Positions 1 through 64,000 of a stretch of DNA of 64,000 nucleotides are shown piece by piece (positions within the stretch are counted from its first letter, which is position 1; every line of letters begins with the position of its first letter). The stretch comes from Candidatus Latescibacterota bacterium. Lineage in GTDB: Bacteria > Latescibacterota > UBA2968. A model generated the notes under the pieces. That model did not search any database. It saw only the letters and a program-made list of their open reading frames with translations, and had not been told where the DNA came from. The stretch covers positions 2,528,001 to 2,592,000 of the forward strand of contig OZ242195.1 of the NCBI GenBank assembly GCA_965205975.1, read 5' to 3'. The position numbers were made by a program, and so were the translations under genes.

Positions 1-64
1 CAACTTTGAATTGTAAGCTAATTCTATCCTCTTCCCGGTCGCGCAATTCGTTGAAAGTCTGCAT
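1..64 (-). CDS. 5' end of a gene running off the left edge (MQTFNELRDREEDRISLQFKV...)
   Basis: ATG at 64 preceded by AAAGGGGGAAAG purine-rich SD; frame open to window edge; divergent from the cytochrome c gene. Confidence 0.5.
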   Translation of the reverse strand, partial: MQTFNELRDREEDRISLQFKV

Positions 65-158
65 GGCTTTCCCCCTTTGAGTAGTGCGGACGGATATGTT
101 CTATTCTATATAAATAATACTAATTTTTTATATTAAGTCAATAGACAAAATACGACTC

Positions 159-199
159 TTGACAATTTATACAGATGAATCTATCGTTTGCGATAGATT
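159..199 (+). promoter_or_regulatory. sigma70-type promoter overlapped by palindromic operator
   Basis: TTGACA(159-164)-17nt-TATCGT(182-187); perfect inverted repeat AATCTATCG-TTTG-CGATAGATT at 178-199. Confidence 0.6.
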
Positions 200-226
200 T
201 TGTATGGATGTCATACTCGGAGAAAT

Positions 227-1201
227 ATGCAAATGAAGTGGGTGGTCGTAATTGTAACAGTTATAGTTGTGGGTGTGCTGGGCGTTGCCTACCATCTGAA
301 GACCAATTTTCCCAAAGTAGATCCGCCTTATAATATTCGCGTGTCGAGAACACCCGAACAGATCGCGCGAGGACGTTATTTAGCCAATCACGTCACGGTA
401 TGTCTCGAATGTCATTCAACGCGGGATTGGGCGCATTATTCTGCGCCACCGCTGCCGGGCACCGAGGGCAAAGGCGGCGAGGTATTTCCCGAAACAGCGG
501 GATTTCCAGGCACCTTGATCGCACCCAATATCACTCCGGCAGCTTTGGGAGATTGGACAGATGGCGAAATCATCCGAGCTTTTACCAGCGGCGTAAATAA
601 AAACGACGATCCACTTTTCCCACTCATGCCCTATCGCGCATATCGAAATCTCATGCCGGCAGATATTGACGCCATTGTCGCTTATGTGCGTACCCTATCT
701 CCCATTGACCATATCCCACCGCGGTCCAAATTGAATTTTCCCATGAACCTGATAGTACGCACAATGCCAGAACCCTATAAACTCCCCAAACCGGTTGATC
801 GTTCAGACCCCGTTGCTTATGGCAAGTATTTGGCGACCATTGCCGGATGTGCCACTTGCCATACGCCTCATGATCAAGCACAAAGACAGCCTGTTGAAGA
901 CATGCAATTCGCTGGAGGATTTCAATTTCAATTGCCCAGTGGAAAAACCGTACAATCGGCCAATATTACACCCGACGTAGAAACGGGAATTGGGCATTGG
1001 AAAAAAGAGTATTTCATCGGGCGTTTCAAGCAATTTGCCGGGGAAAACGCAAAGCAAATTCTATTGCAAGATGGTATGAACAGCGTGATGCCCTGGACAA
1101 TGTACGCGGGCATGACAGACGAAGACCTCGGTGCCATCTACGACTATCTGCAAACCGTCGCGCCAATCCGAAATGCCGTTGAACGGTTTGCAGAACAATA
1201 G
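227..1201 (+). CDS. membrane-anchored diheme cytochrome c
   Basis: N-terminal TM helix; two CxxCH motifs (CLECH, CATCH), each followed by an NITP motif; GGAG SD before ATG 227. Confidence 0.9.
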   Translation: MQMKWVVVIVTVIVVGVLGVAYHLKTNFPKVDPPYNIRVSRTPEQIARGRYLANHVTVCLECHSTRDWAHYSAPPLPGTEGKGGEVFPETAGFPGTLIAPNITPAALGDWTDGEIIRAFTSGVNKNDDPLFPLMPYRAYRNLMPADIDAIVAYVRTLSPIDHIPPRSKLNFPMNLIVRTMPEPYKLPKPVDRSDPVAYGKYLATIAGCATCHTPHDQAQRQPVEDMQFAGGFQFQLPSGKTVQSANITPDVETGIGHWKKEYFIGRFKQFAGENAKQILLQDGMNSVMPWTMYAGMTDEDLGAIYDYLQTVAPIRNAVERFAEQ

Positions 1202-1211
1202 AGAGGAAAAA

Positions 1212-1988
1212 ATGGAATCAGGTTCCGGAGCATTTAATTTTGATCGCGTCAAAGTATGGTATCATTGCCCGCAAGACCATCTTGCTGACCTACCAGTAGT
1301 ATTTGCCCTGCACGGAGCCTCACGCAATGCCAGCACCTATCGCGACACCTGGGCCGGTCATGCCGATAGACATGGCTTTTTATTATTGGCTCCAGAGTTT
1401 TCACAGGCAAATTACCCCGATGAAACAACATTTAACCTCGGCAATGTATTTGCCGAAGATGGCACGCGAAATGCCATGGTCGATTGGTCCTTCCAAATAA
1501 TTGAAGGCATTTTTGATCACGTCAAAAAACATGTGGGACTCCGGGCATCGTCCTACGGATTCTATGGGCATTCAGCCGGCAGCCAGTTTGTACACCGATT
1601 TTTGTACTTCATGCCTCAGTCACATGCACATATCTTTGTAGCGGCTAACGCAGGATGGTACACCATGCCCACATTCGAACAGACCTATCCCTATGCACTG
1701 TCCGGGTCGGGCCTAACTGTCGCGGACCTAAAACGGTCTCTAAGCCAGCGAGTTGTGGTACTCCTGGGCACTGATGATGTAGATGTGAACCACCCCAAAT
1801 TGAGACGCACGCCGCAGGCGATGATGCAGGGCGCACACCGTTTTGAGCGCGGTCATACATTTTTTGAAACGGCAAAACGAGAAGCCGAAGCACTAAACGT
1901 GCCATTTAACTGGCAGTTGGACACAGTGCCCAACGTGGGACACAACAATGCGGGAATGGCAAAAGTGGGCGTTGCGTATTTGGTGTGA
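1212..1988 (+). CDS. alpha/beta hydrolase (esterase/depolymerase-like)
   Basis: LHG oxyanion motif, GHSAG nucleophile elbow, C-terminal VGH; GAGG SD before ATG 1212. Confidence 0.8.
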   Translation: MESGSGAFNFDRVKVWYHCPQDHLADLPVVFALHGASRNASTYRDTWAGHADRHGFLLLAPEFSQANYPDETTFNLGNVFAEDGTRNAMVDWSFQIIEGIFDHVKKHVGLRASSYGFYGHSAGSQFVHRFLYFMPQSHAHIFVAANAGWYTMPTFEQTYPYALSGSGLTVADLKRSLSQRVVVLLGTDDVDVNHPKLRRTPQAMMQGAHRFERGHTFFETAKREAEALNVPFNWQLDTVPNVGHNNAGMAKVGVAYLV

Positions 1989-2080
1989 TCCGCAGAAAAA
2001 AACGCGAGTAATTTGAGCGTTTTTCGCAGATGAACGCAGATAAAAAAGAGGACTGGGGCTGGGATAGGCTAATCGCTTAT

Positions 2081-2120
2081 AAATAAAAGAATGGCCGCGA
2101 TCCCTGTTATCGCGGCCATT
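2081..2120 (-). terminator. intrinsic terminator
   Basis: 12-bp perfect stem AATGGCCGCGAT/ATCGCGGCCATT with 7-nt loop, followed by CTTTTATTT on the minus strand. Confidence 0.7.
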
Positions 2121-2425
2121 TATGTACTACAAGTCATAGAACCTCCTATGTCAGCCGATCGGGTGAGAGGCCCTAACACCCGACCGCTGGATACAGATTG
2201 GTGGCATAGTAACCTCCTCTTGTGAGTATTGCGGCCCGTCACACCCACTCGCGGTCCGATGAACTCTCTATGCCCTGTGTGTTTGCGCGAAGGTCTAAGG
2301 AACGGTATCCAAGTCGGGTTACCGAATGGCGGTAACAAGTCCGACGGGAAAAAAGACCAGATGTAAAACACGCGGGCAAGAACCCTCTCGAGCGGAATGC
2401 CGCCTGACGATTCATATCGCCTTTT
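2085..2425 (-). ncRNA. candidate structured RNA / small-ORF transcript of unknown family
   Basis: bounded by a minus-strand promoter and terminator; nested hairpins; no credible long ORF; two GGAGGT motifs ahead of 18- and 5-codon ORFs. Confidence 0.5.
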
Positions 2426-2430
2426 GTTAG

Positions 2431-2460
2431 AATATAACCCGATAAATTGTGGGATGTCAA
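2431..2460 (-). promoter_or_regulatory. sigma70-type promoter
   Basis: TTGACA(2460-2455)-18nt-TATATT(2436-2431) on the minus strand. Confidence 0.6.
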
Positions 2461-2568
2461 GACCTAATTTGACATATTTTTATAAGCATCTTTAGGTAAA
2501 ATTATGTACTATATATCAGTACCCAATCCACGCTAATCATTTCCGCTATAGAACAGGAGAACGCTGAT

Positions 2569-4164
2569 ATGGGATATGGCAAACGAGAAGATCCAAAATT
2601 GTTTCACGACGAGCAAATGCGTCAATATATCGCAGACGGATACGTGATTTTTAAGCCAAATGTGCCCGATGACCTGCACGAGACAATTCGGCAAAAACTG
2701 CAACTAATGGTGGATGAAGAGTTTAATTACGGCAACAACGTGCTACCCCGCGTCCCCGAGATGGACCGCATCTTAAACAGCCCAGAAGTGCGGGGCGCGC
2801 TCATCAGCGTACTAGGCCCGGGCTACATCGAACACCCGCATCGGTTTTGTCACTACATCTCGCCCGACGCAACACACAGAACACTCGCTCAAAATTGTCA
2901 TCAAGATTCTTACACTCCTCTGGGGCGCCCGCGCCAGCACTACCCGCGCTTTGCGCGCATCATGTACTATCCGCAGGATTCACCCGTTGAAATCGGTCCC
3001 ACACACGCGATTCCCGGCACACAGTATCACAGGCGATTGACAGATGAAGACCGCCAGAACGCCATTCCAATAGCCGGTAAAGCCGGCACAGTATCAATCA
3101 CGCACTTTGATATAGGACACGCGGCAGGCATCAACGCGCTTCGCCAACCCCGTCATATGATAAAATTTATTTACGTGCGCGCCGAAGAACCGACCGAACC
3201 CTCGTGGGATTGCCAGGATCATATCTGGCGAAACCCCGAAACATATAAAACGCCGCATGATCTGCACCTAATCTGGTCGCATATATGGGATTGGCTCTAT
3301 GGCAAAAAGGATCGATACGAAAGTTTTTGCGCATCAGACCCTGCAATTTGTGAATTAGAAGACCTGCATCACAACAACCTGGACAAACGACTCGCAGCCA
3401 TGCACTCAATAGCCGCAACAAAAAATGCCGATGCCATTCCAGCACTGATTAACAAGCTCAATACCGACGACCAGTGGACGCGCCTCGCGACTGTATATAC
3501 CCTGGGCGCAATAGGTCAACCCGCAGTACAGCCCCTGACAGAAGCCCTCTTAAATGTCGCCGCACACAAAGACGAGGACCCCGTACCCACATCCTGGAAT
3601 GAAGGCGCCATATCGATGGAAGATGCTGCCCATGCACTTGTCGCCATAGGCACACCTTCGCTAAATGCGCTGATTGGGCTACTGGACAACCCGAGCGAAT
3701 GGGCACGCATCAACGCGGCCTTTGCACTCGGTGAAATGGATACTCTGGCGGCACAAGCTGTCCCTGCACTCACGCGCTGTCTTGACGATGCGTCTCACTG
3801 CGTTGTGCGCACAGCCACAGATGCGCTGGGCAGCATTCGGAAAGATAGCGAAGAATTTATACCCGTACTCGAGCGACTGCTCAAAGTGGGACGCCCCGAA
3901 TGGCAAATGCCCGACCGACGCGACTGGACGCCCTATGACCAGGTCCGCGTCAACGCCGCAATGGCATTTACGCGCCTGGGCAAAGACGCTGCATCTGCCG
4001 CAGCTCTCCTGCTCGACACATTATCCGACCCCAACGGTCACGTCGCGGCATTTGCCCTGGAAGCATTGCGACGGATAGGCACGCCCTCGGCAATGGATGG
4101 CGTCATGGAATATCTGATGACGCGGCGATGGGATGAAAGCATTGAGAAAGGAAGATTGTTTTGA
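2569..4164 (+). CDS. phytanoyl-CoA dioxygenase (PhyH) domain fused to HEAT/PBS-lyase repeats
   Basis: HQD...H facial triad in the N-terminal half; repeated 'VR..AA.ALG.IG' HEAT units in the C-terminal half; AGGAG SD. Confidence 0.85.
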   Translation: MGYGKREDPKLFHDEQMRQYIADGYVIFKPNVPDDLHETIRQKLQLMVDEEFNYGNNVLPRVPEMDRILNSPEVRGALISVLGPGYIEHPHRFCHYISPDATHRTLAQNCHQDSYTPLGRPRQHYPRFARIMYYPQDSPVEIGPTHAIPGTQYHRRLTDEDRQNAIPIAGKAGTVSITHFDIGHAAGINALRQPRHMIKFIYVRAEEPTEPSWDCQDHIWRNPETYKTPHDLHLIWSHIWDWLYGKKDRYESFCASDPAICELEDLHHNNLDKRLAAMHSIAATKNADAIPALINKLNTDDQWTRLATVYTLGAIGQPAVQPLTEALLNVAAHKDEDPVPTSWNEGAISMEDAAHALVAIGTPSLNALIGLLDNPSEWARINAAFALGEMDTLAAQAVPALTRCLDDASHCVVRTATDALGSIRKDSEEFIPVLERLLKVGRPEWQMPDRRDWTPYDQVRVNAAMAFTRLGKDAASAAALLLDTLSDPNGHVAAFALEALRRIGTPSAMDGVMEYLMTRRWDESIEKGRLF

Positions 4165-5411
4165 ACACACGACACCTGATTTCAACGCAGGGATCGGACC
4201 GCGGAACGGGATATAACATGAGCGGGAAACTGATTCGGCGCGATGGCAAATTATTCATCGGATGGTTGGATGCCCCATCAGAAAAAGGCACACAGGCGAG
4301 GATCATGATAGGCGTTTGTGACGAAGTATCCGGCGAGATGCACCGGGCATTTCAAATTGGCGAAGGCATTGACAACCACTGTGGACCCGCCCTGATACTG
4401 GACGGCAATGGGCGATTGCACGCCTTCGTCGGAGCGCATCACGGACCATTTCTGTATCGGTGGTCGGACAATCCTGAAGACCCAAATACCTGGAGTGAAG
4501 CAGAGGCATTGGGCACATTGGGCACATATCCCAGTTTCGCAGTAGATCAGCACGGAACTCTTCACCTGTCACATCGCGAGAGCGGAGACAGATGGGCCAT
4601 GTGGTATCGGCGAAAAAAAGCCAACCAGAATTGGGAACCACCGCGTGTAATTGCCGTCAGCCCGGTCGCGGGATACAACCATTTCATGCAATCTCTGACC
4701 ACAGGACCAGACGGAACCCTGCATCTAATATTTCAATTTCACTTTGCAGAATCTGGACATGCAGCAGATTGCCGGGGACGCGCAGCAGTACATGTGTATT
4801 CAGAAGACAGCGGCGAAACGTGGTTTAATGAAGGCGCGCGCTTTGACGACCCATTGACAATGGAAACAATGCGAGCCATTTGTCACGACCCGCAGGGCGG
4901 AGATGGCCAGCACAGTGTGCGCGTGGGCAATCACGTCGTAGATGCAAACAATCAACCGTGGTTCTTCTGCTCATATCCCGGATATCAAAGCGGCGTATTG
5001 TGGCATCGCAGCGACGCGAGATGGGAGCCTGTGGATCTATCCCCAGTCCTCGATGGCTTAAACATGGAAGGTGGACGCGCGACATCGCTATCCCGAGATC
5101 ACAAAGGCAGATTGCACTTTGCATTTGCAACACACCCGCACAAAAAGCGGTGTGAATGGTTCAGCCCCGAACTGGAATTATTTTATGCAATACTCGACGA
5201 AAAAGGCGGGTTGGTCTCCTTAGATCAACTCACGGAAACCGACAACGCGGCAGCGAATTGGTTGCCCGCACTCGAGCAATGGGACTGGACGCGACCCCAC
5301 CAAAAGTTCGATAATGGTCACTGGATGATGTACACACGCGGCTTAAATGCCGGCGGCATTGGCGGCGACAACAAAAGCGCATTGAAGACAGAAATTTATT
5401 TGACCAGATGA
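4161..5411 (+). CDS. BNR-4/sialidase-like beta-propeller protein
   Basis: DNH.GPAL..D..G.LH...G.H motif, Asp-box SEDSGETW, TYP motif; 4-nt overlap with upstream gene. Confidence 0.75.
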   Translation: MNTRHLISTQGSDRGTGYNMSGKLIRRDGKLFIGWLDAPSEKGTQARIMIGVCDEVSGEMHRAFQIGEGIDNHCGPALILDGNGRLHAFVGAHHGPFLYRWSDNPEDPNTWSEAEALGTLGTYPSFAVDQHGTLHLSHRESGDRWAMWYRRKKANQNWEPPRVIAVSPVAGYNHFMQSLTTGPDGTLHLIFQFHFAESGHAADCRGRAAVHVYSEDSGETWFNEGARFDDPLTMETMRAICHDPQGGDGQHSVRVGNHVVDANNQPWFFCSYPGYQSGVLWHRSDARWEPVDLSPVLDGLNMEGGRATSLSRDHKGRLHFAFATHPHKKRCEWFSPELELFYAILDEKGGLVSLDQLTETDNAAANWLPALEQWDWTRPHQKFDNGHWMMYTRGLNAGGIGGDNKSALKTEIYLTR

Positions 5412-5451
5412 ATTTATCAAATCCTTCCTGCTGAACCTCCAAAAAAAATGA

Positions 5452-5511
5452 TTGACATCTGAGACCATTTACTCTATTTTCTTAATTAACTCTAAAAAAT
5501 AGAGAACTCTA
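5452..5511 (+). promoter_or_regulatory. promoter with repeated operator half-sites
   Basis: TTGACA(5452)-17nt-TATTTT(5475); ACTCTA at 5471, 5489, 5506; palindrome CTCTA-AAAAA-TAGAG at 5490-5504. Confidence 0.6.
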
Positions 5512-5534
5512 AAACCTATCAAAGGAAGAATCAA

Positions 5535-6110
5535 ATGCAACCCACGCAAAAATTTGAAGAGGATGTAGCCTTCGTCCGCGAGGCTGTTGAAAAGCGCGAT
5601 AGAATGCAATACAACTCCATTGCCATCGCCTTGCTCTGGGCCATCATCCTCACCGCCGGTTATATGGTCAACGATTTTCGTCCCGCAATAGGCCACCTCT
5701 ATTGGCCCATTGCGACCTTCATCGGCTTCCTGATCAGTTTCTGGATCGCCAAGCGAGCAATGCGGGCGAGAGGCATCATAAGAAACGGCCTTAGGGCCAG
5801 GTATGGCTGGCACTGGGGCAGTTTGTTTGTCGTTATTCCCATTACTGTATTCATTGCCCTACGACATGGCCTGGCCATGGAACCTTCGGTAATGAACCAG
5901 TTCATCACCCTGATCGCTGGTGTCACCTGCTATCTCGCCGGGCTGCACCTGGACCGCCGCTTTCTGCTACCCGGCATCGTACACATCGTGGGGGCTCCTG
6001 CTGTTGACTATCTCGCGCCTTACCCCTGGACTATGGTCGGTCTGGCCATAGCCGCCAGCCTGATCATCAGTGCCTTATGGATGAAGCCTAATGAAAAAAC
6101 CACCCTCTGA
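5535..6110 (+). CDS. multi-pass membrane protein
   Basis: about 6 hydrophobic segments; overlaps the downstream regulator gene. Confidence 0.75.
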   Translation: MQPTQKFEEDVAFVREAVEKRDRMQYNSIAIALLWAIILTAGYMVNDFRPAIGHLYWPIATFIGFLISFWIAKRAMRARGIIRNGLRARYGWHWGSLFVVIPITVFIALRHGLAMEPSVMNQFITLIAGVTCYLAGLHLDRRFLLPGIVHIVGAPAVDYLAPYPWTMVGLAIAASLIISALWMKPNEKTTL

Positions 6111-6420
6111 AAACACCTCCGACAGCCTTGCCCAACTGGACAAACTGCTGGAACACCGGTCTCGGCTTGGTGCCTGTGTACTCCTCGCCGACACCGATAC
6201 CATGACCTTTAGCAGTTTGAAACAACTGCTAAAAGAAACCGACGGCAATATGGGTGCGCACCTGCGAAAACTGGAAGACATGGGCTATGTTGATGTTGAC
6301 AAGCGATTTAAAAACCGAAAACCCGTCACCTGGTACAGCCTCACGGAAAAAGGCCGCGAGTCTTTAACCACACATGTAAAAGCCCTGCAAACCGTAATCC
6401 GCAGTGCCGGTATTGACTGA
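6091..6420 (+). CDS. winged-helix transcriptional regulator (ArsR/MarR-like, HTH_34 type)
   Basis: 'F..LK..L..TDGN.GAHLRKLE..GYV...K.F..RKP.T.Y.LT..GR' pattern. Confidence 0.9.
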   Translation: MKKPPSENTSDSLAQLDKLLEHRSRLGACVLLADTDTMTFSSLKQLLKETDGNMGAHLRKLEDMGYVDVDKRFKNRKPVTWYSLTEKGRESLTTHVKALQTVIRSAGID

Positions 6421-6433
6421 TAGGAGAAAACTC

Positions 6434-7279
6434 ATGCAATACATTTTACTCGCATCCATCGTCCTCTTCATCATCGCACAACAAGGACGTGCGGCTGCGC
6501 GGGAATCAACCGATGGACAAAACCCTGACCAGCCGACTGTCAAATCGGACGAATCCACACAACCCGTCGCCAGCCTCTTCACCAGCGGCAAAAATATCCT
6601 TCAACAGGGTGTAAGCGAGGGCAATCTCGACGCCCTGTACACCGCCCGGGCGACATTCGAACGCACCCTCACCGATAAAAGCCTATCGGCGTGGAGCCAT
6701 TACTACATCGCCCTCACCGACTACCGCATTGCCAACAATCTCTTAGCCCGAGGCAAAAAGAACAAAGACCAGGCGTCTAAGCACCTCAAAGAGGCGGCTG
6801 AGCATCTGGAAGAAGCGGAAGACATCACTCGTGAAGATGCCAAAACGATCGCTGCCGAAGTCTATGCACTGCTATCAAGCGTGTACGGGCGACAAATCAG
6901 CCTGAGTGGAATCAAAGGCATATTCCTCGGACCCAAATCCGGCAACCTCTTAAAAAAAGCCGAACAACTCGCACCCGACAATCCGCGCGTAGTCCTGAGC
7001 GCGGCCATCGGTGCTTTTAACACACCCCAAATGTGGGGTGGAAGCAAAGAACGGGCGCTGGAAGGATTCCAGCGCGCCGCAGAACTCTTTGCCCAGGAAA
7101 AACCGACCGATCCCATCCATCCCATTTGGGGACACAGCGAGACCTATGCCTGGCTGGGCATCGCGTATATGGATCGCGATGAGAAGGATCCAGCGCGAGC
7201 GGCTTTTGAAAAAGCACTCGAAATTGATCCAGATAACGGCTGGGTCAAACATGATCTGTTGCCGAAGGTGACAGAATAG
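6434..7279 (+). CDS. exported tetratricopeptide-repeat protein
   Basis: signal-peptide-like N-terminus; TPR units (A.QLAPDNP, FEKALEIDPDN); AGGAG SD. Confidence 0.8.
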   Translation: MQYILLASIVLFIIAQQGRAAARESTDGQNPDQPTVKSDESTQPVASLFTSGKNILQQGVSEGNLDALYTARATFERTLTDKSLSAWSHYYIALTDYRIANNLLARGKKNKDQASKHLKEAAEHLEEAEDITREDAKTIAAEVYALLSSVYGRQISLSGIKGIFLGPKSGNLLKKAEQLAPDNPRVVLSAAIGAFNTPQMWGGSKERALEGFQRAAELFAQEKPTDPIHPIWGHSETYAWLGIAYMDRDEKDPARAAFEKALEIDPDNGWVKHDLLPKVTE

Positions 7280-7296
7280 CATAAGCAGCGCGTTGT

Positions 7297-7343
7297 AAAA
7301 AGAAAGACCGCGAGTCGAAATATCTCGCGGTCTTTCTTTTTTT
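7297..7343 (+). terminator. intrinsic terminator
   Basis: AAAAAGAAAGACCGCGAG/CTCGCGGTCTTTCTTTTT stem with U-tract. Confidence 0.85.
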
Positions 7344-7352
7344 AGAAATCGG

Positions 7353-7382
7353 TTGACAGCACCTTCAATCGCCTATTACATT
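7353..7382 (+). promoter_or_regulatory. sigma70-type promoter
   Basis: TTGACA-18nt-TACATT. Confidence 0.5.
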
Positions 7383-7433
7383 TGATCTTTTCCAAACAAA
7401 AATACCGAAAACCCAACTCACAAAGGAACGCAC

Positions 7434-8525
7434 ATGTCCAACGACAACATCATTCGCGTCGCCATCGGCGGCCAGGGTCGCAGTGGATACAACATCCATG
7501 CCAAACAATTGAACCAGATGCCCGACAAATTCAAAATTGTAGCCGTAGCCGATCAATTGCCCGAGCGCAGACGCGATGCCCGCGAACAATTTGGAGCCGA
7601 AGCTTATGAAGACTGGCAAGACATGATCAAAGCAGGTGGATTTGATCTCTTTGTCAATGCCCTGCACCAGCCCCTGCACCCTGTCGCCAGCATTGCCGCT
7701 CTCCAGGAGGGTTCCCATGTCGTATGCGAAAAACCCACCTGCAAAACCGTGGCACAATTCGACGACATCGTTCAAACAGCCAGAGACAACAACCGCGTCT
7801 TTGCCCCCTTCCAAAACAACCGGTTGCAACCTTACTTCGACAAAATACAGGAAATCATCAACTCGGGCGTCCTGGGCAAAATCGTGTACATCCGATCCTC
7901 CTGGGGCGGTTTTTCGCGGCGCTGGGACTGGCAAACCCGTCAGGAAAACTGGGGCGGTGGTCTGCTCAACACAGGACCTCATCCCGTCGATCAAGCCCTC
8001 TGCCTCTTTGGCTTTGACCGCACCCCCAGCGTCTTTGCCCGAATGGACTGCAACAACCCCTTTGAAGGCGACGCCGACGATCACTGCACCGTCACATTGT
8101 ACGACCCCGAACGACAGGCACCCCAAATCGACATCGTCGTCAGCAACTACCTGCATTATCCGCAAAACGACACCTACACCATTAACGGCACCTATGGCGG
8201 TCTCACAGGGGGATCATCAGCACTCAAATGGCGTTATTTTGACCCCGAAAAAGCACCCAAACACGACATGTGGACATGGTCGGTAAACCGACAGTACACC
8301 CGCGAAGAGCTCGACTGGATCGAAGAAACGTGGACACTCGAAGAAGAAAAGAAAAACAACAGTTCTCCCTCCGTCTCACTCGAAAGCGGTCCCGCACGTT
8401 TCTACAACAACATCTACGATGTCCTCAAAAACAACGGCGAACTCCTCATCGCACCCGCGCAAGTACGCACACAAATCGCCGTCATAGAAGAATCCCACCG
8501 GCAAAACCCGCTTCCGAAAAAGTAA
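7434..8525 (+). CDS. Gfo/Idh/MocA oxidoreductase
   Basis: N-terminal Rossmann GQGRSG, CEKP motif, GGG.L.N.G.H..D. Confidence 0.9.
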   Translation: MSNDNIIRVAIGGQGRSGYNIHAKQLNQMPDKFKIVAVADQLPERRRDAREQFGAEAYEDWQDMIKAGGFDLFVNALHQPLHPVASIAALQEGSHVVCEKPTCKTVAQFDDIVQTARDNNRVFAPFQNNRLQPYFDKIQEIINSGVLGKIVYIRSSWGGFSRRWDWQTRQENWGGGLLNTGPHPVDQALCLFGFDRTPSVFARMDCNNPFEGDADDHCTVTLYDPERQAPQIDIVVSNYLHYPQNDTYTINGTYGGLTGGSSALKWRYFDPEKAPKHDMWTWSVNRQYTREELDWIEETWTLEEEKKNNSSPSVSLESGPARFYNNIYDVLKNNGELLIAPAQVRTQIAVIEESHRQNPLPKK

Positions 8526-8546
8526 AGCACAACAAAGGGAAACCCC

Positions 8547-9398
8547 ATGAGCATCCCCATCTTAGACACCCATCAACACCTCATCTACCCGGACAAATAC
8601 CCCTATTCGTGGACCGAGGCACACCCACCACTCAAAAACACAGCCTTCCACATCGAAGACTATTTGACCCTCACAAAAGACAGCGGCATCACCCGCACCA
8701 TTTTCATGGAAGCCTCGCCCGATGACCCCCACTGGCATGACGAAACGCAATTTGTTTATGAATTATCCGAACAACCCAATGCCATAATCGATGGCGTCAT
8801 CGCCAACTGCCGTCCCGAATCCCCTTCTGACTTTGAAGCCTATATCGAATCTGTTCAGCACCCCAAACTCGTCGGCTTCCGCCGCATCCTGCACACCATG
8901 CCCGACGACCTCTCCCAATCGGATCACTTTACAACAAACATCCGCCTGCTCGAAAAATACAACCTCACCTTCGACCTCTGCTTCCGCGCCGACCAACTCC
9001 CCATCGCCCGCAACCTCGCGCAAAAATGTCCAAACGTCCAATTCATCCTCGACCACTGCGGCGTGCCGGACATTGCAAACAGCGAAACAGACCCCTGGCG
9101 CGACCACATCGCGCAAATAGCCGCCCTCCCCAATGTCGCATGCAAAATATCGGGCGTCCTCGCCTATTGCGCCGAGGGAAATGCCACCACCGAAGCGGTA
9201 CGCCCTTATGTCGAACACTGCATCGCCAGCTTTGGCTGGAATCGCGTGGTCTGGGGCAGCGACTGGCCCGTATGCAACACGCGGTCCGATATCCAGACCT
9301 GGGTTCAAATATCGCGCGAAATCGTCGCCAATGCCGACGTAGCGGACCAAGAAAAACTCTTCCACAAAAACGCGGAACGCATCTATCTCAAAAAATAA
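8547..9398 (+). CDS. amidohydrolase_2 family (sugar lactonase-like)
   Basis: DTHQH, LDHCG.P, CKISG and WGSDWP motifs. Confidence 0.9.
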   Translation: MSIPILDTHQHLIYPDKYPYSWTEAHPPLKNTAFHIEDYLTLTKDSGITRTIFMEASPDDPHWHDETQFVYELSEQPNAIIDGVIANCRPESPSDFEAYIESVQHPKLVGFRRILHTMPDDLSQSDHFTTNIRLLEKYNLTFDLCFRADQLPIARNLAQKCPNVQFILDHCGVPDIANSETDPWRDHIAQIAALPNVACKISGVLAYCAEGNATTEAVRPYVEHCIASFGWNRVVWGSDWPVCNTRSDIQTWVQISREIVANADVADQEKLFHKNAERIYLKK

Positions 9399-9453
9399 GA
9401 ACGGTCCCTCATAAAGAGAGACCGTCTAATCGTGACACATCTCAATTCTGTCT

Positions 9454-9696
9454 CTAACTCTCCTCTCCCCCGTCTGTGCGATCTTGCTCAACCTTCTGAG
9501 CAGCGGACATCCCGTCCTTTTTACCCATATTATAGGCGTGTCGTGTTGCGTGTTGTAATGCATATATTCCTATCCCGCATATTAGGGCTACAACAACAAC
9601 AAATGGCAGATCAAACCCGAAAATAAATCGAACTGCGGCTATACCCACCAGACCAGATGCGGCATGGCCGACTCCCACCCAGAAAGACTTATTCAT
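9454..9696 (-). CDS. small two-TM membrane protein
   Basis: two hydrophobic helices; AGGAGG SD; co-oriented with the SDR gene. Confidence 0.6.
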   Translation of the reverse strand: MNKSFWVGVGHAASGLVGIAAVRFIFGFDLPFVVVVALICGIGIYALQHATRHAYNMGKKDGMSAAQKVEQDRTDGGEES

Positions 9697-9708
9697 AATT
9701 CCTCCTAT

Positions 9709-10506
9709 TTAACCAACACGCGCACTCAATCCTCCATCAACCGGAAGTAAAACACCCGTAATGTACTTCGCCTCATCCGAAGCGAGAAACACCGCAGCGG
9801 CAGCCACATCCCACGCCGACCCCATCTTTTGTTCAAGAGGCACCTGTGCAGCGCGCTCCTGGCGAAGCGCATCCCGGTTGACACCCTGATCTTGAACGCG
9901 AGATTCAATCGCCATAGGCGTATCCATCAGACCGGGCAAAATCGCATTCACGCGCACGCCATAAGGCGCGTTTTCAAGCGCGAGATTCTGCGTAAGCGCA
10001 TTGATCCCCGCCTTGGCGATTTTGTACGCAAGCGTCCTGGGGCGAAAGCACACAGCCGCCGTGGAAGAAATATTGACGATAACACCACTTCCTTGCGCGC
10101 GCATAATGGGAAGCACATATTTACAGGTCAGAAACAACCCCTTGAGATTGATATCCATAAGTCGCTGCCAGTCTTCACCACTCAGATCAACAGAACCACC
10201 GTCTCCCCTCAGCGTGCCGACATTATTGTGCAAAACATCGATACGCCCATAGCGCTGGCCACAAGTCTCGGCAATAGCCCGACAATCATGTTCAATTGTA
10301 ATATCTGCGCCGAGCACCGACGCGCTCCCATTCTCCTGTGCAATCATCCGCGCAGTCTCTTCGGCAGACGCGACATCCTTATCCACCAGAAGCACCTGCG
10401 CGCCCGCTCTGGCAAAGCGAATGGCCGTCGCCCGCCCATTCCCAATAGTCTCACCCGCTGACTGCCCTGCGCCAACAACAATCGCTATTTTATTTTTAAG
10501 CTGCAT
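9709..10506 (-). CDS. short-chain dehydrogenase/reductase
   Basis: G...G.G, NNVG, S...YKIAK, PG and VDGG motifs. Confidence 0.92.
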   Translation of the reverse strand: MQLKNKIAIVVGAGQSAGETIGNGRATAIRFARAGAQVLLVDKDVASAEETARMIAQENGSASVLGADITIEHDCRAIAETCGQRYGRIDVLHNNVGTLRGDGGSVDLSGEDWQRLMDINLKGLFLTCKYVLPIMRAQGSGVIVNISSTAAVCFRPRTLAYKIAKAGINALTQNLALENAPYGVRVNAILPGLMDTPMAIESRVQDQGVNRDALRQERAAQVPLEQKMGSAWDVAAAAVFLASDEAKYITGVLLPVDGGLSARVG

Positions 10507-10512
10507 ATACCC

Positions 10513-11739
10513 TTACTCTCCCGCACACGCATGCACAATATCCGATTGCATATTGACAAACGTATTCCCCTCAATCACCGTTCCGCGCGCTTCGCGCTCA
10601 ATCGCAATCCCCACCTTCTGCTTCTCTCCCCCCGAATCCTCAATCCGATTATCTCGAATCTCCACATCGTACGTCGTACCGCGAATCTCAATCCCATACC
10701 CATTCTCGGCAAAACCATTATCGCGGATCACACACGAATGAATCTCATTTCTGTGCGCCCCTCGAAACTCGGATAAAGGCGTCCGAAACAAAATGCCCAC
10801 CTTGTGATTACCCGCAATCTCGCAATTGACAATCCGGTTATCCGTATCTCTGTGCCCAATTGAAATGCCAAAATCCCGATTGTCCAAACACGCGCAATTC
10901 TCGGCGATGCCATCCGACACACCCCAGCAAAAGAAAATACCCTGACTATTGCCCGTTGACCGGCAATTGAGAAACTGCGGCCTTTGCGATCCACTACCCG
11001 GATGAAAACCCAGATTGGCATTGTTCTCCGACACACAATTTTCAAAAACAAAATCATCGCAAACCTGAAAACTGAACCCATCGCCATTGTAATTGCGCGC
11101 CGTCACATTCCGAAAAGCATAGCGGTGACAGCGCTGCAAAAACACCGCACCCGAATAATTCCCATTGATCTCTTCATTCTCCTCCATATTGCCATCCAGA
11201 ACGATATTCTCAATCGCGACATCGCAAACCCCTTCTTCCGCCGTCAAAATGGGGAAAATCGCCGCCAGCGTCGCCCGTTCATCCAGCCACATATTTTTGT
11301 ACACGCGCTTGCTAAGCGAAATTACCCGTCCCTCAATCGCCGTCACAGTATCTTTCACCACCGTCATCCCGGACTTGCCATAAGACCGCAACATCACCCC
11401 GCATCCCACGCCAAACCCCTGTGCATCTTCCACCTCGACCCGCGCCTCATACCAATCGGAATCCCGCACCAGAAGCGTCACAACCCCCGCAGCCTTCCTC
11501 AACACCGTCGCACTACCCGACCCACGCACAGTCAAATTTGGATGCAGATAAAGCGCGTTCCGCATCGTATATACCCCCGGCAAAATCTGCAAAACACCGC
11601 CACCCAGGCGGTGCAAATAATCCGCACCAGCCTGCAAAACCCGATCATCGCCCCCCTGCAAATCCCCCTCGCCCTGCCCCACCGTCAACACCATCTCCCG
11701 CCGCTCTGTCATAGGCCGATTAGCAGAAAAATTCGACAT
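10513..11739 (-). CDS. right-handed parallel beta-helix protein (pectin lyase-like fold)
   Basis: GGG.L.I.PG.Y motif and repeated N...N...GI beta-helix turns; GAGGAG SD before ATG 11739. Confidence 0.8.
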   Translation of the reverse strand: MSNFSANRPMTERREMVLTVGQGEGDLQGGDDRVLQAGADYLHRLGGGVLQILPGVYTMRNALYLHPNLTVRGSGSATVLRKAAGVVTLLVRDSDWYEARVEVEDAQGFGVGCGVMLRSYGKSGMTVVKDTVTAIEGRVISLSKRVYKNMWLDERATLAAIFPILTAEEGVCDVAIENIVLDGNMEENEEINGNYSGAVFLQRCHRYAFRNVTARNYNGDGFSFQVCDDFVFENCVSENNANLGFHPGSGSQRPQFLNCRSTGNSQGIFFCWGVSDGIAENCACLDNRDFGISIGHRDTDNRIVNCEIAGNHKVGILFRTPLSEFRGAHRNEIHSCVIRDNGFAENGYGIEIRGTTYDVEIRDNRIEDSGGEKQKVGIAIEREARGTVIEGNTFVNMQSDIVHACAGE

Positions 11740-11841
11740 ATCAATGCTCCTCAAATTCATAATTGATGTTACGCAGGTCTGGGGTTTCAGGAAATTTAGG
11801 GTAAGTGCTCTCCGCGATGGATGGCATCCAGTCCGGGAGCT

Positions 11842-14362
11842 TTAACGGGTCGGCTGATAGTTTGTCAAGTTGCCCGCAGGTATGCCCCCATAATCCTCCA
11901 CCCGTTTGTTATCCCGGTCGCTCTCGTGATGCGGAGGCGTGTACGTTAGCATCACATCTTGAGCCGTGAAGGTCGTCCCTGCCTGACCCGTCCAACCCAG
12001 GTCTATTGTCACCGTATTCCCGTCATTGGCGAGGTAATTTTCTCTTTGAGGACGGACGCCTTCGATGATTATTGCCTCCTGCACACCCTGTATCGAGACC
12101 GCGTAGGCGTCAGAGGGAACCTCTGTGACCGGATTCAGTTTCTCGTTGTAGATCAACTTTAGTTCGCCGGTATAAGAGCCTGGGCTTATCTCCTCTGTTT
12201 CCAGCGTCATTCCTATCAGCGTTGGTGGTGTTCGGTCTGCTGGCAGAAAATCTGGCAGTGGCGTGTTGCGAACCGTTTCCCATTCCGTTCGAAGGGCTTT
12301 GAGCCAATCCGGGATGGTGCCATGCCTCAGTTCGAGTTGTGCGTCGAAAAGCGATTCTGGCTCAACCGCGCTGCCCTGGGATTCGTTAAGCTGGACAGTG
12401 TTTTCATTAAAGGTGGCCATATTGCCGTGAAACCCGACGATGATGGGCTTTATCACAACGCGGCCCTGTTGATCAGGACCCCGATTCCAAAAATCGTAAT
12501 GTTGCGACGCTGGTCCCTGATGAAAATTCCAGGCCACAAAATGTCCGAGGTGATGAGGGCAATTCCGTGAGCAGACACCGCTGCTGCCACTCAGGTTGCC
12601 TCCATTGGCGCGGTCAAACAGAGTAGCAATAGGTTCTCCACTTCTTTGAGCGTGAAAATCAAGTGACGCGGGATAATCGTAACGATAATACACGTTTCCC
12701 GAGCGTGGACCCTGTATATTGGGACCGTGTTGATGTCCTGCGAGGTCTTCTGAAAGACCGATCCACGAGTGGTCCGTGTTCCCCAAAAAAGCAAAATGAC
12801 CCTTATTTCCCGCCAGTGTGACGTGATAAACCGACATGGCTGACCCATTAATACCCAGTGCGATACTGGTGTTGATAAACGAGACGCGCCGAACCCAGGA
12901 ATTGACACAGCCACTGAATTGAAGCAAATACCAGCTATAATCGTGAATATAATTCTTATGATGGACAAAATCACCTGTCCACGATCCATGAAAACTGATG
13001 TCTTCAACGCCAACTTCCTCAAGGAACCGGTATTCGTGTACCTCCCAACCATAGCTGCTGTTGACATTGGCGTGCAGGGGCTCATGAAAGCGCATCCGGT
13101 TGTTTTGGATTTCAGCAATGCGGTGCGTTTCATCCACGATAACCCCCCTTTTCCTAATTTCCCAATCGGGACTTGGTGTGAACCCGCCCATAAAATCAGA
13201 GATTGCCGCCTTGCTTTCCATCTTCAGCGTAACCCACTCACCCACATTGAATAGGGAAGCATCTGCGACTGTGACCCAAAAGGTTTCGCGGGTAGCATCT
13301 TCTGTAACAGAGGTGCTTTTTCTCGGGTTGCCCCTATACCTGAACCGAAACATGGCAGGCCAACCCCCACCAGAACTCAAGAATTTTTTGTACATGCTGT
13401 TCACTTGCCGGATGACTGTGCCTCCGGTTCGGCTGCCGCTTCCTCTGAGGACGATATTACTGCTGCGAATCGCAATGGTTGTGAACTCACCCGCTTCGGT
13501 TGTATCGGCATCGGTATTGACGAGAAATTCACCTGGTGGAAAGAAGATAATGCCGCTACCGCTGGCCTCTGCTGCAGCAATAGCAGCCATAATGGCGACC
13601 TGGTCAGACTGATCATCATCGGGGATGGCACCATACGATGTGACATCGTATATGGTATGTGTGACATCGGGAACAGGCTTGCTGAAGTGGTGATAGCCCG
13701 CGTAGGAAAAATCGGGTAGGATAGGTTCGGTACCATTCTCTTTGGCCTCCACAAATTGGCGATAGGTAATCGAGGTCTGTGGGGAACGGACACTGATCCT
13801 CACCGCGATGCTGTCGGTGCCTCCATGATCATCGCGTACGTTCACCGTCACCGAGTAAACGCGCCTGATTTCGTAATCGTAAGAGACCCCTTCCCGTGTC
13901 AGAAGTTGACCGTTGTCTGGGACAATTGTGAATGCACTCGCATCCGGCCTCGCTCAGGCTGTATGTGAGGATATCGTCATCGGCATCGGTGGCAGAAATA
14001 GGTTTACCGATAGGCGTGTCTGCCGAGGTGTTCTCATCCACTGAGCGTATAACAGGAGACGCGAAGGAGAATACCGGCACCTGATTTACCGCTTTGCCAA
14101 AGCTACTGGCAAGGATCAGAAAATCGTCAAATCCAATCGCGCCATCGCCAGTTAGGTCGTATCTTGCCTCATACTTCTCTTGACCCTCCTGAGATCCAAA
14201 CGCCCCTACAAACAGCAAAAAGTCGGGAAAATCGACAATCCCACTCCCGTCAAAGTCGGGGGAAGGTTCCGCAGCGAGAGATAAGGGATGACTCAACAGA
14301 GCGATGAGTATAATTGCAAAACTCAAGGCATATGTTGATCGCACGCAAAGCAGCCTGGACAT
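11842..14362 (-). pseudogene. frameshifted secreted protein: EF-hand/dockerin-like + cadherin + DUF4955/pectate-lyase-like + SwmB-like domain
   Basis: ORFs 13829-14392 and 11842-13851 join if the base at 13950 is removed (LTYSLSGPDASAFTIV...YDYE); DFDGSGIVDFPDF EF-hand; YGAIPDD and GSG.IFFPPG lyase motifs. Confidence 0.75.
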
Positions 14363-14412
14363 GTTGAACTTTCCACAAAAGGCAGTCGTCAATCTTTTGA
14401 CGGCGTAAACCT

Positions 14413-15099
14413 TTACACCTGAGCACTGACCTTGTGCACCTTCAAATTCGCATATTCGCCAATCAAAGGCGCCATCTGTCGAAAACCGATCTTGCCACCG
14501 CCCAGCAAAGGCCCATACGTCTGACCATCATCAACCCAGTGAAAAATTTTTAAATCGCGAATATAAAAAACAACCTCTGCACCGCATTTGATCAGCGTAA
14601 TCGAATAGGGCGGTCTGGCATCGACAACAGAAGGCAGGGGATCCGCCCCCTGACAGACCATGTGAAAACCATAACTCTTGCGCAAATTGCAAACCTGAAA
14701 AGCGCGTTCTTTGAGTGCCTTTCGCCGAAAATAAGACACGTGCAACGCATTGATATCGCTGCTGTGATACTGCTTGTATTCTCCAGCCCTCGGCGCCAAT
14801 GACGAATCAAATATATCTTCACCGCCTCGCCCCAAAGCAGAAAAAAACAGAATGCACAATCCCGGCTCGCGCACCGGCCAAAAATCCCATGTCACGGCAA
14901 TATCCGCTGGAAAATCTTCAGGACACCAGAAAACAAAATTTGCCGCCTGCCCTTCCCCGGGATCGCGGCGATTCTCCATTCGCATGCGACCATTCGGGAA
15001 AGTTATTGCAGCATCCCCCTCCAACCGAAACCCTTCAATATCTGACGCTGAAGACAGCGGATTATCGTAAAGCAATTCACCAAATTTAAAATCATCCAT
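14413..15099 (-). CDS. YesU/DUF1961 family protein (in-frame Tat-like extension upstream to 15243)
   Basis: V.WCP..FP, NA.H.SYFRR, NLRKS.GF and GG.IGFRQM motifs; own SD GGAGAGG before ATG 15099. Confidence 0.8.
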   Translation of the reverse strand: MDDFKFGELLYDNPLSSASDIEGFRLEGDAAITFPNGRMRMENRRDPGEGQAANFVFWCPEDFPADIAVTWDFWPVREPGLCILFFSALGRGGEDIFDSSLAPRAGEYKQYHSSDINALHVSYFRRKALKERAFQVCNLRKSYGFHMVCQGADPLPSVVDARPPYSITLIKCGAEVVFYIRDLKIFHWVDDGQTYGPLLGGGKIGFRQMAPLIGEYANLKVHKVSAQV

Positions 15100-15260
15100 A
15101 ACACCTCTCCTGATGCGCTGACGTACCGGGTCTTTCGCCGCATGAACAGCCTGTCTCAAAAACAGCGGCGCACTGCCAAAAGATACTGAAAACAACGCCA
15201 TCTTGCTGCATTTTATGAACGCCCTGCGAGTCCATTCCATCATCTTAGTCTCCCTCCCTA

Positions 15261-15296
15261 AAAAACAAAAAGCTCTGACAAAACACCAGAGCTTTT
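15261..15296 (-). terminator. intrinsic terminator
   Basis: AAAAGCTCTG/CAGAGCTTTT stem followed by a T-rich tract on the minus strand. Confidence 0.75.
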
Positions 15297-15336
15297 CTGT
15301 TCCAGCGGCATCAACCCCGGTTTCAGCATATCCATA

Positions 15337-17634
15337 TCAGGGACGTTCGATACCCAATCTTTTCATTCGGCTGTACAGGGTAGAAGACGGCAATTCCAGC
15401 CGCGCCGCCGCGCCTTTTGTTCCCTTTACCTTCCAATTGGTGATTTCGAGCACTTCGAGAATATAGAGACGTTCAAATTCTTCCATAGATACGATTTCGC
15501 GGTCTTGAGAATCCGATAAGGAGGTCCACACCAGGTCGAGAGTAGCACTTTTGATTCGCGAACGGTACGACCCGAGGTCCTCCAATTCGATCCGAGTCCC
15601 CTGGCACACGGTTACGGCTCGCTGTATGGTATGCTCCAGTTCTCGCACATTCCCAGGCCAATCATAGGCTCGCAACTCCTCGATAACCTCTGTCGTCAAG
15701 GGAGCTATATCCTTGCCTATATGCGCCGCCATGCGATCCTTGAAAAACTCCGTTAGGTGTGGTATATCCTCTTTGCGATCGCGTAGAGGCGGTAAATAAA
15801 GCGGAAAAACATAGATGCGATAATAGAGGTCCTCGCGAAAAGCTCCTGTATTGACCATCTCCTCGATATTGCGATTCGTCGATACCAAAATGCGCGTCTG
15901 TCCCTTCAGTATCTCGCTACCCCCAACGCGCTCAAACGTACCTTCTTCCAGCAAGCGCAATAGTTTGGCCTGCGTTTCCAGAGTCATATCGCCGATCTCG
16001 TCCAAAAAGAGCGTGCCATCTTTGGCCAGTTCCACCTTGCCCAGCCTGCGAGAAACAGCACTGGCAAAAGCCCCATTCTCGTGACCAAACAGTTCACTAT
16101 CGATCAATGTCTGGGACAGGGCACCGCAGTTGACCTGAATAAAAGGACCACCATTATGGGCACTCTGTTCGTGTAATACCCGCGCAGCCAATCCCTTACC
16201 CACACCCGTCTCACCCAAGGTGTGGAAGGTGCTACCATCAAAGCGACTGAGACCGCTTTGGGTAGCAATCCATACGTTCCCATGCAGGTCTTCCAGCAGG
16301 TCCTCGACTTTGTCATCTATCAGCCCATCTTCAATCCCATAAAATTTAAGCCCATCTTCGGAATGCCAGCGCGCAAAACCCTTATCTTTGTCGAAAAAAT
16401 TTGGGTAATGAATAAAAAAATAAAACTCGCCATTACGCCCGGCAATCACCGTGCCGATGCGGCCGAAAGGATCTCTCTGTACATTATCCTCAAGAATAGT
16501 TTGTAACTGATCGTCTCGCTGGTAAAAGAGCCTCAATGGGCTACCCCAAAAGTCTCTTTTTCTTGTTATTTTTTCTTTTCCCCAATCGCCAAAAAGAAAT
16601 CTCCCTTGCGAATCCTGGGCAAGTGCACAAATACCTCTTTCGCCTAAACCCGCAATTGTTTGCATTTTTTTGAGCTTATTTCCATCATAGCGGAACAAGC
16701 CATTGCCACCTCCAAACCACAGGTCACCAGCGGAGTCCGCGTAGATGGCGAAACAGTTGTTGATATCAAAACCATCCTCAGTGCCTACGAATTCAAAGTG
16801 CTCGCCATCAAAGCGAAAAACGCTTTTCTCCACACGGTTGAGAAAGGGAGCTATATACCCGATCCATATATCTCCTCGCCTGTCTTGCACGATCTGTGAG
16901 ATCTCAATCATATTGTTGTTTTCAAAAACTGCCGCACTGAGATCAAAAACACTGATACTATGTGCATCGTAAAGCCCGACGCCCCCCCAGGTAGCAAACC
17001 AGAACTGATGCTCGCGGTCCTGGAACACAGCTTTGACTGCGGGATGGGGCAAGCCATCGGCAACGGTAAACCTGCTAAACCCATCTCCATCCTGATAGAA
17101 CACCCCATCTGAAGTGCAAAACCACATCTGACCTTGTGGATCCTGAGCAATACCCCGACACTGACTGGGCCAGAGAGGAGAAGGCGGCTCCTGATAATGC
17201 TGAAGGTATATCGGAATTAAATCGCGGAACACAGTGCCGTCGTAATACCCCAGAGTCCTGTGACCGCCACACCATATACGCCCCTCACTGTCTTCGTAAA
17301 TGAACTGCACAGCACGCCCTGCGATCCCATCGTCCTCCAAATGGTGGAAATCTGCTCCGTCATACCAGCAGACCCCATTTAGTGTACCAAACCACAATCG
17401 CTTCTGACTGTCCTCTGAAACAAAATAAACGCGGTCGCTAATCAGACCATCCTGTCGCGTAAAATTCTGAAACTCGTCCCCGTCGAAGCGACTAACACCG
17501 TTGTCCCAGGTGGCGAACCAGAGATAGCCTATGCTATCCTCCGCAATGTGTTCAATGCGCATCCCAGCCAGACCATTTACCATAGAATAAGTTTGCCAGG
17601 TACCCGTGCGGTCAAGTGTCTTGATCATCGTCAT
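15337..17634 (-). CDS. two-component-type beta-propeller repeats fused to a sigma54-activator AAA+ domain and Fis HTH (probably internally deleted)
   Basis: repeated ED..G.LWF.T..G...FDG units; GETGVGK, LFLDEIG, FREDLYYR, WPGNVREL; GAARL.L..STL..RMK.LGI. Confidence 0.85.
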   Translation of the reverse strand: MTMIKTLDRTGTWQTYSMVNGLAGMRIEHIAEDSIGYLWFATWDNGVSRFDGDEFQNFTRQDGLISDRVYFVSEDSQKRLWFGTLNGVCWYDGADFHHLEDDGIAGRAVQFIYEDSEGRIWCGGHRTLGYYDGTVFRDLIPIYLQHYQEPPSPLWPSQCRGIAQDPQGQMWFCTSDGVFYQDGDGFSRFTVADGLPHPAVKAVFQDREHQFWFATWGGVGLYDAHSISVFDLSAAVFENNNMIEISQIVQDRRGDIWIGYIAPFLNRVEKSVFRFDGEHFEFVGTEDGFDINNCFAIYADSAGDLWFGGGNGLFRYDGNKLKKMQTIAGLGERGICALAQDSQGRFLFGDWGKEKITRKRDFWGSPLRLFYQRDDQLQTILEDNVQRDPFGRIGTVIAGRNGEFYFFIHYPNFFDKDKGFARWHSEDGLKFYGIEDGLIDDKVEDLLEDLHGNVWIATQSGLSRFDGSTFHTLGETGVGKGLAARVLHEQSAHNGGPFIQVNCGALSQTLIDSELFGHENGAFASAVSRRLGKVELAKDGTLFLDEIGDMTLETQAKLLRLLEEGTFERVGGSEILKGQTRILVSTNRNIEEMVNTGAFREDLYYRIYVFPLYLPPLRDRKEDIPHLTEFFKDRMAAHIGKDIAPLTTEVIEELRAYDWPGNVRELEHTIQRAVTVCQGTRIELEDLGSYRSRIKSATLDLVWTSLSDSQDREIVSMEEFERLYILEVLEITNWKVKGTKGAAARLELPSSTLYSRMKRLGIERP

Positions 17635-18917
17635 ACCCCCTTTGCCACATCGGCAACCGCTTCAATCGTCGCATCGATCACATCATCTGTATGCGCTGTC
17701 GATAAAAACCACGCGCCTCGCTCCAACGCGCGCACGCCTTTGTAATGAAGTGCCTCTGTAAATTTGATATACCGCTCGCGACCTGCTTGAAGCGAACTCC
17801 GATAATCGACAACCGGAGCATCAACACCAAAGCCCACGTGAAAAATCTGTGGAAAACCCGCGACCCTGGCTTGAATACCGGCATTTCTTAGTGCGCGCGC
17901 AATACCTTCCATAAGCCGATTGCCCCGCGCATTGAGCGCGTCAAATGCCTCTTCTTTATTCAACTCGGTCAGCGTAGCGATCACCGCGGCCATGGAAGCG
18001 GGTTGCGCATTATAAGTGCCTCCGTGCATCACACCCGCGACGAGCATATCCATCAAATCGCCTCGCCCTGCCAAACACGAAACCGGAAACCCATTGGCTA
18101 TCGCCTTGCCAAACGTCGCCAGATCGGGCGTCACTCCAAAGTATTGCTGCGCACCGCCAGGTGCCACGCGAAACCCCGTAATCACCTCATCAAAAATGAG
18201 CACTGTTCCCGTATCGGTACACACCTCCCGAATGCCTTCCAAATAGCCCTCAGCGGGAAAAATTGTGCTGGTATTGCACATCGCAGGCTCCATAATAATA
18301 GCAGCGACATCCCCGCGTTTCAGGCGCGCACTCAGAAGCTCCAGATTATTCCAGGGAAGCACCTCAGTATGCCGACCAGCCAACAGGTCTTGCCCTGCAC
18401 TCGCGGGAATGGGGACGGGCACATCAACCGGGCCATACTGATCGGGCGAGGGCGCGACAGACCACAGCACATTGTCAAACCAGCCGTGATAATGCCCCTC
18501 AAATTTGATCACTATTGACCGCCCTGTAGCCGCGCGTGCCAGACGCAAAGCAGCCTGCACCACTTCGCTACCCGTGCAGTTAAAGCGCACTCGATCCGCG
18601 CATGGCACCATATCGCAAACCAGTCTGGCTGCCTCTTGTTCTACTGCTGTTTGTCCGGCAAAAAGAATACCCGACTCGAGCTGTTCTCGAACAGCAGACA
18701 GCACGGGTTCTGGATTGTGCCCCAAAACCATCGGTCCCATACCCAGATAATAATCGATCAAACGATTGCCATCCACATCGTAGAGATACGGCCCTTCGCC
18801 CCGTTCAAAAACCAGAGGCGTGGGAACCATCCCCAGTCGAAAATTGCTATTCACACCACCCGGCAAATAGCGCGAGGCTTCGGCAATCAAACGTCTGGAT
18901 TTTTCAAACCTTTTCAT
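17631..18917 (-). CDS. class III PLP aminotransferase (glutamate-1-semialdehyde aminomutase-like)
   Basis: PGGVNS, KFEG.YHG, LIFDEVITGFR, FGKA.ANGFP, GT.N motifs. Confidence 0.9.
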   Translation of the reverse strand: MKRFEKSRRLIAEASRYLPGGVNSNFRLGMVPTPLVFERGEGPYLYDVDGNRLIDYYLGMGPMVLGHNPEPVLSAVREQLESGILFAGQTAVEQEAARLVCDMVPCADRVRFNCTGSEVVQAALRLARAATGRSIVIKFEGHYHGWFDNVLWSVAPSPDQYGPVDVPVPIPASAGQDLLAGRHTEVLPWNNLELLSARLKRGDVAAIIMEPAMCNTSTIFPAEGYLEGIREVCTDTGTVLIFDEVITGFRVAPGGAQQYFGVTPDLATFGKAIANGFPVSCLAGRGDLMDMLVAGVMHGGTYNAQPASMAAVIATLTELNKEEAFDALNARGNRLMEGIARALRNAGIQARVAGFPQIFHVGFGVDAPVVDYRSSLQAGRERYIKFTEALHYKGVRALERGAWFLSTAHTDDVIDATIEAVADVAKGV

Positions 18918-18946
18918 GTAATCCCCGAACCTTTATAGTGATCAGC

Positions 18947-19945
18947 TTATCCTGTACAGCCCGGTCCGCTTTCATCCTGTTCATCCTTCAATCCTGAAAA
19001 TCCTGATCCGAGTTCCATAAATCGCACACGCGAGGAAACATCTTCGAGAAGTGCGCGGTTGGTGGCGATAAGATCGGCGACAATACCGGTGAGAAACATC
19101 TGAAATCCGGCGAGCAAGAGGATAGCGGCGAGGATAAGCGATTGAATGTGGAGTTCGCCTTCGTCGGTAAAAAAGAAAAAATAGAGAAATCGGATACCCA
19201 ATAAGAAGCCCATCAAAAAAGCAATCGCCCCACAAGCAGAAAAGATACGGAGTGCTTTGTAGCGCGCGTAAGTTCTTAGACTGATCAGGCCCGACTTAAA
19301 AACAAATACACCCGGATTTTTGAAAAGGCGCGATTCGCGCGTTTTGGGATTCGTGCGAATGGGCACAGTTTCAACAGCGAGACGGTCTTGACCTGCTTGC
19401 ACAACATGCTCGGCGGTGTGATCAAAATCCGTAAACATTGACAGACGCAGAACCGCTTCTCTTGAGAAAGCGCGAAAACCACTGGCGACATCGGGCACCT
19501 CAATATGGGCGAGACGACTGATGACGCGACTGCCCAAGCTCTGTAGCCATCGCTTAAAAAAAGAAAAGTGGCCGATACCACCTGTCTGCCGATCTCCAAT
19601 CACAATATGGGCGCGCTTTTCGAGAATGGGCTGAACAAGCGCGACAATATCGGGACCATAGTACTGATTATCGCCATCGGTATTGACAATAATATCGGCA
19701 CCGAGTTTGAGACAAGTGTCAAAACCCGCTTTGAAGGCATGCCCCAGACCGCGATTTTTGGGGAATCTGACAATATGATCCACGCCGAGATCACGCGCGA
19801 CCTCAGACGTGCGATCTGTAGAACCATCGTCAATGACCAGAATCTCGACTTTGTCAATACCGGGAACTTCGCGTGGAATATCGTTAACCGTAGCGGGCAG
19901 GGTTTCTTCTTCGTTGAGGCAGGGGATTTGGACAATCAGTTTCAT
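18947..19945 (-). CDS. GT2 glycosyltransferase (DPM1-like) with C-terminal TM helices
   Basis: IPC.NEE, DDGSTD, DGD, SGFRA motifs. Confidence 0.9.
   Translation of the reverse strand: MKLIVQIPCLNEEETLPATVNDIPREVPGIDKVEILVIDDGSTDRTSEVARDLGVDHIVRFPKNRGLGHAFKAGFDTCLKLGADIIVNTDGDNQYYGPDIVALVQPILEKRAHIVIGDRQTGGIGHFSFFKRWLQSLGSRVISRLAHIEVPDVASGFRAFSREAVLRLSMFTDFDHTAEHVVQAGQDRLAVETVPIRTNPKTRESRLFKNPGVFVFKSGLISLRTYARYKALRIFSACGAIAFLMGFLLGIRFLYFFFFTDEGELHIQSLILAAILLLAGFQMFLTGIVADLIATNRALLEDVSSRVRFMELGSGFSGLKDEQDESGPGCTG
18974..19007 (-). repeat. dispersed short repeat embedded in the GT2 3' end
   Basis: matches 51837-51898 at 31/34 nt once a 28-nt insert is removed. Confidence 0.65.
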
Positions 19946-19947
19946 TT

Positions 19948-21621
19948 TTAATCGCCAAAAATAGCAGCCGATGCGGCCTCGGCCTTTTCCATTTTTTCTT
20001 TATCGGATAAATCGCCCATCGCTTTGTAAAAAATTTCATCGTAATCGCGCGTTTTGATAACCACGGGCATAGGTACCGCATGACCAAATACAAGAGCTTG
20101 CTGTTTGGAATCGAGACTGGCCAGAACACTTCGCAAGCCAGCGGCATTTGAAACACCCGTAAGTACCCCCTGGATGTCTTTTTCGTCATTTAGCAAAGCC
20201 GTGATTTTTGTGCCGAGTTGTGAAAGCACTTCTTCGTCAATACCCGAGGGACGCTGGTCAACCACGAGGAGCGAAACGTAGTATTTACGCATTTCTCTGG
20301 CAATCGTACCAAAAATGGTTTGCCTTGCAGTCGCGGGATTGAGAAACTTGTGGGCCTCTTCTATGGTTATAACCAGGTGCCTCGGCTGATCTTCGGGATT
20401 TTGCGAGGCGTAAAATTTTTCGCTTTTTGTGACGTATTGTTCGTGAATGCGGCGAGAGAGAATATTCGCCACGAGCAAATACGCGAGCATGCCGGTCTGC
20501 CGACCAAACTCGAGCACAATGTGAATGCCACGGTCGATGTAATCCATCATCGTATCGACGGCATCTGCACCATTGAGGCTATTGACCATAAAGGGAAAGC
20601 TTTCAAGGCGTTTGAGTTTGCGATGCAGCGCGGAAAGCGAGCTTTTATTTGCCCCAATATCATCGGCAAATTGCTCGACATCGGGACCGTCAATAGAAAG
20701 CAATTGGCGCAGCCAGCGGTCTTTGTACATTGCGTAAACGAGATAGGCAGATTCAGAAGCCGTGGGATTGAGTTGCAGTTCGTCTTGCAACGCGATAACA
20801 TCTTCGACCGCGACCTGATCGTAGGTAATATACACCTCGTGGTCGGGTTGAATCCCGCGCTGACGAGACGATTCGGGATCGAGGGAAAAAAGGGCGACTT
20901 GATTCCCAAAAAGCTGCTTGAGACCCTTGACAAAGCTATTGCCCTGTCCGCCCTCTTTCATAGCGCGAAAACCGTATTCGTTGTGCATATCAAAAATGAG
21001 ATTGACGGCTTTCTTGTTTTTAATCAGACCACACAATACCAGGCGAGTGAGAAAGGACTTACCCGTGCCCGTCTTGCCAAAAATGCCATTACTGCGCTCG
21101 ACAAAGCGATTGAGATTGATACACACCGGCGTATCCATATCCAATGGCGTGCCCATGTTGAAAAAACGGTCATCTTTTTCCTCGCTGCCAAAAACGCGCG
21201 ATACATCCTCTTCATCAGCTTCAACAACCTTGGAAAAATGACTGGGAATAGTTTTTACCGGACGCGGTTCATCGACGACTTCCTCGCCCTGTTCCAGCAT
21301 GAGCATAGGGCGCAGTGCAACGGTGACATAGGTGCTGGAACCATTGAGAACACTGTGCAACAACTGGTCGCCCTCGCGCGGCGGATAAAGCAAAATTTCG
21401 GGATTGGTCGCATCCAAACTCAGGTCGGTGATCATGGAGAAAAACTGATTTTTATAGCCCTCAATAACCACAAATTTGCCAGCTTTGACGTCTTCCACAC
21501 TGCGGTCGGGGTTGAGCTTCATCTCAACGCCCTCGGTCAAAGACCCTTGCGTGACAACGCCGATTTCGCCGCCATCCTGAATATTGGGAGAACCGTTTAG
21601 ATTATTCCAGAGATCGTTCAT
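19948..21621 (-). CDS. herA: HerA-family ATPase/DNA translocase
   Basis: N-terminal HAS barrel, G.TGTGKS Walker A, FD.HNEYG, IEEAH.F, IARE.RKY, DQRPS. Confidence 0.9.
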   Translation of the reverse strand: MNDLWNNLNGSPNIQDGGEIGVVTQGSLTEGVEMKLNPDRSVEDVKAGKFVVIEGYKNQFFSMITDLSLDATNPEILLYPPREGDQLLHSVLNGSSTYVTVALRPMLMLEQGEEVVDEPRPVKTIPSHFSKVVEADEEDVSRVFGSEEKDDRFFNMGTPLDMDTPVCINLNRFVERSNGIFGKTGTGKSFLTRLVLCGLIKNKKAVNLIFDMHNEYGFRAMKEGGQGNSFVKGLKQLFGNQVALFSLDPESSRQRGIQPDHEVYITYDQVAVEDVIALQDELQLNPTASESAYLVYAMYKDRWLRQLLSIDGPDVEQFADDIGANKSSLSALHRKLKRLESFPFMVNSLNGADAVDTMMDYIDRGIHIVLEFGRQTGMLAYLLVANILSRRIHEQYVTKSEKFYASQNPEDQPRHLVITIEEAHKFLNPATARQTIFGTIAREMRKYYVSLLVVDQRPSGIDEEVLSQLGTKITALLNDEKDIQGVLTGVSNAAGLRSVLASLDSKQQALVFGHAVPMPVVIKTRDYDEIFYKAMGDLSDKEKMEKAEAASAAIFGD

Positions 21622-21662
21622 AAAAGATAGCTTTCAGCCTTTCTTCCATTCTTACTTCACAT

Positions 21663-22259
21663 TTATTGCGAAATCCGCCGCATAATAGAACTCAGACGGT
21701 CGTAGTCGTCGCGGATAAGGCGACACAGGTCTTTGCCAATACCCACCAAATAGGGCATCTCTAAAGCGCGGGCTTCCCAGGCATTTCTCACCGAGGCGAT
21801 GATGAGATCGTCGGCGGGCAGGCGATTGCCACATAAAATGCTGCGGAGAAAATCTCCACTATTGGTCAGAGCTTTAATTTCGGACTCGGTACAGGGAAAA
21901 ACAAAGCTGTGAATACCGGGCGGTTGCGGGGGCAAGACCTGTTGCGGACCCTGATCGTCGCCATATCCGATAATAACAGCTTCAAATTCAGTCTTGAGAA
22001 GTTCAAAAATCTGTGGCTGCTCTTCGCGCAATTCTTGCTCGGTAAGCCCATAAGCCGTGGCACGCCGGTTGGGTTCAATAGAGTGCGTACACACATTGAA
22101 AACCAGGCCATATACAGGCAATGCGCCAAGCGTCTTGACAAAGGACCCGAATGGCGGTGCGCCATTTAGCTCCCGGCTTTCAGAAGTAAATTGCGAAGTA
22201 GAGCTTTCGACAATTTCGCCAATGTATTCAGTGCTGATATCGAGTTGTGTGAGTGACAT
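21663..22259 (-). CDS. stand-alone HAS-barrel protein
   Basis: IGE.VE.ST..F, PPFGS.VK, LPP.PP..H motifs; lies between nurA and herA. Confidence 0.8.
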   Translation of the reverse strand: MSLTQLDISTEYIGEIVESSTSQFTSESRELNGAPPFGSFVKTLGALPVYGLVFNVCTHSIEPNRRATAYGLTEQELREEQPQIFELLKTEFEAVIIGYGDDQGPQQVLPPQPPGIHSFVFPCTESEIKALTNSGDFLRSILCGNRLPADDLIIASVRNAWEARALEMPYLVGIGKDLCRLIRDDYDRLSSIMRRISQ

Positions 22260-22271
22260 GCGGAACCTCTA

Positions 22272-22505
22272 TCATGAAAGGGCATACCAATCTGACATTG
22301 TGATTTCGCGTTCGAGAATCGCTCCAATTTCTCTGATCATGAATCGCAATTGCGGAACAGAGTATTCAGAATTAGACGGGATGGACAATCGGTGATTTTG
22401 ATAGGTCATAAATTGGTGACGTGTACCCGAATAGGGACCCTCAAATCCGAGTTTGCGAAGACGACGAATAAAATCGCGACGTTTACACGGTGTCCAACGA
22501 TTCAT
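22272..22505 (-). CDS. hicA: HicA-family toxin (mRNA interferase)
   Basis: R..I..LR.LGF.GP..G..H.FM......IP motif; overlaps hicB. Confidence 0.85.
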   Translation of the reverse strand: MNRWTPCKRRDFIRRLRKLGFEGPYSGTRHQFMTYQNHRLSIPSNSEYSVPQLRFMIREIGAILEREITMSDWYALS

Positions 22506-22755
22506 GCATGGGCACCTTATTTAGGTCAATATCATTAATTACAGGAAGTGTATGTCCAAGTTTAATACCCACAAAAATCCAATCTTCGAGTGTGGAATGG
22601 AGTTCCGATTCACAATCGCGAAGCGAATTAGCAAATGCCACCACACCCTTACATACGGGAATACATCCACCGAATGTGCCGTCTTCAAGTTTGTCGTATT
22701 CGGCCTGTGCCATGAGGTCTTTAATGTAGTCCGTGAGGATAAATTGTGTAGCCAT
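22483..22755 (-). CDS. hicB: HicB-family antitoxin (short form)
   Basis: Y..L.DG.F.G.IP.C.GV.A...L..C..EL...LEDW.......LP. Confidence 0.85.
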   Translation of the reverse strand: MATQFILTDYIKDLMAQAEYDKLEDGTFGGCIPVCKGVVAFANSLRDCESELHSTLEDWIFVGIKLGHTLPVINDIDLNKVPMHESLDTV

Positions 22756-22768
22756 AATAAAACCCTCG

Positions 22769-23989
22769 CTATACTGCCGCAGCCATTTTTTTCAGTTGTT
22801 TGAGCGACTGTTCGGTTTTAATATTATTTTTTACAAAAGCATCTTTCAAGAACTTAAAAAATATGTCGCGGTCAGCACCGCGCACAATGGCGCGTTCGTG
22901 GGATTCGGATAAGACGACGGGATATCCGCGCCCCTTATCGACCTGATCGACAACCGTGGTGTGTACGAGATCGAGCAACTCTCGGTCTTTGGCAACCCAT
23001 TCGGGAATTTCGACGCGCCCAATTTCCCAACCCGTATGCACGTAAAAAAAGCAGATGCGGTGGGGACCGTAGTCCTCGAGAATTTTAGACGCGCTGCGAT
23101 AAACGCCACTGCGCTCGCCGCGTTTGAGTCTGCGGGCATACAGCATATCGTCGGTAACGCCTGCAATGGGTTCACAGGGAATGGGCGCAGGCGGTTCGGA
23201 ATCGCCATCAAGATCGAGAAGATGCTGCGCCTCGGCTGCTTTCCACGGGCACTTGTCGCAGTTGGTGGGCTGTTCGGGACAGAGGCCCACGCGCAAGGCA
23301 TTGAGCACATCGGCGCTACCGGGATCTGAAATATACCCGGCAATGGGAACGCGAAGTTCGCGCAGACGCTCCAAACCCGCGAGCGTGGTCTGGAGAGTTT
23401 CGCGGCGAAAATCGTAGGGTTTGCCTTCGAGCATCCACAAAATCAGGGTACCATCGGTCAGCCCAACACATGTTCGGCCCTCTGTGTGCGCCAGAGCAGA
23501 GAGGGTAACCACCTTTTCGAGTTCCATCGCATTGCGCCGCACGCCAACGACTTCTCGGGTGATTGGACTGCGCTTGCCCGCCCATTCCTGATAGAGGTCG
23601 TCTTCATCGTAAAAAAGCGTTGGTTCGCTGTTTAACACAGGGCGTTCTCCCGTGCCGTAATGAATGACGACATAGCCAATATTGATCAGAAAACAATTGG
23701 CGACTTCGTGCCGGTCGGGGAAAATCTGAGACCCGTCGGCGGCAATAACGGTGAGTTCTTTGGGGCGGCTGGGTTTTGGGCACGCCTCGGTAATCGGCCC
23801 GCCGAGTTGGGCAACCAGCCAGGAGGTGCGGCTGCGCGCAATTTTAATACCCAAAGTTTCCCAGGCATCTTCCCAGCGATCCATTTCGGAACACGCCAGA
23901 TCAATGCGAGCAAAAAAGTCGTCTTGCAGACTACTGGCATCAACCGCCATCTGGTCAATCTGGCGTTTGAGCAAACCGTAATCGAGCAT
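22769..23989 (-). CDS. nurA: NurA-family nuclease
   Basis: A.DGSQI.P..H, L.DGTL, GR.E.P.W, GYP..L.E.H..A motifs. Confidence 0.9.
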   Translation of the reverse strand: MLDYGLLKRQIDQMAVDASSLQDDFFARIDLACSEMDRWEDAWETLGIKIARSRTSWLVAQLGGPITEACPKPSRPKELTVIAADGSQIFPDRHEVANCFLINIGYVVIHYGTGERPVLNSEPTLFYDEDDLYQEWAGKRSPITREVVGVRRNAMELEKVVTLSALAHTEGRTCVGLTDGTLILWMLEGKPYDFRRETLQTTLAGLERLRELRVPIAGYISDPGSADVLNALRVGLCPEQPTNCDKCPWKAAEAQHLLDLDGDSEPPAPIPCEPIAGVTDDMLYARRLKRGERSGVYRSASKILEDYGPHRICFFYVHTGWEIGRVEIPEWVAKDRELLDLVHTTVVDQVDKGRGYPVVLSESHERAIVRGADRDIFFKFLKDAFVKNNIKTEQSLKQLKKMAAAV

Positions 23990-24016
23990 AAGAGGCTCCA
24001 GTGAGGTGGCTCTTGA

Positions 24017-24574
24017 CTATACAATTGACTCATAAAAGAATTGCCGACCACCGCCGGGGACACTGCCATCGCGCACGCGGCACACGAGACCCATTTTTTG
24101 AAGGGCATTGAGCCGATTGCATGCGATATTAATATTTTTATGCAGCGCGTGGGCAAACTCGGAAGACGTGCCTTTTTTTCGAATCAGTACAATGTCAAGG
24201 GCTTCTCGAATCGGCGTTTTGAGCACACCGAGCACATGAATATCGCCTTCGCCATCTTTGAAAAGCGCGGCCAGGTCGCGCAATTTGAGCACCGCCTCGA
24301 AGGTCTCGCGCACGGAATCATTGGCATTTTGAATAAAGGTAAAGCGATTGCCAAGCTCCCCGCTGCCAATACGCATGAGCAGTTTGCAAAGCAACTCGTC
24401 GGCACAGGAGATATCGATAAACGAGACATTGGCAAAATCGAGAGGTGTAACCGCATCGTCATCGGCTGTTTGCATAAATGCCATAAGCTGATTGAGCAGG
24501 ACTTCACCTCGATCTCGCCCACTCAGAATACCCGTAGGCGTCTCAAAAACGAAAGGGAGGGTTTGTTCAAGCAT
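24017..24574 (-). CDS. STAS-like (DUF4325-type) domain + C-terminal winged helix
   Basis: L.GR..G, LDF..V..ID.S.ADE...L; wHTH 'S.E.A..L...IN...NRL..L...GLV.R......GG....Y'. Confidence 0.7.
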   Translation of the reverse strand: MLEQTLPFVFETPTGILSGRDRGEVLLNQLMAFMQTADDDAVTPLDFANVSFIDISCADELLCKLLMRIGSGELGNRFTFIQNANDSVRETFEAVLKLRDLAALFKDGEGDIHVLGVLKTPIREALDIVLIRKKGTSSEFAHALHKNINIACNRLNALQKMGLVCRVRDGSVPGGGRQFFYESIV

Positions 24575-24767
24575 CTCATCGTCCCTTAAAATTCGGTTAA
24601 AATTCTATTTGTGGGGATTGGGGGAACGATGGGGAAGATATTACTTAATTGAATTCAGTTAAGTTATCGGAACTTAGGTGTTCTGAAATGATATGTCAAG
24701 TATTTTCTTTTACCTGGGTGCAATGCTTGCAAATACAGCGTGTGTGAGATATATTTCTTAATATTTA

Positions 24768-25442
24768 GTGAATACGAAAACACACAGGTTTGCCTCTGAT
24801 TCTCATAAAGGCTTGAATGTGAACCCTCTGGCATCCAAAGATCAAATGCCCGTTTGGCGCGACGATGGCGCGATATTGCAAGTCAATGAAATTTTCTATT
24901 CCATAGAAGGCGAGGGCCTGCGTGTGGGACAACCCACAACATTTGTCAGGCTTGCGCGTTGTAATTTGCGCTGCTTTTTTTGCGATACGGAATTTGATTC
25001 TTTTGAGGAAATGACCATTGCTCAAATTGTCGATGAAGTCCTGCATCATCCTGCAAAGTGGGTGTGTTTGACCGGGGGAGAGCCACTGGGACAAAATATC
25101 ACGCCACTGTGCAGAGAACTCGTCAGCGCGGGTTTTCGGTTGCATATCGAGACAAATGGAACGGTTGATCCAGATCCAATTTTATGCGACCTGATTGAAC
25201 ACTGGACCGTATCGCCCAAACGGCGAAAAATTGCCGATGGCCTCACGCATATCACCGAACTCAAATACGTGGTGGGCAAAGCATTTTGCGAAACTATAGT
25301 CGATGAAAACCGAGCAAAATATATTTATTTACAACCCGAATCGAGCAAACCCCAATACATTCACAAGGCATTGGAAATTTTGTCGCGACATCCCAACTGG
25401 CGGTTGTCGTGTCGCATTCACAAAATGTTGCAATTGCCATAG
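24768..25442 (+). CDS. queE: 7-carboxy-7-deazaguanine synthase (radical SAM); start uncertain
   Basis: EIFYSIEGEG, F.RLA.CNLRC.FCDT, LTGGEP, IETNG, TVSPK, LQP, HK. Confidence 0.9.
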   Translation: MNTKTHRFASDSHKGLNVNPLASKDQMPVWRDDGAILQVNEIFYSIEGEGLRVGQPTTFVRLARCNLRCFFCDTEFDSFEEMTIAQIVDEVLHHPAKWVCLTGGEPLGQNITPLCRELVSAGFRLHIETNGTVDPDPILCDLIEHWTVSPKRRKIADGLTHITELKYVVGKAFCETIVDENRAKYIYLQPESSKPQYIHKALEILSRHPNWRLSCRIHKMLQLP

Positions 25443-25454
25443 GGAGATAGGTAC

Positions 25455-26456
25455 ATGATTAAACTGGGTATGATCGGATGCGGCGGCATGGGGGGTGCCC
25501 ACATGCGGCGGTTTCACACACTGAGCGATCGGGTCACATTAGCCGCTGCTGTCGATGTTGTTCCAGAACGTGCAGAAGCAGTCGCGCAGCAATTTCCAGG
25601 AGCCTGTGTAGCAACAGATTATCGCGAGATTTTAGACTCGGTAGATGCCGTATTGCTCGCACTACCCCACCATTTGCACTTCTCTGTAGGACAGGCGTGT
25701 CTCAATGCTGGCGTTCATGTCTTGCTCGAAAAACCCATGGCAAATTACGAAGTCGCCTGTAAAGAACTGATTGAGGCATCTGAAACTTCGGGCAAAGTGC
25801 TGATGATTGCGTACTGCATGCGCTTTCATCCAATTGTACAGCATTTGAAAACATTGCTGGATGAAGGCGCGTACGGCGATGTATTTCAAGTGTCGATCTG
25901 GACCGAACAACTCACCCGGTATCCCCCCGATCACTGGGCTTCGAGCAAAGAGCGATTGGGCGGAGGGCAGTTGTTTAGCCATGGCTGTCATTATATCGAT
26001 TTGTTGCTCTGGTTTTTGGGGCGTCCCGTGCAGGGCATGCACATGGGCACAAATTTTGGTACGCCGTGGATGGAGCGGGAAGGCACGAGCAATGTGACGA
26101 TGGAATTTGAAGATGGCCGACTGGGATATCACTTTGGCACCTGGGGTGCGCGGGGCACCCGGTTGCGATACTCAATCCACGCGCATTGCACAGAAGGTTT
26201 GCTCGATGCCAATCTCTCAGGTGGCAAACTCGTGCATATCCTGCGCGGTCAAGAGAAAGTTTTGTTCGAAGCAGAGCCGGGCAAACACACGGAAAATGAG
26301 ATGGCCCATTTTCTCGATTGCATTGAAACCGGGCAAACACCGCTGACAGACGGCAGAAGCAGCTTGCAGGGATTGCGCGTGATCTGGCGGCTATATGAAG
26401 CCGAACAAGCAGGGCATATTGCAGATTTGACGGGTTTGGGTTTAGATGAAGTCTAA
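25455..26456 (+). CDS. Gfo/Idh/MocA oxidoreductase
   Basis: GCGGMG, LEKP, GGG.L...GCH.ID. Confidence 0.9.
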   Translation: MIKLGMIGCGGMGGAHMRRFHTLSDRVTLAAAVDVVPERAEAVAQQFPGACVATDYREILDSVDAVLLALPHHLHFSVGQACLNAGVHVLLEKPMANYEVACKELIEASETSGKVLMIAYCMRFHPIVQHLKTLLDEGAYGDVFQVSIWTEQLTRYPPDHWASSKERLGGGQLFSHGCHYIDLLLWFLGRPVQGMHMGTNFGTPWMEREGTSNVTMEFEDGRLGYHFGTWGARGTRLRYSIHAHCTEGLLDANLSGGKLVHILRGQEKVLFEAEPGKHTENEMAHFLDCIETGQTPLTDGRSSLQGLRVIWRLYEAEQAGHIADLTGLGLDEV

Positions 26457-26519
26457 TAAGTTTCGAAAATTCAATAAATTGAGGGAGTGACTCTATCTCC
26501 ACAATTGGGTAATTTCCGC

Positions 26520-26676
26520 TTGACACTCCGATACTCTTATTATAGATTTATCAGACTCTGGCAGGTTTCTATCTTTTAATCTCATTGCTGAGGGATATCT
26601 GCGGGCGAAACTGCTCACCGAACGGTATCACGATTTCACATTTCGCGCGCTGGCAATTCCCGAGCGCGATTTTTTT
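26520..26676 (+). promoter_or_regulatory. thrS promoter and structured leader
   Basis: TTGACA(26520)-17nt-TAGATT(26543); hairpin TCGCGC...GCGCGA + T7 abutting the ATG. Confidence 0.55.
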
Positions 26677-28611
26677 ATGTCCGAAAACCATTTCATAACC
26701 ATTGCGCTTCCCGACGGTTCGACCAAAGAGATTGAGCGCGGCACAACTGTGCTACAAGTGGCCGAATCCATCGGCGCAGGCCTTGCCCGTGCAGCATTAG
26801 CCGGGCGAGTCGATGGTCGTGCTGTGGATTTGAGTTACCCGGTTGCTTCAGATGCTGCGGTTGAGATTTTGACTTTTTCCAACGATGGGGGCAAAGAGGT
26901 TTACTGGCATAGCACCGCACACGTAATGGCACAGGCCGTGCAGGATTTGTTTCCCGATGCCAAAGTAACCATTGGTCCGCCCATTGAAAATGGATTCTAC
27001 TACGATTTTGATATCGCTCGGCCGTTTACACCCGATGAACTAAAAAAAATTGAAGCGCGAATGTTGGAAATTGTCAAAGAAGACCAGACCTTTTCTCGCG
27101 AGGAAGTCTCGCGCGATGAGGCTTCCTCGCGCTTTCGTGATTTGGGTGAATCCTACAAGATCGAGCTTTTAGATGCCATTCCGCCCGATGAGACCGTGAG
27201 CATCTACAAAAATGCCAGGTGGTTTGATCTGTGCCGGGGGCCACACCTGCCGTCAACAGGGCGCATTAAGGCTATCAAGTTGTTAAACGCATCCGGAGCT
27301 TATTGGCGGGGCGATGAAAACAACAAAATGCTACAACGCATCTACGGTATCTCATTTCCCAGCAAAAAAGAATTGCAGGCATATCTCGATAAACTCGAAG
27401 AGGCCAAAAGCCGGGACCACCGCACTCTGGGCGTGCAGTTGGACCTGTATTCAATAAATGACAATGTAGGTCCAGGCCTCGTGCTCTGGCATCCTAAGGG
27501 AATGCGGATTCGGCACGAGATTGAATCATTCTGGTACAGCGCCCATTTCGACGGCGGATATGAACTCGTTGGCTCCCCTCATATTGGACGGTCCAACCTG
27601 TGGGAAACAAGCGGGCATCTGGAGTTTTTTCGCGAAAATATGTACGCGCCGATGGATGTCGATGGACAAGAATATTTCGCCAAACCCATGAATTGCCCAT
27701 TTCACAGCATGATTTACAAAAGCCGTCGTCGAAGTTATCGCGAGTTGCCATTGCGCTGGGCAGAAATGGGAACGGTTTATCGCTATGAACAGGCGGGTGC
27801 GCTACACGGACTTTTGCGGGTGCGCGGATTTACACAGGACGACGCGCATATCTTCTGCCGTCCAGACCAGGTCGAAAGCGAAATTAAACAGGCCATAGAT
27901 TTTACGCTGTTTATTCTGCGGTCATTTGGTCTCGAAGATTTTAAGATCGATATTTCCACGCGACCCGAAAAAGCCGTAGGTGATCCTCGAGATTGGGATA
28001 TGGCGACAAATGCCTTAAAGGCCGCGATAGATGCACAGGGCTTAAAATATGGCCTTGACGAAGGCGGCGGTGCATTTTACGGACCCAAAATTGACGTGCA
28101 AATTAGAGATGCACTGGGGCGTGAATGGCAGTGTTCGACAATTCAGTTTGACTTCAACCTCCCCGAGCAATTCGACCTGACTTTTGCCGGGCAAGATGGC
28201 AAGATGCACCGTCCCTATATGGTACATCGCGCACTTTTGGGGTCAATGGAACGATTTTTTGGCACACTCATCGAGCATTATGCCGGCAATTTCCCCGTGT
28301 GGTTGGCGCCTGTACAAGCTGTTATTTTACCTGTATCGGATCGTTTTATCGACTATGCGCAGCAAGTTGCCAGACTGCTTCGAAATGGCCAGGTGCGCGT
28401 TGAAGTGGATGATCAGGATGCCAAATTGGGCTACAAAATTCGAGAGGCAGAAGTTCAAAAAGTACCCTATATGCTCATTGTTGGCGCGCGAGAAGTTGAG
28501 AATGGCACGGTGTCGGTTCGCCGTCATGGACAGGGGGATTTGGGTACACTAAGCCTGGAAAATTTAATCGCGCGTATTCAGCAAGAGGTCGAATCCAAAC
28601 AGTTTTCGTAA
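26677..28611 (+). CDS. thrS: threonine--tRNA ligase
   Basis: TGS domain, HSTAH, DLCRGPH, RDHR, KPMNCP, QDDAH, AFYGPKID. Confidence 0.99.
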   Translation: MSENHFITIALPDGSTKEIERGTTVLQVAESIGAGLARAALAGRVDGRAVDLSYPVASDAAVEILTFSNDGGKEVYWHSTAHVMAQAVQDLFPDAKVTIGPPIENGFYYDFDIARPFTPDELKKIEARMLEIVKEDQTFSREEVSRDEASSRFRDLGESYKIELLDAIPPDETVSIYKNARWFDLCRGPHLPSTGRIKAIKLLNASGAYWRGDENNKMLQRIYGISFPSKKELQAYLDKLEEAKSRDHRTLGVQLDLYSINDNVGPGLVLWHPKGMRIRHEIESFWYSAHFDGGYELVGSPHIGRSNLWETSGHLEFFRENMYAPMDVDGQEYFAKPMNCPFHSMIYKSRRRSYRELPLRWAEMGTVYRYEQAGALHGLLRVRGFTQDDAHIFCRPDQVESEIKQAIDFTLFILRSFGLEDFKIDISTRPEKAVGDPRDWDMATNALKAAIDAQGLKYGLDEGGGAFYGPKIDVQIRDALGREWQCSTIQFDFNLPEQFDLTFAGQDGKMHRPYMVHRALLGSMERFFGTLIEHYAGNFPVWLAPVQAVILPVSDRFIDYAQQVARLLRNGQVRVEVDDQDAKLGYKIREAEVQKVPYMLIVGAREVENGTVSVRRHGQGDLGTLSLENLIARIQQEVESKQFS

Positions 28612-28660
28612 CGCACCATGCGTTTGTGAGATTCCTATATCCAACCTGGAGGTGATCGCA

Positions 28661-29203
28661 ATCAATAGAGGCTCAAGAAGTCGAGATGCCAGACGAGAAA
28701 TCGGGCCACGCGTGAATCGGCAGATTCGCATTCCACAAGTTCGCTTGATCGGTGAATCGGGAGCTCAAGTTGGTATTGTAGAAACGAGCAAAGCCCTGAC
28801 AATGGCTCAGGGAGCCGGACTTGATCTGGTCGAAGTCGCGCCAAATGCACGCCCACCTGTTTGCCGGATTATGGATTACGGTAAATACCGGTATGAGCGA
28901 GGGAAAAAAGCCAGGAAAAATCGTCAGAGTACCTCGCAATTAAAAGAAATTCGGATGCGTGTTCGTATCAGCGATCACGATTATCAATTTAAGCTCAGGC
29001 ATGCTGAGAGATTTTTGACCCAGCGCCATAAAGTGCGGATTGTTATTGAGTTTTATGGACGAGAAAATGCACATCGCGATATGGGCCGCGACTTATTGCA
29101 GCGCATTGAAGACGATTTACAGCATATTGGACAGATCGAAACTCATCCCCGCGACGAAGGGCGAAAGCTCGTGATGATTGTCGCTCCCAAATCTCAGTCG
29201 TAG
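28661..29203 (+). CDS. infC: translation initiation factor IF-3 (probable ATC start)
   Basis: N..IR..QVRLI, LDLVEVAP.A.PPVCRIMDYGK; GGAGGTGATC SD positioned for ATC at 28661. Confidence 0.97.
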   Translation: MNRGSRSRDARREIGPRVNRQIRIPQVRLIGESGAQVGIVETSKALTMAQGAGLDLVEVAPNARPPVCRIMDYGKYRYERGKKARKNRQSTSQLKEIRMRVRISDHDYQFKLRHAERFLTQRHKVRIVIEFYGRENAHRDMGRDLLQRIEDDLQHIGQIETHPRDEGRKLVMIVAPKSQS

Positions 29204-29248
29204 TCCGCTTAAACTGATCTGTGAGGCTGTTCTCATAAGGAGTTTATC

Positions 29249-29443
29249 GTGCCTAAAATGAAAACTCATAGTGGTGCCAAAAAGCGTTTCAAAAAGCGCA
29301 GTTCTGGCAAAATCAGCCGTCGCCAGGCCACCGCAGCGCACAATTTGACAAAAAAGACGAGCAAGCGCAAAAGAGGCCTCCGTCTGGCTGCTCATGTTCA
29401 CGACTCTGACCAAAGCCGCGTCAATCGCCTGCTGGCGTCTTGA
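29249..29443 (+). CDS. rpmI: 50S ribosomal protein L35
   Basis: [15 protein letters not shown]; synteny. Confidence 0.98.
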
Positions 29444-29477
29444 CAGGGGTTGGTGTCACTGTTCATTGGAGATTAAA

Positions 29478-29831
29478 ATGCCGAGAGTAACCAACAGTCC
29501 TGCATCGAGACGCAGGCGAAAAAAGATTTTAAAACAAGCCAAGGGCTATCGGGGGGGGCGCAGCAAACTGCTTCGCACAGCCAGCAATGCCGTGGATCGC
29601 GCATTGCAATACGCCTATCGCGACCGCAGACAGAAGAAAAGAAACTTTAGAGCATTATGGATTGCGCGAATCAATGCTGCGGCCAGACAAAACGGATTGA
29701 CTTACAGCCGATTTATGGCGGGTCTAAAGCGCGATGGTATCGATATCAACCGCAAAGTATTGGCTAATCTGGCCGTAACCGACGCCAATGCATTTGCCGA
29801 ATTGGCCGAAAGGGTTAAGCAAAACGCCTGA
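29478..29831 (+). CDS. rplT: 50S ribosomal protein L20
   Basis: MPRV...AKGY.G...YAYRDR..KKR.FR.LWI.RINAA. Confidence 0.98.
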
Positions 29832-29847
29832 GTATCTCATTGATTCC

Positions 29848-29885
29848 AAAAAGCGAAATCCACACTGTGCCGGATTTCGCTTTTT
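29848..29885 (+). terminator. intrinsic terminator
   Basis: AAAAAGCGAAATCC/GGATTTCGCTTTTT. Confidence 0.85.
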
Positions 29886-29915
29886 GCATGAGGGTGAAAT
29901 CCTCTTGGGGCGAGC

Positions 29916-29944
29916 TTGACTTTCGGATAAGATGATGTTAAATT
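29916..29944 (+). promoter_or_regulatory. sigma70 promoter with extended -10
   Basis: TTGACT-17nt-TAAATT, preceded by TGT. Confidence 0.6.
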
Positions 29945-29987
29945 GCCCCTATATTTAATAGCTTTCGATTTTTTTTAAGGAGCGGAC

Positions 29988-30428
29988 ATGGATATTAATC
30001 CCTGGACAGTGAGAAATGCGAAAGAAGAAGAGGAGGTAGAAGAAGTGGATGGCAACGCCGAGGCATCCGAAGAGACTGAAGACGCTGAAGAAGTAGAGGA
30101 AGTGGATGAGGAAGTAGCTCTGATGGATATTAACGCTGGGGCAGTGGCGGAGGGGGTAGATCGGCTCGTTGAAGCAATCAATAACGCCATTGCAACCATT
30201 GAAGATTTGCGTCGTGAAAATGCCGAATTGAAGCAACAGAGTCAGGCATTGCAGTCAGATATATCGCGCCTTGAAGAAGAGCGAGTGGCTCTGCGTAGCG
30301 AGCGGGACCGACTGCAAGACATTTACGACGACAATGTGCTTCTAATAGACAATAAGGCGGAAATCCTGGATAAGGTCGAGGCGATGTTGCAGCGCCTCAA
30401 TTCTTTAAACCCCGAAAAAAATGAGTGA
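29988..30428 (+). CDS. ZapB-like coiled-coil protein with acidic N-terminal extension
   Basis: heptad coiled coil (I..LRRENAELK); directly upstream of zapA; AAGGAG SD. Confidence 0.7.
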   Translation: MDINPWTVRNAKEEEEVEEVDGNAEASEETEDAEEVEEVDEEVALMDINAGAVAEGVDRLVEAINNAIATIEDLRRENAELKQQSQALQSDISRLEEERVALRSERDRLQDIYDDNVLLIDNKAEILDKVEAMLQRLNSLNPEKNE

Positions 30429-30706
30429 TGTCTGTTTTGTCCGACGTGCGCGTTCAGATATTTGGCTCAGAATATCGCATTGCCAGTGAAACTGATCCCG
30501 AACACATTCGCAAGGTGGCGAGTTACATCGATCAGAAAATGCGAGAAATAGCCAGTGCCCTTGCACTCCGCACCAGATCAACAGTAGCTGTATTGACGGC
30601 TGTGAATTTGGCTGATGAGCTTTTTAAGATTGAGGAAGAAGATCGCCGAGTTGATCGGCTTTCACGCGAGAAAGCCGATCAACTCGCAGACTCAGTCAAC
30701 CTTTAA
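30425..30706 (+). CDS. zapA: cell division protein ZapA
   Basis: V.IFG.EY.I......HI..VA.YID.KM.EI.........AVL.A.NLADE. Confidence 0.93.
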   Translation: MMSVLSDVRVQIFGSEYRIASETDPEHIRKVASYIDQKMREIASALALRTRSTVAVLTAVNLADELFKIEEEDRRVDRLSREKADQLADSVNL

Positions 30707-30826
30707 CTCACGAGCGGAAGTGAGTAAATCGCACAATGCGAGTGTGAGACAAGCTATCTCACGGGATTGTGAACCCCGCCGCGTTTGTCCTTAATAGTGA
30801 GCACAAGCGCAGTGGGGATTTCTTTT
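30706..30826 (+). other. structured zapA-rny intergenic region (three hairpins; last one terminator-like)
   Basis: ACTCAC/GTGAGT; CACAAT..GTGAGA/TCTCAC..ATTGTG; CCCCGCCGCGTTTGT/ACAAGCGCAGTGGGG followed by ATTTCTTTT. Confidence 0.45.
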
Positions 30827-30841
30827 ACAATGGAGAAAGTC

Positions 30842-32404
30842 ATGGAAATCGTATCTGTGATTGTCCTATCTACCGGGCTGTTGGTGCTGGGATTTGTTGT
30901 GGGATGGCTGATGTGCAGTAAAATTGCTCACAAGAGATTTTATCGCACCGATGCCACAATCGAACAAATTTTGGAAGATGCTCGAAGAGAGGCAGAAACT
31001 GAAAAACGCACCGCGCTTTTAGAAGCTAAAGATCAGATTTATCACGAGCGCGTACAAGCCGAAAAAACACTGGAAGACCGCAACAGTGAAGTGGAACGCA
31101 AAGAAGAAGAGTTAGATCGCATGTCAAACGAGCTAAATCGGCGTGCAGATCTGCTCAACCACAAAGCTGGACAAATGGAAGAATTGGAACAAAAATTGGT
31201 ACAACAGCAAGACGAACTATCCGTAAAAGAGCTGGAATTGGAAGCGATTTTAGAGGCTCAAAATACGCGATTAGAACGCATTGCGGCCCTGACGCGCCAT
31301 CAGGCCAAACGCGAATTGATGGAAAATTTGGAGGCCGAAGCCCAGCGCGAAGTCGCCTGGCGCTTAAAAGAAATTCGGGAAGACGCACAAGCGCGGGCCA
31401 GTGATGAAGCGCGAGAGATTATCGCAAGCGCGATTCAGAGATTGGCAGTCGATTACACGGTAGAATCAACGGTAACAGTTGTCGAGTTGCCAGCCGATGA
31501 AATGAAAGGCCGAATAATCGGGCGCGAAGGGCGCAATATTCGATCTTTTGAGATGTGTACTGGCGTAGATGTGATTGTTGATGATACCCCCAAAGCCGTG
31601 GTGCTGTCCGGGTTTGATCCCATTCGCCGCGCAATTGCCAAGACGGCTTTGGAGGACCTTGTAATGGATGGACGCATTCATCCGGGTCGAATCGAAGAAG
31701 TGGTCAAAAAATCGCGAGAAAATATGCACGAATTGATTCGACAAGCGGGTGAAGAGGCCATCTTTGACATGGGAGTGCCCGGCCTGCACGACCGTCTGAT
31801 CGAATGTCTTGGGCGATTAAAATTCCGGACGAGCTATGGACAAAATATGTTAAACCACAGCAAAGAGGTCGCTTTTTTAGCCGGGATGATGGCCACTCAT
31901 TTGGGGCTGGATGCACAACTTGCCAAACGCGCCGGTTTGCTGCATGATATCGGCCAGGGAATCAGCCACGAATTTGAAGGTACACCTGGACAAAATGGTG
32001 CTGATATGGCAAAAAAATACAACGAGGATGATGAAGTGATCAACGCAATTGAAGCCCATCACGGCGAGGCTGACCCGATCTCGCCAATTGCAGTGCTGGT
32101 CGATGCCGCAGACGCCATTTCGAGGGTTCGTCCAGGCGCGAGGCGCGAGGTGCTGGAAAACTATGTGCGCCGATTGGAACATCTGGAGCAAACCGCTCGA
32201 GAAATAGAGGGAGTAGATGCGGTTTACGCTATTCAAGCAGGTCAGGAGATTCGGGTAGTCGCCAACTATGGATTAATCAGCGATGAAGACACCGAGCGAC
32301 TATCTGCACAAATTGCCGAACGGCTGGAAAAAACGATGACGTATCCGGGGCATATAAAAGTGACCGTGATTCGCGAGGTGCGCGCCGTTAATTTTGCGCG
32401 ATAA
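30842..32404 (+). CDS. rny: ribonuclease Y
   Basis: N-terminal TM, coiled coil, KH (KGRIIGREGRNIR), HD (RTSYGQN..LLHDIG). Confidence 0.97.
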   Translation: MEIVSVIVLSTGLLVLGFVVGWLMCSKIAHKRFYRTDATIEQILEDARREAETEKRTALLEAKDQIYHERVQAEKTLEDRNSEVERKEEELDRMSNELNRRADLLNHKAGQMEELEQKLVQQQDELSVKELELEAILEAQNTRLERIAALTRHQAKRELMENLEAEAQREVAWRLKEIREDAQARASDEAREIIASAIQRLAVDYTVESTVTVVELPADEMKGRIIGREGRNIRSFEMCTGVDVIVDDTPKAVVLSGFDPIRRAIAKTALEDLVMDGRIHPGRIEEVVKKSRENMHELIRQAGEEAIFDMGVPGLHDRLIECLGRLKFRTSYGQNMLNHSKEVAFLAGMMATHLGLDAQLAKRAGLLHDIGQGISHEFEGTPGQNGADMAKKYNEDDEVINAIEAHHGEADPISPIAVLVDAADAISRVRPGARREVLENYVRRLEHLEQTAREIEGVDAVYAIQAGQEIRVVANYGLISDEDTERLSAQIAERLEKTMTYPGHIKVTVIREVRAVNFAR

Positions 32405-32413
32405 AAATAGCGG

Positions 32414-33205
32414 ATGAAAATTTTATTTGTAGGCGATGTTTATGGCAAGCCCGGACGACGGGCCGCCGCACATTTGATTCCTCAACTGATCGCACAGCAC
32501 GCCATTGATTTCTGCGTTGTCAATGGCGAAAATTCTGCTGGCGGTTTTGGTATTACCGCAAAAATCGGACAAAAATTTCACACTTACGGTGCCGATGTAA
32601 TTACCATGGGCGATCACGTCTGGGACCAGAAAGATTCGGTTGATTATATCCAAAAAGGCGACCGGATTTTGCGTGCAGCCAACTTCCCCAAAGAGGTTGG
32701 AGGTATTGGTGCAGCGGTTTTTTCAGCGCGCAATGGAACATCGGTTGCAGTGCTCAGCCTGCTTGGGCGAACATATATGAAAATGGCGCTGGACTGTCCC
32801 TTTAGAACAGGGCAATGCGCCGTGGAAAAATTACAGAAGAAAACGCCCATTATTCTCATCGACTTCCACGCCGAAGCGACCTCGGAAAAAATTGCTTTGG
32901 GGCACTATATGGACGGCAAAGTCAGCGCAGTTTTGGGCACGCATACCCATGTTCAAACAGCCGATAATGAGATTTTGCCCGGCGGAACCGCGTATATGAC
33001 AGATGTCGGCATGACAGGGCCTCACGATTCGGTTATTGGCGCTAAAAAAGACCCTGCAATTTGCCGATTTATAAACCAGATGCCCGTGCGTTTTGAGCCA
33101 GCTACAGGCGATATAAAACTCTGCGGAGCGCTCATCGATGTAGATGAACGCTCTGGGCGTGCACAACACATCGAGCGACTACGCCTCAATTTAGAGGAGG
33201 GATAA
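32414..33205 (+). CDS. ymdB: YmdB-like metallophosphoesterase (TIGR00282)
   Basis: GD.YG.PG, NGEN, DFHAEATSEK, GTHTHV, TDVGMTG. Confidence 0.93.
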   Translation: MKILFVGDVYGKPGRRAAAHLIPQLIAQHAIDFCVVNGENSAGGFGITAKIGQKFHTYGADVITMGDHVWDQKDSVDYIQKGDRILRAANFPKEVGGIGAAVFSARNGTSVAVLSLLGRTYMKMALDCPFRTGQCAVEKLQKKTPIILIDFHAEATSEKIALGHYMDGKVSAVLGTHTHVQTADNEILPGGTAYMTDVGMTGPHDSVIGAKKDPAICRFINQMPVRFEPATGDIKLCGALIDVDERSGRAQHIERLRLNLEEG

Positions 33206-33206
33206 G

Positions 33207-34397
33207 GTGGAACACCCGCTTTCCGTATCGGACGTCACACAAGCGGTCAAGCAAACCCTTGAAATGCAATTTCCGCCCATGTGGGTCGTCGGTGAGTTGA
33301 CCTCCTTTTCTCAGCCTTCATCTGGACACCGGTATTTCACGCTCTCAGACCCTCACAGCCAATTGCGCTGTGTGATGTGGCGCTCGCGTCCCATAACCGG
33401 ATTTCGTCCCACAGCGGGAATGGCCGTGTTGGCACAGGGACAGTTGACGGTATATGAACGGCGGGGCGAATATCAGTTCAATGTATCACAGCTATTTCCC
33501 GCAGGGGTGGGACAACAGCTAATCGCCTATGAAAAACTGAAAAAAAAATTATCAGAAGAAGGCTTTTTTGACGACGATCGAAAACGACTCCTGCCCAAAT
33601 ATCCGAGAGCCATTGGGGTTGTGACTTCGCAGACAGGTGCTGCTTTTCAAGATATTTTGGATGTATTAAAACGGCGGTTTCCCTCTGTTCGCATTGTTTT
33701 GCGTCCCGTGCTGGTACAGGGATTAGACGCGCCAGAAGATATTGCACAAGGCATTGCCGATCTCAATGACTTTGGCAAAGTAGATGTATTGATTGTCGGA
33801 CGAGGCGGCGGCTCAGCTGAGGATTTGGCAGCATTTAACGACGAGGAGGTCGTGCGGGCAATTGCGGATTCTGAGATTCCAGTTATTTCAGCCGTAGGAC
33901 ACGAGATCGACATCTCCTTATCGGATCTAACGGCTGACGTGCGCGCACCAACTCCTTCTGCTGCTGCAGAAATTGCCGTACGCGATGTTTTAGAAGTGCG
34001 CGAACAAGTCGGGCGGCTCACACTTCGCACGCGGGAGTTCATGCAGCAGTTGTTAGACGAGAATGAAGACCAGCTAAAAGCGTATGAAAGCAGTTATGGC
34101 ATGCGGCGGTTGTCCGATTTGATCTTTCAAAACGCGCAACACGTCGATGAATTAAACCGCGATTTATATGCGCTCCTGCGGCGGCTATTTGAAAGCCGAT
34201 TAGCCGACTATCACCGCATGACCGGCAAATTGGGATCGCTTAGTCCGTTGTCAGTACTCGAGCGGGGATTTGGCCTCGTACAACGCGAAGACGGTTCGGT
34301 CGTATCTGATGCAGGAATTTTGACACCCCGTGAACATCTACACATTCGGTTTGCAAAGGGTGAGGCAACCTGTAGGGTAGAAAAGATAAAAAGGTAA
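33207..34397 (+). CDS. xseA: exodeoxyribonuclease VII large subunit
   Basis: SGH.YF.L.D, RGGGS.EDL..FN.E, SAVGHE.D, APTPSAAAE. Confidence 0.97.
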   Translation: MEHPLSVSDVTQAVKQTLEMQFPPMWVVGELTSFSQPSSGHRYFTLSDPHSQLRCVMWRSRPITGFRPTAGMAVLAQGQLTVYERRGEYQFNVSQLFPAGVGQQLIAYEKLKKKLSEEGFFDDDRKRLLPKYPRAIGVVTSQTGAAFQDILDVLKRRFPSVRIVLRPVLVQGLDAPEDIAQGIADLNDFGKVDVLIVGRGGGSAEDLAAFNDEEVVRAIADSEIPVISAVGHEIDISLSDLTADVRAPTPSAAAEIAVRDVLEVREQVGRLTLRTREFMQQLLDENEDQLKAYESSYGMRRLSDLIFQNAQHVDELNRDLYALLRRLFESRLADYHRMTGKLGSLSPLSVLERGFGLVQREDGSVVSDAGILTPREHLHIRFAKGEATCRVEKIKR

Positions 34398-34402
34398 CGT
34401 CA

Positions 34403-34663
34403 ATGCCAAAAAATAAAACAGAAGAGCCCACATTTGAAACAGCTTTGAAGCAATTAGAGACGGCTGTGGATCGTTTAGAAGAAGGTGCACTGCCCTTGTC
34501 AGAGGCACTAAAAGTGTTTGAAGAAGGTCTAAAAGCATCCAATCAATGCCGCAGTTTATTAGAAGATGCACGGCAACGGGTTGAAGTGTTGATACGCAAT
34601 AGCGATGGTGAATTTGAATTGGTATCCATAGATTCCAATGGCGAAGGATTTGCAGACAAATGA
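34403..34663 (+). CDS. xseB: exodeoxyribonuclease VII small subunit
   Basis: FE.AL..LE..V..LE.G.L.L......FEEG. Confidence 0.95.
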   Translation: MPKNKTEEPTFETALKQLETAVDRLEEGALPLSEALKVFEEGLKASNQCRSLLEDARQRVEVLIRNSDGEFELVSIDSNGEGFADK

Positions 34664-35520
34664 AGTCCATCGGTTTGTTTTCGAACCCGACCCAACCGGG
34701 CATGGGCGTTGCGGTCGATCAATTGGCCCAACGCATCCATCAAAGAGGCATTGGGGTACTGATCGCCGATAACTTGCGGCAAATTTGCACATCTGATTCC
34801 AAATGGTTTTGTCCAGTCGATCAGTTGCCCACACGCGCTGACATCATTGTGGCGATGGGCGGCGATGGCACCTTGTTGCGCGCAGCCGATGTGGTTTATC
34901 CGCACAGCACGCCGATTTTGGGCGTGAACCTGGGGCGGTTGGGGTTTTTGTCAGGCGCGGAACCCCGCGAACTGGACAATAGTCTGGATCGGTTGTTATG
35001 TGGCGATTATACTGTTGAAGAACGGATAGCACTGCACGCACAAACCCACACGCAAAAAGCATTTGCGCTCAATGAAGTTGTAATTGAACGCAGTGTCAAA
35101 GCGCGTCTGGTGCAGGTCGTAATGCTGGTTGAAGGTCGGCCAGTAAGCTCCTTTTACGGCAATGGATTAATTCTGGCAACGCCGACGGGATCCACGGGTT
35201 ACAGCCTGTCGTCTGGCGGCCCAATAGTACATCCAAATTTATCCGTGCTCGTCGCCACGCCTATATGTCCGCATTCGCTATCTCAGCGCCCAATGGTAAT
35301 GCCGGGCGATCAGTCGATAACGGTTAAGGTAATAGCTGATCAATCCGATGAAATCATGCTATCCACAGATGGACGCACTGTGTGTTCGCTTTCCCCTGAA
35401 GAACCCGTTACAGTACAACGAGCCTCCGAACCCGTGCGCTTTATCAATATGCAGGGGTTGACCTTTTACGATTTGTTGCAGCGCAAATTAGACTGGAGTC
35501 TGGATCGGCGAGACGAGTAA
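34660..35520 (+). CDS. nadK: NAD kinase
   Basis: GGDGT, G.N.G.LGFL, ALNE, TPTGSTGYSLS.GGP. Confidence 0.96.
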   Translation: MKSIGLFSNPTQPGMGVAVDQLAQRIHQRGIGVLIADNLRQICTSDSKWFCPVDQLPTRADIIVAMGGDGTLLRAADVVYPHSTPILGVNLGRLGFLSGAEPRELDNSLDRLLCGDYTVEERIALHAQTHTQKAFALNEVVIERSVKARLVQVVMLVEGRPVSSFYGNGLILATPTGSTGYSLSSGGPIVHPNLSVLVATPICPHSLSQRPMVMPGDQSITVKVIADQSDEIMLSTDGRTVCSLSPEEPVTVQRASEPVRFINMQGLTFYDLLQRKLDWSLDRRDE

Positions 35521-35532
35521 AGGAGTTGCCCC

Positions 35533-37236
35533 TTGTTGTCTCAATTGCATGTGATAAATTATGCCCTGATCGACGACATGGAAGTCGAGTTTGGTAAAGG
35601 GTTAAATATCATTACAGGTGAAACCGGCGCTGGTAAGTCCATTCTGGTCGGGGCATTGGGCCTGATACTGGGTATGCGAGCGAGCCCCGATGTGATCCGC
35701 ACAGGCGCAAAAAAATGCACAGTAGAAACCATTTTTGAACTCTATCTTCAACACCCGGCGCTCAAACTCCTGAATGACATGGGCATTGAGACAGAAGATG
35801 GTGAGCTGATTTTGCGGCGGGATGTACTATTAGAAGGGCGCAGTCGGTGCTACGCCAATGGCCTGTCCATTCCCGTGCGTACACTTCGAGAATTGGGCCG
35901 TGCGCTGGTCGATTTGCACGGTCAACACGACCATCAATCGCTTCTAAATATCGATCAGCACCTGGACTTTTTGGACGGCTTTGGCGGCTTGCAAACAGCA
36001 CGCACACAGGTCGAAAAATCATATCATCAAGTGATGCAATTACAAAATCGGCTGATCGAAAAAACTGCCGTTGCCCAGCGCCAGCGAGAAAGGCGCGAAC
36101 TGTTGAATTTTCAGATCAAAGAAATCCATGCGGCAAAACCAGATCCCGGTGAAGACGAACGCCTACAACGCGAACAGTCCGTGCTTTTGCATGCTGAACG
36201 ACTACTCGAGATCGCCTATCAGATCGAACAGGTGCTTTATGAAGGTGAACAATCCGTGGCCGATCAACTCGGCGAAGGCGCGCACCTCCTGAATGAAGCC
36301 GCACAAATGGACAGCAGTTTGGAGTCGATAGCCGAAGAACTCAATGGTCTGAGGTACGGTGCAGAGGAACTGGCCCGCGCCTTTGGCGATTATGCCAATC
36401 GCGTAGAACACAATCCTCAACGCCTATCAGAAGTAACAGAGCGATTAGAAACGCTGAACGCGCTGAAAAAAAAATACGGCGGCGATCTGGCAAGTGTGCT
36501 TTCCTATGAAAAAAAAGCCCAAAAAGAACTGGAATTGACCGACGAACTCGAAGTATCTATAAAAAAAATCCAAATTAAAATTGACGATGCGATACAGAAT
36601 TTCGCACATTGTTGTGAGAAATTGTCAAAAGGAAGACACAAAGCCGCTGGCAAATTGTCAAAAGCGATATGCCGCGCATTGCGCGAACTGGGCATGCCCG
36701 ATGTGCAATTTGACGTCCAATTGGATCGGCGGCCAGATCCCGAAGGCCTGATTGAATGCGATGGTCAGCGATTTGAAGCGGGACCACAAGGCATAGAGCG
36801 CGGCGAATTTTTTATTTCGACCAACCCGGGCGAAGCCATCCGTCCGCTGGTAAAAGTAGCGTCGGGCGGTGAAATTTCACGTATTATGCTCGCGATGAAA
36901 ACCGTGCTGGCGCATACCGATTCGGTGCAGGTGTTAATTTTTGACGAAATCGACATCGGAATTTCTGGACGCATTGCAGAGGTTGTAGGCAAAAAATTGC
37001 GCGACCTATCAGAAACGTATCAAACCATTTCAATTACGCATTTGCCACAAATTGCAAAAATGGCTGATCGGCATTTTTCAGTCAGAAAAGAAGTGGTTGA
37101 TCAGCGTGCAGTAACCCGCGTAATTCCGCTAAACGAAGAGACACGCGCCGACGAACTCGCTTTGATGATGGGTGGTGAAGAGATTTCTGAACTGACCATG
37201 CAACACGCCCGCGAGATGCTGGCTGAAAAGCCATAA
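35533..37236 (+). CDS. recN: DNA repair protein RecN
   Basis: TGETGAGKS, HGQH, ASGGE.SR, FDEID.G.SG, ITHLPQ. Confidence 0.97.
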   Translation: MLSQLHVINYALIDDMEVEFGKGLNIITGETGAGKSILVGALGLILGMRASPDVIRTGAKKCTVETIFELYLQHPALKLLNDMGIETEDGELILRRDVLLEGRSRCYANGLSIPVRTLRELGRALVDLHGQHDHQSLLNIDQHLDFLDGFGGLQTARTQVEKSYHQVMQLQNRLIEKTAVAQRQRERRELLNFQIKEIHAAKPDPGEDERLQREQSVLLHAERLLEIAYQIEQVLYEGEQSVADQLGEGAHLLNEAAQMDSSLESIAEELNGLRYGAEELARAFGDYANRVEHNPQRLSEVTERLETLNALKKKYGGDLASVLSYEKKAQKELELTDELEVSIKKIQIKIDDAIQNFAHCCEKLSKGRHKAAGKLSKAICRALRELGMPDVQFDVQLDRRPDPEGLIECDGQRFEAGPQGIERGEFFISTNPGEAIRPLVKVASGGEISRIMLAMKTVLAHTDSVQVLIFDEIDIGISGRIAEVVGKKLRDLSETYQTISITHLPQIAKMADRHFSVRKEVVDQRAVTRVIPLNEETRADELALMMGGEEISELTMQHAREMLAEKP

Positions 37237-37256
37237 TAAAGAATGAGGAGCATAGT

Positions 37257-38405
37257 GTGAGACCGATAATTCCCGACGATCTCCGAGACATCGAAGAAAA
37301 AGTAAACCTGGGGCAACGACTTTCTGCCGAAGATGGCATGCGGCTTTACGAGACGCCCGACCTCAATGCCGTAGGATATTTGGCCAATATCTCGCGCGAA
37401 CGCCTGTGCGGCAATGTGGCGTGGTACGTGCGGAACCAGCACATCAACTATACCAACGTCTGCAACAAACTGTGCCGATTTTGCTCTTTTTATGTAAAAC
37501 CAAAAGACGAGCGGGGCTATGTATTATCGCCCGAAGATATTCAAAAGCGCGTATTGGAATACATCGACCTGCCCATTTCTGAAATCCACATGGTCGCGGG
37601 CATCAATCCCAAACTTCCCTATTCGTATTATCTCGATATCGTGCGCGCTGTCAAAGATATGCGCCCCGATGTCGCGGTAAAAGCATTTACCGCAATCGAA
37701 TGGGTGCAAATTGCGCGTATTGCAAAAAAGCCACTAAAGGATGTCATGACCGAATTAAAAGCGGCTGGCGTATCGTCCATTCCCGGCGGGGGCGCAGAAG
37801 TATTTAGCGATCGCGTCCAGGAAGATTTATTCTGGACCAAAGCGGATTCCGAAGAATGGCTCGAAGTGGCGCGCACGGCACATGAAGTCGGCCTGCCTAC
37901 CAATGCGACAATGCTGTATGGTCATATCGAAAACCCAAAAGAACGCATCGATCATCTCGTGCGATTGCGCGAATTACAGGACGAAACCGGCGGTTTTTTG
38001 ACGTATATCCCCCTGTCATTTCATCCCGAACGCACAGAATTAGAGCATTTACCCGGCCCGACAGGTATCGCGGATTTAAGAGAAATTGCCGTGGGGCGAT
38101 TGATGCTGGACAACTTCCTCCACATCAAAACATTCTGGATTATGAACACCATTGAAATTTCACAGGTGGCTTTGTGGTACGGCGCAGACGATATCGACGG
38201 CACAATACAGGAATACGAAATCACGCGCCGTTCATATTCAGAGACGCGACAGGTGCTCACCCGCAAGCAACTGGTCGAACGCGTTATAGAGTCCGGACGC
38301 GATCCCGTCGAACGAGATAACCTATACAATATTTTATCGACCGAGCGAGAAATTTTAGAAGAAACACCTATAGGAATCCCGGGTGAAATACCGGTGATTT
38401 CGTAA
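37257..38405 (+). CDS. mqnE: aminofutalosine synthase (radical SAM, CofH family)
   Basis: N.HINYTNVC...C.FCSF, PGGGAE, NATMLYGH, HIK.FW, GADD.DGT. Confidence 0.88.
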   Translation: MRPIIPDDLRDIEEKVNLGQRLSAEDGMRLYETPDLNAVGYLANISRERLCGNVAWYVRNQHINYTNVCNKLCRFCSFYVKPKDERGYVLSPEDIQKRVLEYIDLPISEIHMVAGINPKLPYSYYLDIVRAVKDMRPDVAVKAFTAIEWVQIARIAKKPLKDVMTELKAAGVSSIPGGGAEVFSDRVQEDLFWTKADSEEWLEVARTAHEVGLPTNATMLYGHIENPKERIDHLVRLRELQDETGGFLTYIPLSFHPERTELEHLPGPTGIADLREIAVGRLMLDNFLHIKTFWIMNTIEISQVALWYGADDIDGTIQEYEITRRSYSETRQVLTRKQLVERVIESGRDPVERDNLYNILSTEREILEETPIGIPGEIPVIS

Positions 38406-38430
38406 ACTTCCCTATATCCCAGGATTCGAC

Positions 38431-39531
38431 ATGATCGACGACATTGTTGAAAAAGTATATAGCGACGAGCGCATTTCCACAGATGACGCCATGCGTTTGT
38501 TTGCACATCCCAATGTAACCGAATTGGGCTTGTTAGCCGATGTAGTGCGGCGGCGCAAATGGCCCGAAGACACGGTAACTTATAATATCGGGCGAAATAT
38601 CAATTACACGAACGTGTGCTGGGTAAGATGCGATTTCTGTGCATTTTATCGCCCGCCGGGATCCGACGAAGGCTATACATTGCCCAGAGAACAGATCTAT
38701 GAAAAAATTGACGAACTCATTGCCGTGGGCGGTGACGTGTCAAAAGGCAGCGAGATTTTGATGCAAGGGGGATTGAACCCAAAACTGCGCGTAGATTACT
38801 ACGAAGACCTCTTTTCCTCAATACGCAATCGCTACCCGCAAATCCATCAGCATTGTTTATCTGCCACAGAAATTATTTATATCGCGCATATCTCGCGTAT
38901 GTCACTCGAAAAATGCATTCGCTGCTTGCGCGATGCCGGTCTGGATTCTATTCCGGGAGCTGGCGCGGAAATTTTGTCGGACGAGGTGCGCGACATCATC
39001 GGCTTTCGCAAAGACCGCGTCCACGAATGGCTTGCGGTACATCGCATTGCACACGAATTGGACATGCACACATCGGCGACCATGATGTATGGACATGTCG
39101 AAACCATTGAACAGCGAATAGAACATCTGGAACACATTCGCAATTTGCAGGATGAGACGGGCGGATTCACCGCATTTATCGCGTGGAATTTTCAGCCGGA
39201 TTACACCGCCCTTGCCAACGATCAAGGGCGATGGAATGGCATAAAAGCCACCGGATTTGACTATTTGCGAACCATCGCCATCGCGCGCCTATTTTTGGAC
39301 AATATCAAAAGTTTTCAAGCATCGTGGGTCACGCAGGGCGCCAAGGTCGCGCAGGTTAGCTTAAAATACGGCGTAAATGATTTTGGCAGCACAATGATGG
39401 AAGAAAACGTAGTCAGTGCAGCGGGCACGAGCCATACGGATACCATGACACTTCAAGAGATGCAACGGCTCATTCGGGATGCGGGATACGAGCCTGTAAG
39501 GCGAAATACGCGGTACGAGATTTTGAATTAG
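38431..39531 (+). CDS. mqnC: cyclic dehypoxanthinyl futalosine synthase (radical SAM)
   Basis: RNINYTNVC...C.FCAF, QGG..P, FI.W.FQP, QASWVTQG, NDFGS.MMEENVV. Confidence 0.92.
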   Translation: MIDDIVEKVYSDERISTDDAMRLFAHPNVTELGLLADVVRRRKWPEDTVTYNIGRNINYTNVCWVRCDFCAFYRPPGSDEGYTLPREQIYEKIDELIAVGGDVSKGSEILMQGGLNPKLRVDYYEDLFSSIRNRYPQIHQHCLSATEIIYIAHISRMSLEKCIRCLRDAGLDSIPGAGAEILSDEVRDIIGFRKDRVHEWLAVHRIAHELDMHTSATMMYGHVETIEQRIEHLEHIRNLQDETGGFTAFIAWNFQPDYTALANDQGRWNGIKATGFDYLRTIAIARLFLDNIKSFQASWVTQGAKVAQVSLKYGVNDFGSTMMEENVVSAAGTSHTDTMTLQEMQRLIRDAGYEPVRRNTRYEILN

Positions 39532-39543
39532 GGGTACGTAACG

Positions 39544-40341
39544 ATGCGTGTGCGTTTGGGCGTGGTGTCATATTTAAACTCGCGGCCACTGGTTGAAGTG
39601 CTGCGCACGGGTGCGATCGATCGCGATTTTGAACTGATCTACGGCGTACCCTCGCGATGCGCCGAACGGTTGCACACGGGCGAAACCGATGTGGCCTTAA
39701 TCCCCGCTGTAGAAATTGGACGCGGACGTGATGCCTATCGGATTGTGCCCAATATCGGCATTATTTCAAACGGGCCTGTTGGCAGTGTATTTATCGTACT
39801 AAACAAAGAACCCGAAGAAATTCAAACACTGGCTCTGGATCGCGGATCGCGCACATCAGTCGTACTGGCGCAGATAGTAATGGCGCGGCAATTTGGCTGC
39901 CGACCACAGGTATTTTTTCATTCCCCAGATATAGACGCAATGCTCAAACGCGCCGATGCCGCCCTGTTGATTGGCGATCCCGCGCTGGCATTGCCCCGCA
40001 AGCACTATCGAATCCTGGATCTGGGCGAAATTTGGACGCAGATGACAGGGTTGCCTTTTGTCTATGCCTGCTGGACCGGACGCCCCGATGCATTGACGCC
40101 ATATCACATTGACAAACTGATCGAGGCCAGGGAAAAAAGCAAGTCGCTTATCCCCAGCATCGCAAAGGACTATGCCGCTGAAACCCGCACCCTATCGCCC
40201 GCATTTTATGCTGAATATCTAACCAGAAATATCCTCTACGATCTGGGCGATTCAGAACTGGAAGGCTTGAGGCGATTCTATGCTTATGGTGCAGAACTGG
40301 AATTGATGGACACAGTGCCAGATATCCGCTTTTATGTTTGA
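39544..40341 (+). CDS. mqnA: chorismate dehydratase
   Basis: V.YLN..PL, G.V.SV, SRTSV.L, LLIGD.AL, DLG..W...TGLPFVYA.W. Confidence 0.92.
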   Translation: MRVRLGVVSYLNSRPLVEVLRTGAIDRDFELIYGVPSRCAERLHTGETDVALIPAVEIGRGRDAYRIVPNIGIISNGPVGSVFIVLNKEPEEIQTLALDRGSRTSVVLAQIVMARQFGCRPQVFFHSPDIDAMLKRADAALLIGDPALALPRKHYRILDLGEIWTQMTGLPFVYACWTGRPDALTPYHIDKLIEAREKSKSLIPSIAKDYAAETRTLSPAFYAEYLTRNILYDLGDSELEGLRRFYAYGAELELMDTVPDIRFYV

Positions 40342-40397
40342 ATTTAAAAAAATCGGCGATAGGCCGGTTTTTTTTATCGAAAACTGGAGAACTTGTA

Positions 40398-41648
40398 ATG
40401 CCCGAAAAAAACAACCCAATTCGCGTGGGCGTCGTTGGTGTGGGACGCGGGCGATCATTTATGCGGGCGGCAGCGCCGACGGGAATGGAACTCGTAGCAA
40501 TTTGCGATACCTGGGAAGAGCGACTAAGACCCGAAGGCAAAGCACTCGGTATATCGACATATGGAGATTACCAGGCATTTTTGGAACACGATATGGATGC
40601 CGTGGTACTCGCCAATTATTTTCACGAACACGCGCCCTTTGCCGTTGAAGCACTGAACGCAGGAAAACACGTCATGAGCGAAACCGCTGCCTGCCATACA
40701 TTGGGCGAAGGCGTCGCACTTGCGCGGGCGGTAGAGCGCAGTGGTAAAATTTATATGTTTGCCGAAAATTACCCCTACACGGCGTACAATCAGGAAATGA
40801 GGCGGCTCTACCAGAAAGGACACGTAGGGGAATTTAAATACGGAGAAGGCGAATACGTACATCCCGATCCACCAGAAGTAAAATTGGGGCGCAGTTGTGG
40901 GCGCAATCACTGGCGCAACTGGATTCCCTCGACCTATTATTGCACGCATTCGATTGCACCGGTAATGTACATCACAGATACGCGCCCCGTAAAAGTAAAC
41001 GGATTTGTCATACCCTACGATTTTGGCGACATGACCAAAACTCTACACATGAACCGCGCGGATACGGCAGGCGTGATCATCTGTCGGATGGACAATGACG
41101 CCGTCATGAAATCCCTGCACGGCGCATTGCGCGGGCACGGCAATTACGTCAGAATCCACGGCAACAAGGGCGTGATGGAAAACTGTCGCAACGGCGATAA
41201 ATATCGGCTGCGCGTGTGGAAAGAGCCGTGGGAAAAGCCAAAAGGAGAACCCGTAGAAACCGTTTATAGACCAGATTTTCCAGTACATCACGACCGCGCA
41301 ACACAGGCCGGACACGGTGGCGGCGACTTCTTCACGAGTTATCATTTCGCCGAAGCGATTCGCACGGGCGAACAACCCTACCTCGATGTGTATCGCGGCA
41401 TCGACATGAGTATTGCGGGCATTCAAGCGTGGCGATCAGCACTCAGTGATTCGGCACCGATGGAAGTGCCCGATTTTCGCAATGAATCCATAAGAAAAAA
41501 ATACGAACGAGATGATTGGTCGCCCGATCCCACACGCAAAAAACTGGGACAACCACCGAGCAGTATTCTCGGCGAAATCGAACCATCCGATGGCGCCAAA
41601 GCACTGGCAAAAAAAGTCTGGGCAAGCAGGGGATACTTTGGAGAGTGA
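40398..41648 (+). CDS. Gfo/Idh/MocA oxidoreductase (GH109-like)
   Basis: GVGRG, HV.SE, ENY, GEY.H, Y.TH, GHGGGD; GGAG SD. Confidence 0.85.
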   Translation: MPEKNNPIRVGVVGVGRGRSFMRAAAPTGMELVAICDTWEERLRPEGKALGISTYGDYQAFLEHDMDAVVLANYFHEHAPFAVEALNAGKHVMSETAACHTLGEGVALARAVERSGKIYMFAENYPYTAYNQEMRRLYQKGHVGEFKYGEGEYVHPDPPEVKLGRSCGRNHWRNWIPSTYYCTHSIAPVMYITDTRPVKVNGFVIPYDFGDMTKTLHMNRADTAGVIICRMDNDAVMKSLHGALRGHGNYVRIHGNKGVMENCRNGDKYRLRVWKEPWEKPKGEPVETVYRPDFPVHHDRATQAGHGGGDFFTSYHFAEAIRTGEQPYLDVYRGIDMSIAGIQAWRSALSDSAPMEVPDFRNESIRKKYERDDWSPDPTRKKLGQPPSSILGEIEPSDGAKALAKKVWASRGYFGE

Positions 41649-41658
41649 GGATCTAACC

Positions 41659-42051
41659 ATGATTGAAATAGCACAAGTAGCACTGGCGATTTACGGCATA
41701 TTGTTAATTGTCGGAGGAATTATTGGGAAGACGAAAACCGGGAGTTCTGCATCCTTATTCGCAGGCGCAATCTGCGGTATTGTTGCGCTCGTTGGATACT
41801 GGCAAAGCCTGAGCGATCCCGCCGTTGGGTTTTTGACCGGCGGATTGGTCGGCTTGTTGCTCACGGGCATATTTATGAGCCGATTTGTCCGCACGCGAAA
41901 ATTTATGCCCGCGGGATTGGTGCTGCTACTCAGTCTTCTGGTGGGTATTTTGACAATGATGGCGAGACAGGAATACCTGCTCAATCAGGACAAACCAGTG
42001 GAAGAACTGACAAAAAAGGGCCAGGAACAATGTCCCTGGCCCAACGTCTGA
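41659..42051 (+). CDS. TMEM14 family membrane protein
   Basis: YG.L...GG..G..K.GS..SL..G and RF..T.KFMPAG motifs. Confidence 0.85.
   Translation: MIEIAQVALAIYGILLIVGGIIGKTKTGSSASLFAGAICGIVALVGYWQSLSDPAVGFLTGGLVGLLLTGIFMSRFVRTRKFMPAGLVLLLSLLVGILTMMARQEYLLNQDKPVEELTKKGQEQCPWPNV
42012..42042 (-). terminator. minus-strand intrinsic terminator within the TMEM14 3' end
   Basis: GGGCCAGGGAC-ATT-GTTCCTGGCCC-TTTTTT on the minus strand. Confidence 0.7.
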
Positions 42052-42240
42052 AGGGTCACAGCCTGAAAATCAGGCGTTCACCTCCGAGTTAAAATGTTTC
42101 ACATTAACCTCCTTTCGATATGCGCGATCCGCTTCCGGAAAGCGTTTTGCGCGGTGGATGCCAATATATCAGCAAACCGCACCAACCCGTTGGCCCGGTC
42201 ACATAAACACCGGAATGGATGCAGTTTTTCAGAAACGCAG
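42012..42240 (-). ncRNA. candidate structured RNA of about 200-230 nt
   Basis: between two terminators; TACACT -10-like box near 42245-42240; 5'/3' ends pair (CGTTTCTGAA/TTCAGACG); many hairpins; two GGAGGT motifs. Confidence 0.4.
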
Positions 42241-42267
42241 TGTACTTTTATCGCGTCTTTTCCAACC

Positions 42268-42302
42268 AAAAACGCCTGAGCTATAACACTCAGGCGTTTT
42301 TT
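42268..42302 (-). terminator. intrinsic terminator after the HTH gene
   Basis: AAAAACGCCTGAG/CTCAGGCGTTTTT stem with A/T tracts on both sides. Confidence 0.8.
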
Positions 42303-42675
42303 AATTTGTAATGGCAATACCGTGTTTGCGGCAGAGTTTGCGAAGTTTTTTCACAGCACCGCCTATGGATTTTCCATTTCGCGTAATACCGAACAGATGC
42401 TGGCTGACCACCCTGCGCGAAATACCCATAATCTCGGAGATTTCCCGCTGGGTCTTGCCGTATTTGAAATACAAAACAGCAGCTTCAAATTGTCTTTGCG
42501 TAAGCGATTGATTTAAGAGCGTATCGATCTGCGGGAAGAGACGCCCAACCCGGTCTTCATATTTATAGCGCAAATTCTGGTCTTCGGGCGACTCGTACCA
42601 CAGGCCAACGTCATCCGGCATCATTTCCAGGTCTGATTGATCTAACTGAACTTCCCAAAAATCAGGATTATACAT
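42301..42675 (-). CDS. sigma-70 region-4-like HTH protein
   Basis: LT.RQ..A..LYF..GKTQ.EI.E.MGIS...V..HL; GGAGGAG SD. Confidence 0.85.
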   Translation of the reverse strand: MYNPDFWEVQLDQSDLEMMPDDVGLWYESPEDQNLRYKYEDRVGRLFPQIDTLLNQSLTQRQFEAAVLYFKYGKTQREISEIMGISRRVVSQHLFGITRNGKSIGGAVKKLRKLCRKHGIAITN

Positions 42676-42930
42676 ATGTCCGTTCGTCTCCTCCAGGGAA
42701 TGAATATGTCGGGCGAAAAACCACCATACATACCAGACCCGCGGCTCCGGAGGGACGATAAAACTGCGACGGACAGATAGTGAATGACCGAAGCAGCTAC
42801 CTCACCGGAGGCGAACCGGGTATGTTATTAGTCGTAAATGCGAAAATTAAAGCCATCATGTTGCCTCCTTTCAAATAGACTTATGTAAACGATCACCCGT
42901 AAAACTGCGGGAATCTCACTGCATTGTCAA
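42676..42930 (-). promoter_or_regulatory. long leader with alternative pairings (candidate translational attenuator)
   Basis: rod 42729-42825 versus anti-SD pairing of 42747-42775 with 42676-42696; TTGACA at 42930-42925. Confidence 0.65.
42797..42859 (-). CDS. candidate leader peptide MMALIFAFTTNNIPGSPPVR
   Basis: AAAGGAGG SD 4/7 nt from tandem ATGs; last codons form the 5' arm of the leader rod. Confidence 0.65.
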   Translation of the reverse strand: MMALIFAFTTNNIPGSPPVR

Positions 42931-42981
42931 GACATACCTCCTCGCCCTTACACCGGCATGGATGCACTTTTGGGCGCCATA

Positions 42982-44313
42982 TCAAAAAGCTTTTTTCTTT
43001 CTCAATTCATCCCACCAATCCATAAGCGCGCGAATGTGCTTTTCATAGCCGCGATCTGTGGGATGATAATAGGTGCGGTCTCTCAAATTATCGGGAAAAT
43101 ACACCTGATCAATATAGCCATCCGGATCGTCATGTGCATATTGATACCCCTTGCCATAATCGAGATCTTTCATAAGCTTTGTCGGCGCATTGCGAATATG
43201 CAGAGGCACGGGCAAATTGGGATGTTTCTCAACATCGGAAAGCGCATTATTATACGCGGCATAAACGGCATTGCTCTTGGGAGCTGTAGCGAGATAAACC
43301 GTCGCCTGAGCAATGGATAGATCGCCCTCGGGACTGCCCAGAAAATCGTACGCCTCGCGGGCATTGAGCGCAACTTGCAAAGCGCGCGGATCAGCAACGC
43401 CCACATCTTCAGAAGCAAAGCGAATCATACGCCTCAAAATATAATGCGGATGCTCACCCGACGCCATCATACGCGCGAGCCAATACAGTGAGGCCTGTGG
43501 ATCGCTGCCGCGAAGACTCTTGTGAAAAGCCGAAATGATATTGTAATGCTCCTCCCCTGTCTTGTCGTAAAGATGAGCCTTGCGACCGAGAATTTCGCGC
43601 ACCGTTTCGGGCGTGGGTTCGCAACCCGTAGCCTCAACAGCCGCAGCAACGGTTTCAAGCGCGTTCAGAGACCGACGGGCATCGCCCTCCGCAGTTTCGG
43701 CAATGAGGTCCAAAGCCTGGTCATCAATCTGTAAATCGGGAAACCCGTGTTCCGAATCGGCAATAGCGCGGTCCAGCACCTGGCGAATATGGGACGTATC
43801 GAGCAAATTGAGCACAAAAACGCGAGTACGTGAAAGCAAGGCTGGATTGACCTCAAAAGAGGGATTTTCAGTAGTGGCACCAATAAGCGTAATAACACCA
43901 TTCTCCACATGCGGCAGAAAAGCATCTTGCTGCGCCTTGTTAAAACGGTGAATCTCATCCACAAAAAAGATGGTACGCCTGCCCAGGCGTCGTTCCTCTC
44001 GCGCCCGCGCAATAATCTCTCGCGCCTCCCGGATCCCCGCAGTAACCGCGCTAAAAGACACAAATCGGCTCTCCGTCGTACCCGCAATAACCCGGGCCAG
44101 CGTTGTCTTGCCCGAACCCGGTGGTCCCCAAAAAATCATGGACGGCAAGCGGTCGCTCTCGATAAGCACCCGAAGGGGCGCACCCGGCCCAACGAGGTGA
44201 TCCTGCCCCACAATATCGTCCAGCACCTGGGGACGCAGGCGTTCGGCCAGAGGCGCGTTTGCCATCTCCTGCTCGGCTTGCGACACGGGTTTTAAAAAAA
44301 GGTCTTCATTCAT
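42982..44313 (-). CDS. rarA: replication-associated recombination protein A (AAA+)
   Basis: PLAERLRP, WGPPGSGKTT, DEIHRFNKAQQD, GATTENPSF, SAFHKS.RGSD, EDVG.ADP. Confidence 0.96.
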   Translation of the reverse strand: MNEDLFLKPVSQAEQEMANAPLAERLRPQVLDDIVGQDHLVGPGAPLRVLIESDRLPSMIFWGPPGSGKTTLARVIAGTTESRFVSFSAVTAGIREAREIIARAREERRLGRRTIFFVDEIHRFNKAQQDAFLPHVENGVITLIGATTENPSFEVNPALLSRTRVFVLNLLDTSHIRQVLDRAIADSEHGFPDLQIDDQALDLIAETAEGDARRSLNALETVAAAVEATGCEPTPETVREILGRKAHLYDKTGEEHYNIISAFHKSLRGSDPQASLYWLARMMASGEHPHYILRRMIRFASEDVGVADPRALQVALNAREAYDFLGSPEGDLSIAQATVYLATAPKSNAVYAAYNNALSDVEKHPNLPVPLHIRNAPTKLMKDLDYGKGYQYAHDDPDGYIDQVYFPDNLRDRTYYHPTDRGYEKHIRALMDWWDELRKKKAF

Positions 44314-44442
44314 CAGTCTCACCTCTCGCCAAAATATACTCAGATTCCCATACTTTCGCCAATACTCGGAAAAGTGCTTGTGAACGCATCTATATTCGCT
44401 ATTTTGAAATCCATTCTCCCATCCCGATCATGAAAGGACCTT

Positions 44443-46626
44443 ATGATAGAAAAACACGACATGACAGAAGAACAAATTCGCAGATATTACGGCTGGGCAG
44501 AAATCAGTCCGGACCGCGCGGTTATCGCCGGAGGAACCGGCACATGGCGCATTGTATATCACGCGGGCAAATACGGAATAGACGATGGCGGCGTAATCAA
44601 AATCGCGTGGCGCGACGTGAGCGACTGGCAGCAACCGCAATTTGACGATCCCGCCGCGCCTGCTTATGCATCGGTCTCGACCACGGGACCGGCAACCTTA
44701 AAAGCCGTATTTGACAGACAGCGCTATATTCGACCGTGGCGGTATTGCGTGACCATCGATGTATTTGACGACTCATTGTCAGAAGGCGACACCATAACAC
44801 TAATACTGGGCGACACATCCGGCGGAAGCGCGGGCAGCCGTGCCCAAACCTTTTGCAAAGATGCATTTGAATTTCGCGTATCGGTTGACTGGTGCGGCAC
44901 ATGGGTATATACAGAAGTACCTTCCCCCAAAGTACCAATCGTAAGCGGTGCGCCCAATAAACTCATCGTACTGGGACCTTCTGAAACAACACCGGGAGAA
45001 AACACCTGGATCGGAGTAAAAGCCGAAGACATCTGGGGCAATCCGTGCGCTGAATACAGAGGCACGGTAAAAATCGACGCAGATGGCCTGGACGGATTAC
45101 CCGAAACTTATGTATTTCAGCCGGAGCATCGCGGTGTCAGGCGATTTGAAAATGTGACAGCCCCTGCAACAGGCATTTATCGCGTACGGGTCAGAGATGA
45201 AAACAGTAGCATTGAGACAGAATGCAATCCGCTAATATGCATTGAAACCCGCAAAGACGCGCAACCCTTTTGGGGGGATCTACACGGACAAAGCGAAGAA
45301 ACCGTGGGAACCAATCCGGTCTCATCCTACTTTCGTTTTGCACGCGAAAAAGCGTGGATAGATTTTGCAGGACATCAGGGAAATGACTTTCAAATTACAG
45401 AAGCAATCTGGAATGAAATCAAACACCAGGCAAATACACAGAATACTGCGGGCAAATTCGTCGCCTTTGTCGGTTGGGAATGGTCGGGCAACACACCTTC
45501 AGGCGGCGATCACAACGTCTATTATCCCGGCGACGATGGACCATTACACCGCTCCAGCCATGTCCTCATCGAAGACAAATCAGATATAGAAACAGATTGC
45601 CAGCACATAACCGACCTCTACCGCGCACTCAAGGGAAAAGACGCGCTGCTAATCCCCCATGTGGGCGGGCGCTATGCCAACCTGACCTGGCACGATCCAA
45701 ACCTGGAGACCGTAGTCGAGGTTTTATCTGAATGGGGAGAATTTGAATGGTTCTTAAAAGAAGCCCTTGAAAAAGGCTATCGCATCGGATTCACCTGCGG
45801 CAGTGACGACCACAAAGGCCGTCCGGGTGCCGCACATCCGGGCAGTGGCGCATTTGGTATCTACGGCGGAATCACATGTGTATATGCAAAAGAATTGACG
45901 CGAGAAAGCATCTGGGAAGCAATAAAAACAAGGCGGTGTTACGGCACCAGCGGACAGCGCATCCTCATAGACGTCACCGTCGGCGGACAGCCCATGGGAT
46001 CAGACCTGGCAACAAACATACCACCTGAAATCGCCGTCAGTGTTTGGGGCACTGCGCCCATAGAAAAAGTAGATATCTTCAGAGGCACAGAAATCATTTA
46101 TACACATCCCAAAACCATTCCCCGACATCAAACAGACATACGCATTGCGTGGTCCGGACAGCGCATCCGTGCGCGCAACCGACTCGTGCGCTGGGATGGC
46201 GAAGTAACGATAGACAAAGGGCGAATCACAGACGCCAGAGGCTTTGCCTTTGACTCGGCATCCGAAGGTATTCAATCTGTCAGCGACCAATCAGTAACCT
46301 GGACATCGGTAACAACCGGCGATGCCGACGGCATCATATTAACTCTGGATGCTCCCCCCGATGCAACAATCAAATTTGGAACACCCGTCTTGTCACATTC
46401 ACTGAGCCTTGCAGAAATCGCAAAAGGACCGGTTGTAATCGATGCTGGTGGCATTGATATGCAGGTCGTATTCGAATACAATCCCACAGGCATTGGACGT
46501 GACATCGCATTTACCCATACCGAGAGCCAGTTGCATCCCGGCTGTCATCCCTATTGGGTGCGCGTAACGCAAATTGATGGCGGGAAGGCGTGGGTAAGTC
46601 CAGTATATGTGAAGGATGAAGTGTGA
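44443..46626 (+). CDS. DUF3604 / PHP-like metallohydrolase
   Basis: WGDLHGQS, G.EWS....GGDHNV, IPH.GG, GSD.H.GRPG, RR.YGT.G.RI, WVSP. Confidence 0.8.
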   Translation: MIEKHDMTEEQIRRYYGWAEISPDRAVIAGGTGTWRIVYHAGKYGIDDGGVIKIAWRDVSDWQQPQFDDPAAPAYASVSTTGPATLKAVFDRQRYIRPWRYCVTIDVFDDSLSEGDTITLILGDTSGGSAGSRAQTFCKDAFEFRVSVDWCGTWVYTEVPSPKVPIVSGAPNKLIVLGPSETTPGENTWIGVKAEDIWGNPCAEYRGTVKIDADGLDGLPETYVFQPEHRGVRRFENVTAPATGIYRVRVRDENSSIETECNPLICIETRKDAQPFWGDLHGQSEETVGTNPVSSYFRFAREKAWIDFAGHQGNDFQITEAIWNEIKHQANTQNTAGKFVAFVGWEWSGNTPSGGDHNVYYPGDDGPLHRSSHVLIEDKSDIETDCQHITDLYRALKGKDALLIPHVGGRYANLTWHDPNLETVVEVLSEWGEFEWFLKEALEKGYRIGFTCGSDDHKGRPGAAHPGSGAFGIYGGITCVYAKELTRESIWEAIKTRRCYGTSGQRILIDVTVGGQPMGSDLATNIPPEIAVSVWGTAPIEKVDIFRGTEIIYTHPKTIPRHQTDIRIAWSGQRIRARNRLVRWDGEVTIDKGRITDARGFAFDSASEGIQSVSDQSVTWTSVTTGDADGIILTLDAPPDATIKFGTPVLSHSLSLAEIAKGPVVIDAGGIDMQVVFEYNPTGIGRDIAFTHTESQLHPGCHPYWVRVTQIDGGKAWVSPVYVKDEV

Positions 46627-46634
46627 AGATAGCT

Positions 46635-46916
46635 TCACAGGCTATGCCATTCTTCAGCGGAAATGCTGCGATTAATCACAGGCAGGTCATCCCCGTGACG
46701 CAACGCGGAAATCAACCAGTCTTGAAGTGCCGCTTTGAGTTCCTGACGGCACGCTTCAAGTGTCTGTCCAAAAGCAATCGTACCCGGGCATTTGGGAATT
46801 TCACCAGAAAATGAATTATCAGCCAATTTGTCATAGACAGCGTATTTTAATGCTGAGTCCATGTAGTCTTGAATCATCTCGTCTCTCGTGGAGGTCGCGA
46901 TTGGATGGTTAAACAT
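46635..46916 (-). CDS. hicB: orphan HicB-family antitoxin with HicA-like tail
   Basis: paralogous to 22483-22755 (YDKL.D..F.G.IP.C.G..AF...L..C..EL...L.DW...LPVIN). Confidence 0.8.
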   Translation of the reverse strand: MFNHPIATSTRDEMIQDYMDSALKYAVYDKLADNSFSGEIPKCPGTIAFGQTLEACRQELKAALQDWLISALRHGDDLPVINRSISAEEWHSL

Positions 46917-47058
46917 ATCGAATTAGATCCTTGATTGGAACTGAGGTGATCCATTATTTTTACGATACAAATCTGCAAGAATTTAACCTGTACCATATTG
47001 CCTGTCAAGAGAGCATAAAATCAATTTTCAGATACGTAGCCCCTCAAAGGAGATATAA

Positions 47059-48030
47059 ATGAACGAATATGCAGTCACATTCACCGAACGCGAAACCGCC
47101 AAACTACTACCAGTTGAAATCGATACAGACGCGATCGGTGCAAACGAAGTCGCGGGTCATACCCTTGCAACCCTCATCAGCGCGGGCACGGAATTAAACA
47201 GCGGGTATCTCGGCAACAATTTTCCCAGACAATCGGGATACGCAGCTGCCTTCAAAGTTGAAAAAGTGGGGGAAAATGTCGCGGACATATCGCCGGGCGA
47301 CCTCGCCTTCTGCCCGGGCAATCACGCATCCTACCAGCGAAAACCCGCCTCGCAGGTCATTCGCCTACCCGACAACCTCACGCCTGAAATAGCTGTATTT
47401 GCCCGCATGATGGGTGTCTCAATGACCACCCTCACAACCACCTCGGCGCGGCCACCCGCCAAAATACTCATCACTGGACTCGGCCTCGTTGGCCATCTCG
47501 CAGCCAAAAACTTTCAAGCCTGTGGCTACGAAGTCTATGCCTGTGATCCGGTTGCCTCGCGGCGGCAAATTGCCTCAGAAACGGGAATTCACAATGTGCT
47601 GGATGCTGTACCACTGGAAAATACCGAACTCTCGGGCCAATTTCACCTCGCCATTGAATGCTCTGGACACGAACAGGCTCTGCTCGACGCAGCAGGCGCC
47701 GTGAGAAAACGCGCCGAAGTCGTCTGCATTGCCTCCCCCTGGCGCCGATACACGGACCTGCTCATACACGACTTGCACCACCTCATCTTCTTTAACTACG
47801 TCACCGTTCGCAGCGGCTGGGAATGGGAACTGCCGCGCCAGCCGGAAGACTTTCGAACCAACAGCGTTTTTGAAAACTTTGCTGGTGCCCTCAAATGGTT
47901 GGCCGAGGACCGCGTCAATGTCGAAGGCATCTACACAAAATACGATCCCGAAAGATGCCAGCAGGCATATCGTGACCTTTTGCACAAAAAAACCGAACGC
48001 CTCGCGGTCGTCTTTGACTGGACGACTTGA
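47059..48030 (+). CDS. medium-chain (zinc-binding family) dehydrogenase
   Basis: LISAGTE, GY, G.H.S, GLGLVG, IECSG; AAGGAG SD. Confidence 0.85.
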   Translation: MNEYAVTFTERETAKLLPVEIDTDAIGANEVAGHTLATLISAGTELNSGYLGNNFPRQSGYAAAFKVEKVGENVADISPGDLAFCPGNHASYQRKPASQVIRLPDNLTPEIAVFARMMGVSMTTLTTTSARPPAKILITGLGLVGHLAAKNFQACGYEVYACDPVASRRQIASETGIHNVLDAVPLENTELSGQFHLAIECSGHEQALLDAAGAVRKRAEVVCIASPWRRYTDLLIHDLHHLIFFNYVTVRSGWEWELPRQPEDFRTNSVFENFAGALKWLAEDRVNVEGIYTKYDPERCQQAYRDLLHKKTERLAVVFDWTT

Positions 48031-48143
48031 GATCCACAGTTAGACACAACCTTAAAATAAGGAGATGACAACCAAATAGCTCCGAGTTTGTGTTTCACAG
48101 TTTCACTCTTAGAGCCGGGGGAACTCTTACAAGGAGGGTTGTC

Positions 48144-49069
48144 ATGTCGAGATGTATTCGCAGTATCGTCGCGGTCTCACTCGCAGCAGGCGTGATATTG
48201 AGCTGTGGCAGCGAGCGCGTGACCCAGTCGCAGGTGGCAGATGAGCAGGTCGGACAGCCATTGAGCAAATTGGTTGCGGACCACCATACATCATCCGCTG
48301 TAGTGATGGCTACTTTGCGACAGGATGACGCGCCCGTAAGCGATGCCACAATCGAATTTTCGCATTCTATTGCGGGGCAGGCCCCAGATTACGCATGGTC
48401 TGGGACCACCGATGACAATGGTCAGGCGCGCGTGGAGATTATGTCACACAATGTGTCGGGTTATTACCAGGTGCGTGCCATAAAGGACGGGAACACAATC
48501 GGTTCCTGGTCGAGCATACCAATTAACGGAGGTTATGAAATAATGCTCGACTTGCCCGTTGAAGGAAAAGCATATGTAATGGGTTCGACCCCAATAAAAC
48601 CAGAGGATCCGCCAACCCAATTTACCGTGCGTATCGAGAACATCTCACCCACTTTTCCCTTTATAAGGAGCGGGGCTTTTGCCGTGCCATCGGGCGCAGA
48701 TGGTCCCGGCCCACTCCCGCCGGGCCAGTCCTATGGATTCTCGTTTGAAGCACCACCGGGAACCAAATTATCCTTTGCCACGATGTTTGTGCAGTCCAAC
48801 GATCTATTCTATGCCCCGATGAATCTGGCATCGCGCTCTGGGATGATGCGGGCAATCGCATTTCGGGCGATGTAACGGACCAGATAATGTTGTGGGATTC
48901 GGGCACAGAAGTGAATCAAGCGATCGGCATGGGTGCAGATCAGGCGCCGCGTCAAAGCGGTGCAAATACGGGTGCGGCTGATGAAGATAACACCGTCCGC
49001 ATCACCATGGGCGACGACATCCCCGCGGTTGACAGCATAATCCGCGTGACGATCATGACGAATAATTAA
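48144..49069 (+). pseudogene. frameshifted spondin_N-domain lipoprotein
   Basis: lipobox ILSC; F.V.IENIS, LSFATMF.QSNDLFYAP then -1 frame DESGIALWD...LWDSGTEVNQ; one base missing at C-run 48814-48817. Confidence 0.75.
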
Positions 49070-49102
49070 CTGACGTTACGCAACAGTTTGTATTATATTT
49101 TA

Positions 49103-49130
49103 TAGGAGAGGGTTTGAAACCCTCTCCTAC
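49103..49130. repeat. REP-like palindrome (GTAG type)
   Basis: TAGGAGAGGGTTT-G-AAACCCTCTCCTAC. Confidence 0.6.
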
Positions 49131-49243
49131 TCATTGAATCAATCATAAATGTTGAAGAAGAAAATATTATTCGCCACATCAAAACGTTACAATCAAGGGC
49201 TTGCCTGCACCTTCCTGTTGATACAAAGCAAAGGATATAAAAT

Positions 49244-49756
49244 TTGGTAAATCATCCGAACGGATATCAAATTCGTTTTTGGCAAGAGATAGTCCAACTC
49301 CGCGTCCACATTTTCTATTTAGAACAATATCATATTTCAGCAGAGAGGTATGAAAAGTGGATCAATATATTTTTAGCCATTGTGTCAAATGGAAGTATTG
49401 CGGCATGGGCTATTTGGCAGAAGTACCCTTTTGCTTGGGCTTTACTAATCGGCTTATCTCAAGTGTTCAACGCAATTCGTCCATATCTTCCTTTTCAGGT
49501 ACGATCGAAAACAATTTCGAAAATAAACCTTGAACTTAAGGACCTTGCGCTTCATGCCGAGCGCAAGTGGTATGCTGTCTCTGAAGGTTTGCTCACCAGT
49601 GAACAGATTCATGAAGAGACTATGGATATCAAAGAAAGAAAAAGCAAAATGGAAAGTACATTTTTTGGTTCTTCGCCATTGCCGCACAAAGATGCTTTTC
49701 TGAAGAATGCGGAAGACCAGGCCAAAGTGTATTTTCGTTCAAATTATAATGTATGA
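49244..49756 (+). CDS. two-TM membrane protein, SLATT-like
   Basis: helical N-terminus, two adjacent TM helices, helical C-terminus; AT-rich; TTG start after AAGGA. Confidence 0.6.
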   Translation: MVNHPNGYQIRFWQEIVQLRVHIFYLEQYHISAERYEKWINIFLAIVSNGSIAAWAIWQKYPFAWALLIGLSQVFNAIRPYLPFQVRSKTISKINLELKDLALHAERKWYAVSEGLLTSEQIHEETMDIKERKSKMESTFFGSSPLPHKDAFLKNAEDQAKVYFRSNYNV

Positions 49757-49773
49757 ATGTATAGGAGGCACAT

Positions 49774-49935
49774 ATGCGATCAACAAGACACAACCCAGCA
49801 ACGCCTTCGCCCCAGGAAGAGGGAAAGAGTCGCGAGGACCATTTTAGTCTTCCACCGTCGTCTGTAGAAATACAGATGCCGCCTACAAAGCCACCCAAAG
49901 AGGATACGACGGAGGACACAGGCAGTGCCAAGTAA
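49774..49935 (+). CDS. 53-aa proline-rich microprotein (absent from ORF track)
   Basis: TAGGAGG SD; MRSTRHNPATPSPQEEGKSREDHFSLPPSSVEIQMPPTKPPKEDTTEDTGSAK. Confidence 0.6.
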   Translation: MRSTRHNPATPSPQEEGKSREDHFSLPPSSVEIQMPPTKPPKEDTTEDTGSAK

Positions 49936-50010
49936 GCCACTTTCTGGCACAACCTGTGTTGCATGTGTATCAAAATAGCATCAGGATTTGCGAACCTATA
50001 TTGTGTAACT

Positions 50011-50772
50011 TTAGATATGCATACGCAACATGGGACGGCCGAATGAAACGGGCATGTACTCCCCGGTTTTGTGGCGTTTTGTACCGGGGATCATAAAGTG
50101 GATGGCAAAGGCACGACGCTGGCGTTCCGTGTGATTGGGCGGTGTGTAGTGCAGGGTTTGGCAATGGTGAAACATAACACCACCGGCGGGCAATTCGACA
50201 ATTTCGGCTCTGGATATCTCCACCTGATCTTCGAGATCAAACAGCGCATCGGTTTGAGATGAACGCTCATGGGTAAATGGCCGAAGATGAGAGCCGGGAA
50301 TAACGTGCATAGCTCCGTTCTCTACATCGGCATCGTCCAGAGTGAGCCAGCATGAGACGAGATTCGCTGGCATACATTGCCAGTACCCATTGTCTTGATG
50401 CCAGAAAACCGCATCTCCATTGTGTGCGGGCTTGAAGAGCGCCTGATCGTGGAAAAGTTGAATATTTGGACCAATGAGCGCCTCGGCAATATCGAGTATG
50501 GGATCATAGTAGATCAGTTCCCGATAGTGCAGGTTGCGCTCACACATTTGCATAATTTGTAGCATTTGTGTGGGCGCCTTGTTTTTTTCACTGAGATCAT
50601 CGGTATTGCTAATAGCGAGATTGCGAAAGCGGTTATCCTTACGCGCGGCTGCAAATTCGCGGTCGTATTCCCGGCGCAATATCTCAATGTGTTCATCCTC
50701 AAGAAGTTTGCCAATCGAGAGATAACCGTTCTGAAAAAAAAATTCGACTTGCTCCGGAGATAATGCAGACAT
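50011..50772 (-). CDS. phytanoyl-CoA dioxygenase family protein
   Basis: FKP, WHQD..YW, ENG.M..IPGSH, HH..T.H, N...R.RRA. Confidence 0.92.
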   Translation of the reverse strand: MSALSPEQVEFFFQNGYLSIGKLLEDEHIEILRREYDREFAAARKDNRFRNLAISNTDDLSEKNKAPTQMLQIMQMCERNLHYRELIYYDPILDIAEALIGPNIQLFHDQALFKPAHNGDAVFWHQDNGYWQCMPANLVSCWLTLDDADVENGAMHVIPGSHLRPFTHERSSQTDALFDLEDQVEISRAEIVELPAGGVMFHHCQTLHYTPPNHTERQRRAFAIHFMIPGTKRHKTGEYMPVSFGRPMLRMHI

Positions 50773-50791
50773 TGTGTGCTCCTATCAAAAA

Positions 50792-51814
50792 CTAATCCAA
50801 CAACTCCTCTGTATAAGCAAATAACGCAGGCGTCCCTCCCGTATGCACCATCACCACCGTCTCATCTTTGCCAATCTCGCCCTGGTTCACCATATCGATC
50901 AAACCCGCCAGCGTCTTGCCCGTATAAATCGGCTCCAGCAAAATCCCCTCTGTTCGCGCCAATAACCGTATCGCGTCATTGCCCTCGGGTGAACAATACC
51001 CATATCCCTGATCGCCGACATATCGATCCACATTTTCAATCATAGATTCATCAAACGCGACATCCACATCCAGAATCTCCGCCATTTTTCTCAATACACC
51101 TAAAAATGCGTCTTTGAGATCATAAGACCACAAAATAGGTCTCACCCCCACAATCCGCACATCCAGACCCAAAACGGTCTTCCCAAAAATCAAGCCGGGC
51201 TGTGTACAACTACCAGAACACACAACAACAGTCGTAGGCGTTTCGCCTATCGCATCGAACTGATCCATCATCTCTGCCATACACAGCGCGTAACCCATTG
51301 CGCCAAACGGGCGATTGGCCGCTTGCATCACCACAAAAGGCTTGCGCCCTGCGCGCTCAAATTTTTCGATCAATGCCTGCTTGGCATCGTCCAACAACTC
51401 CTGCGTTTCAACATCGATCAGATCGACATAAGCACCCAATAAATTATCCAACAGCAAATTGCCCTGCGTACTTCCGCTCTTGTGATCCTTCACCAGAACC
51501 AGCGCACAATCCACCCCCAACTTTGCCGCTGCCGCCGCCAACTGCCGGCTGTGATTGGACTGAGACCCCGCCCCACCGATAAGCACATCCGCACCGCGAA
51601 CCAGACCTTGTGCAATCGTAAACTCCAACTGCCGCGTCTTATTGCCGCCAAATGCCAGCCCCGTACAATCATCGCGTTTCATATAAATCTTGGGACCCCC
51701 AACCGCTTCAGTCAACCGCTCACAAAACTCGAGCGGCGTGGGCAAATGCCCCAGAGACACACGCGGCACCTTGCCAATGCGTGCTCTCAGTTCGTCACGG
51801 GAAATAACAGCCAT
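50792..51814 (-). CDS. D-cysteine desulfhydrase / ACC deaminase family PLP enzyme
   Basis: PTP, KRDD.TG...GGNK.R, QSNH, GN.LL, EG....P.YTGK, HTGG. Confidence 0.92.
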   Translation of the reverse strand: MAVISRDELRARIGKVPRVSLGHLPTPLEFCERLTEAVGGPKIYMKRDDCTGLAFGGNKTRQLEFTIAQGLVRGADVLIGGAGSQSNHSRQLAAAAAKLGVDCALVLVKDHKSGSTQGNLLLDNLLGAYVDLIDVETQELLDDAKQALIEKFERAGRKPFVVMQAANRPFGAMGYALCMAEMMDQFDAIGETPTTVVVCSGSCTQPGLIFGKTVLGLDVRIVGVRPILWSYDLKDAFLGVLRKMAEILDVDVAFDESMIENVDRYVGDQGYGYCSPEGNDAIRLLARTEGILLEPIYTGKTLAGLIDMVNQGEIGKDETVVMVHTGGTPALFAYTEELLD

Positions 51815-51831
51815 CGTCTAAACCTCCTCAG

Positions 51832-51898
51832 TCAGAATCAGGATGTGCAGAGCCTGCACTGGAATGGTTCTATCCAGTGATGGAAGGATGAACAGGAT
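51832..51898 (+). repeat. dispersed repeat interrupted by a 28-nt hairpin insert
   Basis: TCAGAATCAGGATGTGCAG[AGCCTGCACTGGAATGGTTCTATCCAGT]GATGGAAGGATGAACAGGAT; homologous to 18974-19007. Confidence 0.6.
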
Positions 51899-52228
51899 CA
51901 ATCATTCGGATAGAATAAACATCAATCCACTTTGACCGTCAATAGTCTATGAATCAGCTTCCGACCACGGCAAAGATGTCCGCGCCTTTAGAGACATAGC
52001 TTTCACTTTGCCGCCAATCCAGAGATCAAAATATCCACTTTTTTATTCAAAATTCGCTTTGATCCATCTCCACTTCAACAGGCGATCCTGAAATTCAAAC
52101 ACTTAATAACCAAATGAAAAATAAAAGGTTAGCGTATCTAAACCTGCTATTTATTGTCCAATTTCATGACATTGGCATAAGGTTTGCCCAAGATCTGAGG
52201 GTTGCAAATAGACACGCACCAGTAGTTC

Positions 52229-52256
52229 GTAGGAGCGAAATATCTTTCGCCCGTCC
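52229..52256. repeat. degenerate GTAG-type REP palindrome
   Basis: GTAG-GAGCGAAA-TATC-TTTCGCCC. Confidence 0.4.
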
Positions 52257-52306
52257 AGCCTGAGCGTCATGTATTCAGAAAGACTCATAGATCCAGGGCT
52301 TCCCAC

Positions 52307-53200
52307 ATGGCAAAATACGATACCATCTCCAAACACTTCATCCAAACCTACCCTCAAGACTTCATCCAACTCTCTCTCCAACGAGACGCCGTCAAAGTCC
52401 TCGACATCCTCGACACAGAGCAACCAACAACACAAACACACCACATGGATAGCCTTATCAAAGTCATGATTTCAGGCGAGGAAGCATTGGTACATCACGA
52501 GTTTCAAACCACGACCGATCCGACAATGCCCATCCGAATGGCTGGCTATATCATCAGAGCCATTGAGAGACATAATCTGCCGATCTATTCCAGGGTGATC
52601 TACTTGCGCCCCAATGCGGGAAAGAACGATCCAGGATACTACATCCAAGACTTGCCCGGCCATAAAATTGAGATTCAATACAGAGTGATTCGACTCAGCG
52701 AGATCGACGGACAACGTATTCTGGATGAGGGACATGCGGGCTTGTTTCCATTCACACCATTGATGAAACCACCTGAAGGAACAGGTTCCGAGGCGTGGTT
52801 GCATCGATGTGTTGACGTGACCAATGCCCTGCCGTTGGAAGAATCAATAAAGGTTGACATTTTGAGTGGGTTGACGATATTGAGTGGGTTGGGGTATGAG
52901 TCGGACACAATCAATCGAATAATCATTCAGGAGGGTCTTATGGATGCGATTATGCGCGAGTCATCGTTTGCCCAATACATTATGAAACAAGCCAGAGAAG
53001 AAGGCATTGAACAAGGCGAAATAAAAAGCACGCTTGCCGATATCCGCGAAGTATTGGAGATACGCTTTGGTCTGACCGAGGCGCACCCCATATCTGATCG
53101 CCTTGCCGCGGTTGAAGATTTGCAACGTCTCAAGCAGTTGCACCGTTTGTCGGTGCAGGTATCCAGCCTTGAGGCATTTCAGCAAGCGTTGGATAGGTGA
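52307..53200 (+). CDS. Rpn-family recombination-promoting nuclease / putative transposase
   Basis: YD...K, D.L......H.EFQT..D..M..RM..Y, V.YL, ES......EEG.EQG tail. Confidence 0.8.
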   Translation: MAKYDTISKHFIQTYPQDFIQLSLQRDAVKVLDILDTEQPTTQTHHMDSLIKVMISGEEALVHHEFQTTTDPTMPIRMAGYIIRAIERHNLPIYSRVIYLRPNAGKNDPGYYIQDLPGHKIEIQYRVIRLSEIDGQRILDEGHAGLFPFTPLMKPPEGTGSEAWLHRCVDVTNALPLEESIKVDILSGLTILSGLGYESDTINRIIIQEGLMDAIMRESSFAQYIMKQAREEGIEQGEIKSTLADIREVLEIRFGLTEAHPISDRLAAVEDLQRLKQLHRLSVQVSSLEAFQQALDR

Positions 53201-53224
53201 TTTGAATAGATGGTGAGGACACAG

Positions 53225-53263
53225 AAGGCGGGGGATTGTCGAATCCCTCGCCTTTTGTTTTTT
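53225..53263 (+). terminator. intrinsic terminator
   Basis: AAGGCGGGGGATT/AATCCCTCGCCTT followed by TTGTTTTTT. Confidence 0.8.
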
Positions 53264-53403
53264 ATAGTTCGGATAGAATTAGTGCAAATTTTACCCTGCA
53301 TGTCACCATCTGAGTCAAGCGAAAATGCCATTGACATTTCACGATATAGCGAATTATTTGTAACAGACAGTACATACGGAGTTTACGGGGAGGAAAATAG
53401 ACA

Positions 53404-54480
53404 ATGCAGACACTGGACGATTGTATTAAAGAGATCCGAAATGATTCCAATATTTCTACCTGGAACGAAGCGCAAGCCAAAGAATGGATCATTCGTCCTG
53501 TCCTGGATTTGCTCGGTTGGGGGCGTCGTGAGATCATACCGGAGTATGGCGTTGAAGCTCGAAGAGTGGATTATGCCTTGCAGATCAATGGAGACAATGA
53601 AGTATTTATTGAAGCCAAGAAACCGGGCGAGGACTTGGAAAATCATCAAAAACAACTCCTTGATTATTCCTTTGGAAACGGCGTTGATTTGGCAATTTTG
53701 ACAAACGGGATTGCATGGTGGTTTTATCTTCCTTTAAAAAAGGGTGCTTGGAATAACCGCAAATTTTATACCATTAACATTTTGGAACAAGAGACAAAGG
53801 ATATTGTTGAAAAATTTAGCCATTTACTTTCTCGTGAAAATGTTGAGTCTGGTGGAGCAGTTCGACAAGCCGAATCTATTCTGAAGAGCCGTCAAAGAAA
53901 GAAAATAGTAAAAGAAAACCTACCTAAAGCATGGAATAAAGTAATTAAAAGCGCCGTCTCGCCAGATTCATTACTTGTAGATCTTTTGGCAGAGACAGTA
54001 GAGGAAGTGTGTGGCTTCCAGCCTGCAGGTGATGAAATTTTGGGGTTCATTCGTTCTCACCAAGAAAAATGGCTCTTATCCCCTGAACTGGAACCGAAAG
54101 TTCTACCGCCTATAAACCACTCCGATTCCGCAACCGGATCCCAGAACAAAAATCAAACTGAGAGACCCAAACGGATACAAATAGACGGTGCGAGTTATGA
54201 GTTAGAATATAAATATGAAATTCTTGTAAATACTGCGAATTGGTTGATCGACAACGGTCATTTAAAACCCTCAGAATGTCCCGTAAAACTAACCTCCCGA
54301 TCAAAGATTTATTTTATTAATCGCCTGCCAGAACGGGCACCAGATCTTAAATTTTGGCGGCCACAGAAACTAAAAAACGGTCTCTTTATTGAAGCAGACC
54401 GCAGCGACATAGCTATTGAAAATGCCCAAAAATTGCTAAAAAAATACGGATACGACCCGGGAATACTAAAAGTAGAGTAA
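53404..54480 (+). CDS. HsdR-N-like PD-(D/E)XK restriction-endonuclease-domain protein
   Basis: NE...K..II.P.L..LGW, PEY.....RVDYAL, FIEAK, QL..Y, LTNG..W.FY. Confidence 0.85.
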   Translation: MQTLDDCIKEIRNDSNISTWNEAQAKEWIIRPVLDLLGWGRREIIPEYGVEARRVDYALQINGDNEVFIEAKKPGEDLENHQKQLLDYSFGNGVDLAILTNGIAWWFYLPLKKGAWNNRKFYTINILEQETKDIVEKFSHLLSRENVESGGAVRQAESILKSRQRKKIVKENLPKAWNKVIKSAVSPDSLLVDLLAETVEEVCGFQPAGDEILGFIRSHQEKWLLSPELEPKVLPPINHSDSATGSQNKNQTERPKRIQIDGASYELEYKYEILVNTANWLIDNGHLKPSECPVKLTSRSKIYFINRLPERAPDLKFWRPQKLKNGLFIEADRSDIAIENAQKLLKKYGYDPGILKVE

Positions 54481-54611
54481 TGAAATCCTGAAGTTTGAAG
54501 ACCACCGCCCGCACAGCGCGTGAGTCCGTCTCGCACCGAACATTCTTATGGCATCCAACTCTGAAGGCCACTACTTGGCTTACTACCACAAAAACGATTT
54601 GCGCTGTGCAA

Positions 54612-54680
54612 GCCCCCCGCAGGGGCGCCCTTTTTTTGCTTCGTTTTTTTGGGCGCGCAAAAAAATGAAGTCGCCGAAGG
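54612..54680. repeat. palindromic intergenic element (REP/MITE-like)
   Basis: GCCCC-CCGCA-GGGGC and CTTCGTTTTTTTG...CAAAAAAATGAAG stems, then CGCCGAAGG. Confidence 0.4.
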
Positions 54681-54790
54681 CATAAAAATTAAAATAGAAT
54701 GGCATACCTCCCAGACTAACCGAAGGCAAGAAACAATAATTCATCCCCAAACGAACAAACATCTGAACCTCAGCGAGAGGCAGGCTCCCC

Positions 54791-55765
54791 ATGAAAATAC
54801 TCATCACCGGCATCACAGGGCGTATCGGCGGCAACCTGGCGGCGCAACTCGTTGAACAGGGGCATCAAGTTCGCGGGCTTGTGTGGCCCAAAGATCCGCG
54901 CGTAGAAAAATTTGGGGGCATCGACCTCGAACTCATCGAAGGTAGCCTCACCGAATATGAAGACGTGGAAAAAGTCACAGACGGCGTCGATATCATCTAT
55001 CACCTCGGCGCGGCCTTTCAGGGGGGCGGCCCATTTGAAGACAACGACTACTTTGAAATCAACCTGCGCGGCACCTTCCACATGCTCAAAGCCGCACAAC
55101 AACGCAACATCAAACAATTCATCTTTGCAAGCACAGACGCACTCTACGCCAAATATCCCCCTGAAGGAATGGACAAACCCATCCGGGAAGACGCAATGCC
55201 CCGAGAACCGAGCGGTTGGTACGCCCTATCCAAATCCGTCGGCGAAGAAATGTGCTACGGATACTGGCGCGCCCACCAACTGCCCATCACCGTCTTGCGC
55301 TTTTGCCTCGTCGTCGGAGCGGGCGAAATCCTCGACTTCCGCCAATTTTACCTGAGCAAACTCAAAGGACTTCCCGAACTCAAAGCACTGTGGCGAGGCG
55401 AAGAACGCCTCCTCCTCCTCAAAGACATGAAAGGCCGCTCCTACAAAAAACACATCGCGGACGTGCGCGACATAGTACACGGCTGCATCTGTGCCTTAAA
55501 CAAAACACAAGCCGCCGGACACGCCATTCAACTCGGCGGACCACGACCATTCACATGGGCCGAAGCCATCCCGTATTTATCCCAACGCCTGAACATCCCC
55601 TATCAGGAAGCCATCTTACACGGCGCACCCACACATTACGAATACGACCTGACCAAAGCACGCGACCTGATCGGCTTTAATCCGCAATACGACATCATCC
55701 GCATGATCGAAGACGCCATTGCCTATCGAGAGGGCAAAACCATCAACGTCTTGCCCACGGAATAG
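54791..55765 (+). CDS. NAD-dependent epimerase/dehydratase
   Basis: ITGITGRIG, HLGA, N..GT, ASTD, YALSK. Confidence 0.9.
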   Translation: MKILITGITGRIGGNLAAQLVEQGHQVRGLVWPKDPRVEKFGGIDLELIEGSLTEYEDVEKVTDGVDIIYHLGAAFQGGGPFEDNDYFEINLRGTFHMLKAAQQRNIKQFIFASTDALYAKYPPEGMDKPIREDAMPREPSGWYALSKSVGEEMCYGYWRAHQLPITVLRFCLVVGAGEILDFRQFYLSKLKGLPELKALWRGEERLLLLKDMKGRSYKKHIADVRDIVHGCICALNKTQAAGHAIQLGGPRPFTWAEAIPYLSQRLNIPYQEAILHGAPTHYEYDLTKARDLIGFNPQYDIIRMIEDAIAYREGKTINVLPTE

Positions 55766-55800
55766 GAGCAGGATGGAAGGACCAAACCAAGAGGAAACAG

Positions 55801-57306
55801 ATGTCTCAACCCAACATACTCATGATCATCTCAGACCAGATGACGCCATTTCTCACGGGTGCTTATGCCCATCCCGTCGTCCAAACGCCTGCGCTAAACG
55901 CGCTGGCAGAAAACGGCATTCGCTTTGATGCGGCCTATACCCCCTTCCCGCTCTGTTCACCCGCGCGAGCCTGCTTCATGACGGGAAACAACGCCGCAAA
56001 AATTGGCGCGTATGACAACGGTGCTGAACTCCGCTCGGACATCCCCACATTTGCCCACCACCTTACCCGCGCCGGATATGACACCGTCCTCTCCGGCAAA
56101 ATGCACTTCATAGGCGCAGATCAACTCCACGGCTTCAGACGCCGCCTCACCACAGACATCTACCCGGAAGATTTCCGGTGGGTCAAACCCGAGTGGATAC
56201 ACATCAAAGAAACCAGAGGAGAAAATTACCAGGCCGTCATGGAACAGCGGGGCAGGTATAACGCCTCAAATTACGACGGACACAAGCTCCAAATCGACAC
56301 CTGGCACGGTCCTCTCAGCTACGACGAAGAAACGCACTTCCGATCACTGGAATACCTCCACGCGGTTGGCACACAGAAAAATCCCAAACCCTTCCTCCTG
56401 TGTGCGTCTTACCACCATCCCCACGAACCCTTCTGGCCGCCACAGTCCTATTGGGATATGTACGAAAATGCGGACATCGAAATACCCACCTTACCAGACA
56501 ACCTGGACGACACATACTCCATCATGGACAAATGGCTCAACGCCTATCACGGCACGCGCAAACACAACCTGCGCGACCCGGACGCCCTCTACAAACTCCG
56601 CCGAGCCTATTACGGACTCGTCACATACATGGACGACAAAGTCGGGGAACTACTCGCCTCACTCAAAGAAAATGGCCTGGACGACAACACCATTGTCATC
56701 TTCTTTTCCGATCATGGCGACATGCTCTGCGAAAAAGAAATGGTCCAAAAACGAACCTTCTACGACTGGTCCAGCCGCGTACCCTTCTTTATCCGCTTTC
56801 CAGACCATTACAAAGCCGGCAGCACAATCGACCAGCCCGTCTCGCTCATTGACCTGTTGCCCACCCTATGCGACATAGCGGGATTGGAAGACCACTACCC
56901 CTGCGATGGCACCAGCCTGATGCCGCTCATTGAAGGCGCGGAAACAGAAGACCGAGAAATTATTGTCGAAGCCCACGAAGCAGTCGGCACTCCCTGTGTC
57001 ATGATTCGCAAAAACAATTACAAATACAACCACATCCACGGACACGAACCACAGCTTTTTGACCTCGACGCCGACCCGGGCGAATGGAATAATCTCAGCG
57101 GCCAGCCAGACCATGCAAAAATCGAAACCTATCTTCGCAAGCGCATCCTCGAAAACTATGACCTCGACGCCATAGCCGAAGCCAATTTAGACAGCCTGTA
57201 TCGCAGGCAACTCATCCACGAGGCAATGCAAGCCAACGGCACATCCTGGGCGTACAATCCGAGCTTTGACCCAACCAAAAACGCACAGACACAGTACCTA
57301 CCATAA
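55801..57306 (+). CDS. sulfatase (choline-sulfatase-like)
   Basis: PNIL.I.SDQ, LCSPAR, LSGKMHF.G.DQLHGF, HPH.P, SDHG. Confidence 0.92.
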   Translation: MSQPNILMIISDQMTPFLTGAYAHPVVQTPALNALAENGIRFDAAYTPFPLCSPARACFMTGNNAAKIGAYDNGAELRSDIPTFAHHLTRAGYDTVLSGKMHFIGADQLHGFRRRLTTDIYPEDFRWVKPEWIHIKETRGENYQAVMEQRGRYNASNYDGHKLQIDTWHGPLSYDEETHFRSLEYLHAVGTQKNPKPFLLCASYHHPHEPFWPPQSYWDMYENADIEIPTLPDNLDDTYSIMDKWLNAYHGTRKHNLRDPDALYKLRRAYYGLVTYMDDKVGELLASLKENGLDDNTIVIFFSDHGDMLCEKEMVQKRTFYDWSSRVPFFIRFPDHYKAGSTIDQPVSLIDLLPTLCDIAGLEDHYPCDGTSLMPLIEGAETEDREIIVEAHEAVGTPCVMIRKNNYKYNHIHGHEPQLFDLDADPGEWNNLSGQPDHAKIETYLRKRILENYDLDAIAEANLDSLYRRQLIHEAMQANGTSWAYNPSFDPTKNAQTQYLP

Positions 57307-57322
57307 CGAACAGGAGCAACCA

Positions 57323-58237
57323 ATGTCCAACAACACACCATTCATCGTCGATAAAAACCTCGGCGTCAACATGACCGTCGGGCCAGAAGACCTCACGCAA
57401 ACCAACGCCGATGGAGAAGCCGTCATCGCGCCGACGCAAGAGGAAAAATATCTCTTTGATGCGCGCGGCTGGTTGCTTTTTCCGGGGATCTTATCCGATG
57501 ACGACATACGCGACATGCGCGAATATGCGCTACAGGTCAAACACGACCCGCAATCGCTGCCCGAACACGAACAATCCTACCTGGCAGGTCCCTTGCAAAA
57601 ACTCGCCGACCACCCCATAGTCGTCGGCTTTATGAACGAATTTGTCGCACATCCCCATCTCGCCAGTCCCGATGGCTACGGCTTTCGCATGGAAGCATCC
57701 GGCATCCGATTCCGCTCGACGCGCACCGGAGAAGTCGGCAGATTTAGCCCGCACAATGGCAACGGCCTGTTTCGCTTTGCAATCGACTCGCACCACTATC
57801 AGTGCATCCCCGGCAAAGCCTATAGCGGTCTAACCCGCGTAGTCTGGGAACTCGCCCCTGTACAAAAAGGCAAAGGCGGCACACTGGTGGTCAGCGGCAG
57901 CCACAAAGCAGTTTATGCCGCGCCAGAATCTATCCACGACCCAAACTCGCCCATCTGGGACACCTATGAATGCCCGGCTGGCTCACTGCTCATTTTCACC
58001 GAAGCCATCACCCACAGCGCCACGCCCTGGACAGATGAAACAACCGACCGCGTTGCCATCTTCAACCTCTACAACACCATCGGCGCCAAATGGAGCAACT
58101 GGCATCCACATCCAGACCTGCTCGCCTCCATGCCGCCCAAACGCCAGAGCCTGTTTCGAGACGTGCGCTGTGCGGGCAATCGCATTGGCGGCAACGGACG
58201 CTATCACGGCGCAAATCTCAGTGAGATGAAAAAATAA
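57323..58237 (+). CDS. PhyH-like Fe(II)/2OG enzyme with HxG motif
   Basis: KYLFD..G, PHNG, GG......GSHK, AGS...F.E...H; AGGAG SD before ATG 57323. Confidence 0.8.
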   Translation: MSNNTPFIVDKNLGVNMTVGPEDLTQTNADGEAVIAPTQEEKYLFDARGWLLFPGILSDDDIRDMREYALQVKHDPQSLPEHEQSYLAGPLQKLADHPIVVGFMNEFVAHPHLASPDGYGFRMEASGIRFRSTRTGEVGRFSPHNGNGLFRFAIDSHHYQCIPGKAYSGLTRVVWELAPVQKGKGGTLVVSGSHKAVYAAPESIHDPNSPIWDTYECPAGSLLIFTEAITHSATPWTDETTDRVAIFNLYNTIGAKWSNWHPHPDLLASMPPKRQSLFRDVRCAGNRIGGNGRYHGANLSEMKK

Positions 58238-58272
58238 ACAGGTCATTAAAACAAAAAATTCTGGAGACTTTT

Positions 58273-59589
58273 ATGCCAAATTTATCTAACCGTCCCAACA
58301 TCCTCTTCTTCTTTCCCGACCAACTGCGCTTTGACTGGATCGGCAGCAATCCCGACATAGCGGTACGCACGCCCAACCTGGATCGCCTTGAAAAAAACGG
58401 GGCGACATTCTCCAAAACTGTCTGTCCCGCACCCGTATGCGCGCCCAGTCGCGCTTGTGTTGCAGCCGGCACAGAATACGACAACTGCCCGGTCAAAGGA
58501 AACAGCGACGACTACCCCACAGACCGCGCCACTGTTTACAGCATGCTCCGCGACAGCGGATACCACACACTGGGATGCGGAAAATTCGACCTCAACAAAG
58601 GCACCTGCACATCCAACCTGCCAGCCTGGGGACTGGATGGCAAACACCATTTGAACGAATGGGGATTCTCAGACGGCGTCAACAACGAAGGCAAAATAGA
58701 CGGCGCCAACAGCGGGCGCGAAAAACCGCAAGGACCCTATTTGCAATACCTCGAAGAGCGCGGCCTGCGCCAGATGCACCTCAACGACTTTGCCAACCGC
58801 AAAGGCCAGCGCAGCACCTTTCCCACGCCACTGCCCGATGACGCCTATTGCGACAACTGGATCGGGCAAAATGGCCGGGACCTCATACAATCGGTCCCCG
58901 AGGGCAAACCCTGGTTCATACAGGTCAATTTCAACGGCCCCCACCTGCCCCTGGACATCACGGAAAGCATGGCAAAACTCTACGAAAACGTCGATTTTCC
59001 GCAGCCGAACCGCAATGACCAGCTCACACCCGATGAACTCCTCGAAGCCAGGCGAAACTACTCCGCCATGGTCGAAAACATCGACCATCAGGTCGGTCTC
59101 TACTTAGACCTGCTCGAAGAACGGGGCGAATTGGACAATACCCTCATCGTCTTTTCCTCGGATCACGGTGAAATGCTCGGCGACCACAACGCCTGGGGCA
59201 AGGGCAAACCCCTGCACCCCTCGGCCAGCGTGCCCCTCGTCATCTCGGGACCCGGTGTACAACAGGGCATAACCCATGACCTGCCCACAACCAACCTGGA
59301 CCTCACCGCCACCTTCCTCGACTACGCGGGCTTGGGCATCCCCGACGACATGGACAGCCGATCCCTCCGCAACCTCCTCAAAGGCAATACTACCACACAT
59401 CGAGACATCGTCCTATCCGGTCTTGGCAACTGGCGCATGGCTTATGACGGCCGCTACAAATACATCGAAGGATTCGGCGACACACCCATGCTCTTTGACC
59501 TGGACACCGATCCCCTCGAAAACAACAATATCATCGACGACCCCGGCGTCTCAGCGCATATTGAGCGATTAAAAGCAGAGTTGATATAA
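58273..59589 (+). CDS. sulfatase
   Basis: PNILF..PDQ.R.D, VCAPSR, GPH.P, SDHGEMLGDH. Confidence 0.92.
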   Translation: MPNLSNRPNILFFFPDQLRFDWIGSNPDIAVRTPNLDRLEKNGATFSKTVCPAPVCAPSRACVAAGTEYDNCPVKGNSDDYPTDRATVYSMLRDSGYHTLGCGKFDLNKGTCTSNLPAWGLDGKHHLNEWGFSDGVNNEGKIDGANSGREKPQGPYLQYLEERGLRQMHLNDFANRKGQRSTFPTPLPDDAYCDNWIGQNGRDLIQSVPEGKPWFIQVNFNGPHLPLDITESMAKLYENVDFPQPNRNDQLTPDELLEARRNYSAMVENIDHQVGLYLDLLEERGELDNTLIVFSSDHGEMLGDHNAWGKGKPLHPSASVPLVISGPGVQQGITHDLPTTNLDLTATFLDYAGLGIPDDMDSRSLRNLLKGNTTTHRDIVLSGLGNWRMAYDGRYKYIEGFGDTPMLFDLDTDPLENNNIIDDPGVSAHIERLKAELI

Positions 59590-60929
59590 TGAACAACCAT
59601 CGCCCCAACATCCTCTTCTTCTGCTCTGACCAGCACCAGACCGCTGCATCGGGTTGTTATGGTCACGCAGAAGTACAAACCCCGAATATCGACCGCATTG
59701 CCGCATCTGGTATCCGCTTTAACAGAGCCTACTGTCAGTCTCCCGTCTGTGTGCCCGCACGCGGCTCAATCATCACCGCGCAATACCCACACACTCACGG
59801 CGCGCGCATCTTACAAGACGCACTATCTCCCAACACATGCACCATTGCCCATCACTTTGCCGAACACGGCTATCAAACCGGGGCAATAGGCAAAATGCAC
59901 TTTGTGGATGAAACGCAAAAACACGGCTTTGATTACCGCCTTGAAATGGGAGACTTCAGAAAAACACTCACAGATAAAGAATGGCGGGAACTGCGTCGGG
60001 ACCAGGGCGGCGGAGGTGGCACATCGGGACGACCGTCCAAATTATCAGCGCGGTATTTTCAAGACACGTATTACGCCGACGAAACCGTGCGGTATCTGCG
60101 CGAAAAAAGGGATCCCGATAAACCCTTTATCCTCTGGTCATCCTACTTCATGCCGCACACGCCCCTCATCCCCATGCAGCAATACTTCGACCTCTACAAT
60201 CCCGAAACCCTCACCCTGCCCCAACGCAGCGGCAACGCGCTGGAAACCGGTTTTGAAGGCCACCTCATGCGCGCAAAACAGCGGGGGTGGTACGCGCAAA
60301 CAGACGAAGAACTCGGCCACGCACTCGCCGGATACTACGGCAACATCAGCCAGATGGATGCGTGCATCGGCAAAGTACTCGACACACTCTACGACCTCGG
60401 CCTCGACCAGAACACCATCATCGTCTATACCTCAGACCACGGCGAAATGGCCGGCGCACATCGCATGTGGACCAAACACAACATGTACGAACAATCGGTC
60501 TGCGTACCGCTCATCATCCGCCTGCCCGGAGACATTCACGCCCACACCTCGCACGATCATCTCGTCGAACATGTGGATATCTACCCCACACTCGCCGAAT
60601 TGTGCAACCTGCCCATCCCGGAAAATATCCACGGGCGTAGCTTTGCCCCCTTATTTGACAACCGAATCTACCAGCCGCGCGAATACGCCTACTCCGAATA
60701 CGATTTTTGTCACGGCGTCTTCACGCGAGACAATCGGTATGTGGGTAAACCGCCAATCCTCATGGTCCGCACAGATCGCTGGAAACTCAATTATCTGAGC
60801 TGGGCACGCTCTGAACTCTTTGACCTGGAGAACGACCCGAATGAATTTCGCAACGTCATTGACGACCCCGCAAATGTTAGTATCGCGCGCGAACTCACCG
60901 ACATTGCGAAACAGATGTATGAAAAATAA
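59589..60929 (+). CDS. sulfatase
   Basis: PNILF..SDQH, VCVPAR, GKMHF, PH.P, SDHGEM.G.H. Confidence 0.92.
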   Translation: MNNHRPNILFFCSDQHQTAASGCYGHAEVQTPNIDRIAASGIRFNRAYCQSPVCVPARGSIITAQYPHTHGARILQDALSPNTCTIAHHFAEHGYQTGAIGKMHFVDETQKHGFDYRLEMGDFRKTLTDKEWRELRRDQGGGGGTSGRPSKLSARYFQDTYYADETVRYLREKRDPDKPFILWSSYFMPHTPLIPMQQYFDLYNPETLTLPQRSGNALETGFEGHLMRAKQRGWYAQTDEELGHALAGYYGNISQMDACIGKVLDTLYDLGLDQNTIIVYTSDHGEMAGAHRMWTKHNMYEQSVCVPLIIRLPGDIHAHTSHDHLVEHVDIYPTLAELCNLPIPENIHGRSFAPLFDNRIYQPREYAYSEYDFCHGVFTRDNRYVGKPPILMVRTDRWKLNYLSWARSELFDLENDPNEFRNVIDDPANVSIARELTDIAKQMYEK

Positions 60930-60960
60930 TGCTATAAACCAACACAACGAGGAGTACATC

Positions 60961-61884
60961 ATGCCTATTTTTCAAACACCCGACGGCACAAAAGTCAGAA
61001 TGAGCGGAAAAGAACTCGTATTTGGTGAAACCATCTTCTCGCCGAGGGAATCCAACGACATCCTCGCAGACACGGAAGCACTGAGACAGCGAATGGAAGA
61101 AGACGGATATCTCATCATTCGCAACTTCCACAACCGCGAAGACATCATGAAAGCGCGAAAAGAAATTATCGATCACATGGAAAGTCAGGGTCTGCTCGCC
61201 GCGGGATCCACACTTGAAGATGCCATCATCGGCGATAGAAAACGCTCCATGCGCTTCAAAGACAGCCTGGTCAAAACATGGCCCGGCTTTCTCAATATCG
61301 TCGATGGCAAAAACACAATGGACTTCTTCGGCCGCTTTTTGGGCGGACCCGCCCTCTCGCTCGATCACAAATGGCTGCGCGCCATCAGAACAGGGGGCAA
61401 TGCGGGAATGCACTGCGACATCGTATATATGGGCGCGGGCACCAACAATCTCTATACCATGTGGACAGCGCTGGGCGCTATCTCCCTCGACATGGGACCG
61501 CTCGCCCTCTGCCTGGGATCCCACAAACTCGAACATCTCCGCAATACCTACGGCGCATCGGATGCACACGACGACTTGATCCAGGGCGCGTTCTCCAACG
61601 ACCCCTACGATGTCATAGAAACCCTCGGCACCACATGGGCCGCCACGCCATTTCAAGCCGGTGATGTCGTCATCTTCGGCATGTATTTCATGCACGCCTC
61701 TCTCGAAAACACCACCAACCGCTTTCGCATCAGCAGCGACACGCGCTACCAACTCGCCGCAGAAGCCACGGACCAGCGACACATGGGCAAAGACCCCGAC
61801 GTAATACCCAAAGCAGACCTGTCCGAACGCAAGTCCATCGAAGAATACCGTGCGGAATGGGGATTGGCGAAGGAGACCTCTTGA
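60961..61884 (+). CDS. phytanoyl-CoA dioxygenase family protein
   Basis: DGYL.IR, HCD.VYM, W.ALG......G.L....GSH, GDV..F.....HAS, R.S.D.RYQ. Confidence 0.9.
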   Translation: MPIFQTPDGTKVRMSGKELVFGETIFSPRESNDILADTEALRQRMEEDGYLIIRNFHNREDIMKARKEIIDHMESQGLLAAGSTLEDAIIGDRKRSMRFKDSLVKTWPGFLNIVDGKNTMDFFGRFLGGPALSLDHKWLRAIRTGGNAGMHCDIVYMGAGTNNLYTMWTALGAISLDMGPLALCLGSHKLEHLRNTYGASDAHDDLIQGAFSNDPYDVIETLGTTWAATPFQAGDVVIFGMYFMHASLENTTNRFRISSDTRYQLAAEATDQRHMGKDPDVIPKADLSERKSIEEYRAEWGLAKETS

Positions 61885-61885
61885 A

Positions 61886-62956
61886 ATGTCCGGTATCACA
61901 CAGCACAAACCCGACAAAGCTTATGAAGGCTACACCCTCTTTTCAGAAACCTTTTCGGAACCAAACTGGGAAGTCGGCAAAGAAGCGGTGGTATATCTCA
62001 TCGACATGGACGGAGAACCCGCCCACACATGGCACCTCACGCAACACACCGTCCAGTCCCACTGCCGATTGCTGCCCAACGGCCATCTACTCGTGCCCAC
62101 CCACGACCGCTCGGGCGTCACGCAGTGCAGCAATGTCGGCATTTTTGAATACGATCCCAACAGCACACTCGTCTGGCGCGTGCGTTGTCGCACCGACCAC
62201 GACTATCAGGTGCGCGACAACGGCAATCTGCTCATCCACACACTCAACGAAACCATGTGCCCGCCCCTGGGACCTGAACTCAAGCGCCACCCGTACATGA
62301 TTGAGATTACGCGAGACAAAGAACTGGTCTGGGAGTGGAAAGGCGAAGAGCATCTACAAGACCTCGAAGCCTGTCTATCTCCCGAAGCATGGCAACACGT
62401 TCTGGACCGCGCCACCGGACGATTTGCATTTGACTGGGCGCACAACAACACGCTCCAGATCATCCAGTCCAATAAAAACGAGAGTGACGCCCGCTTCAAA
62501 CCCGGCAACATCTTCTTCTCCTACCGCAGCAACGACGTCATCGGCGTAATCAACTACGACACCGGCGACATTGTCTGGGCCTGGGGACCCGGCATCATCG
62601 ACGGGCAGCACAAGCCCCACATGCTCGCAAACGGCAATGTACTGATCTTCGACAACGGCACCCTGCGCGGATATTCTCGCGTGATTGAACTCAATCCCCT
62701 CACCGAAACCATCGAATGGGAATACGTCGCAGACCCCAAAGAAGCGTTCTTCAGCGCAGCCATTTCCGGTGCCCAGCGCCTGCCCAATGGCAACACCCTG
62801 ATATGCGAAGGCGGCAAGACCCGACTTTTTGAAGTCACGCCAGATGGGGAAATCGTCTGGGAATTCATCAACCCCTATCGCCACGAAAACGGGCGCCCCG
62901 TCATCTATCGCTGTTTGAGATATTCACCCGAATACGTAGCCCCTCTTCTATCCTGA
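61886..62956 (+). CDS. arylsulfotransferase (ASST)-like beta-propeller
   Basis: GYTL, YLIDM.G, DW.H.N, QH.P.....GN.L.FDNG, SR..E, S.AQRLPNGNTLI.E. Confidence 0.85.
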   Translation: MSGITQHKPDKAYEGYTLFSETFSEPNWEVGKEAVVYLIDMDGEPAHTWHLTQHTVQSHCRLLPNGHLLVPTHDRSGVTQCSNVGIFEYDPNSTLVWRVRCRTDHDYQVRDNGNLLIHTLNETMCPPLGPELKRHPYMIEITRDKELVWEWKGEEHLQDLEACLSPEAWQHVLDRATGRFAFDWAHNNTLQIIQSNKNESDARFKPGNIFFSYRSNDVIGVINYDTGDIVWAWGPGIIDGQHKPHMLANGNVLIFDNGTLRGYSRVIELNPLTETIEWEYVADPKEAFFSAAISGAQRLPNGNTLICEGGKTRLFEVTPDGEIVWEFINPYRHENGRPVIYRCLRYSPEYVAPLLS

Positions 62957-62992
62957 ATGATCTTACTGCGCCATAAAACCAAGGAAAGTAGC

Positions 62993-64000
62993 ATGCGCTT
63001 CTTCAACACCACTGGTCCCGTCCGCTCCAAAGAACACTACAGCATCCCGCCTTTGGATCGCCTGGACCTCGATAGCGTCCTAACGCTCATCCGCCAACAA
63101 AAGTACTTTGTGCTGCACGCGCCTCGACAAACGGGCAAGACTTCTGCTCTCCTGGCGTTGCGTGACCTGCTGAACAGCGGTGGGGACTACCGCTGTGTGT
63201 ACGCAAATGTCGAGATCGGACAGGCGGCGCGAGAAGACATCCGGGAAGCGATGCGAGCGATCCTGGACGAACTGGCCTTGCGTGCCCAGTTGACACTCAA
63301 AGACAACTTTGTAGATGAGATATGGTTCGATATCTGGACGCAAGCCGGACCCAATAGCGCGCTCAGACGGATCTTAAGCCAGTGGGCGCAAGCCGACCCG
63401 AGGCCGCTGGTGCTGCTCATCGACGAAATTGACGCGCTGGTAGGCGACACGCTGCTGTCCGTACTGCGCCAGTTGCGGTCTGGCTACGACCTCCGCCCAG
63501 AGGCGTTTCCGCAAAGCGTCATCCTGTGCGGGGTGCGAGACGTGAGAGACTACCGCATCCATTCGCGTTCTCAAAACGAAATCATCGCTGGCGGCAGCGC
63601 GTTCAACATCAAGGCCGCTTCCTTGCGCCTCGGCGACTTTTCTCGGGACGAGGTCACGTCATTGTTGGCACAATACACATCGGAAACGGGTCATGCGTTC
63701 AGGCCAGAGGCTCTGCACCGGGTGTGGACGCAATCACAAGGCCAGCCGTGGTTGGTGAACGCACTCTGCGCCGAAGTCTGTTCTGGAAACAAGCGCGACC
63801 AACCAATTTTAGAGGACGACATCATTGAGGCGCAGGAGCAACTCATCCTTCGCCGTGAGACCCATCTTGACCAACTGGCAGACAAGTTGCAAGAAGACCG
63901 CGTGCGGCGTATAGTTGAGCCGCTCTTGAGTGGATCAGAAGAACGCCACTTCACAGACCGCGATTTGGAGTACGTGCGGGATCTCGGGCTGGTGGCTCAG
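62993..64000 (+). CDS. AAA-like P-loop ATPase, truncated by the window edge
   Basis: MRFFNTTGP..., HAPRQTGKTS Walker A, LLIDEID Walker B, GSAFNIK, GQPWLVN; not listed in the ORF track because there is no stop. Confidence 0.85.
   Translation, partial: MRFFNTTGPVRSKEHYSIPPLDRLDLDSVLTLIRQQKYFVLHAPRQTGKTSALLALRDLLNSGGDYRCVYANVEIGQAAREDIREAMRAILDELALRAQLTLKDNFVDEIWFDIWTQAGPNSALRRILSQWAQADPRPLVLLIDEIDALVGDTLLSVLRQLRSGYDLRPEAFPQSVILCGVRDVRDYRIHSRSQNEIIAGGSAFNIKAASLRLGDFSRDEVTSLLAQYTSETGHAFRPEALHRVWTQSQGQPWLVNALCAEVCSGNKRDQPILEDDIIEAQEQLILRRETHLDQLADKLQEDRVRRIVEPLLSGSEERHFTDRDLEYVRDLGLVAQ

Follow-up and report, generated by a model that had tools for sequence, protein, structure and literature searches.

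A conserved, class-wide RNA gene with an embedded ribosome site in Latescibacterota

The window analysed here, a stretch of 64,000 nucleotides from a Candidatus Latescibacterota bacterium, contains a real RNA gene that is undescribed, class-wide and apparently abundant, and that is a member of no RNA family tested. The gene is a conserved transcription unit with a covarying three-helix core and a two-hairpin tip set a fixed distance apart. Between the closing helix of the core and a hairpin at +21 lies a ribosome-sized landing pad, made up of a Shine-Dalgarno (SD) site, a start codon and two proline codons (Pro-Pro), and paralogues of the same anatomy precede genes for CBS-domain proteins. We tentatively favour the reading that this is a liberated attenuator-type RNA which titrates a hypothetical core-binding factor and is gated by ribosome loading. 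This scheme, in which we infer the partner and every dynamic step, appears to us plausible but short of probable.

Transcription unit, expression and distribution

The unit is on the minus strand, runs from a promoter at 2460-2431 to a terminator at 2120-2090 and is ~335 nt long; promoter, terminator and strand are those proposed in the initial annotation of the window. The -35 hexamer TTGACA (2455..2460, minus strand) and the -10 hexamer TATATT (2431..2436, minus strand) are separated by 18 nt and match the consensus at 11 of 12 positions, which would place the transcription start near 2425. The intrinsic terminator (2081..2120, minus strand) has a 12-bp stem and a U tract, the hairpin at 2120-2090 being followed by CTTTTATTT. 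In the 1.7 kb around the unit, promoter-like sites (3, compared with 2.2 ± 1.6 in shuffled sequences) and terminator-like sites (2, compared with 2.1 ± 1.5) are at the level expected by chance, and the folding energy of the whole unit is significant on both strands (z -3.51 on the minus and -4.06 on the plus strand), so that energy cannot assign the strand. The reality and strand of the unit were therefore taken from its relatives. In 21/21 genomes of the genus both hexamers are without variation and the terminator stem is kept, with a compensatory change from U-A to C-G in 5/21, while the flanks diverge, which argues that promoter and terminator are real. The core helices of the aligned relatives, read on the minus strand, contain 38 G-U cells against 9 A-C cells; this fixes the minus strand, for which the G-U evidence had earlier been called mixed, and, together with the conservation of the promoter, led to rejection of the plus-strand reading. 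The 173-nt rod described below does not differ significantly from shuffles in folding energy when taken alone (z -1.08). A 5' hairpin, P0 (2406..2421, minus strand; pair probabilities 0.6-0.83), is seen in the window's genus only, with a G-U to A-U change in its four most distant members.

The convergent neighbour, which ends at 1988, is an α/β-hydrolase-like gene according to a weak Pfam match below the cut-off, and an opposite-strand unit was not seen at the locus. On the divergent side, a PhyH-type oxygenase fused to HEAT repeats is encoded at 2569-4164; it is no fixed neighbour and is replaced in loci L024-L027. The spacer from the terminator to the convergent gene (1988-2045) is short and repeat-like, with CATCTGC-type units that differ in number among relatives, and is matched in RNA runs by many contigs from other places, suggesting a dispersed repeat.

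Eighteen RNA runs contain a small share of a 1.6-kb query, and contig depth was examined in four of them, from four studies. In two of these metatranscriptomes the contig depth of the RNA, a poor measure of expression that is summed over strains, carries neither strand nor ends and is not suited to ranking genes, is ~10^2 to 10^4 times that of the flanking genes. In the sponge run X1, summed depth is 3.7-7.3e5 over 2148-2417 and 3e4 over 2094-2147, whereas the coding bins on either side have 0-143, and it drops from 4e5 in bin 2364-2417 to 16 in bin 2418-2471; in run X3 it is 881 at the RNA and 6-13 in the flanks. The proposed transcript is visible as enriched depth in X1 and X3, but not in X2 and X6, where depth is flat and without enrichment. 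Apparently these data reflect a discrete, abundant RNA, and they do not give its level.

A BLAST search of 41 genomes found one full-length copy in 21/21 members of the genus (70-100% identity) and in 0/20 others. With an iterated profile model the RNA family was detected in 28/53 genomes of the order and in 48/132 genomes of the class, representing 16/31 genera, and its share by taxonomic family is 28/30 in f1, 7/22 in f2, 2/3 in f4 and 10/76 in f3. It is thus class-wide but patchy, with no match to the profile model in 15/15 genomes of genus g6, most of them >95% complete. Full-unit paralogues were not found in the window's own genome, and the model matched nothing in 101 genomes grouped around a Gemmatimonadales record or in five other genomes, all searched without a positive control. 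Several candidates from pattern searches were discarded. Of 48 loci from a pattern scan of named genomes, 23 labelled as outside Latescibacterota were rescored and had no model match, and none of 14 pattern matches in viral contigs contained the core. Matches to a 16-letter core pattern were at chance level, and the recurrent one in g6 lies inside a coding sequence, RelA/SpoT-like by sequence reading alone. Five weak R2 matches (L182-L184, L186, L189) proved to be ordinary gene starts and were left out of alignment A3.

Fold and ribosome site

Three outer helices close a rod of ~173 nt (2403-2231). The 5' strand of this core (2380..2403, minus strand) consists of P1 (2403-2399), P2 (2395-2389), a purine loop and P3 (2384-2380), and the 3' strand (2231..2257, minus strand) of P3' (2257-2253), P2' (2251-2245), a G/U-rich loop (2244-2237) and P1' (2235-2231). 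The purine loop between P2 and P3 is GAAA in most relatives and GAGA in the window, and the conserved G/U-rich loop faces the P1-P2 junction. In 29 model-aligned sequences, an alignment fitted to the structure, 12/16 core pairs change on both sides (0/500 shuffles score as high) and 94% of cells are paired, compared with 33-45% for slid partners; an unfitted alignment of 18 sequences has 6/16 core pairs covarying and 96% of cells paired. Pair probabilities computed for the free window RNA are only 0.15-0.26 in the core helices, as against 0.78-1.0 in the variable rod (2258..2379, minus strand). The latter includes helices P4-P6 of the initial annotation, carries the tip, and is free to change in sequence between genera. 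That annotation had described a rod of ~110 nt, and its five helices are indeed predicted where it had placed them (pair probabilities 0.78-1.0), but the rod is ~173 nt long; what had been described is the variable middle, without the three outer helices and the two-hairpin tip that make up the most conserved part.

The P1-to-P1 span is 150-189 nt in 25/27 units, and in the first unit of L174 the core is kept and a short hairpin replaces the rod. The Y-shaped tip (2299..2345, minus strand) is composed of hairpin A (2345-2313) and hairpin B (2310-2299). By a motif rule, a two-hairpin tip is present in 28/40 units, with compensatory changes in the arms, and hairpin B lies 93-104 nt upstream of the SD site in 24/28. 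Core-constrained folds of the 29 sequences contain no internal loop conserved in place or size, and a central bubble of the 6S type was not found in them; the conserved parts of the fold are its base and its tip. A long-range 5'-to-3' helix given by RNAalifold for the window's genus has a probability of 0.0 in the window RNA.

Nearly all relatives have the same order of elements, with the rod followed by an SD site, the codons for Met-Pro-Pro (MPP) and a hairpin at +21. SD site 1 (2212..2219, minus strand), which can pair weakly with the Pro-Pro codons, is 11-17 nt 3' of P1, and the start codon is 21-29 nt from P1, each in 27/27 units. The 35 distinct start sites have ATG in 32 cases, GTG in 2 and TTG in 1; their second codon is always CCA or CCG, their third is one of CCG, CCT and CCA, and the arm of a GCG(G/A)Y hairpin starts at +21 in 31/35 and at +20 in 3/35. 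These counts are biased in part by the search itself, since the models and patterns include the SD-MPP stretch. Pro-Pro is missing in four copies, three of which have an SD site and a start codon (L176, L187, L279) and one a decayed SD site (L276). The last model added five homologues: SD-MPP and the hairpin are present in three of them, the SD site is decayed in one, and one has a start codon without Pro-Pro.

In the window, the site opens ORF1 (2151..2207, minus strand), which encodes the 18-aa peptide MPPICIQRSGVRASHPIG. Its SD site, start codon, Pro-Pro, frame and stop codon are kept in 21/21 genomes of the genus, even across an in-frame 3-nt indel, and the remainder drifts; the stop codon is 3 nt 5' of SD 2. 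Hairpin 1 (2152..2189, minus strand) lies inside ORF1 and has the conserved GCG(G/A)Y arm from +21 of the start codon and no U tract. The 21 genomes contain 19 non-synonymous and 5 synonymous codon variants in ORF1, a ratio that gives no indication of purifying selection on the peptide. Across the family, peptide lengths range from 6 to 59 aa, Cys is frequent at position 5-7, and the +21 GCG(G/A)Y letters persist even 3' of the stop codon; the ORF1 peptide has no hydrophobic helix. Because SD site, start codon and Pro-Pro are kept while the peptide beyond MPP drifts, its length varies and the +21 letters outlast the stop codon, we conclude from the sequence comparison that translation is probably selected and the peptide probably not. 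The variation of start and proline codons and the position of the arm agree with what is expected of an attenuator, in which a short ORF overlaps a terminator-like hairpin; translation itself we infer. Selenocysteine read-through of the ORF1 stop codon was rejected, the frame 3' of it not being conserved.

SD 2 and ORF2 (2120..2148, minus strand; MTCST, 2137-2120) form a second copy of the SD-ORF-hairpin module. In the genus, AGGAGG plus ATG is present in 14/21 genomes, the SD site is weaker in 3 and the start codon is lost in 4; this second module is decaying there and is kept in g8, g9 and g10. Duplicated modules, with the ORF1 stop codon just 5' of SD 2, are found in g1, g8, g9, g10 and L246. 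The second micro-ORF is dispensable. Both ORFs exist as first annotated, and for ORF1 the description as a strong-SD micro-ORF holds throughout the genus, but the full SD site and ATG of ORF2 are limited to the 14 genomes; the idea of two functional peptides is not supported, given the codon variants of ORF1 and the four lost starts of ORF2.

Genomic contexts and the alternative helix

Most rod-bearing copies are free-standing, the next gene being convergent in g1, g9, g11, g17, g27 and g49 and in two paralogues. At this locus, as at most loci of the genus, a convergent gene comes next, and no regulated gene was found downstream on the same strand. Which gene converges on the unit depends on the genus (esterase, PdxA, enolase-like, TIM barrel), and g10 has a second terminator and a new promoter 3' of the unit. 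Genera g9 and g11 belong to different families and share a convergent PdxA-like neighbour, which points to an early origin of the free-standing state.

In other cases the copy is a leader. Such copies stand before a CBS-domain gene in g2, g3 and g5 (L088/L089, L174, L181/L278), and in g8 a copy lies 35 nt 5' of a ZTP riboswitch and a 2-hydroxyacid dehydrogenase gene. Genes for a transhydrogenase, an epimerase and sigma-70 factors follow further copies and may have their own promoters; sigma-70-family genes adjoin L121, L173, L175 and L237. The unit had been called an orphan at first, which overlooked both the class-wide family and these attenuator-like copies before genes. In L086 (1856-1943) and L085 (382-468) the ZMP/ZTP riboswitch (53 bits in L086) is located directly after the terminator of the unit and before a gene for a D-2-hydroxyacid dehydrogenase. 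Behind the MPP module, the CBS gene of L200 appears truncated and that of L278 frameshifted near its start.

The SD-MPP-hairpin module also occurs without a rod, before the CBS gene of the window's own genome (C1:4583736) and before a redoxin and sigma-70 genes; its pattern matches 59/132 genomes of the class, some by chance. The leader of the CBS gene in the window's genome (G000:C1:4583540-4583860, L092) has a promoter, an SD site with the 7-codon ORF VLPKPDS, SD-MPP and a terminator, and no rod. In relatives (L174, L060) the first position is taken by MHRPDT, MPTRPDT or LPRPDT, a second type of micro-ORF. In genus g22 (L185, L235, L236, L238, L239) there are free-standing promoter-to-terminator RNAs with SD-MPPD..RL hairpin modules and no rod, the modules being in tandem in L185 and further hairpins present at the 3' side. 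A second paralogue in g9 (L226, L227, L202) has a tip-like hairpin, an MPP(V/A/E)C(R/K) ORF and a terminator, and is followed in L227 by a PTPS-family gene. The copies L179 and L180 of g18, between ferritin and NAD-dependent epimerase genes, have lost the 5' half of the rod, which is intact in L234. A divergent unit with tip hairpins, an MPP ORF and a terminator (L231:1313-1700) precedes a PAS-domain histidine-kinase-like gene, named by sequence reading.

The P1' strand and the linker can alternatively pair with ORF codons 4-9, including the 5' arm of the hairpin. This helix has 15 bp in g8 and g10, where it is kept through G-U changes (-24 to -30 kcal/mol), and in L088 it reaches -21.6 kcal/mol; the values for g1, g9 and g17 are weaker, from -5 to -14.5 kcal/mol. 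Among representatives of 12 genera, cognate P1'-ORF pairs beat permuted ones (16 of 20000), a signal driven by three genera, of which two resemble each other in sequence. The P1 and antiterminator helices, which exclude each other, are predicted to be strong in g3, g8 and g10 and weak in the window's genus, in which the cognate pair is no better than foreign partners. In the ensemble of the window RNA the alternative helix has a probability of 0.0. Support for the predicted switch is thus good in some leader-type copies; in the window copy, where the helix is weak in the genus and absent from the ensemble, gating by refolding is doubtful.

Relation to known RNAs and possible function

The locus (1500-3200) has no Rfam match at E<=10 except one chance hit, and the whole window has none. 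On 21 related loci the unit was likewise unmatched, the sole match being the separate ZTP riboswitch beside two homologues, and Rfam places no known riboswitch aptamer class at the unit. ARAGORN found nothing in the window. As the first annotation had it, the unit carries no signature of tmRNA, RNase P RNA or SRP RNA, each of which is encoded elsewhere in the genome (C1:160399-160783, C1:2308245-2308616 and C1:567303-567403, respectively). Its description as a novel, free-standing structured RNA is thereby upheld, since the unit is without an Rfam match, 6S included, conserved in relatives and enriched in two of four RNA runs. A survey of 224 motifs reportedly names one after Latescibacteria, and identity with this RNA is thus possible, though nothing in Rfam 15 matched. 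Literature searches turned up no account of the RNA, and the main text of PMC5737381 does not contain the word Latescibacteria.

In the liberated-attenuator reading, the core, which is marginally stable alone, would bind a cellular factor, in the simplest case a protein. The core is taken as the site of the partner because it is weakly stable yet most conserved, and a macromolecule makes most sense as partner because the RNA is a free, abundant copy of a leader element. In the leader copies, a bound factor or a ribosome on the micro-ORF would hold P1 closed and block the P1'-to-ORF antiterminator, allowing the terminator to form, and a ribosome past the slow, EF-P-dependent Pro-Pro step would melt the terminator. 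The window copy has no gene to switch and would instead soak up the factor, and ribosome loading on ORF1 would determine how it folds, where its 3' end lies or how long it lasts. What would count is that the ORF is translated, not which peptide results. The retention of SD-MPP suggests that ribosomes still act on the RNA, and EF-P is encoded in the genome. Cited passages of PMC5021804 report that, when EF-P is missing, ribosomes stalled at prolines ahead of an intrinsic terminator increase termination: in E. coli a polyproline stall upstream of the pyrL terminator lowered expression 26-fold without EF-P and under 2-fold in the wild type. Likewise, passages of PMC8934632 describe short nascent chains with consecutive prolines that stall and drop off more readily without EF-P, and a part of PMC6614838 reports that attenuator RNA can act in trans. 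Several findings count against this reading: CsrA and Hfq were not found in the genome, the alternative helix is weak in the window's genus and its permutation signal comes from three genera, runs X2 and X6 lack enrichment, four copies have no Pro-Pro, and the rod-less SD-MPP-hairpin RNAs of g22 are left unexplained by a core-binding decoy.

By analogy, the RNA would work like a leader-peptide attenuator and possibly also like a mimic RNA. The E. coli ampC leader is a ribosome-coupled leader attenuator, and CsrB and RsmZ are protein-titrating mimic RNAs. With the pyrL/pyrBI-type attenuators, as described in part of PMC5021804, the RNA shares an SD site and a short ORF that runs into the 5' arm of an intrinsic terminator, in some copies also an alternative helix, and the Pro-Pro stall could set the coupling. 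Unlike them, it has no run of regulatory codons, a conserved 170-nt rod upstream and, in most copies, no downstream gene. rnTrpL of Sinorhizobium meliloti, according to passages of PMC6614838, is an attenuator RNA with a leader ORF and a role in trans, but it is set free from its own operon and pairs with a target, whereas here the RNA has a separate gene and its conserved parts are helices and internal loops, with no seed. Like GlmY (PMC4152352) and other mimic RNAs, a free copy of a transcriptome element could titrate its reader protein; unlike GlmY and CsrB/RsmZ, the RNA stands in a genome where neither CsrA nor Hfq was found and has one large folded site in place of repeated GGA loops. The letters around the GAAA-bearing helix loosely resemble the P2 helix of the c-di-GMP-I (GEMM) riboswitch, but the GAAA here is an internal loop leading into a long rod, a second aptamer helix is missing, and no scanned locus had an Rfam score.

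To our knowledge, few bacterial RNAs are as abundant as tmRNA, RNase P RNA or 6S RNA, and the present one belongs to a class of marine and sponge-associated bacteria without a recognised 6S RNA. An RNA that is both leader and free gene is a natural test of attenuators turning into trans-acting RNAs, and the covarying 170-nt fold with its exactly placed Met-Pro-Pro tests whether the N-terminal Pro-Pro/EF-P step is a sensor. For probing, pull-down and cryo-EM, both the rod and the 70-nt core of L174, which lacks the rod, can be used as they stand.

Among the alternatives, a CsrA/RsmA sponge, one of the functions first suggested, has a negligible probability. GGA motifs are present in the SD sites, some in an ACA(A/G)GGA context, but there are only two, both followed by spaced start codons, and PF02599 has no match in the 98%-complete, single-contig genome (the control was positive in 3/14 reference genomes). 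That the RNA is the mRNA of a functional small peptide, either a dual-function RNA or a type I toxin message translated under the control of its long 5' fold, is very improbable: the ORF1 frame and stop codon kept in 21/21 genomes across a 3-nt indel and the frequent Cys would agree with it, and the excess of non-synonymous variants, the range of lengths, the +21 letters kept past the stop codon and the lack of a hydrophobic helix or an opposite-strand unit speak against it. We also consider it quite unlikely that the unit is everywhere a cis-acting metabolite riboswitch or attenuator, whose output at this locus would be either the peptide levels or antisense RNA from read-through into the convergent cytochrome c/esterase genes. 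An aptamer-like core with a dispensable extension, the exclusive P1 and antiterminator helices of g3, g8 and g10, the tandem arrangement with the ZTP riboswitch and downstream genes tied to nucleotide or redox state (CBS, transhydrogenase, NAD-dependent enzymes) are in its favour; however, the convergent gene changes between genera, the second terminator and new promoter in g10 would leave read-through without a target, flanking-gene depth is low in X1 and the peptides are not conserved.

Two further readings turn on the expression machinery, and we give little credence to the one in which the RNA parks ribosomes. Here the SD site would load a 70S ribosome, Met-Pro-Pro and the hairpin at the entry point would hold it near the start codon, core and tip would touch it, and the RNA would store or titrate ribosomes. 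The fixed geometry (P1 to start 21-29 nt, hairpin at +20/+21 in 34/35, tip to SD 93-104 nt in 24/28), the retention of SD-MPP-hairpin in free-standing copies, in tandem repeats and even without a rod (L185, L235-L239), and the proneness of short consecutive-proline chains to stalling and drop-off without EF-P (PMC8934632, in part) are consistent with it, but an ordinary attenuator needs the same geometry and EF-P is present. The hibernation factor HPF is present in 49/53 genomes of the order, leaving no gap to fill, and a role of the RNA as HPF replacement was rejected for that reason. It is unlikely, too, that the RNA belongs to a new class of abundant bacterial RNAs linking both expression machines or storing one, with the rod docking on the ribosome at Met-Pro-Pro or binding RNA polymerase until released by ribosome loading. 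If it did, a non-coding RNA would read the spare translation capacity of the cell directly, with the copies upstream of CBS and sigma-factor genes serving as built-in reporters. A 6S- or Ms1-like RNA, with a rod that would bind RNA polymerase (with or without sigma) and an added micro-ORF module that would couple release or stability to translation, is similarly unlikely. With 6S (RF00013) and Ms1, as covered in parts of PMC9130861, the RNA shares an apparently abundant, free-standing, rod-shaped form of 170-340 nt that is mostly single-copy, and several loci adjoin sigma-70-family genes. Ms1 (~300 nt, with extra 5' and 3' hairpins, according to the same passages) fits in length and flanking hairpins; compared with a 6S size of about 180-200 nt, the rod has 150-189 nt in 25/27 units and the unit ~335 nt, the very high depth in 2/4 runs spanning 2148-2417 in contigs that give no ends. 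However, 6S RNA is described there as a hairpin whose unpaired central bubble is conserved and resembles an open promoter, and no such bubble is conserved here: from genus to genus the internal loops shift or disappear, and conservation lies in the base and the Y tip. In addition, a ribosome site is obligatory and one copy has the core without the rod. The RNA was also not found in 15/15 genomes of g6, and the locus has no 6S or Ms1 score at E<=10. As a member of the 6S family, the RNA, for which a divergent 6S-like identity had initially been suggested, fails on structure and on the Rfam model alike, though it may still bind RNA polymerase. RF00013 has no match at E<=1 in the window's genome and Rfam finds no 6S RNA in any f1-f4 genome of the sample, a point in favour of this reading. 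In the 151-genome sample of the phylum, the 6S model gave six sub-threshold matches alone, all in families f9 and f12, which have nothing in common with the new model. These full-length matches (L190-L195; <=43.2 bits, compared with a cut-off of 46.4) are probably the real 6S RNA of the two families.

Follow-up and report, generated by a model that had tools for sequence, protein, structure and literature searches.

A putative ribosome-controlled attenuator upstream of a sigma-region-4-only regulator gene in Latescibacterota and Poribacteria

Introduction

Leaders of the mgtL/EF-P proline type carry a short upstream open reading frame (uORF) with prolines before the regulated gene, and WhiB7 is an Fe-S protein of four-cysteine fold with an AT-hook. 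The vmlR leader of B. subtilis comprises, as far as its published account goes, an anti-antiterminator that holds the uORF, an antiterminator, an intrinsic terminator, and a hairpin sequestering the Shine-Dalgarno sequence (SD); it is induced when a ribosome stalled on the uORF blocks the anti-antiterminator (PMC9226507). In whiB7/wblC, a uORF attenuator precedes the gene of a transcription factor that acts in positive feedback on its own promoter, and the regulon, in the portions of the accounts drawn on here, includes ABC transporters, transferases, ribosome GTPases with an RsgA paralogue among them, sigma factors, and non-coding RNAs (bioRxiv 10.1101/2023.06.02.543512, PMC7157823). WhiB7 is described there as binding an AT-rich element 3 nt upstream of the -35 together with the primary sigma factor (PMC7157823). 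SigO-RsoA and the Tn916 pair Sig7-Sig8, according to the passages devoted to them, provide examples of a stand-alone sigma-region-4 protein with a self-activated promoter and a positive feedback loop (bioRxiv 10.64898/2026.10.01.756105, PMC8103513).

The locus described here lies on the minus strand of the window, meaning the whole stretch of 64,000 nt analysed from a Latescibacterota contig (OZ242195.1, positions 2,528,001 to 2,592,000); coordinates refer to the window unless another contig is named. A ribosome-controlled attenuator, which together with its regulator would form a WhiB7-like translation-stress circuit built from unrelated parts, is its most likely mechanism, with a probability of roughly 0.72. 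The uncultured bacteria concerned are aquatic or sponge-associated. The RNA family, the regulator, its DNA motif, and an adjacent small RNA were not found in Rfam 15 or in searches of open-access main text; supplementary motif catalogues could list them.

The locus and the regulator gene

The regulator gene and its immediate surroundings are as follows.

44322-42982, minus strand: rarA/mgsA (Pfam MgsA_C), upstream neighbour of the HTH gene, given as context only
42675-42301, minus strand: HTH gene with a 124-aa product (Pfam Sigma70_r4, 29.1 bits)
42268-42301, unstranded: intrinsic terminator 3′ of the HTH gene, with T-runs on both strands

The interval between rarA and the HTH gene measures 306 nt on the minus strand. 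The genes upstream of the module differ among lineages, and rarA is not a conserved part of it. Elsewhere in the window (37257-40341, plus strand), three ORFs following recN are, as we presume from their resemblance, mqnE, mqnC, and mqnA of the futalosine pathway.

Sigma70_r4 is the sole family matching the 124-aa protein above cut-off. The protein is composed of a conserved N-terminal FWE motif, a long helix, the sigma-region-4 HTH, a β-hairpin, and a final helix; its predicted model (pLDDT 82.9) is devoid of a sigma region 2. The top structural matches of this model are the region 4 of ECF sigma factors, the closest being SigL region 4 (Z 10.3, rmsd 2.5, 77 residues), a level that mostly helical models can attain by their common arrangement. 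Foldseek returned no match at E <= 0.001. No WhiB family of Pfam matches the protein, which has one cysteine only and no cysteine cluster. Its relatives amount to 219 cluster representatives at E <= 1e-10, and it is present in 65 of the 132 genomes of the class.

YlxM/UPF0122 proteins and phage sigma-4-like activators share the small sigma-4-like HTH fold. NCBIfam YlxM weakly matches 40 of 41 members of the HTH family (best E 2e-07), and a UPF0122 structure aligns with the HTH model at Z 7.7. Unlike YlxM/UPF0122, however, the protein of the window has no YlxM match itself and contains its own FWE N terminus and a SQHLFG-x-x-R-x-G-x-x-x-GG motif.

Two variants of the gene were seen in relatives. 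One copy (L035, in G040) carries an in-frame TGA at codon 7 and an altered A-tract in its motif, and has the appearance of a decaying copy. A paralogue with 46% identity (L037-L042) occurs in six of the 21 genomes of the genus and is preceded by a variant motif and a different leader with a repeated CCGCTAATAACGG hairpin.

Architecture of the leader

The preliminary description of this stretch had placed a uORF, a rod, an anti-SD hairpin, and the HTH gene on the minus strand, and all four are found where it put them. The elements of the leader are, from the promoter to the gene:

42902-42930, minus strand: sigma70-type promoter, TTGACA at 42930-42925, 17 nt, CAGTTT at 42907-42902
42860-42871, minus strand: SD1, the SD of the uORF (AAAGGAGG at 42871-42864) and 5′ strand of helix H1 (anti-antiterminator)
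42797-42859, minus strand: uORF of 20 codons, MMALIFAFTTNNIPGSPPVR followed by a stop; its presence is conserved, its peptide is not
42802-42825, minus strand: element A, core CGCCUCCGG at 42813-42805, partner of SD1 (H1) or of element B (H2, rod)
42728-42758, minus strand: element B, with the anti-SD at 42758-42747, overlapping the rod 3′ strand and the terminator 5′ arm
42715-42747, minus strand: H3, a decayed intrinsic terminator, weak here and strong with a U-tract in most other lineages
42677-42696, minus strand: SD2 of the HTH gene with its spacer, acting as the 3′ strand of H4 by folding and covariation

Transcription of the leader probably starts near 42895. The TTGAC-17-TAnnnT promoter is common to many relatives, with none seen in one family of them; in the window, a consensus promoter scan scored it below threshold, because its -10 element is weak here. 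Contigs from RNA libraries of four studies span leader and gene, two of them extending upstream of the promoter; such contigs show neither start nor level. The RNA runs containing this stretch are mostly sponge metatranscriptomes.

The rod (42825-42728) folds with -41.7 kcal/mol (z -3.73, a value reached by none of 300 shuffles) and the anti-SD hairpin (42775-42677), which masks the SD of the HTH gene and its spacer, with -41.1 kcal/mol (z -3.27, 2 of 300), both z-scores being inflated since these stretches were selected for pairing. The whole 271-nt stretch folds unremarkably (z -1.06, 30 of 200 shuffles equally good). Rod and anti-SD hairpin are mutually exclusive because CCUCCGGAG is common to both. 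The inner rod pairs that had been proposed (AGG/CCT, CTGC/GCAG, CGG/CCG) are not conserved and form in more than one register. A further helix that had been overlooked, between SD1 and element A (H1), is present in the free minimum-energy fold, and the terminator of the relatives had likewise escaped notice. In the 21 loci of the genus, H3 is worth -5.8 to -10.4 kcal/mol, as against about -10 to -23 kcal/mol elsewhere, with five to eight U in 8 nt.

As to the chance level of such an arrangement, an AGGAGG followed by a uORF of 10-45 codons within 300 nt is found at 12 of 2665 crudely called genes of this genome, a set to which the HTH gene itself does not belong, and none of these 12 has an anti-SD hexamer within the uORF. 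With a sequence profile, this genome yields a single leader and a single small RNA. Rfam 15 gives no match at gathering score in the window; the sub-threshold matches are weak, the best one lying on the terminator hairpin.

Conservation and covariation

The comparison covers 84 distinct orthologue leaders, mostly from Latescibacterota, whose proteins share 48-100% identity; seven paralogue loci and one broken copy were left out. In every lineage, the same chain recurs: SD1, uORF, element A, element B (CUCCGGAGCCGCGG), a hairpin with U-tract, and SD2. A strong SD with a uORF of 10-40 codons is found in 82 of the 84 leaders, and element A reads GCCUCC or GUCUCC, mostly 8-40 nt upstream of the uORF stop. 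In a second set of mostly Poribacteria loci, 74 of 80 have the uORF. The Poribacteria leaders that were inspected present SD1, A, B, anti-SD, and SD2 in different sequence, with no Pro-Pro and no terminator.

For the cognate-pairing test, 30 lineage representatives were hand-picked from the 84, and each strand was paired with the partners of all 30. All four helices are stronger with their own than with foreign partners: H1 (SD1:A) by -15.3 versus -13.9 kcal/mol (4 of 20000 permutations), H2 (A:B) by -24.8 versus -18.8, H3 (terminator) by -14.8 versus -12.3, and H4 (anti-SD:SD2) by -17.7 versus -14.6 kcal/mol (0 of 20000 for each of these three). In four control pairings, the own partner is no better than a foreign one. 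The core pairs of H1 are kept in 28-30 of the 30 lineages; its covariation is the weakest, because an SD is constrained anyway. In a MAFFT alignment of the 30 lineages, 82% of the cells of the OFF set are paired, with 33 two-sided changes, and 79% of the ON set, with 52 (0 of 500 shuffles in either case), figures that overstate the covariation in that the structures derive from the same sequences and the relatives are not independent. The number of pairs with a two-sided change is not above that of the shuffles (27 and 72 of 500). Own-partner permutations and two-sided changes together support both the rod and the anti-SD helix, for which covariation had been called for. Comparison thus establishes, at the level of sequence, that the layout of the leader is conserved and covaries, that the peptide is not conserved, and that the DNA motif recurs.

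Apart from these sets, distant homologues from Hydrogenedentota (L361, L362, L366) have a different leader, with a uORF that overlaps the partner of the terminator arm; among the Hydrogenedentota and Poribacteria outliers, three of the five loci reached by script have a uORF over this partner.

Logic of the switch

The leader would act as a ribosome-controlled attenuator with four linked helices. In H1, SD1 is bound to element A, forming an anti-antiterminator. In H2, A is bound to B; this is the rod, which would serve both as antiterminator and as anti-anti-SD. In H3, B folds as a terminator, and in H4, the anti-SD of B covers the SD of the HTH gene. In an untranslated leader, H1 would form and leave B free for H3 and/or H4 (OFF). 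A ribosome running through the uORF would cover A and likewise free B for H3 and/or H4 (OFF). A ribosome held at the start or the first few codons would block SD1 and leave A free to form H2 (ON). In vivo, we infer that the ON state is triggered by stress on initiation or early elongation, for example by ribosome-targeting natural antibiotics.

This scheme was modelled by folding the 30 leaders, as RNA ending at the U-tract, with the ribosome footprint masked. The antiterminator exceeds 0.5 in 13 of 30 leaders when free, in 23 with the ribosome at the start, in 17 at codon 3, in 7 at six codons before A, and in none on A. The terminator follows the reverse course, exceeding 0.5 in 17 free leaders and in 6, 13, 23, and 28 for the same ribosome positions. 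The full leader of the window, without ribosome, reaches -72.7 kcal/mol with H1 and H4 versus -68.8 kcal/mol with the rod. With the ribosome on codons 1-3 of this leader, the rod rises to 0.2-0.4 (0.41 at most) and SD2 is unpaired at <=0.21, meaning a partial ON state at equilibrium. When the RNA is cut at the U-tract, the rod prevails with no ribosome present, in the window and in 13 of 30 lineages; hence, the free state depends on the folding order. Of the 30 lineages, only 20 form H1 in nascent RNA, and 7 show no switching to ON in the model.

Folding and conservation thereby support the central idea of the preliminary description, a uORF-coupled switch before an uncharacterised sigma-region-4 HTH gene, and folding agrees with the rod as ON state and the anti-SD hairpin as OFF state. 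A ribosome over the last uORF codons was held to switch the gene OFF, and forcing 42830-42797 unpaired does yield the anti-SD hairpin. The reverse proposition, that poor leader translation turns the gene ON, needs amending, as poor translation by itself is not predicted to do so: without a ribosome, SD1 pairs with the 5′ arm of the rod and the full leader folds OFF. The translational switch that had been proposed agrees with this genus, where H3 is decayed and H4 extended, so that control here would be mainly translational. In most relatives, the switch is predicted to be transcriptional too, by a terminator with U-tract, and mainly translational control is predicted only for this genus and Poribacteria.

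The DNA motif and the putative regulon

Upstream of the leader promoter, a further conserved element is located.

42949-42971, minus strand: conserved DNA motif AAAAGTGCATCC-N6-GTGTA, top PWM match of the genome

The motif, GTGCATCC, occurs in 82 of the 84 leaders, 150-480 nt upstream of the HTH start. It is a 23-bp site at a variable distance of 18-40 nt from TTGAC, and some leaders have no TTGAC. It likely represents a promoter or activator site for the HTH protein. Besides those of the HTH gene and the small RNA, sites in this genome precede the single infA, a PcfJ gene, and the operons of an RND efflux system and an ECF sigma factor. Among informative infA loci, 18 of 23 in this family have the motif, as against none of six in the next family; of 23 pcfJ loci, 21 have it, every one of them from this genus. 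It also lies upstream of RIO1 kinases in two lineages and of ABC exporters in others. A second rsgA has the motif in 10 of 13 loci versus none of 17 for the housekeeping rsgA; the rsgA of this genome itself is without it. Of the 76 genomes of one family, 13 encode the second RsgA, and 11 of these 13 belong to the 17 that bear the HTH gene. Several targets are not ribosomal. No such motif is seen beside the Hydrogenedentota homologues. A tally of the motif against the HTH gene (63 of 65 HTH-positive genomes, 12 of 67 others) is circular for the promoter of the HTH gene itself and is not used as support.

The HTH protein would bind this motif and activate the genes behind GTGCATCC-N6-GTGTA, namely its own gene, the small RNA, infA, the second rsgA, RIO1, pcfJ, and efflux genes. 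Alternatively, the leader is an attenuator as described, and recognition of the motif falls to a different factor, either an alternative sigma factor or an activator, with the HTH gene as only one of its targets. A spacing of 25-50 nt to the SDs of several genes and a purine some 6 nt past GTGTA give the motif a promoter-like character, which speaks for such a factor; furthermore, an ECF sigma operon sits behind the motif, and two incomplete genomes in which no HTH gene was found still have the motif (G022, 91% complete; G023, 82% complete). This is nevertheless unlikely, since the core of the motif shifts with the recognition helix of the HTH protein in three clades. The 46%-identical paralogue, with the recognition helix SVPSVSQH, has the core GTGCCTTA in 6 of 6 closely related loci, which count as one event, and a third homologue with the helix PQQVVSQH has two flanking GTGCATGT sites. 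This covariation points to the HTH protein as the reader of the motif core. Also against another factor, the small RNA is without the motif in four genomes where the HTH gene was not found, and in the nearly closed, HTH-negative G106, the second rsgA has no motif.

Several motif-led loci have features of their own. The infA gene (G000:C1:3007874-3008236, minus strand) encodes 101 aa with a Gly/Arg-rich C-terminal extension and has GTGCATCC about 60 nt before its start. At G000:C1:2319709-2321190 (plus strand), the motif is followed by a TTGAC promoter and, beyond a long leader containing short ORFs and terminator-like hairpins, by an ECF sigma gene, an arrangement repeated in G011 and G018. 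In L171 (G024:C182), L164, and L165, a motif-led PcfJ-like gene and an aldo-keto reductase gene have uORF/terminator leaders of their own. In Poribacteria as well as in Latescibacterota, the motif also precedes genes for long proteins of secreted or outer-membrane-like type (L429, L431, L254, L256, L282); two of them were scanned against NCBIfam, and no family was found for either. The motif scan also surfaced repeated CATCCCCACGCTTGTGGG-type units at about 22300-24100 of G000:C1, which we take to be CRISPR-array-like.

The adjacent small RNA

Beyond the terminator of the HTH gene, the second motif copy heads a predicted transcript.

42206-42228, minus strand: second motif copy, second-best PWM match in the genome, conserved, heading the small RNA
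42011-42200, minus strand: predicted small RNA of about 190 nt with inferred ends, 5′ hairpins, and an SD at 42116-42108
42102-42070, minus strand: small-RNA ORF of 10 codons, VKHFNSEVNA followed by a stop, of conserved fixed length
42042-42018, minus strand: predicted terminator of the small RNA

The small RNA folds with z -3.53 (0 of 200 shuffles). An internal GGAGG lies 8 nt before the stop here (8-10 nt across copies) and is buried in a hairpin over the stop. The distance between start and stop is 30 nt, without gaps, in 17 of 17 aligned copies, and the peptide and the frame of the GGAGG vary. At this spacing, a ribosome positioned on the stop codon could have its 16S rRNA paired with the internal SD. 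RNAalifold on the alignment gave the terminator and a spurious short helix only, the ORF region being poorly aligned. One RNA contig terminates with adapter at 42209, 9 nt from the predicted start of the small RNA; this is no evidence of a start.

A strict pattern finds the small RNA in this family only (23 of 132 genomes), and a profile reached further; 7 of 20 weak profile matches gave no readable unit. In all, the small RNA occurs across the class and in Poribacteria. In the mostly Poribacteria set, it lies upstream of the leader in 48 of 80 loci, all 48 with the motif. In seven genomes of a related genus, it has the motif and an ORF of 11-13 codons and lies at another place in the genome, and in four genomes where the HTH gene was not found, it is without the motif. 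The small RNA has no match in Rfam. The Rfam 6S RNA was not found in the genome, and the small RNA has an SD and an ORF instead of one long rod. A role as Csr sponge was considered and rejected, as no CsrA was detected in the genome. This genome (G000), a 98%-complete single contig, contains one tmRNA with the tag ADDNTYAMAA.

The proximity of small RNA and leader in two phyla, and a 12-bp duplex of -22.7 kcal/mol that the 3′ half of the small-RNA ORF can form with element A in the genus, bring up a switch operated in trans, through either the small RNA or a leader-binding protein, with the uORF serving only as ribosome landing site. This reading is improbable. Across 11 lineages, the cognate small RNA pairs no better with the leader than non-cognate ones do (14633 of 20000 permutations), whereas the small RNA's own cis hairpin does show cognate pairing (0 of 20000). 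The small RNA also occurs in genomes in which the HTH gene was not found, and no CsrA was found in this genome.

The sensing step

Control in cis by the ribosome on the uORF leaves the question of the signal. The preliminary description saw the input in ribosome pausing on Pro-Pro in the last codons of the leader, a pause that EF-P would relieve. The frame of element A lends this some credit: it is the Pro-Pro/Ser-Pro frame in 71 of 82 uORFs by script (72 after one correction) despite many length changes, the Pro-giving frame is ancestral by appearance, and a pause at element A could reinforce the OFF state. As the sensing step, the pause is nonetheless highly improbable. Conservation of the uORF and of Pro-Pro had been proposed as a check; the uORF passes it, with 82 of 84 leaders, and Pro-Pro does not, being found within the last 10 residues of only 41 of 82 uORFs. 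What is conserved is the nucleotide element GCCUCC/GUCUCC, not the prolines. Five lineages, separate on the protein tree, have element A in another frame, two genomes of this genus among them (IRLR before the stop); Poribacteria read it as WCLCP, GASA, or GTSA, and two uORFs end at or before it. Moreover, a stall there is predicted to be OFF: with the ribosome on A, the antiterminator forms in 0 of 30 leaders, so that the gene would be repressed rather than induced if EF-P were lost.

A classical amino-acid- or ligand-specific leader peptide, with which the general layout of uORF, antiterminator, and terminator is compatible, can be given next to no weight, as the uORFs have no common peptide motif or single-codon run, their commonest residues (P, R, S, and L, about 10% each) stem from element A, and the HTH gene under control is not biosynthetic.

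Significance

If the ribosome-controlled attenuator is correct, Latescibacterota and Poribacteria possess a testable translation-stress circuit, a likely role follows, through shared regulation, for the bacterial RIO1 kinase, the second RsgA, and PcfJ proteins, and one leader family shifts between transcriptional and purely translational control. A wider reading is offered tentatively, as a possibility with the odds against it. The HTH protein would be the founding member of a family of sigma-region-4-only master regulators, each with a compact promoter of its own (A-tract, protein-specific core, 6 nt, GTGTA); it may be one half of a split sigma factor, and a leader sensing ribosomes that are stuck at initiation would gate it. 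It would act back on 30S function via IF-1, the second RsgA, and a RIO1 kinase, and drive a small RNA of a new class, in which the fixed length of the ORF sets the internal SD at P-site distance from the stop codon, so that terminating ribosomes would be retained or sensed. Such a circuit would be a counterpart of WhiB7 that evolved independently in at least two uncultured phyla.

Comparison with known systems

The switch logic is already known from vmlR and whiB7, antibiotic-stress switches in Bacillus and Mycobacterium. The leader is not a WhiB protein system, and it is not a proline-sensing leader either. Unlike in mgtL, the prolines arise as a by-product of the anti-SD sequence and lack conservation, and the predicted effect of a stall on them is repression.

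With vmlR, the leader is likened by layout, not by sequence, and as far as the published vmlR account goes, it has the same layout in the uORF with its own SD, H1, H2, and H4. The uORF with its own SD is present in 82 of 84 leaders. The anti-antiterminator that a ribosome would disrupt corresponds to H1, which is conserved and covarying, and masking favours the antiterminator in 23 of 30 leaders. An antiterminator exclusive of a terminator is found in most lineages, with the terminator decayed in the genus and none seen in Poribacteria, and H4 represents the SD-sequestering hairpin. In contrast to vmlR as described, where the uORF has 3 codons and the gene encodes an ABC-F resistance factor, the uORF here has 17-40 codons and precedes a regulator gene. 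Furthermore, it spans the antiterminator arm, which would give rise to a third state, translated through and OFF.

With SigO-RsoA and Sig7-Sig8, in the passages on those systems, the protein shares a region 4 without region 2 and, putatively, a self-activated promoter with positive feedback. Unlike there, no sigma-2-like partner gene lies beside the HTH gene in the loci examined, nor was any conserved neighbouring gene seen in the loci inspected (19 proteins scanned), and the two conserved motif blocks are 6 nt apart, versus about 17. Compared with WhiB7 as portrayed in its accounts, the regulator is a sigma-region-4 HTH protein, and its 23-bp motif lies at a variable 18-40 nt from any TTGAC. 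Within the same accounts, the circuit nonetheless resembles whiB7/wblC in placing an attenuator before a regulator, in its probable positive feedback, and in a putative regulon with transporters, ribosome GTPases, and an RsgA paralogue.
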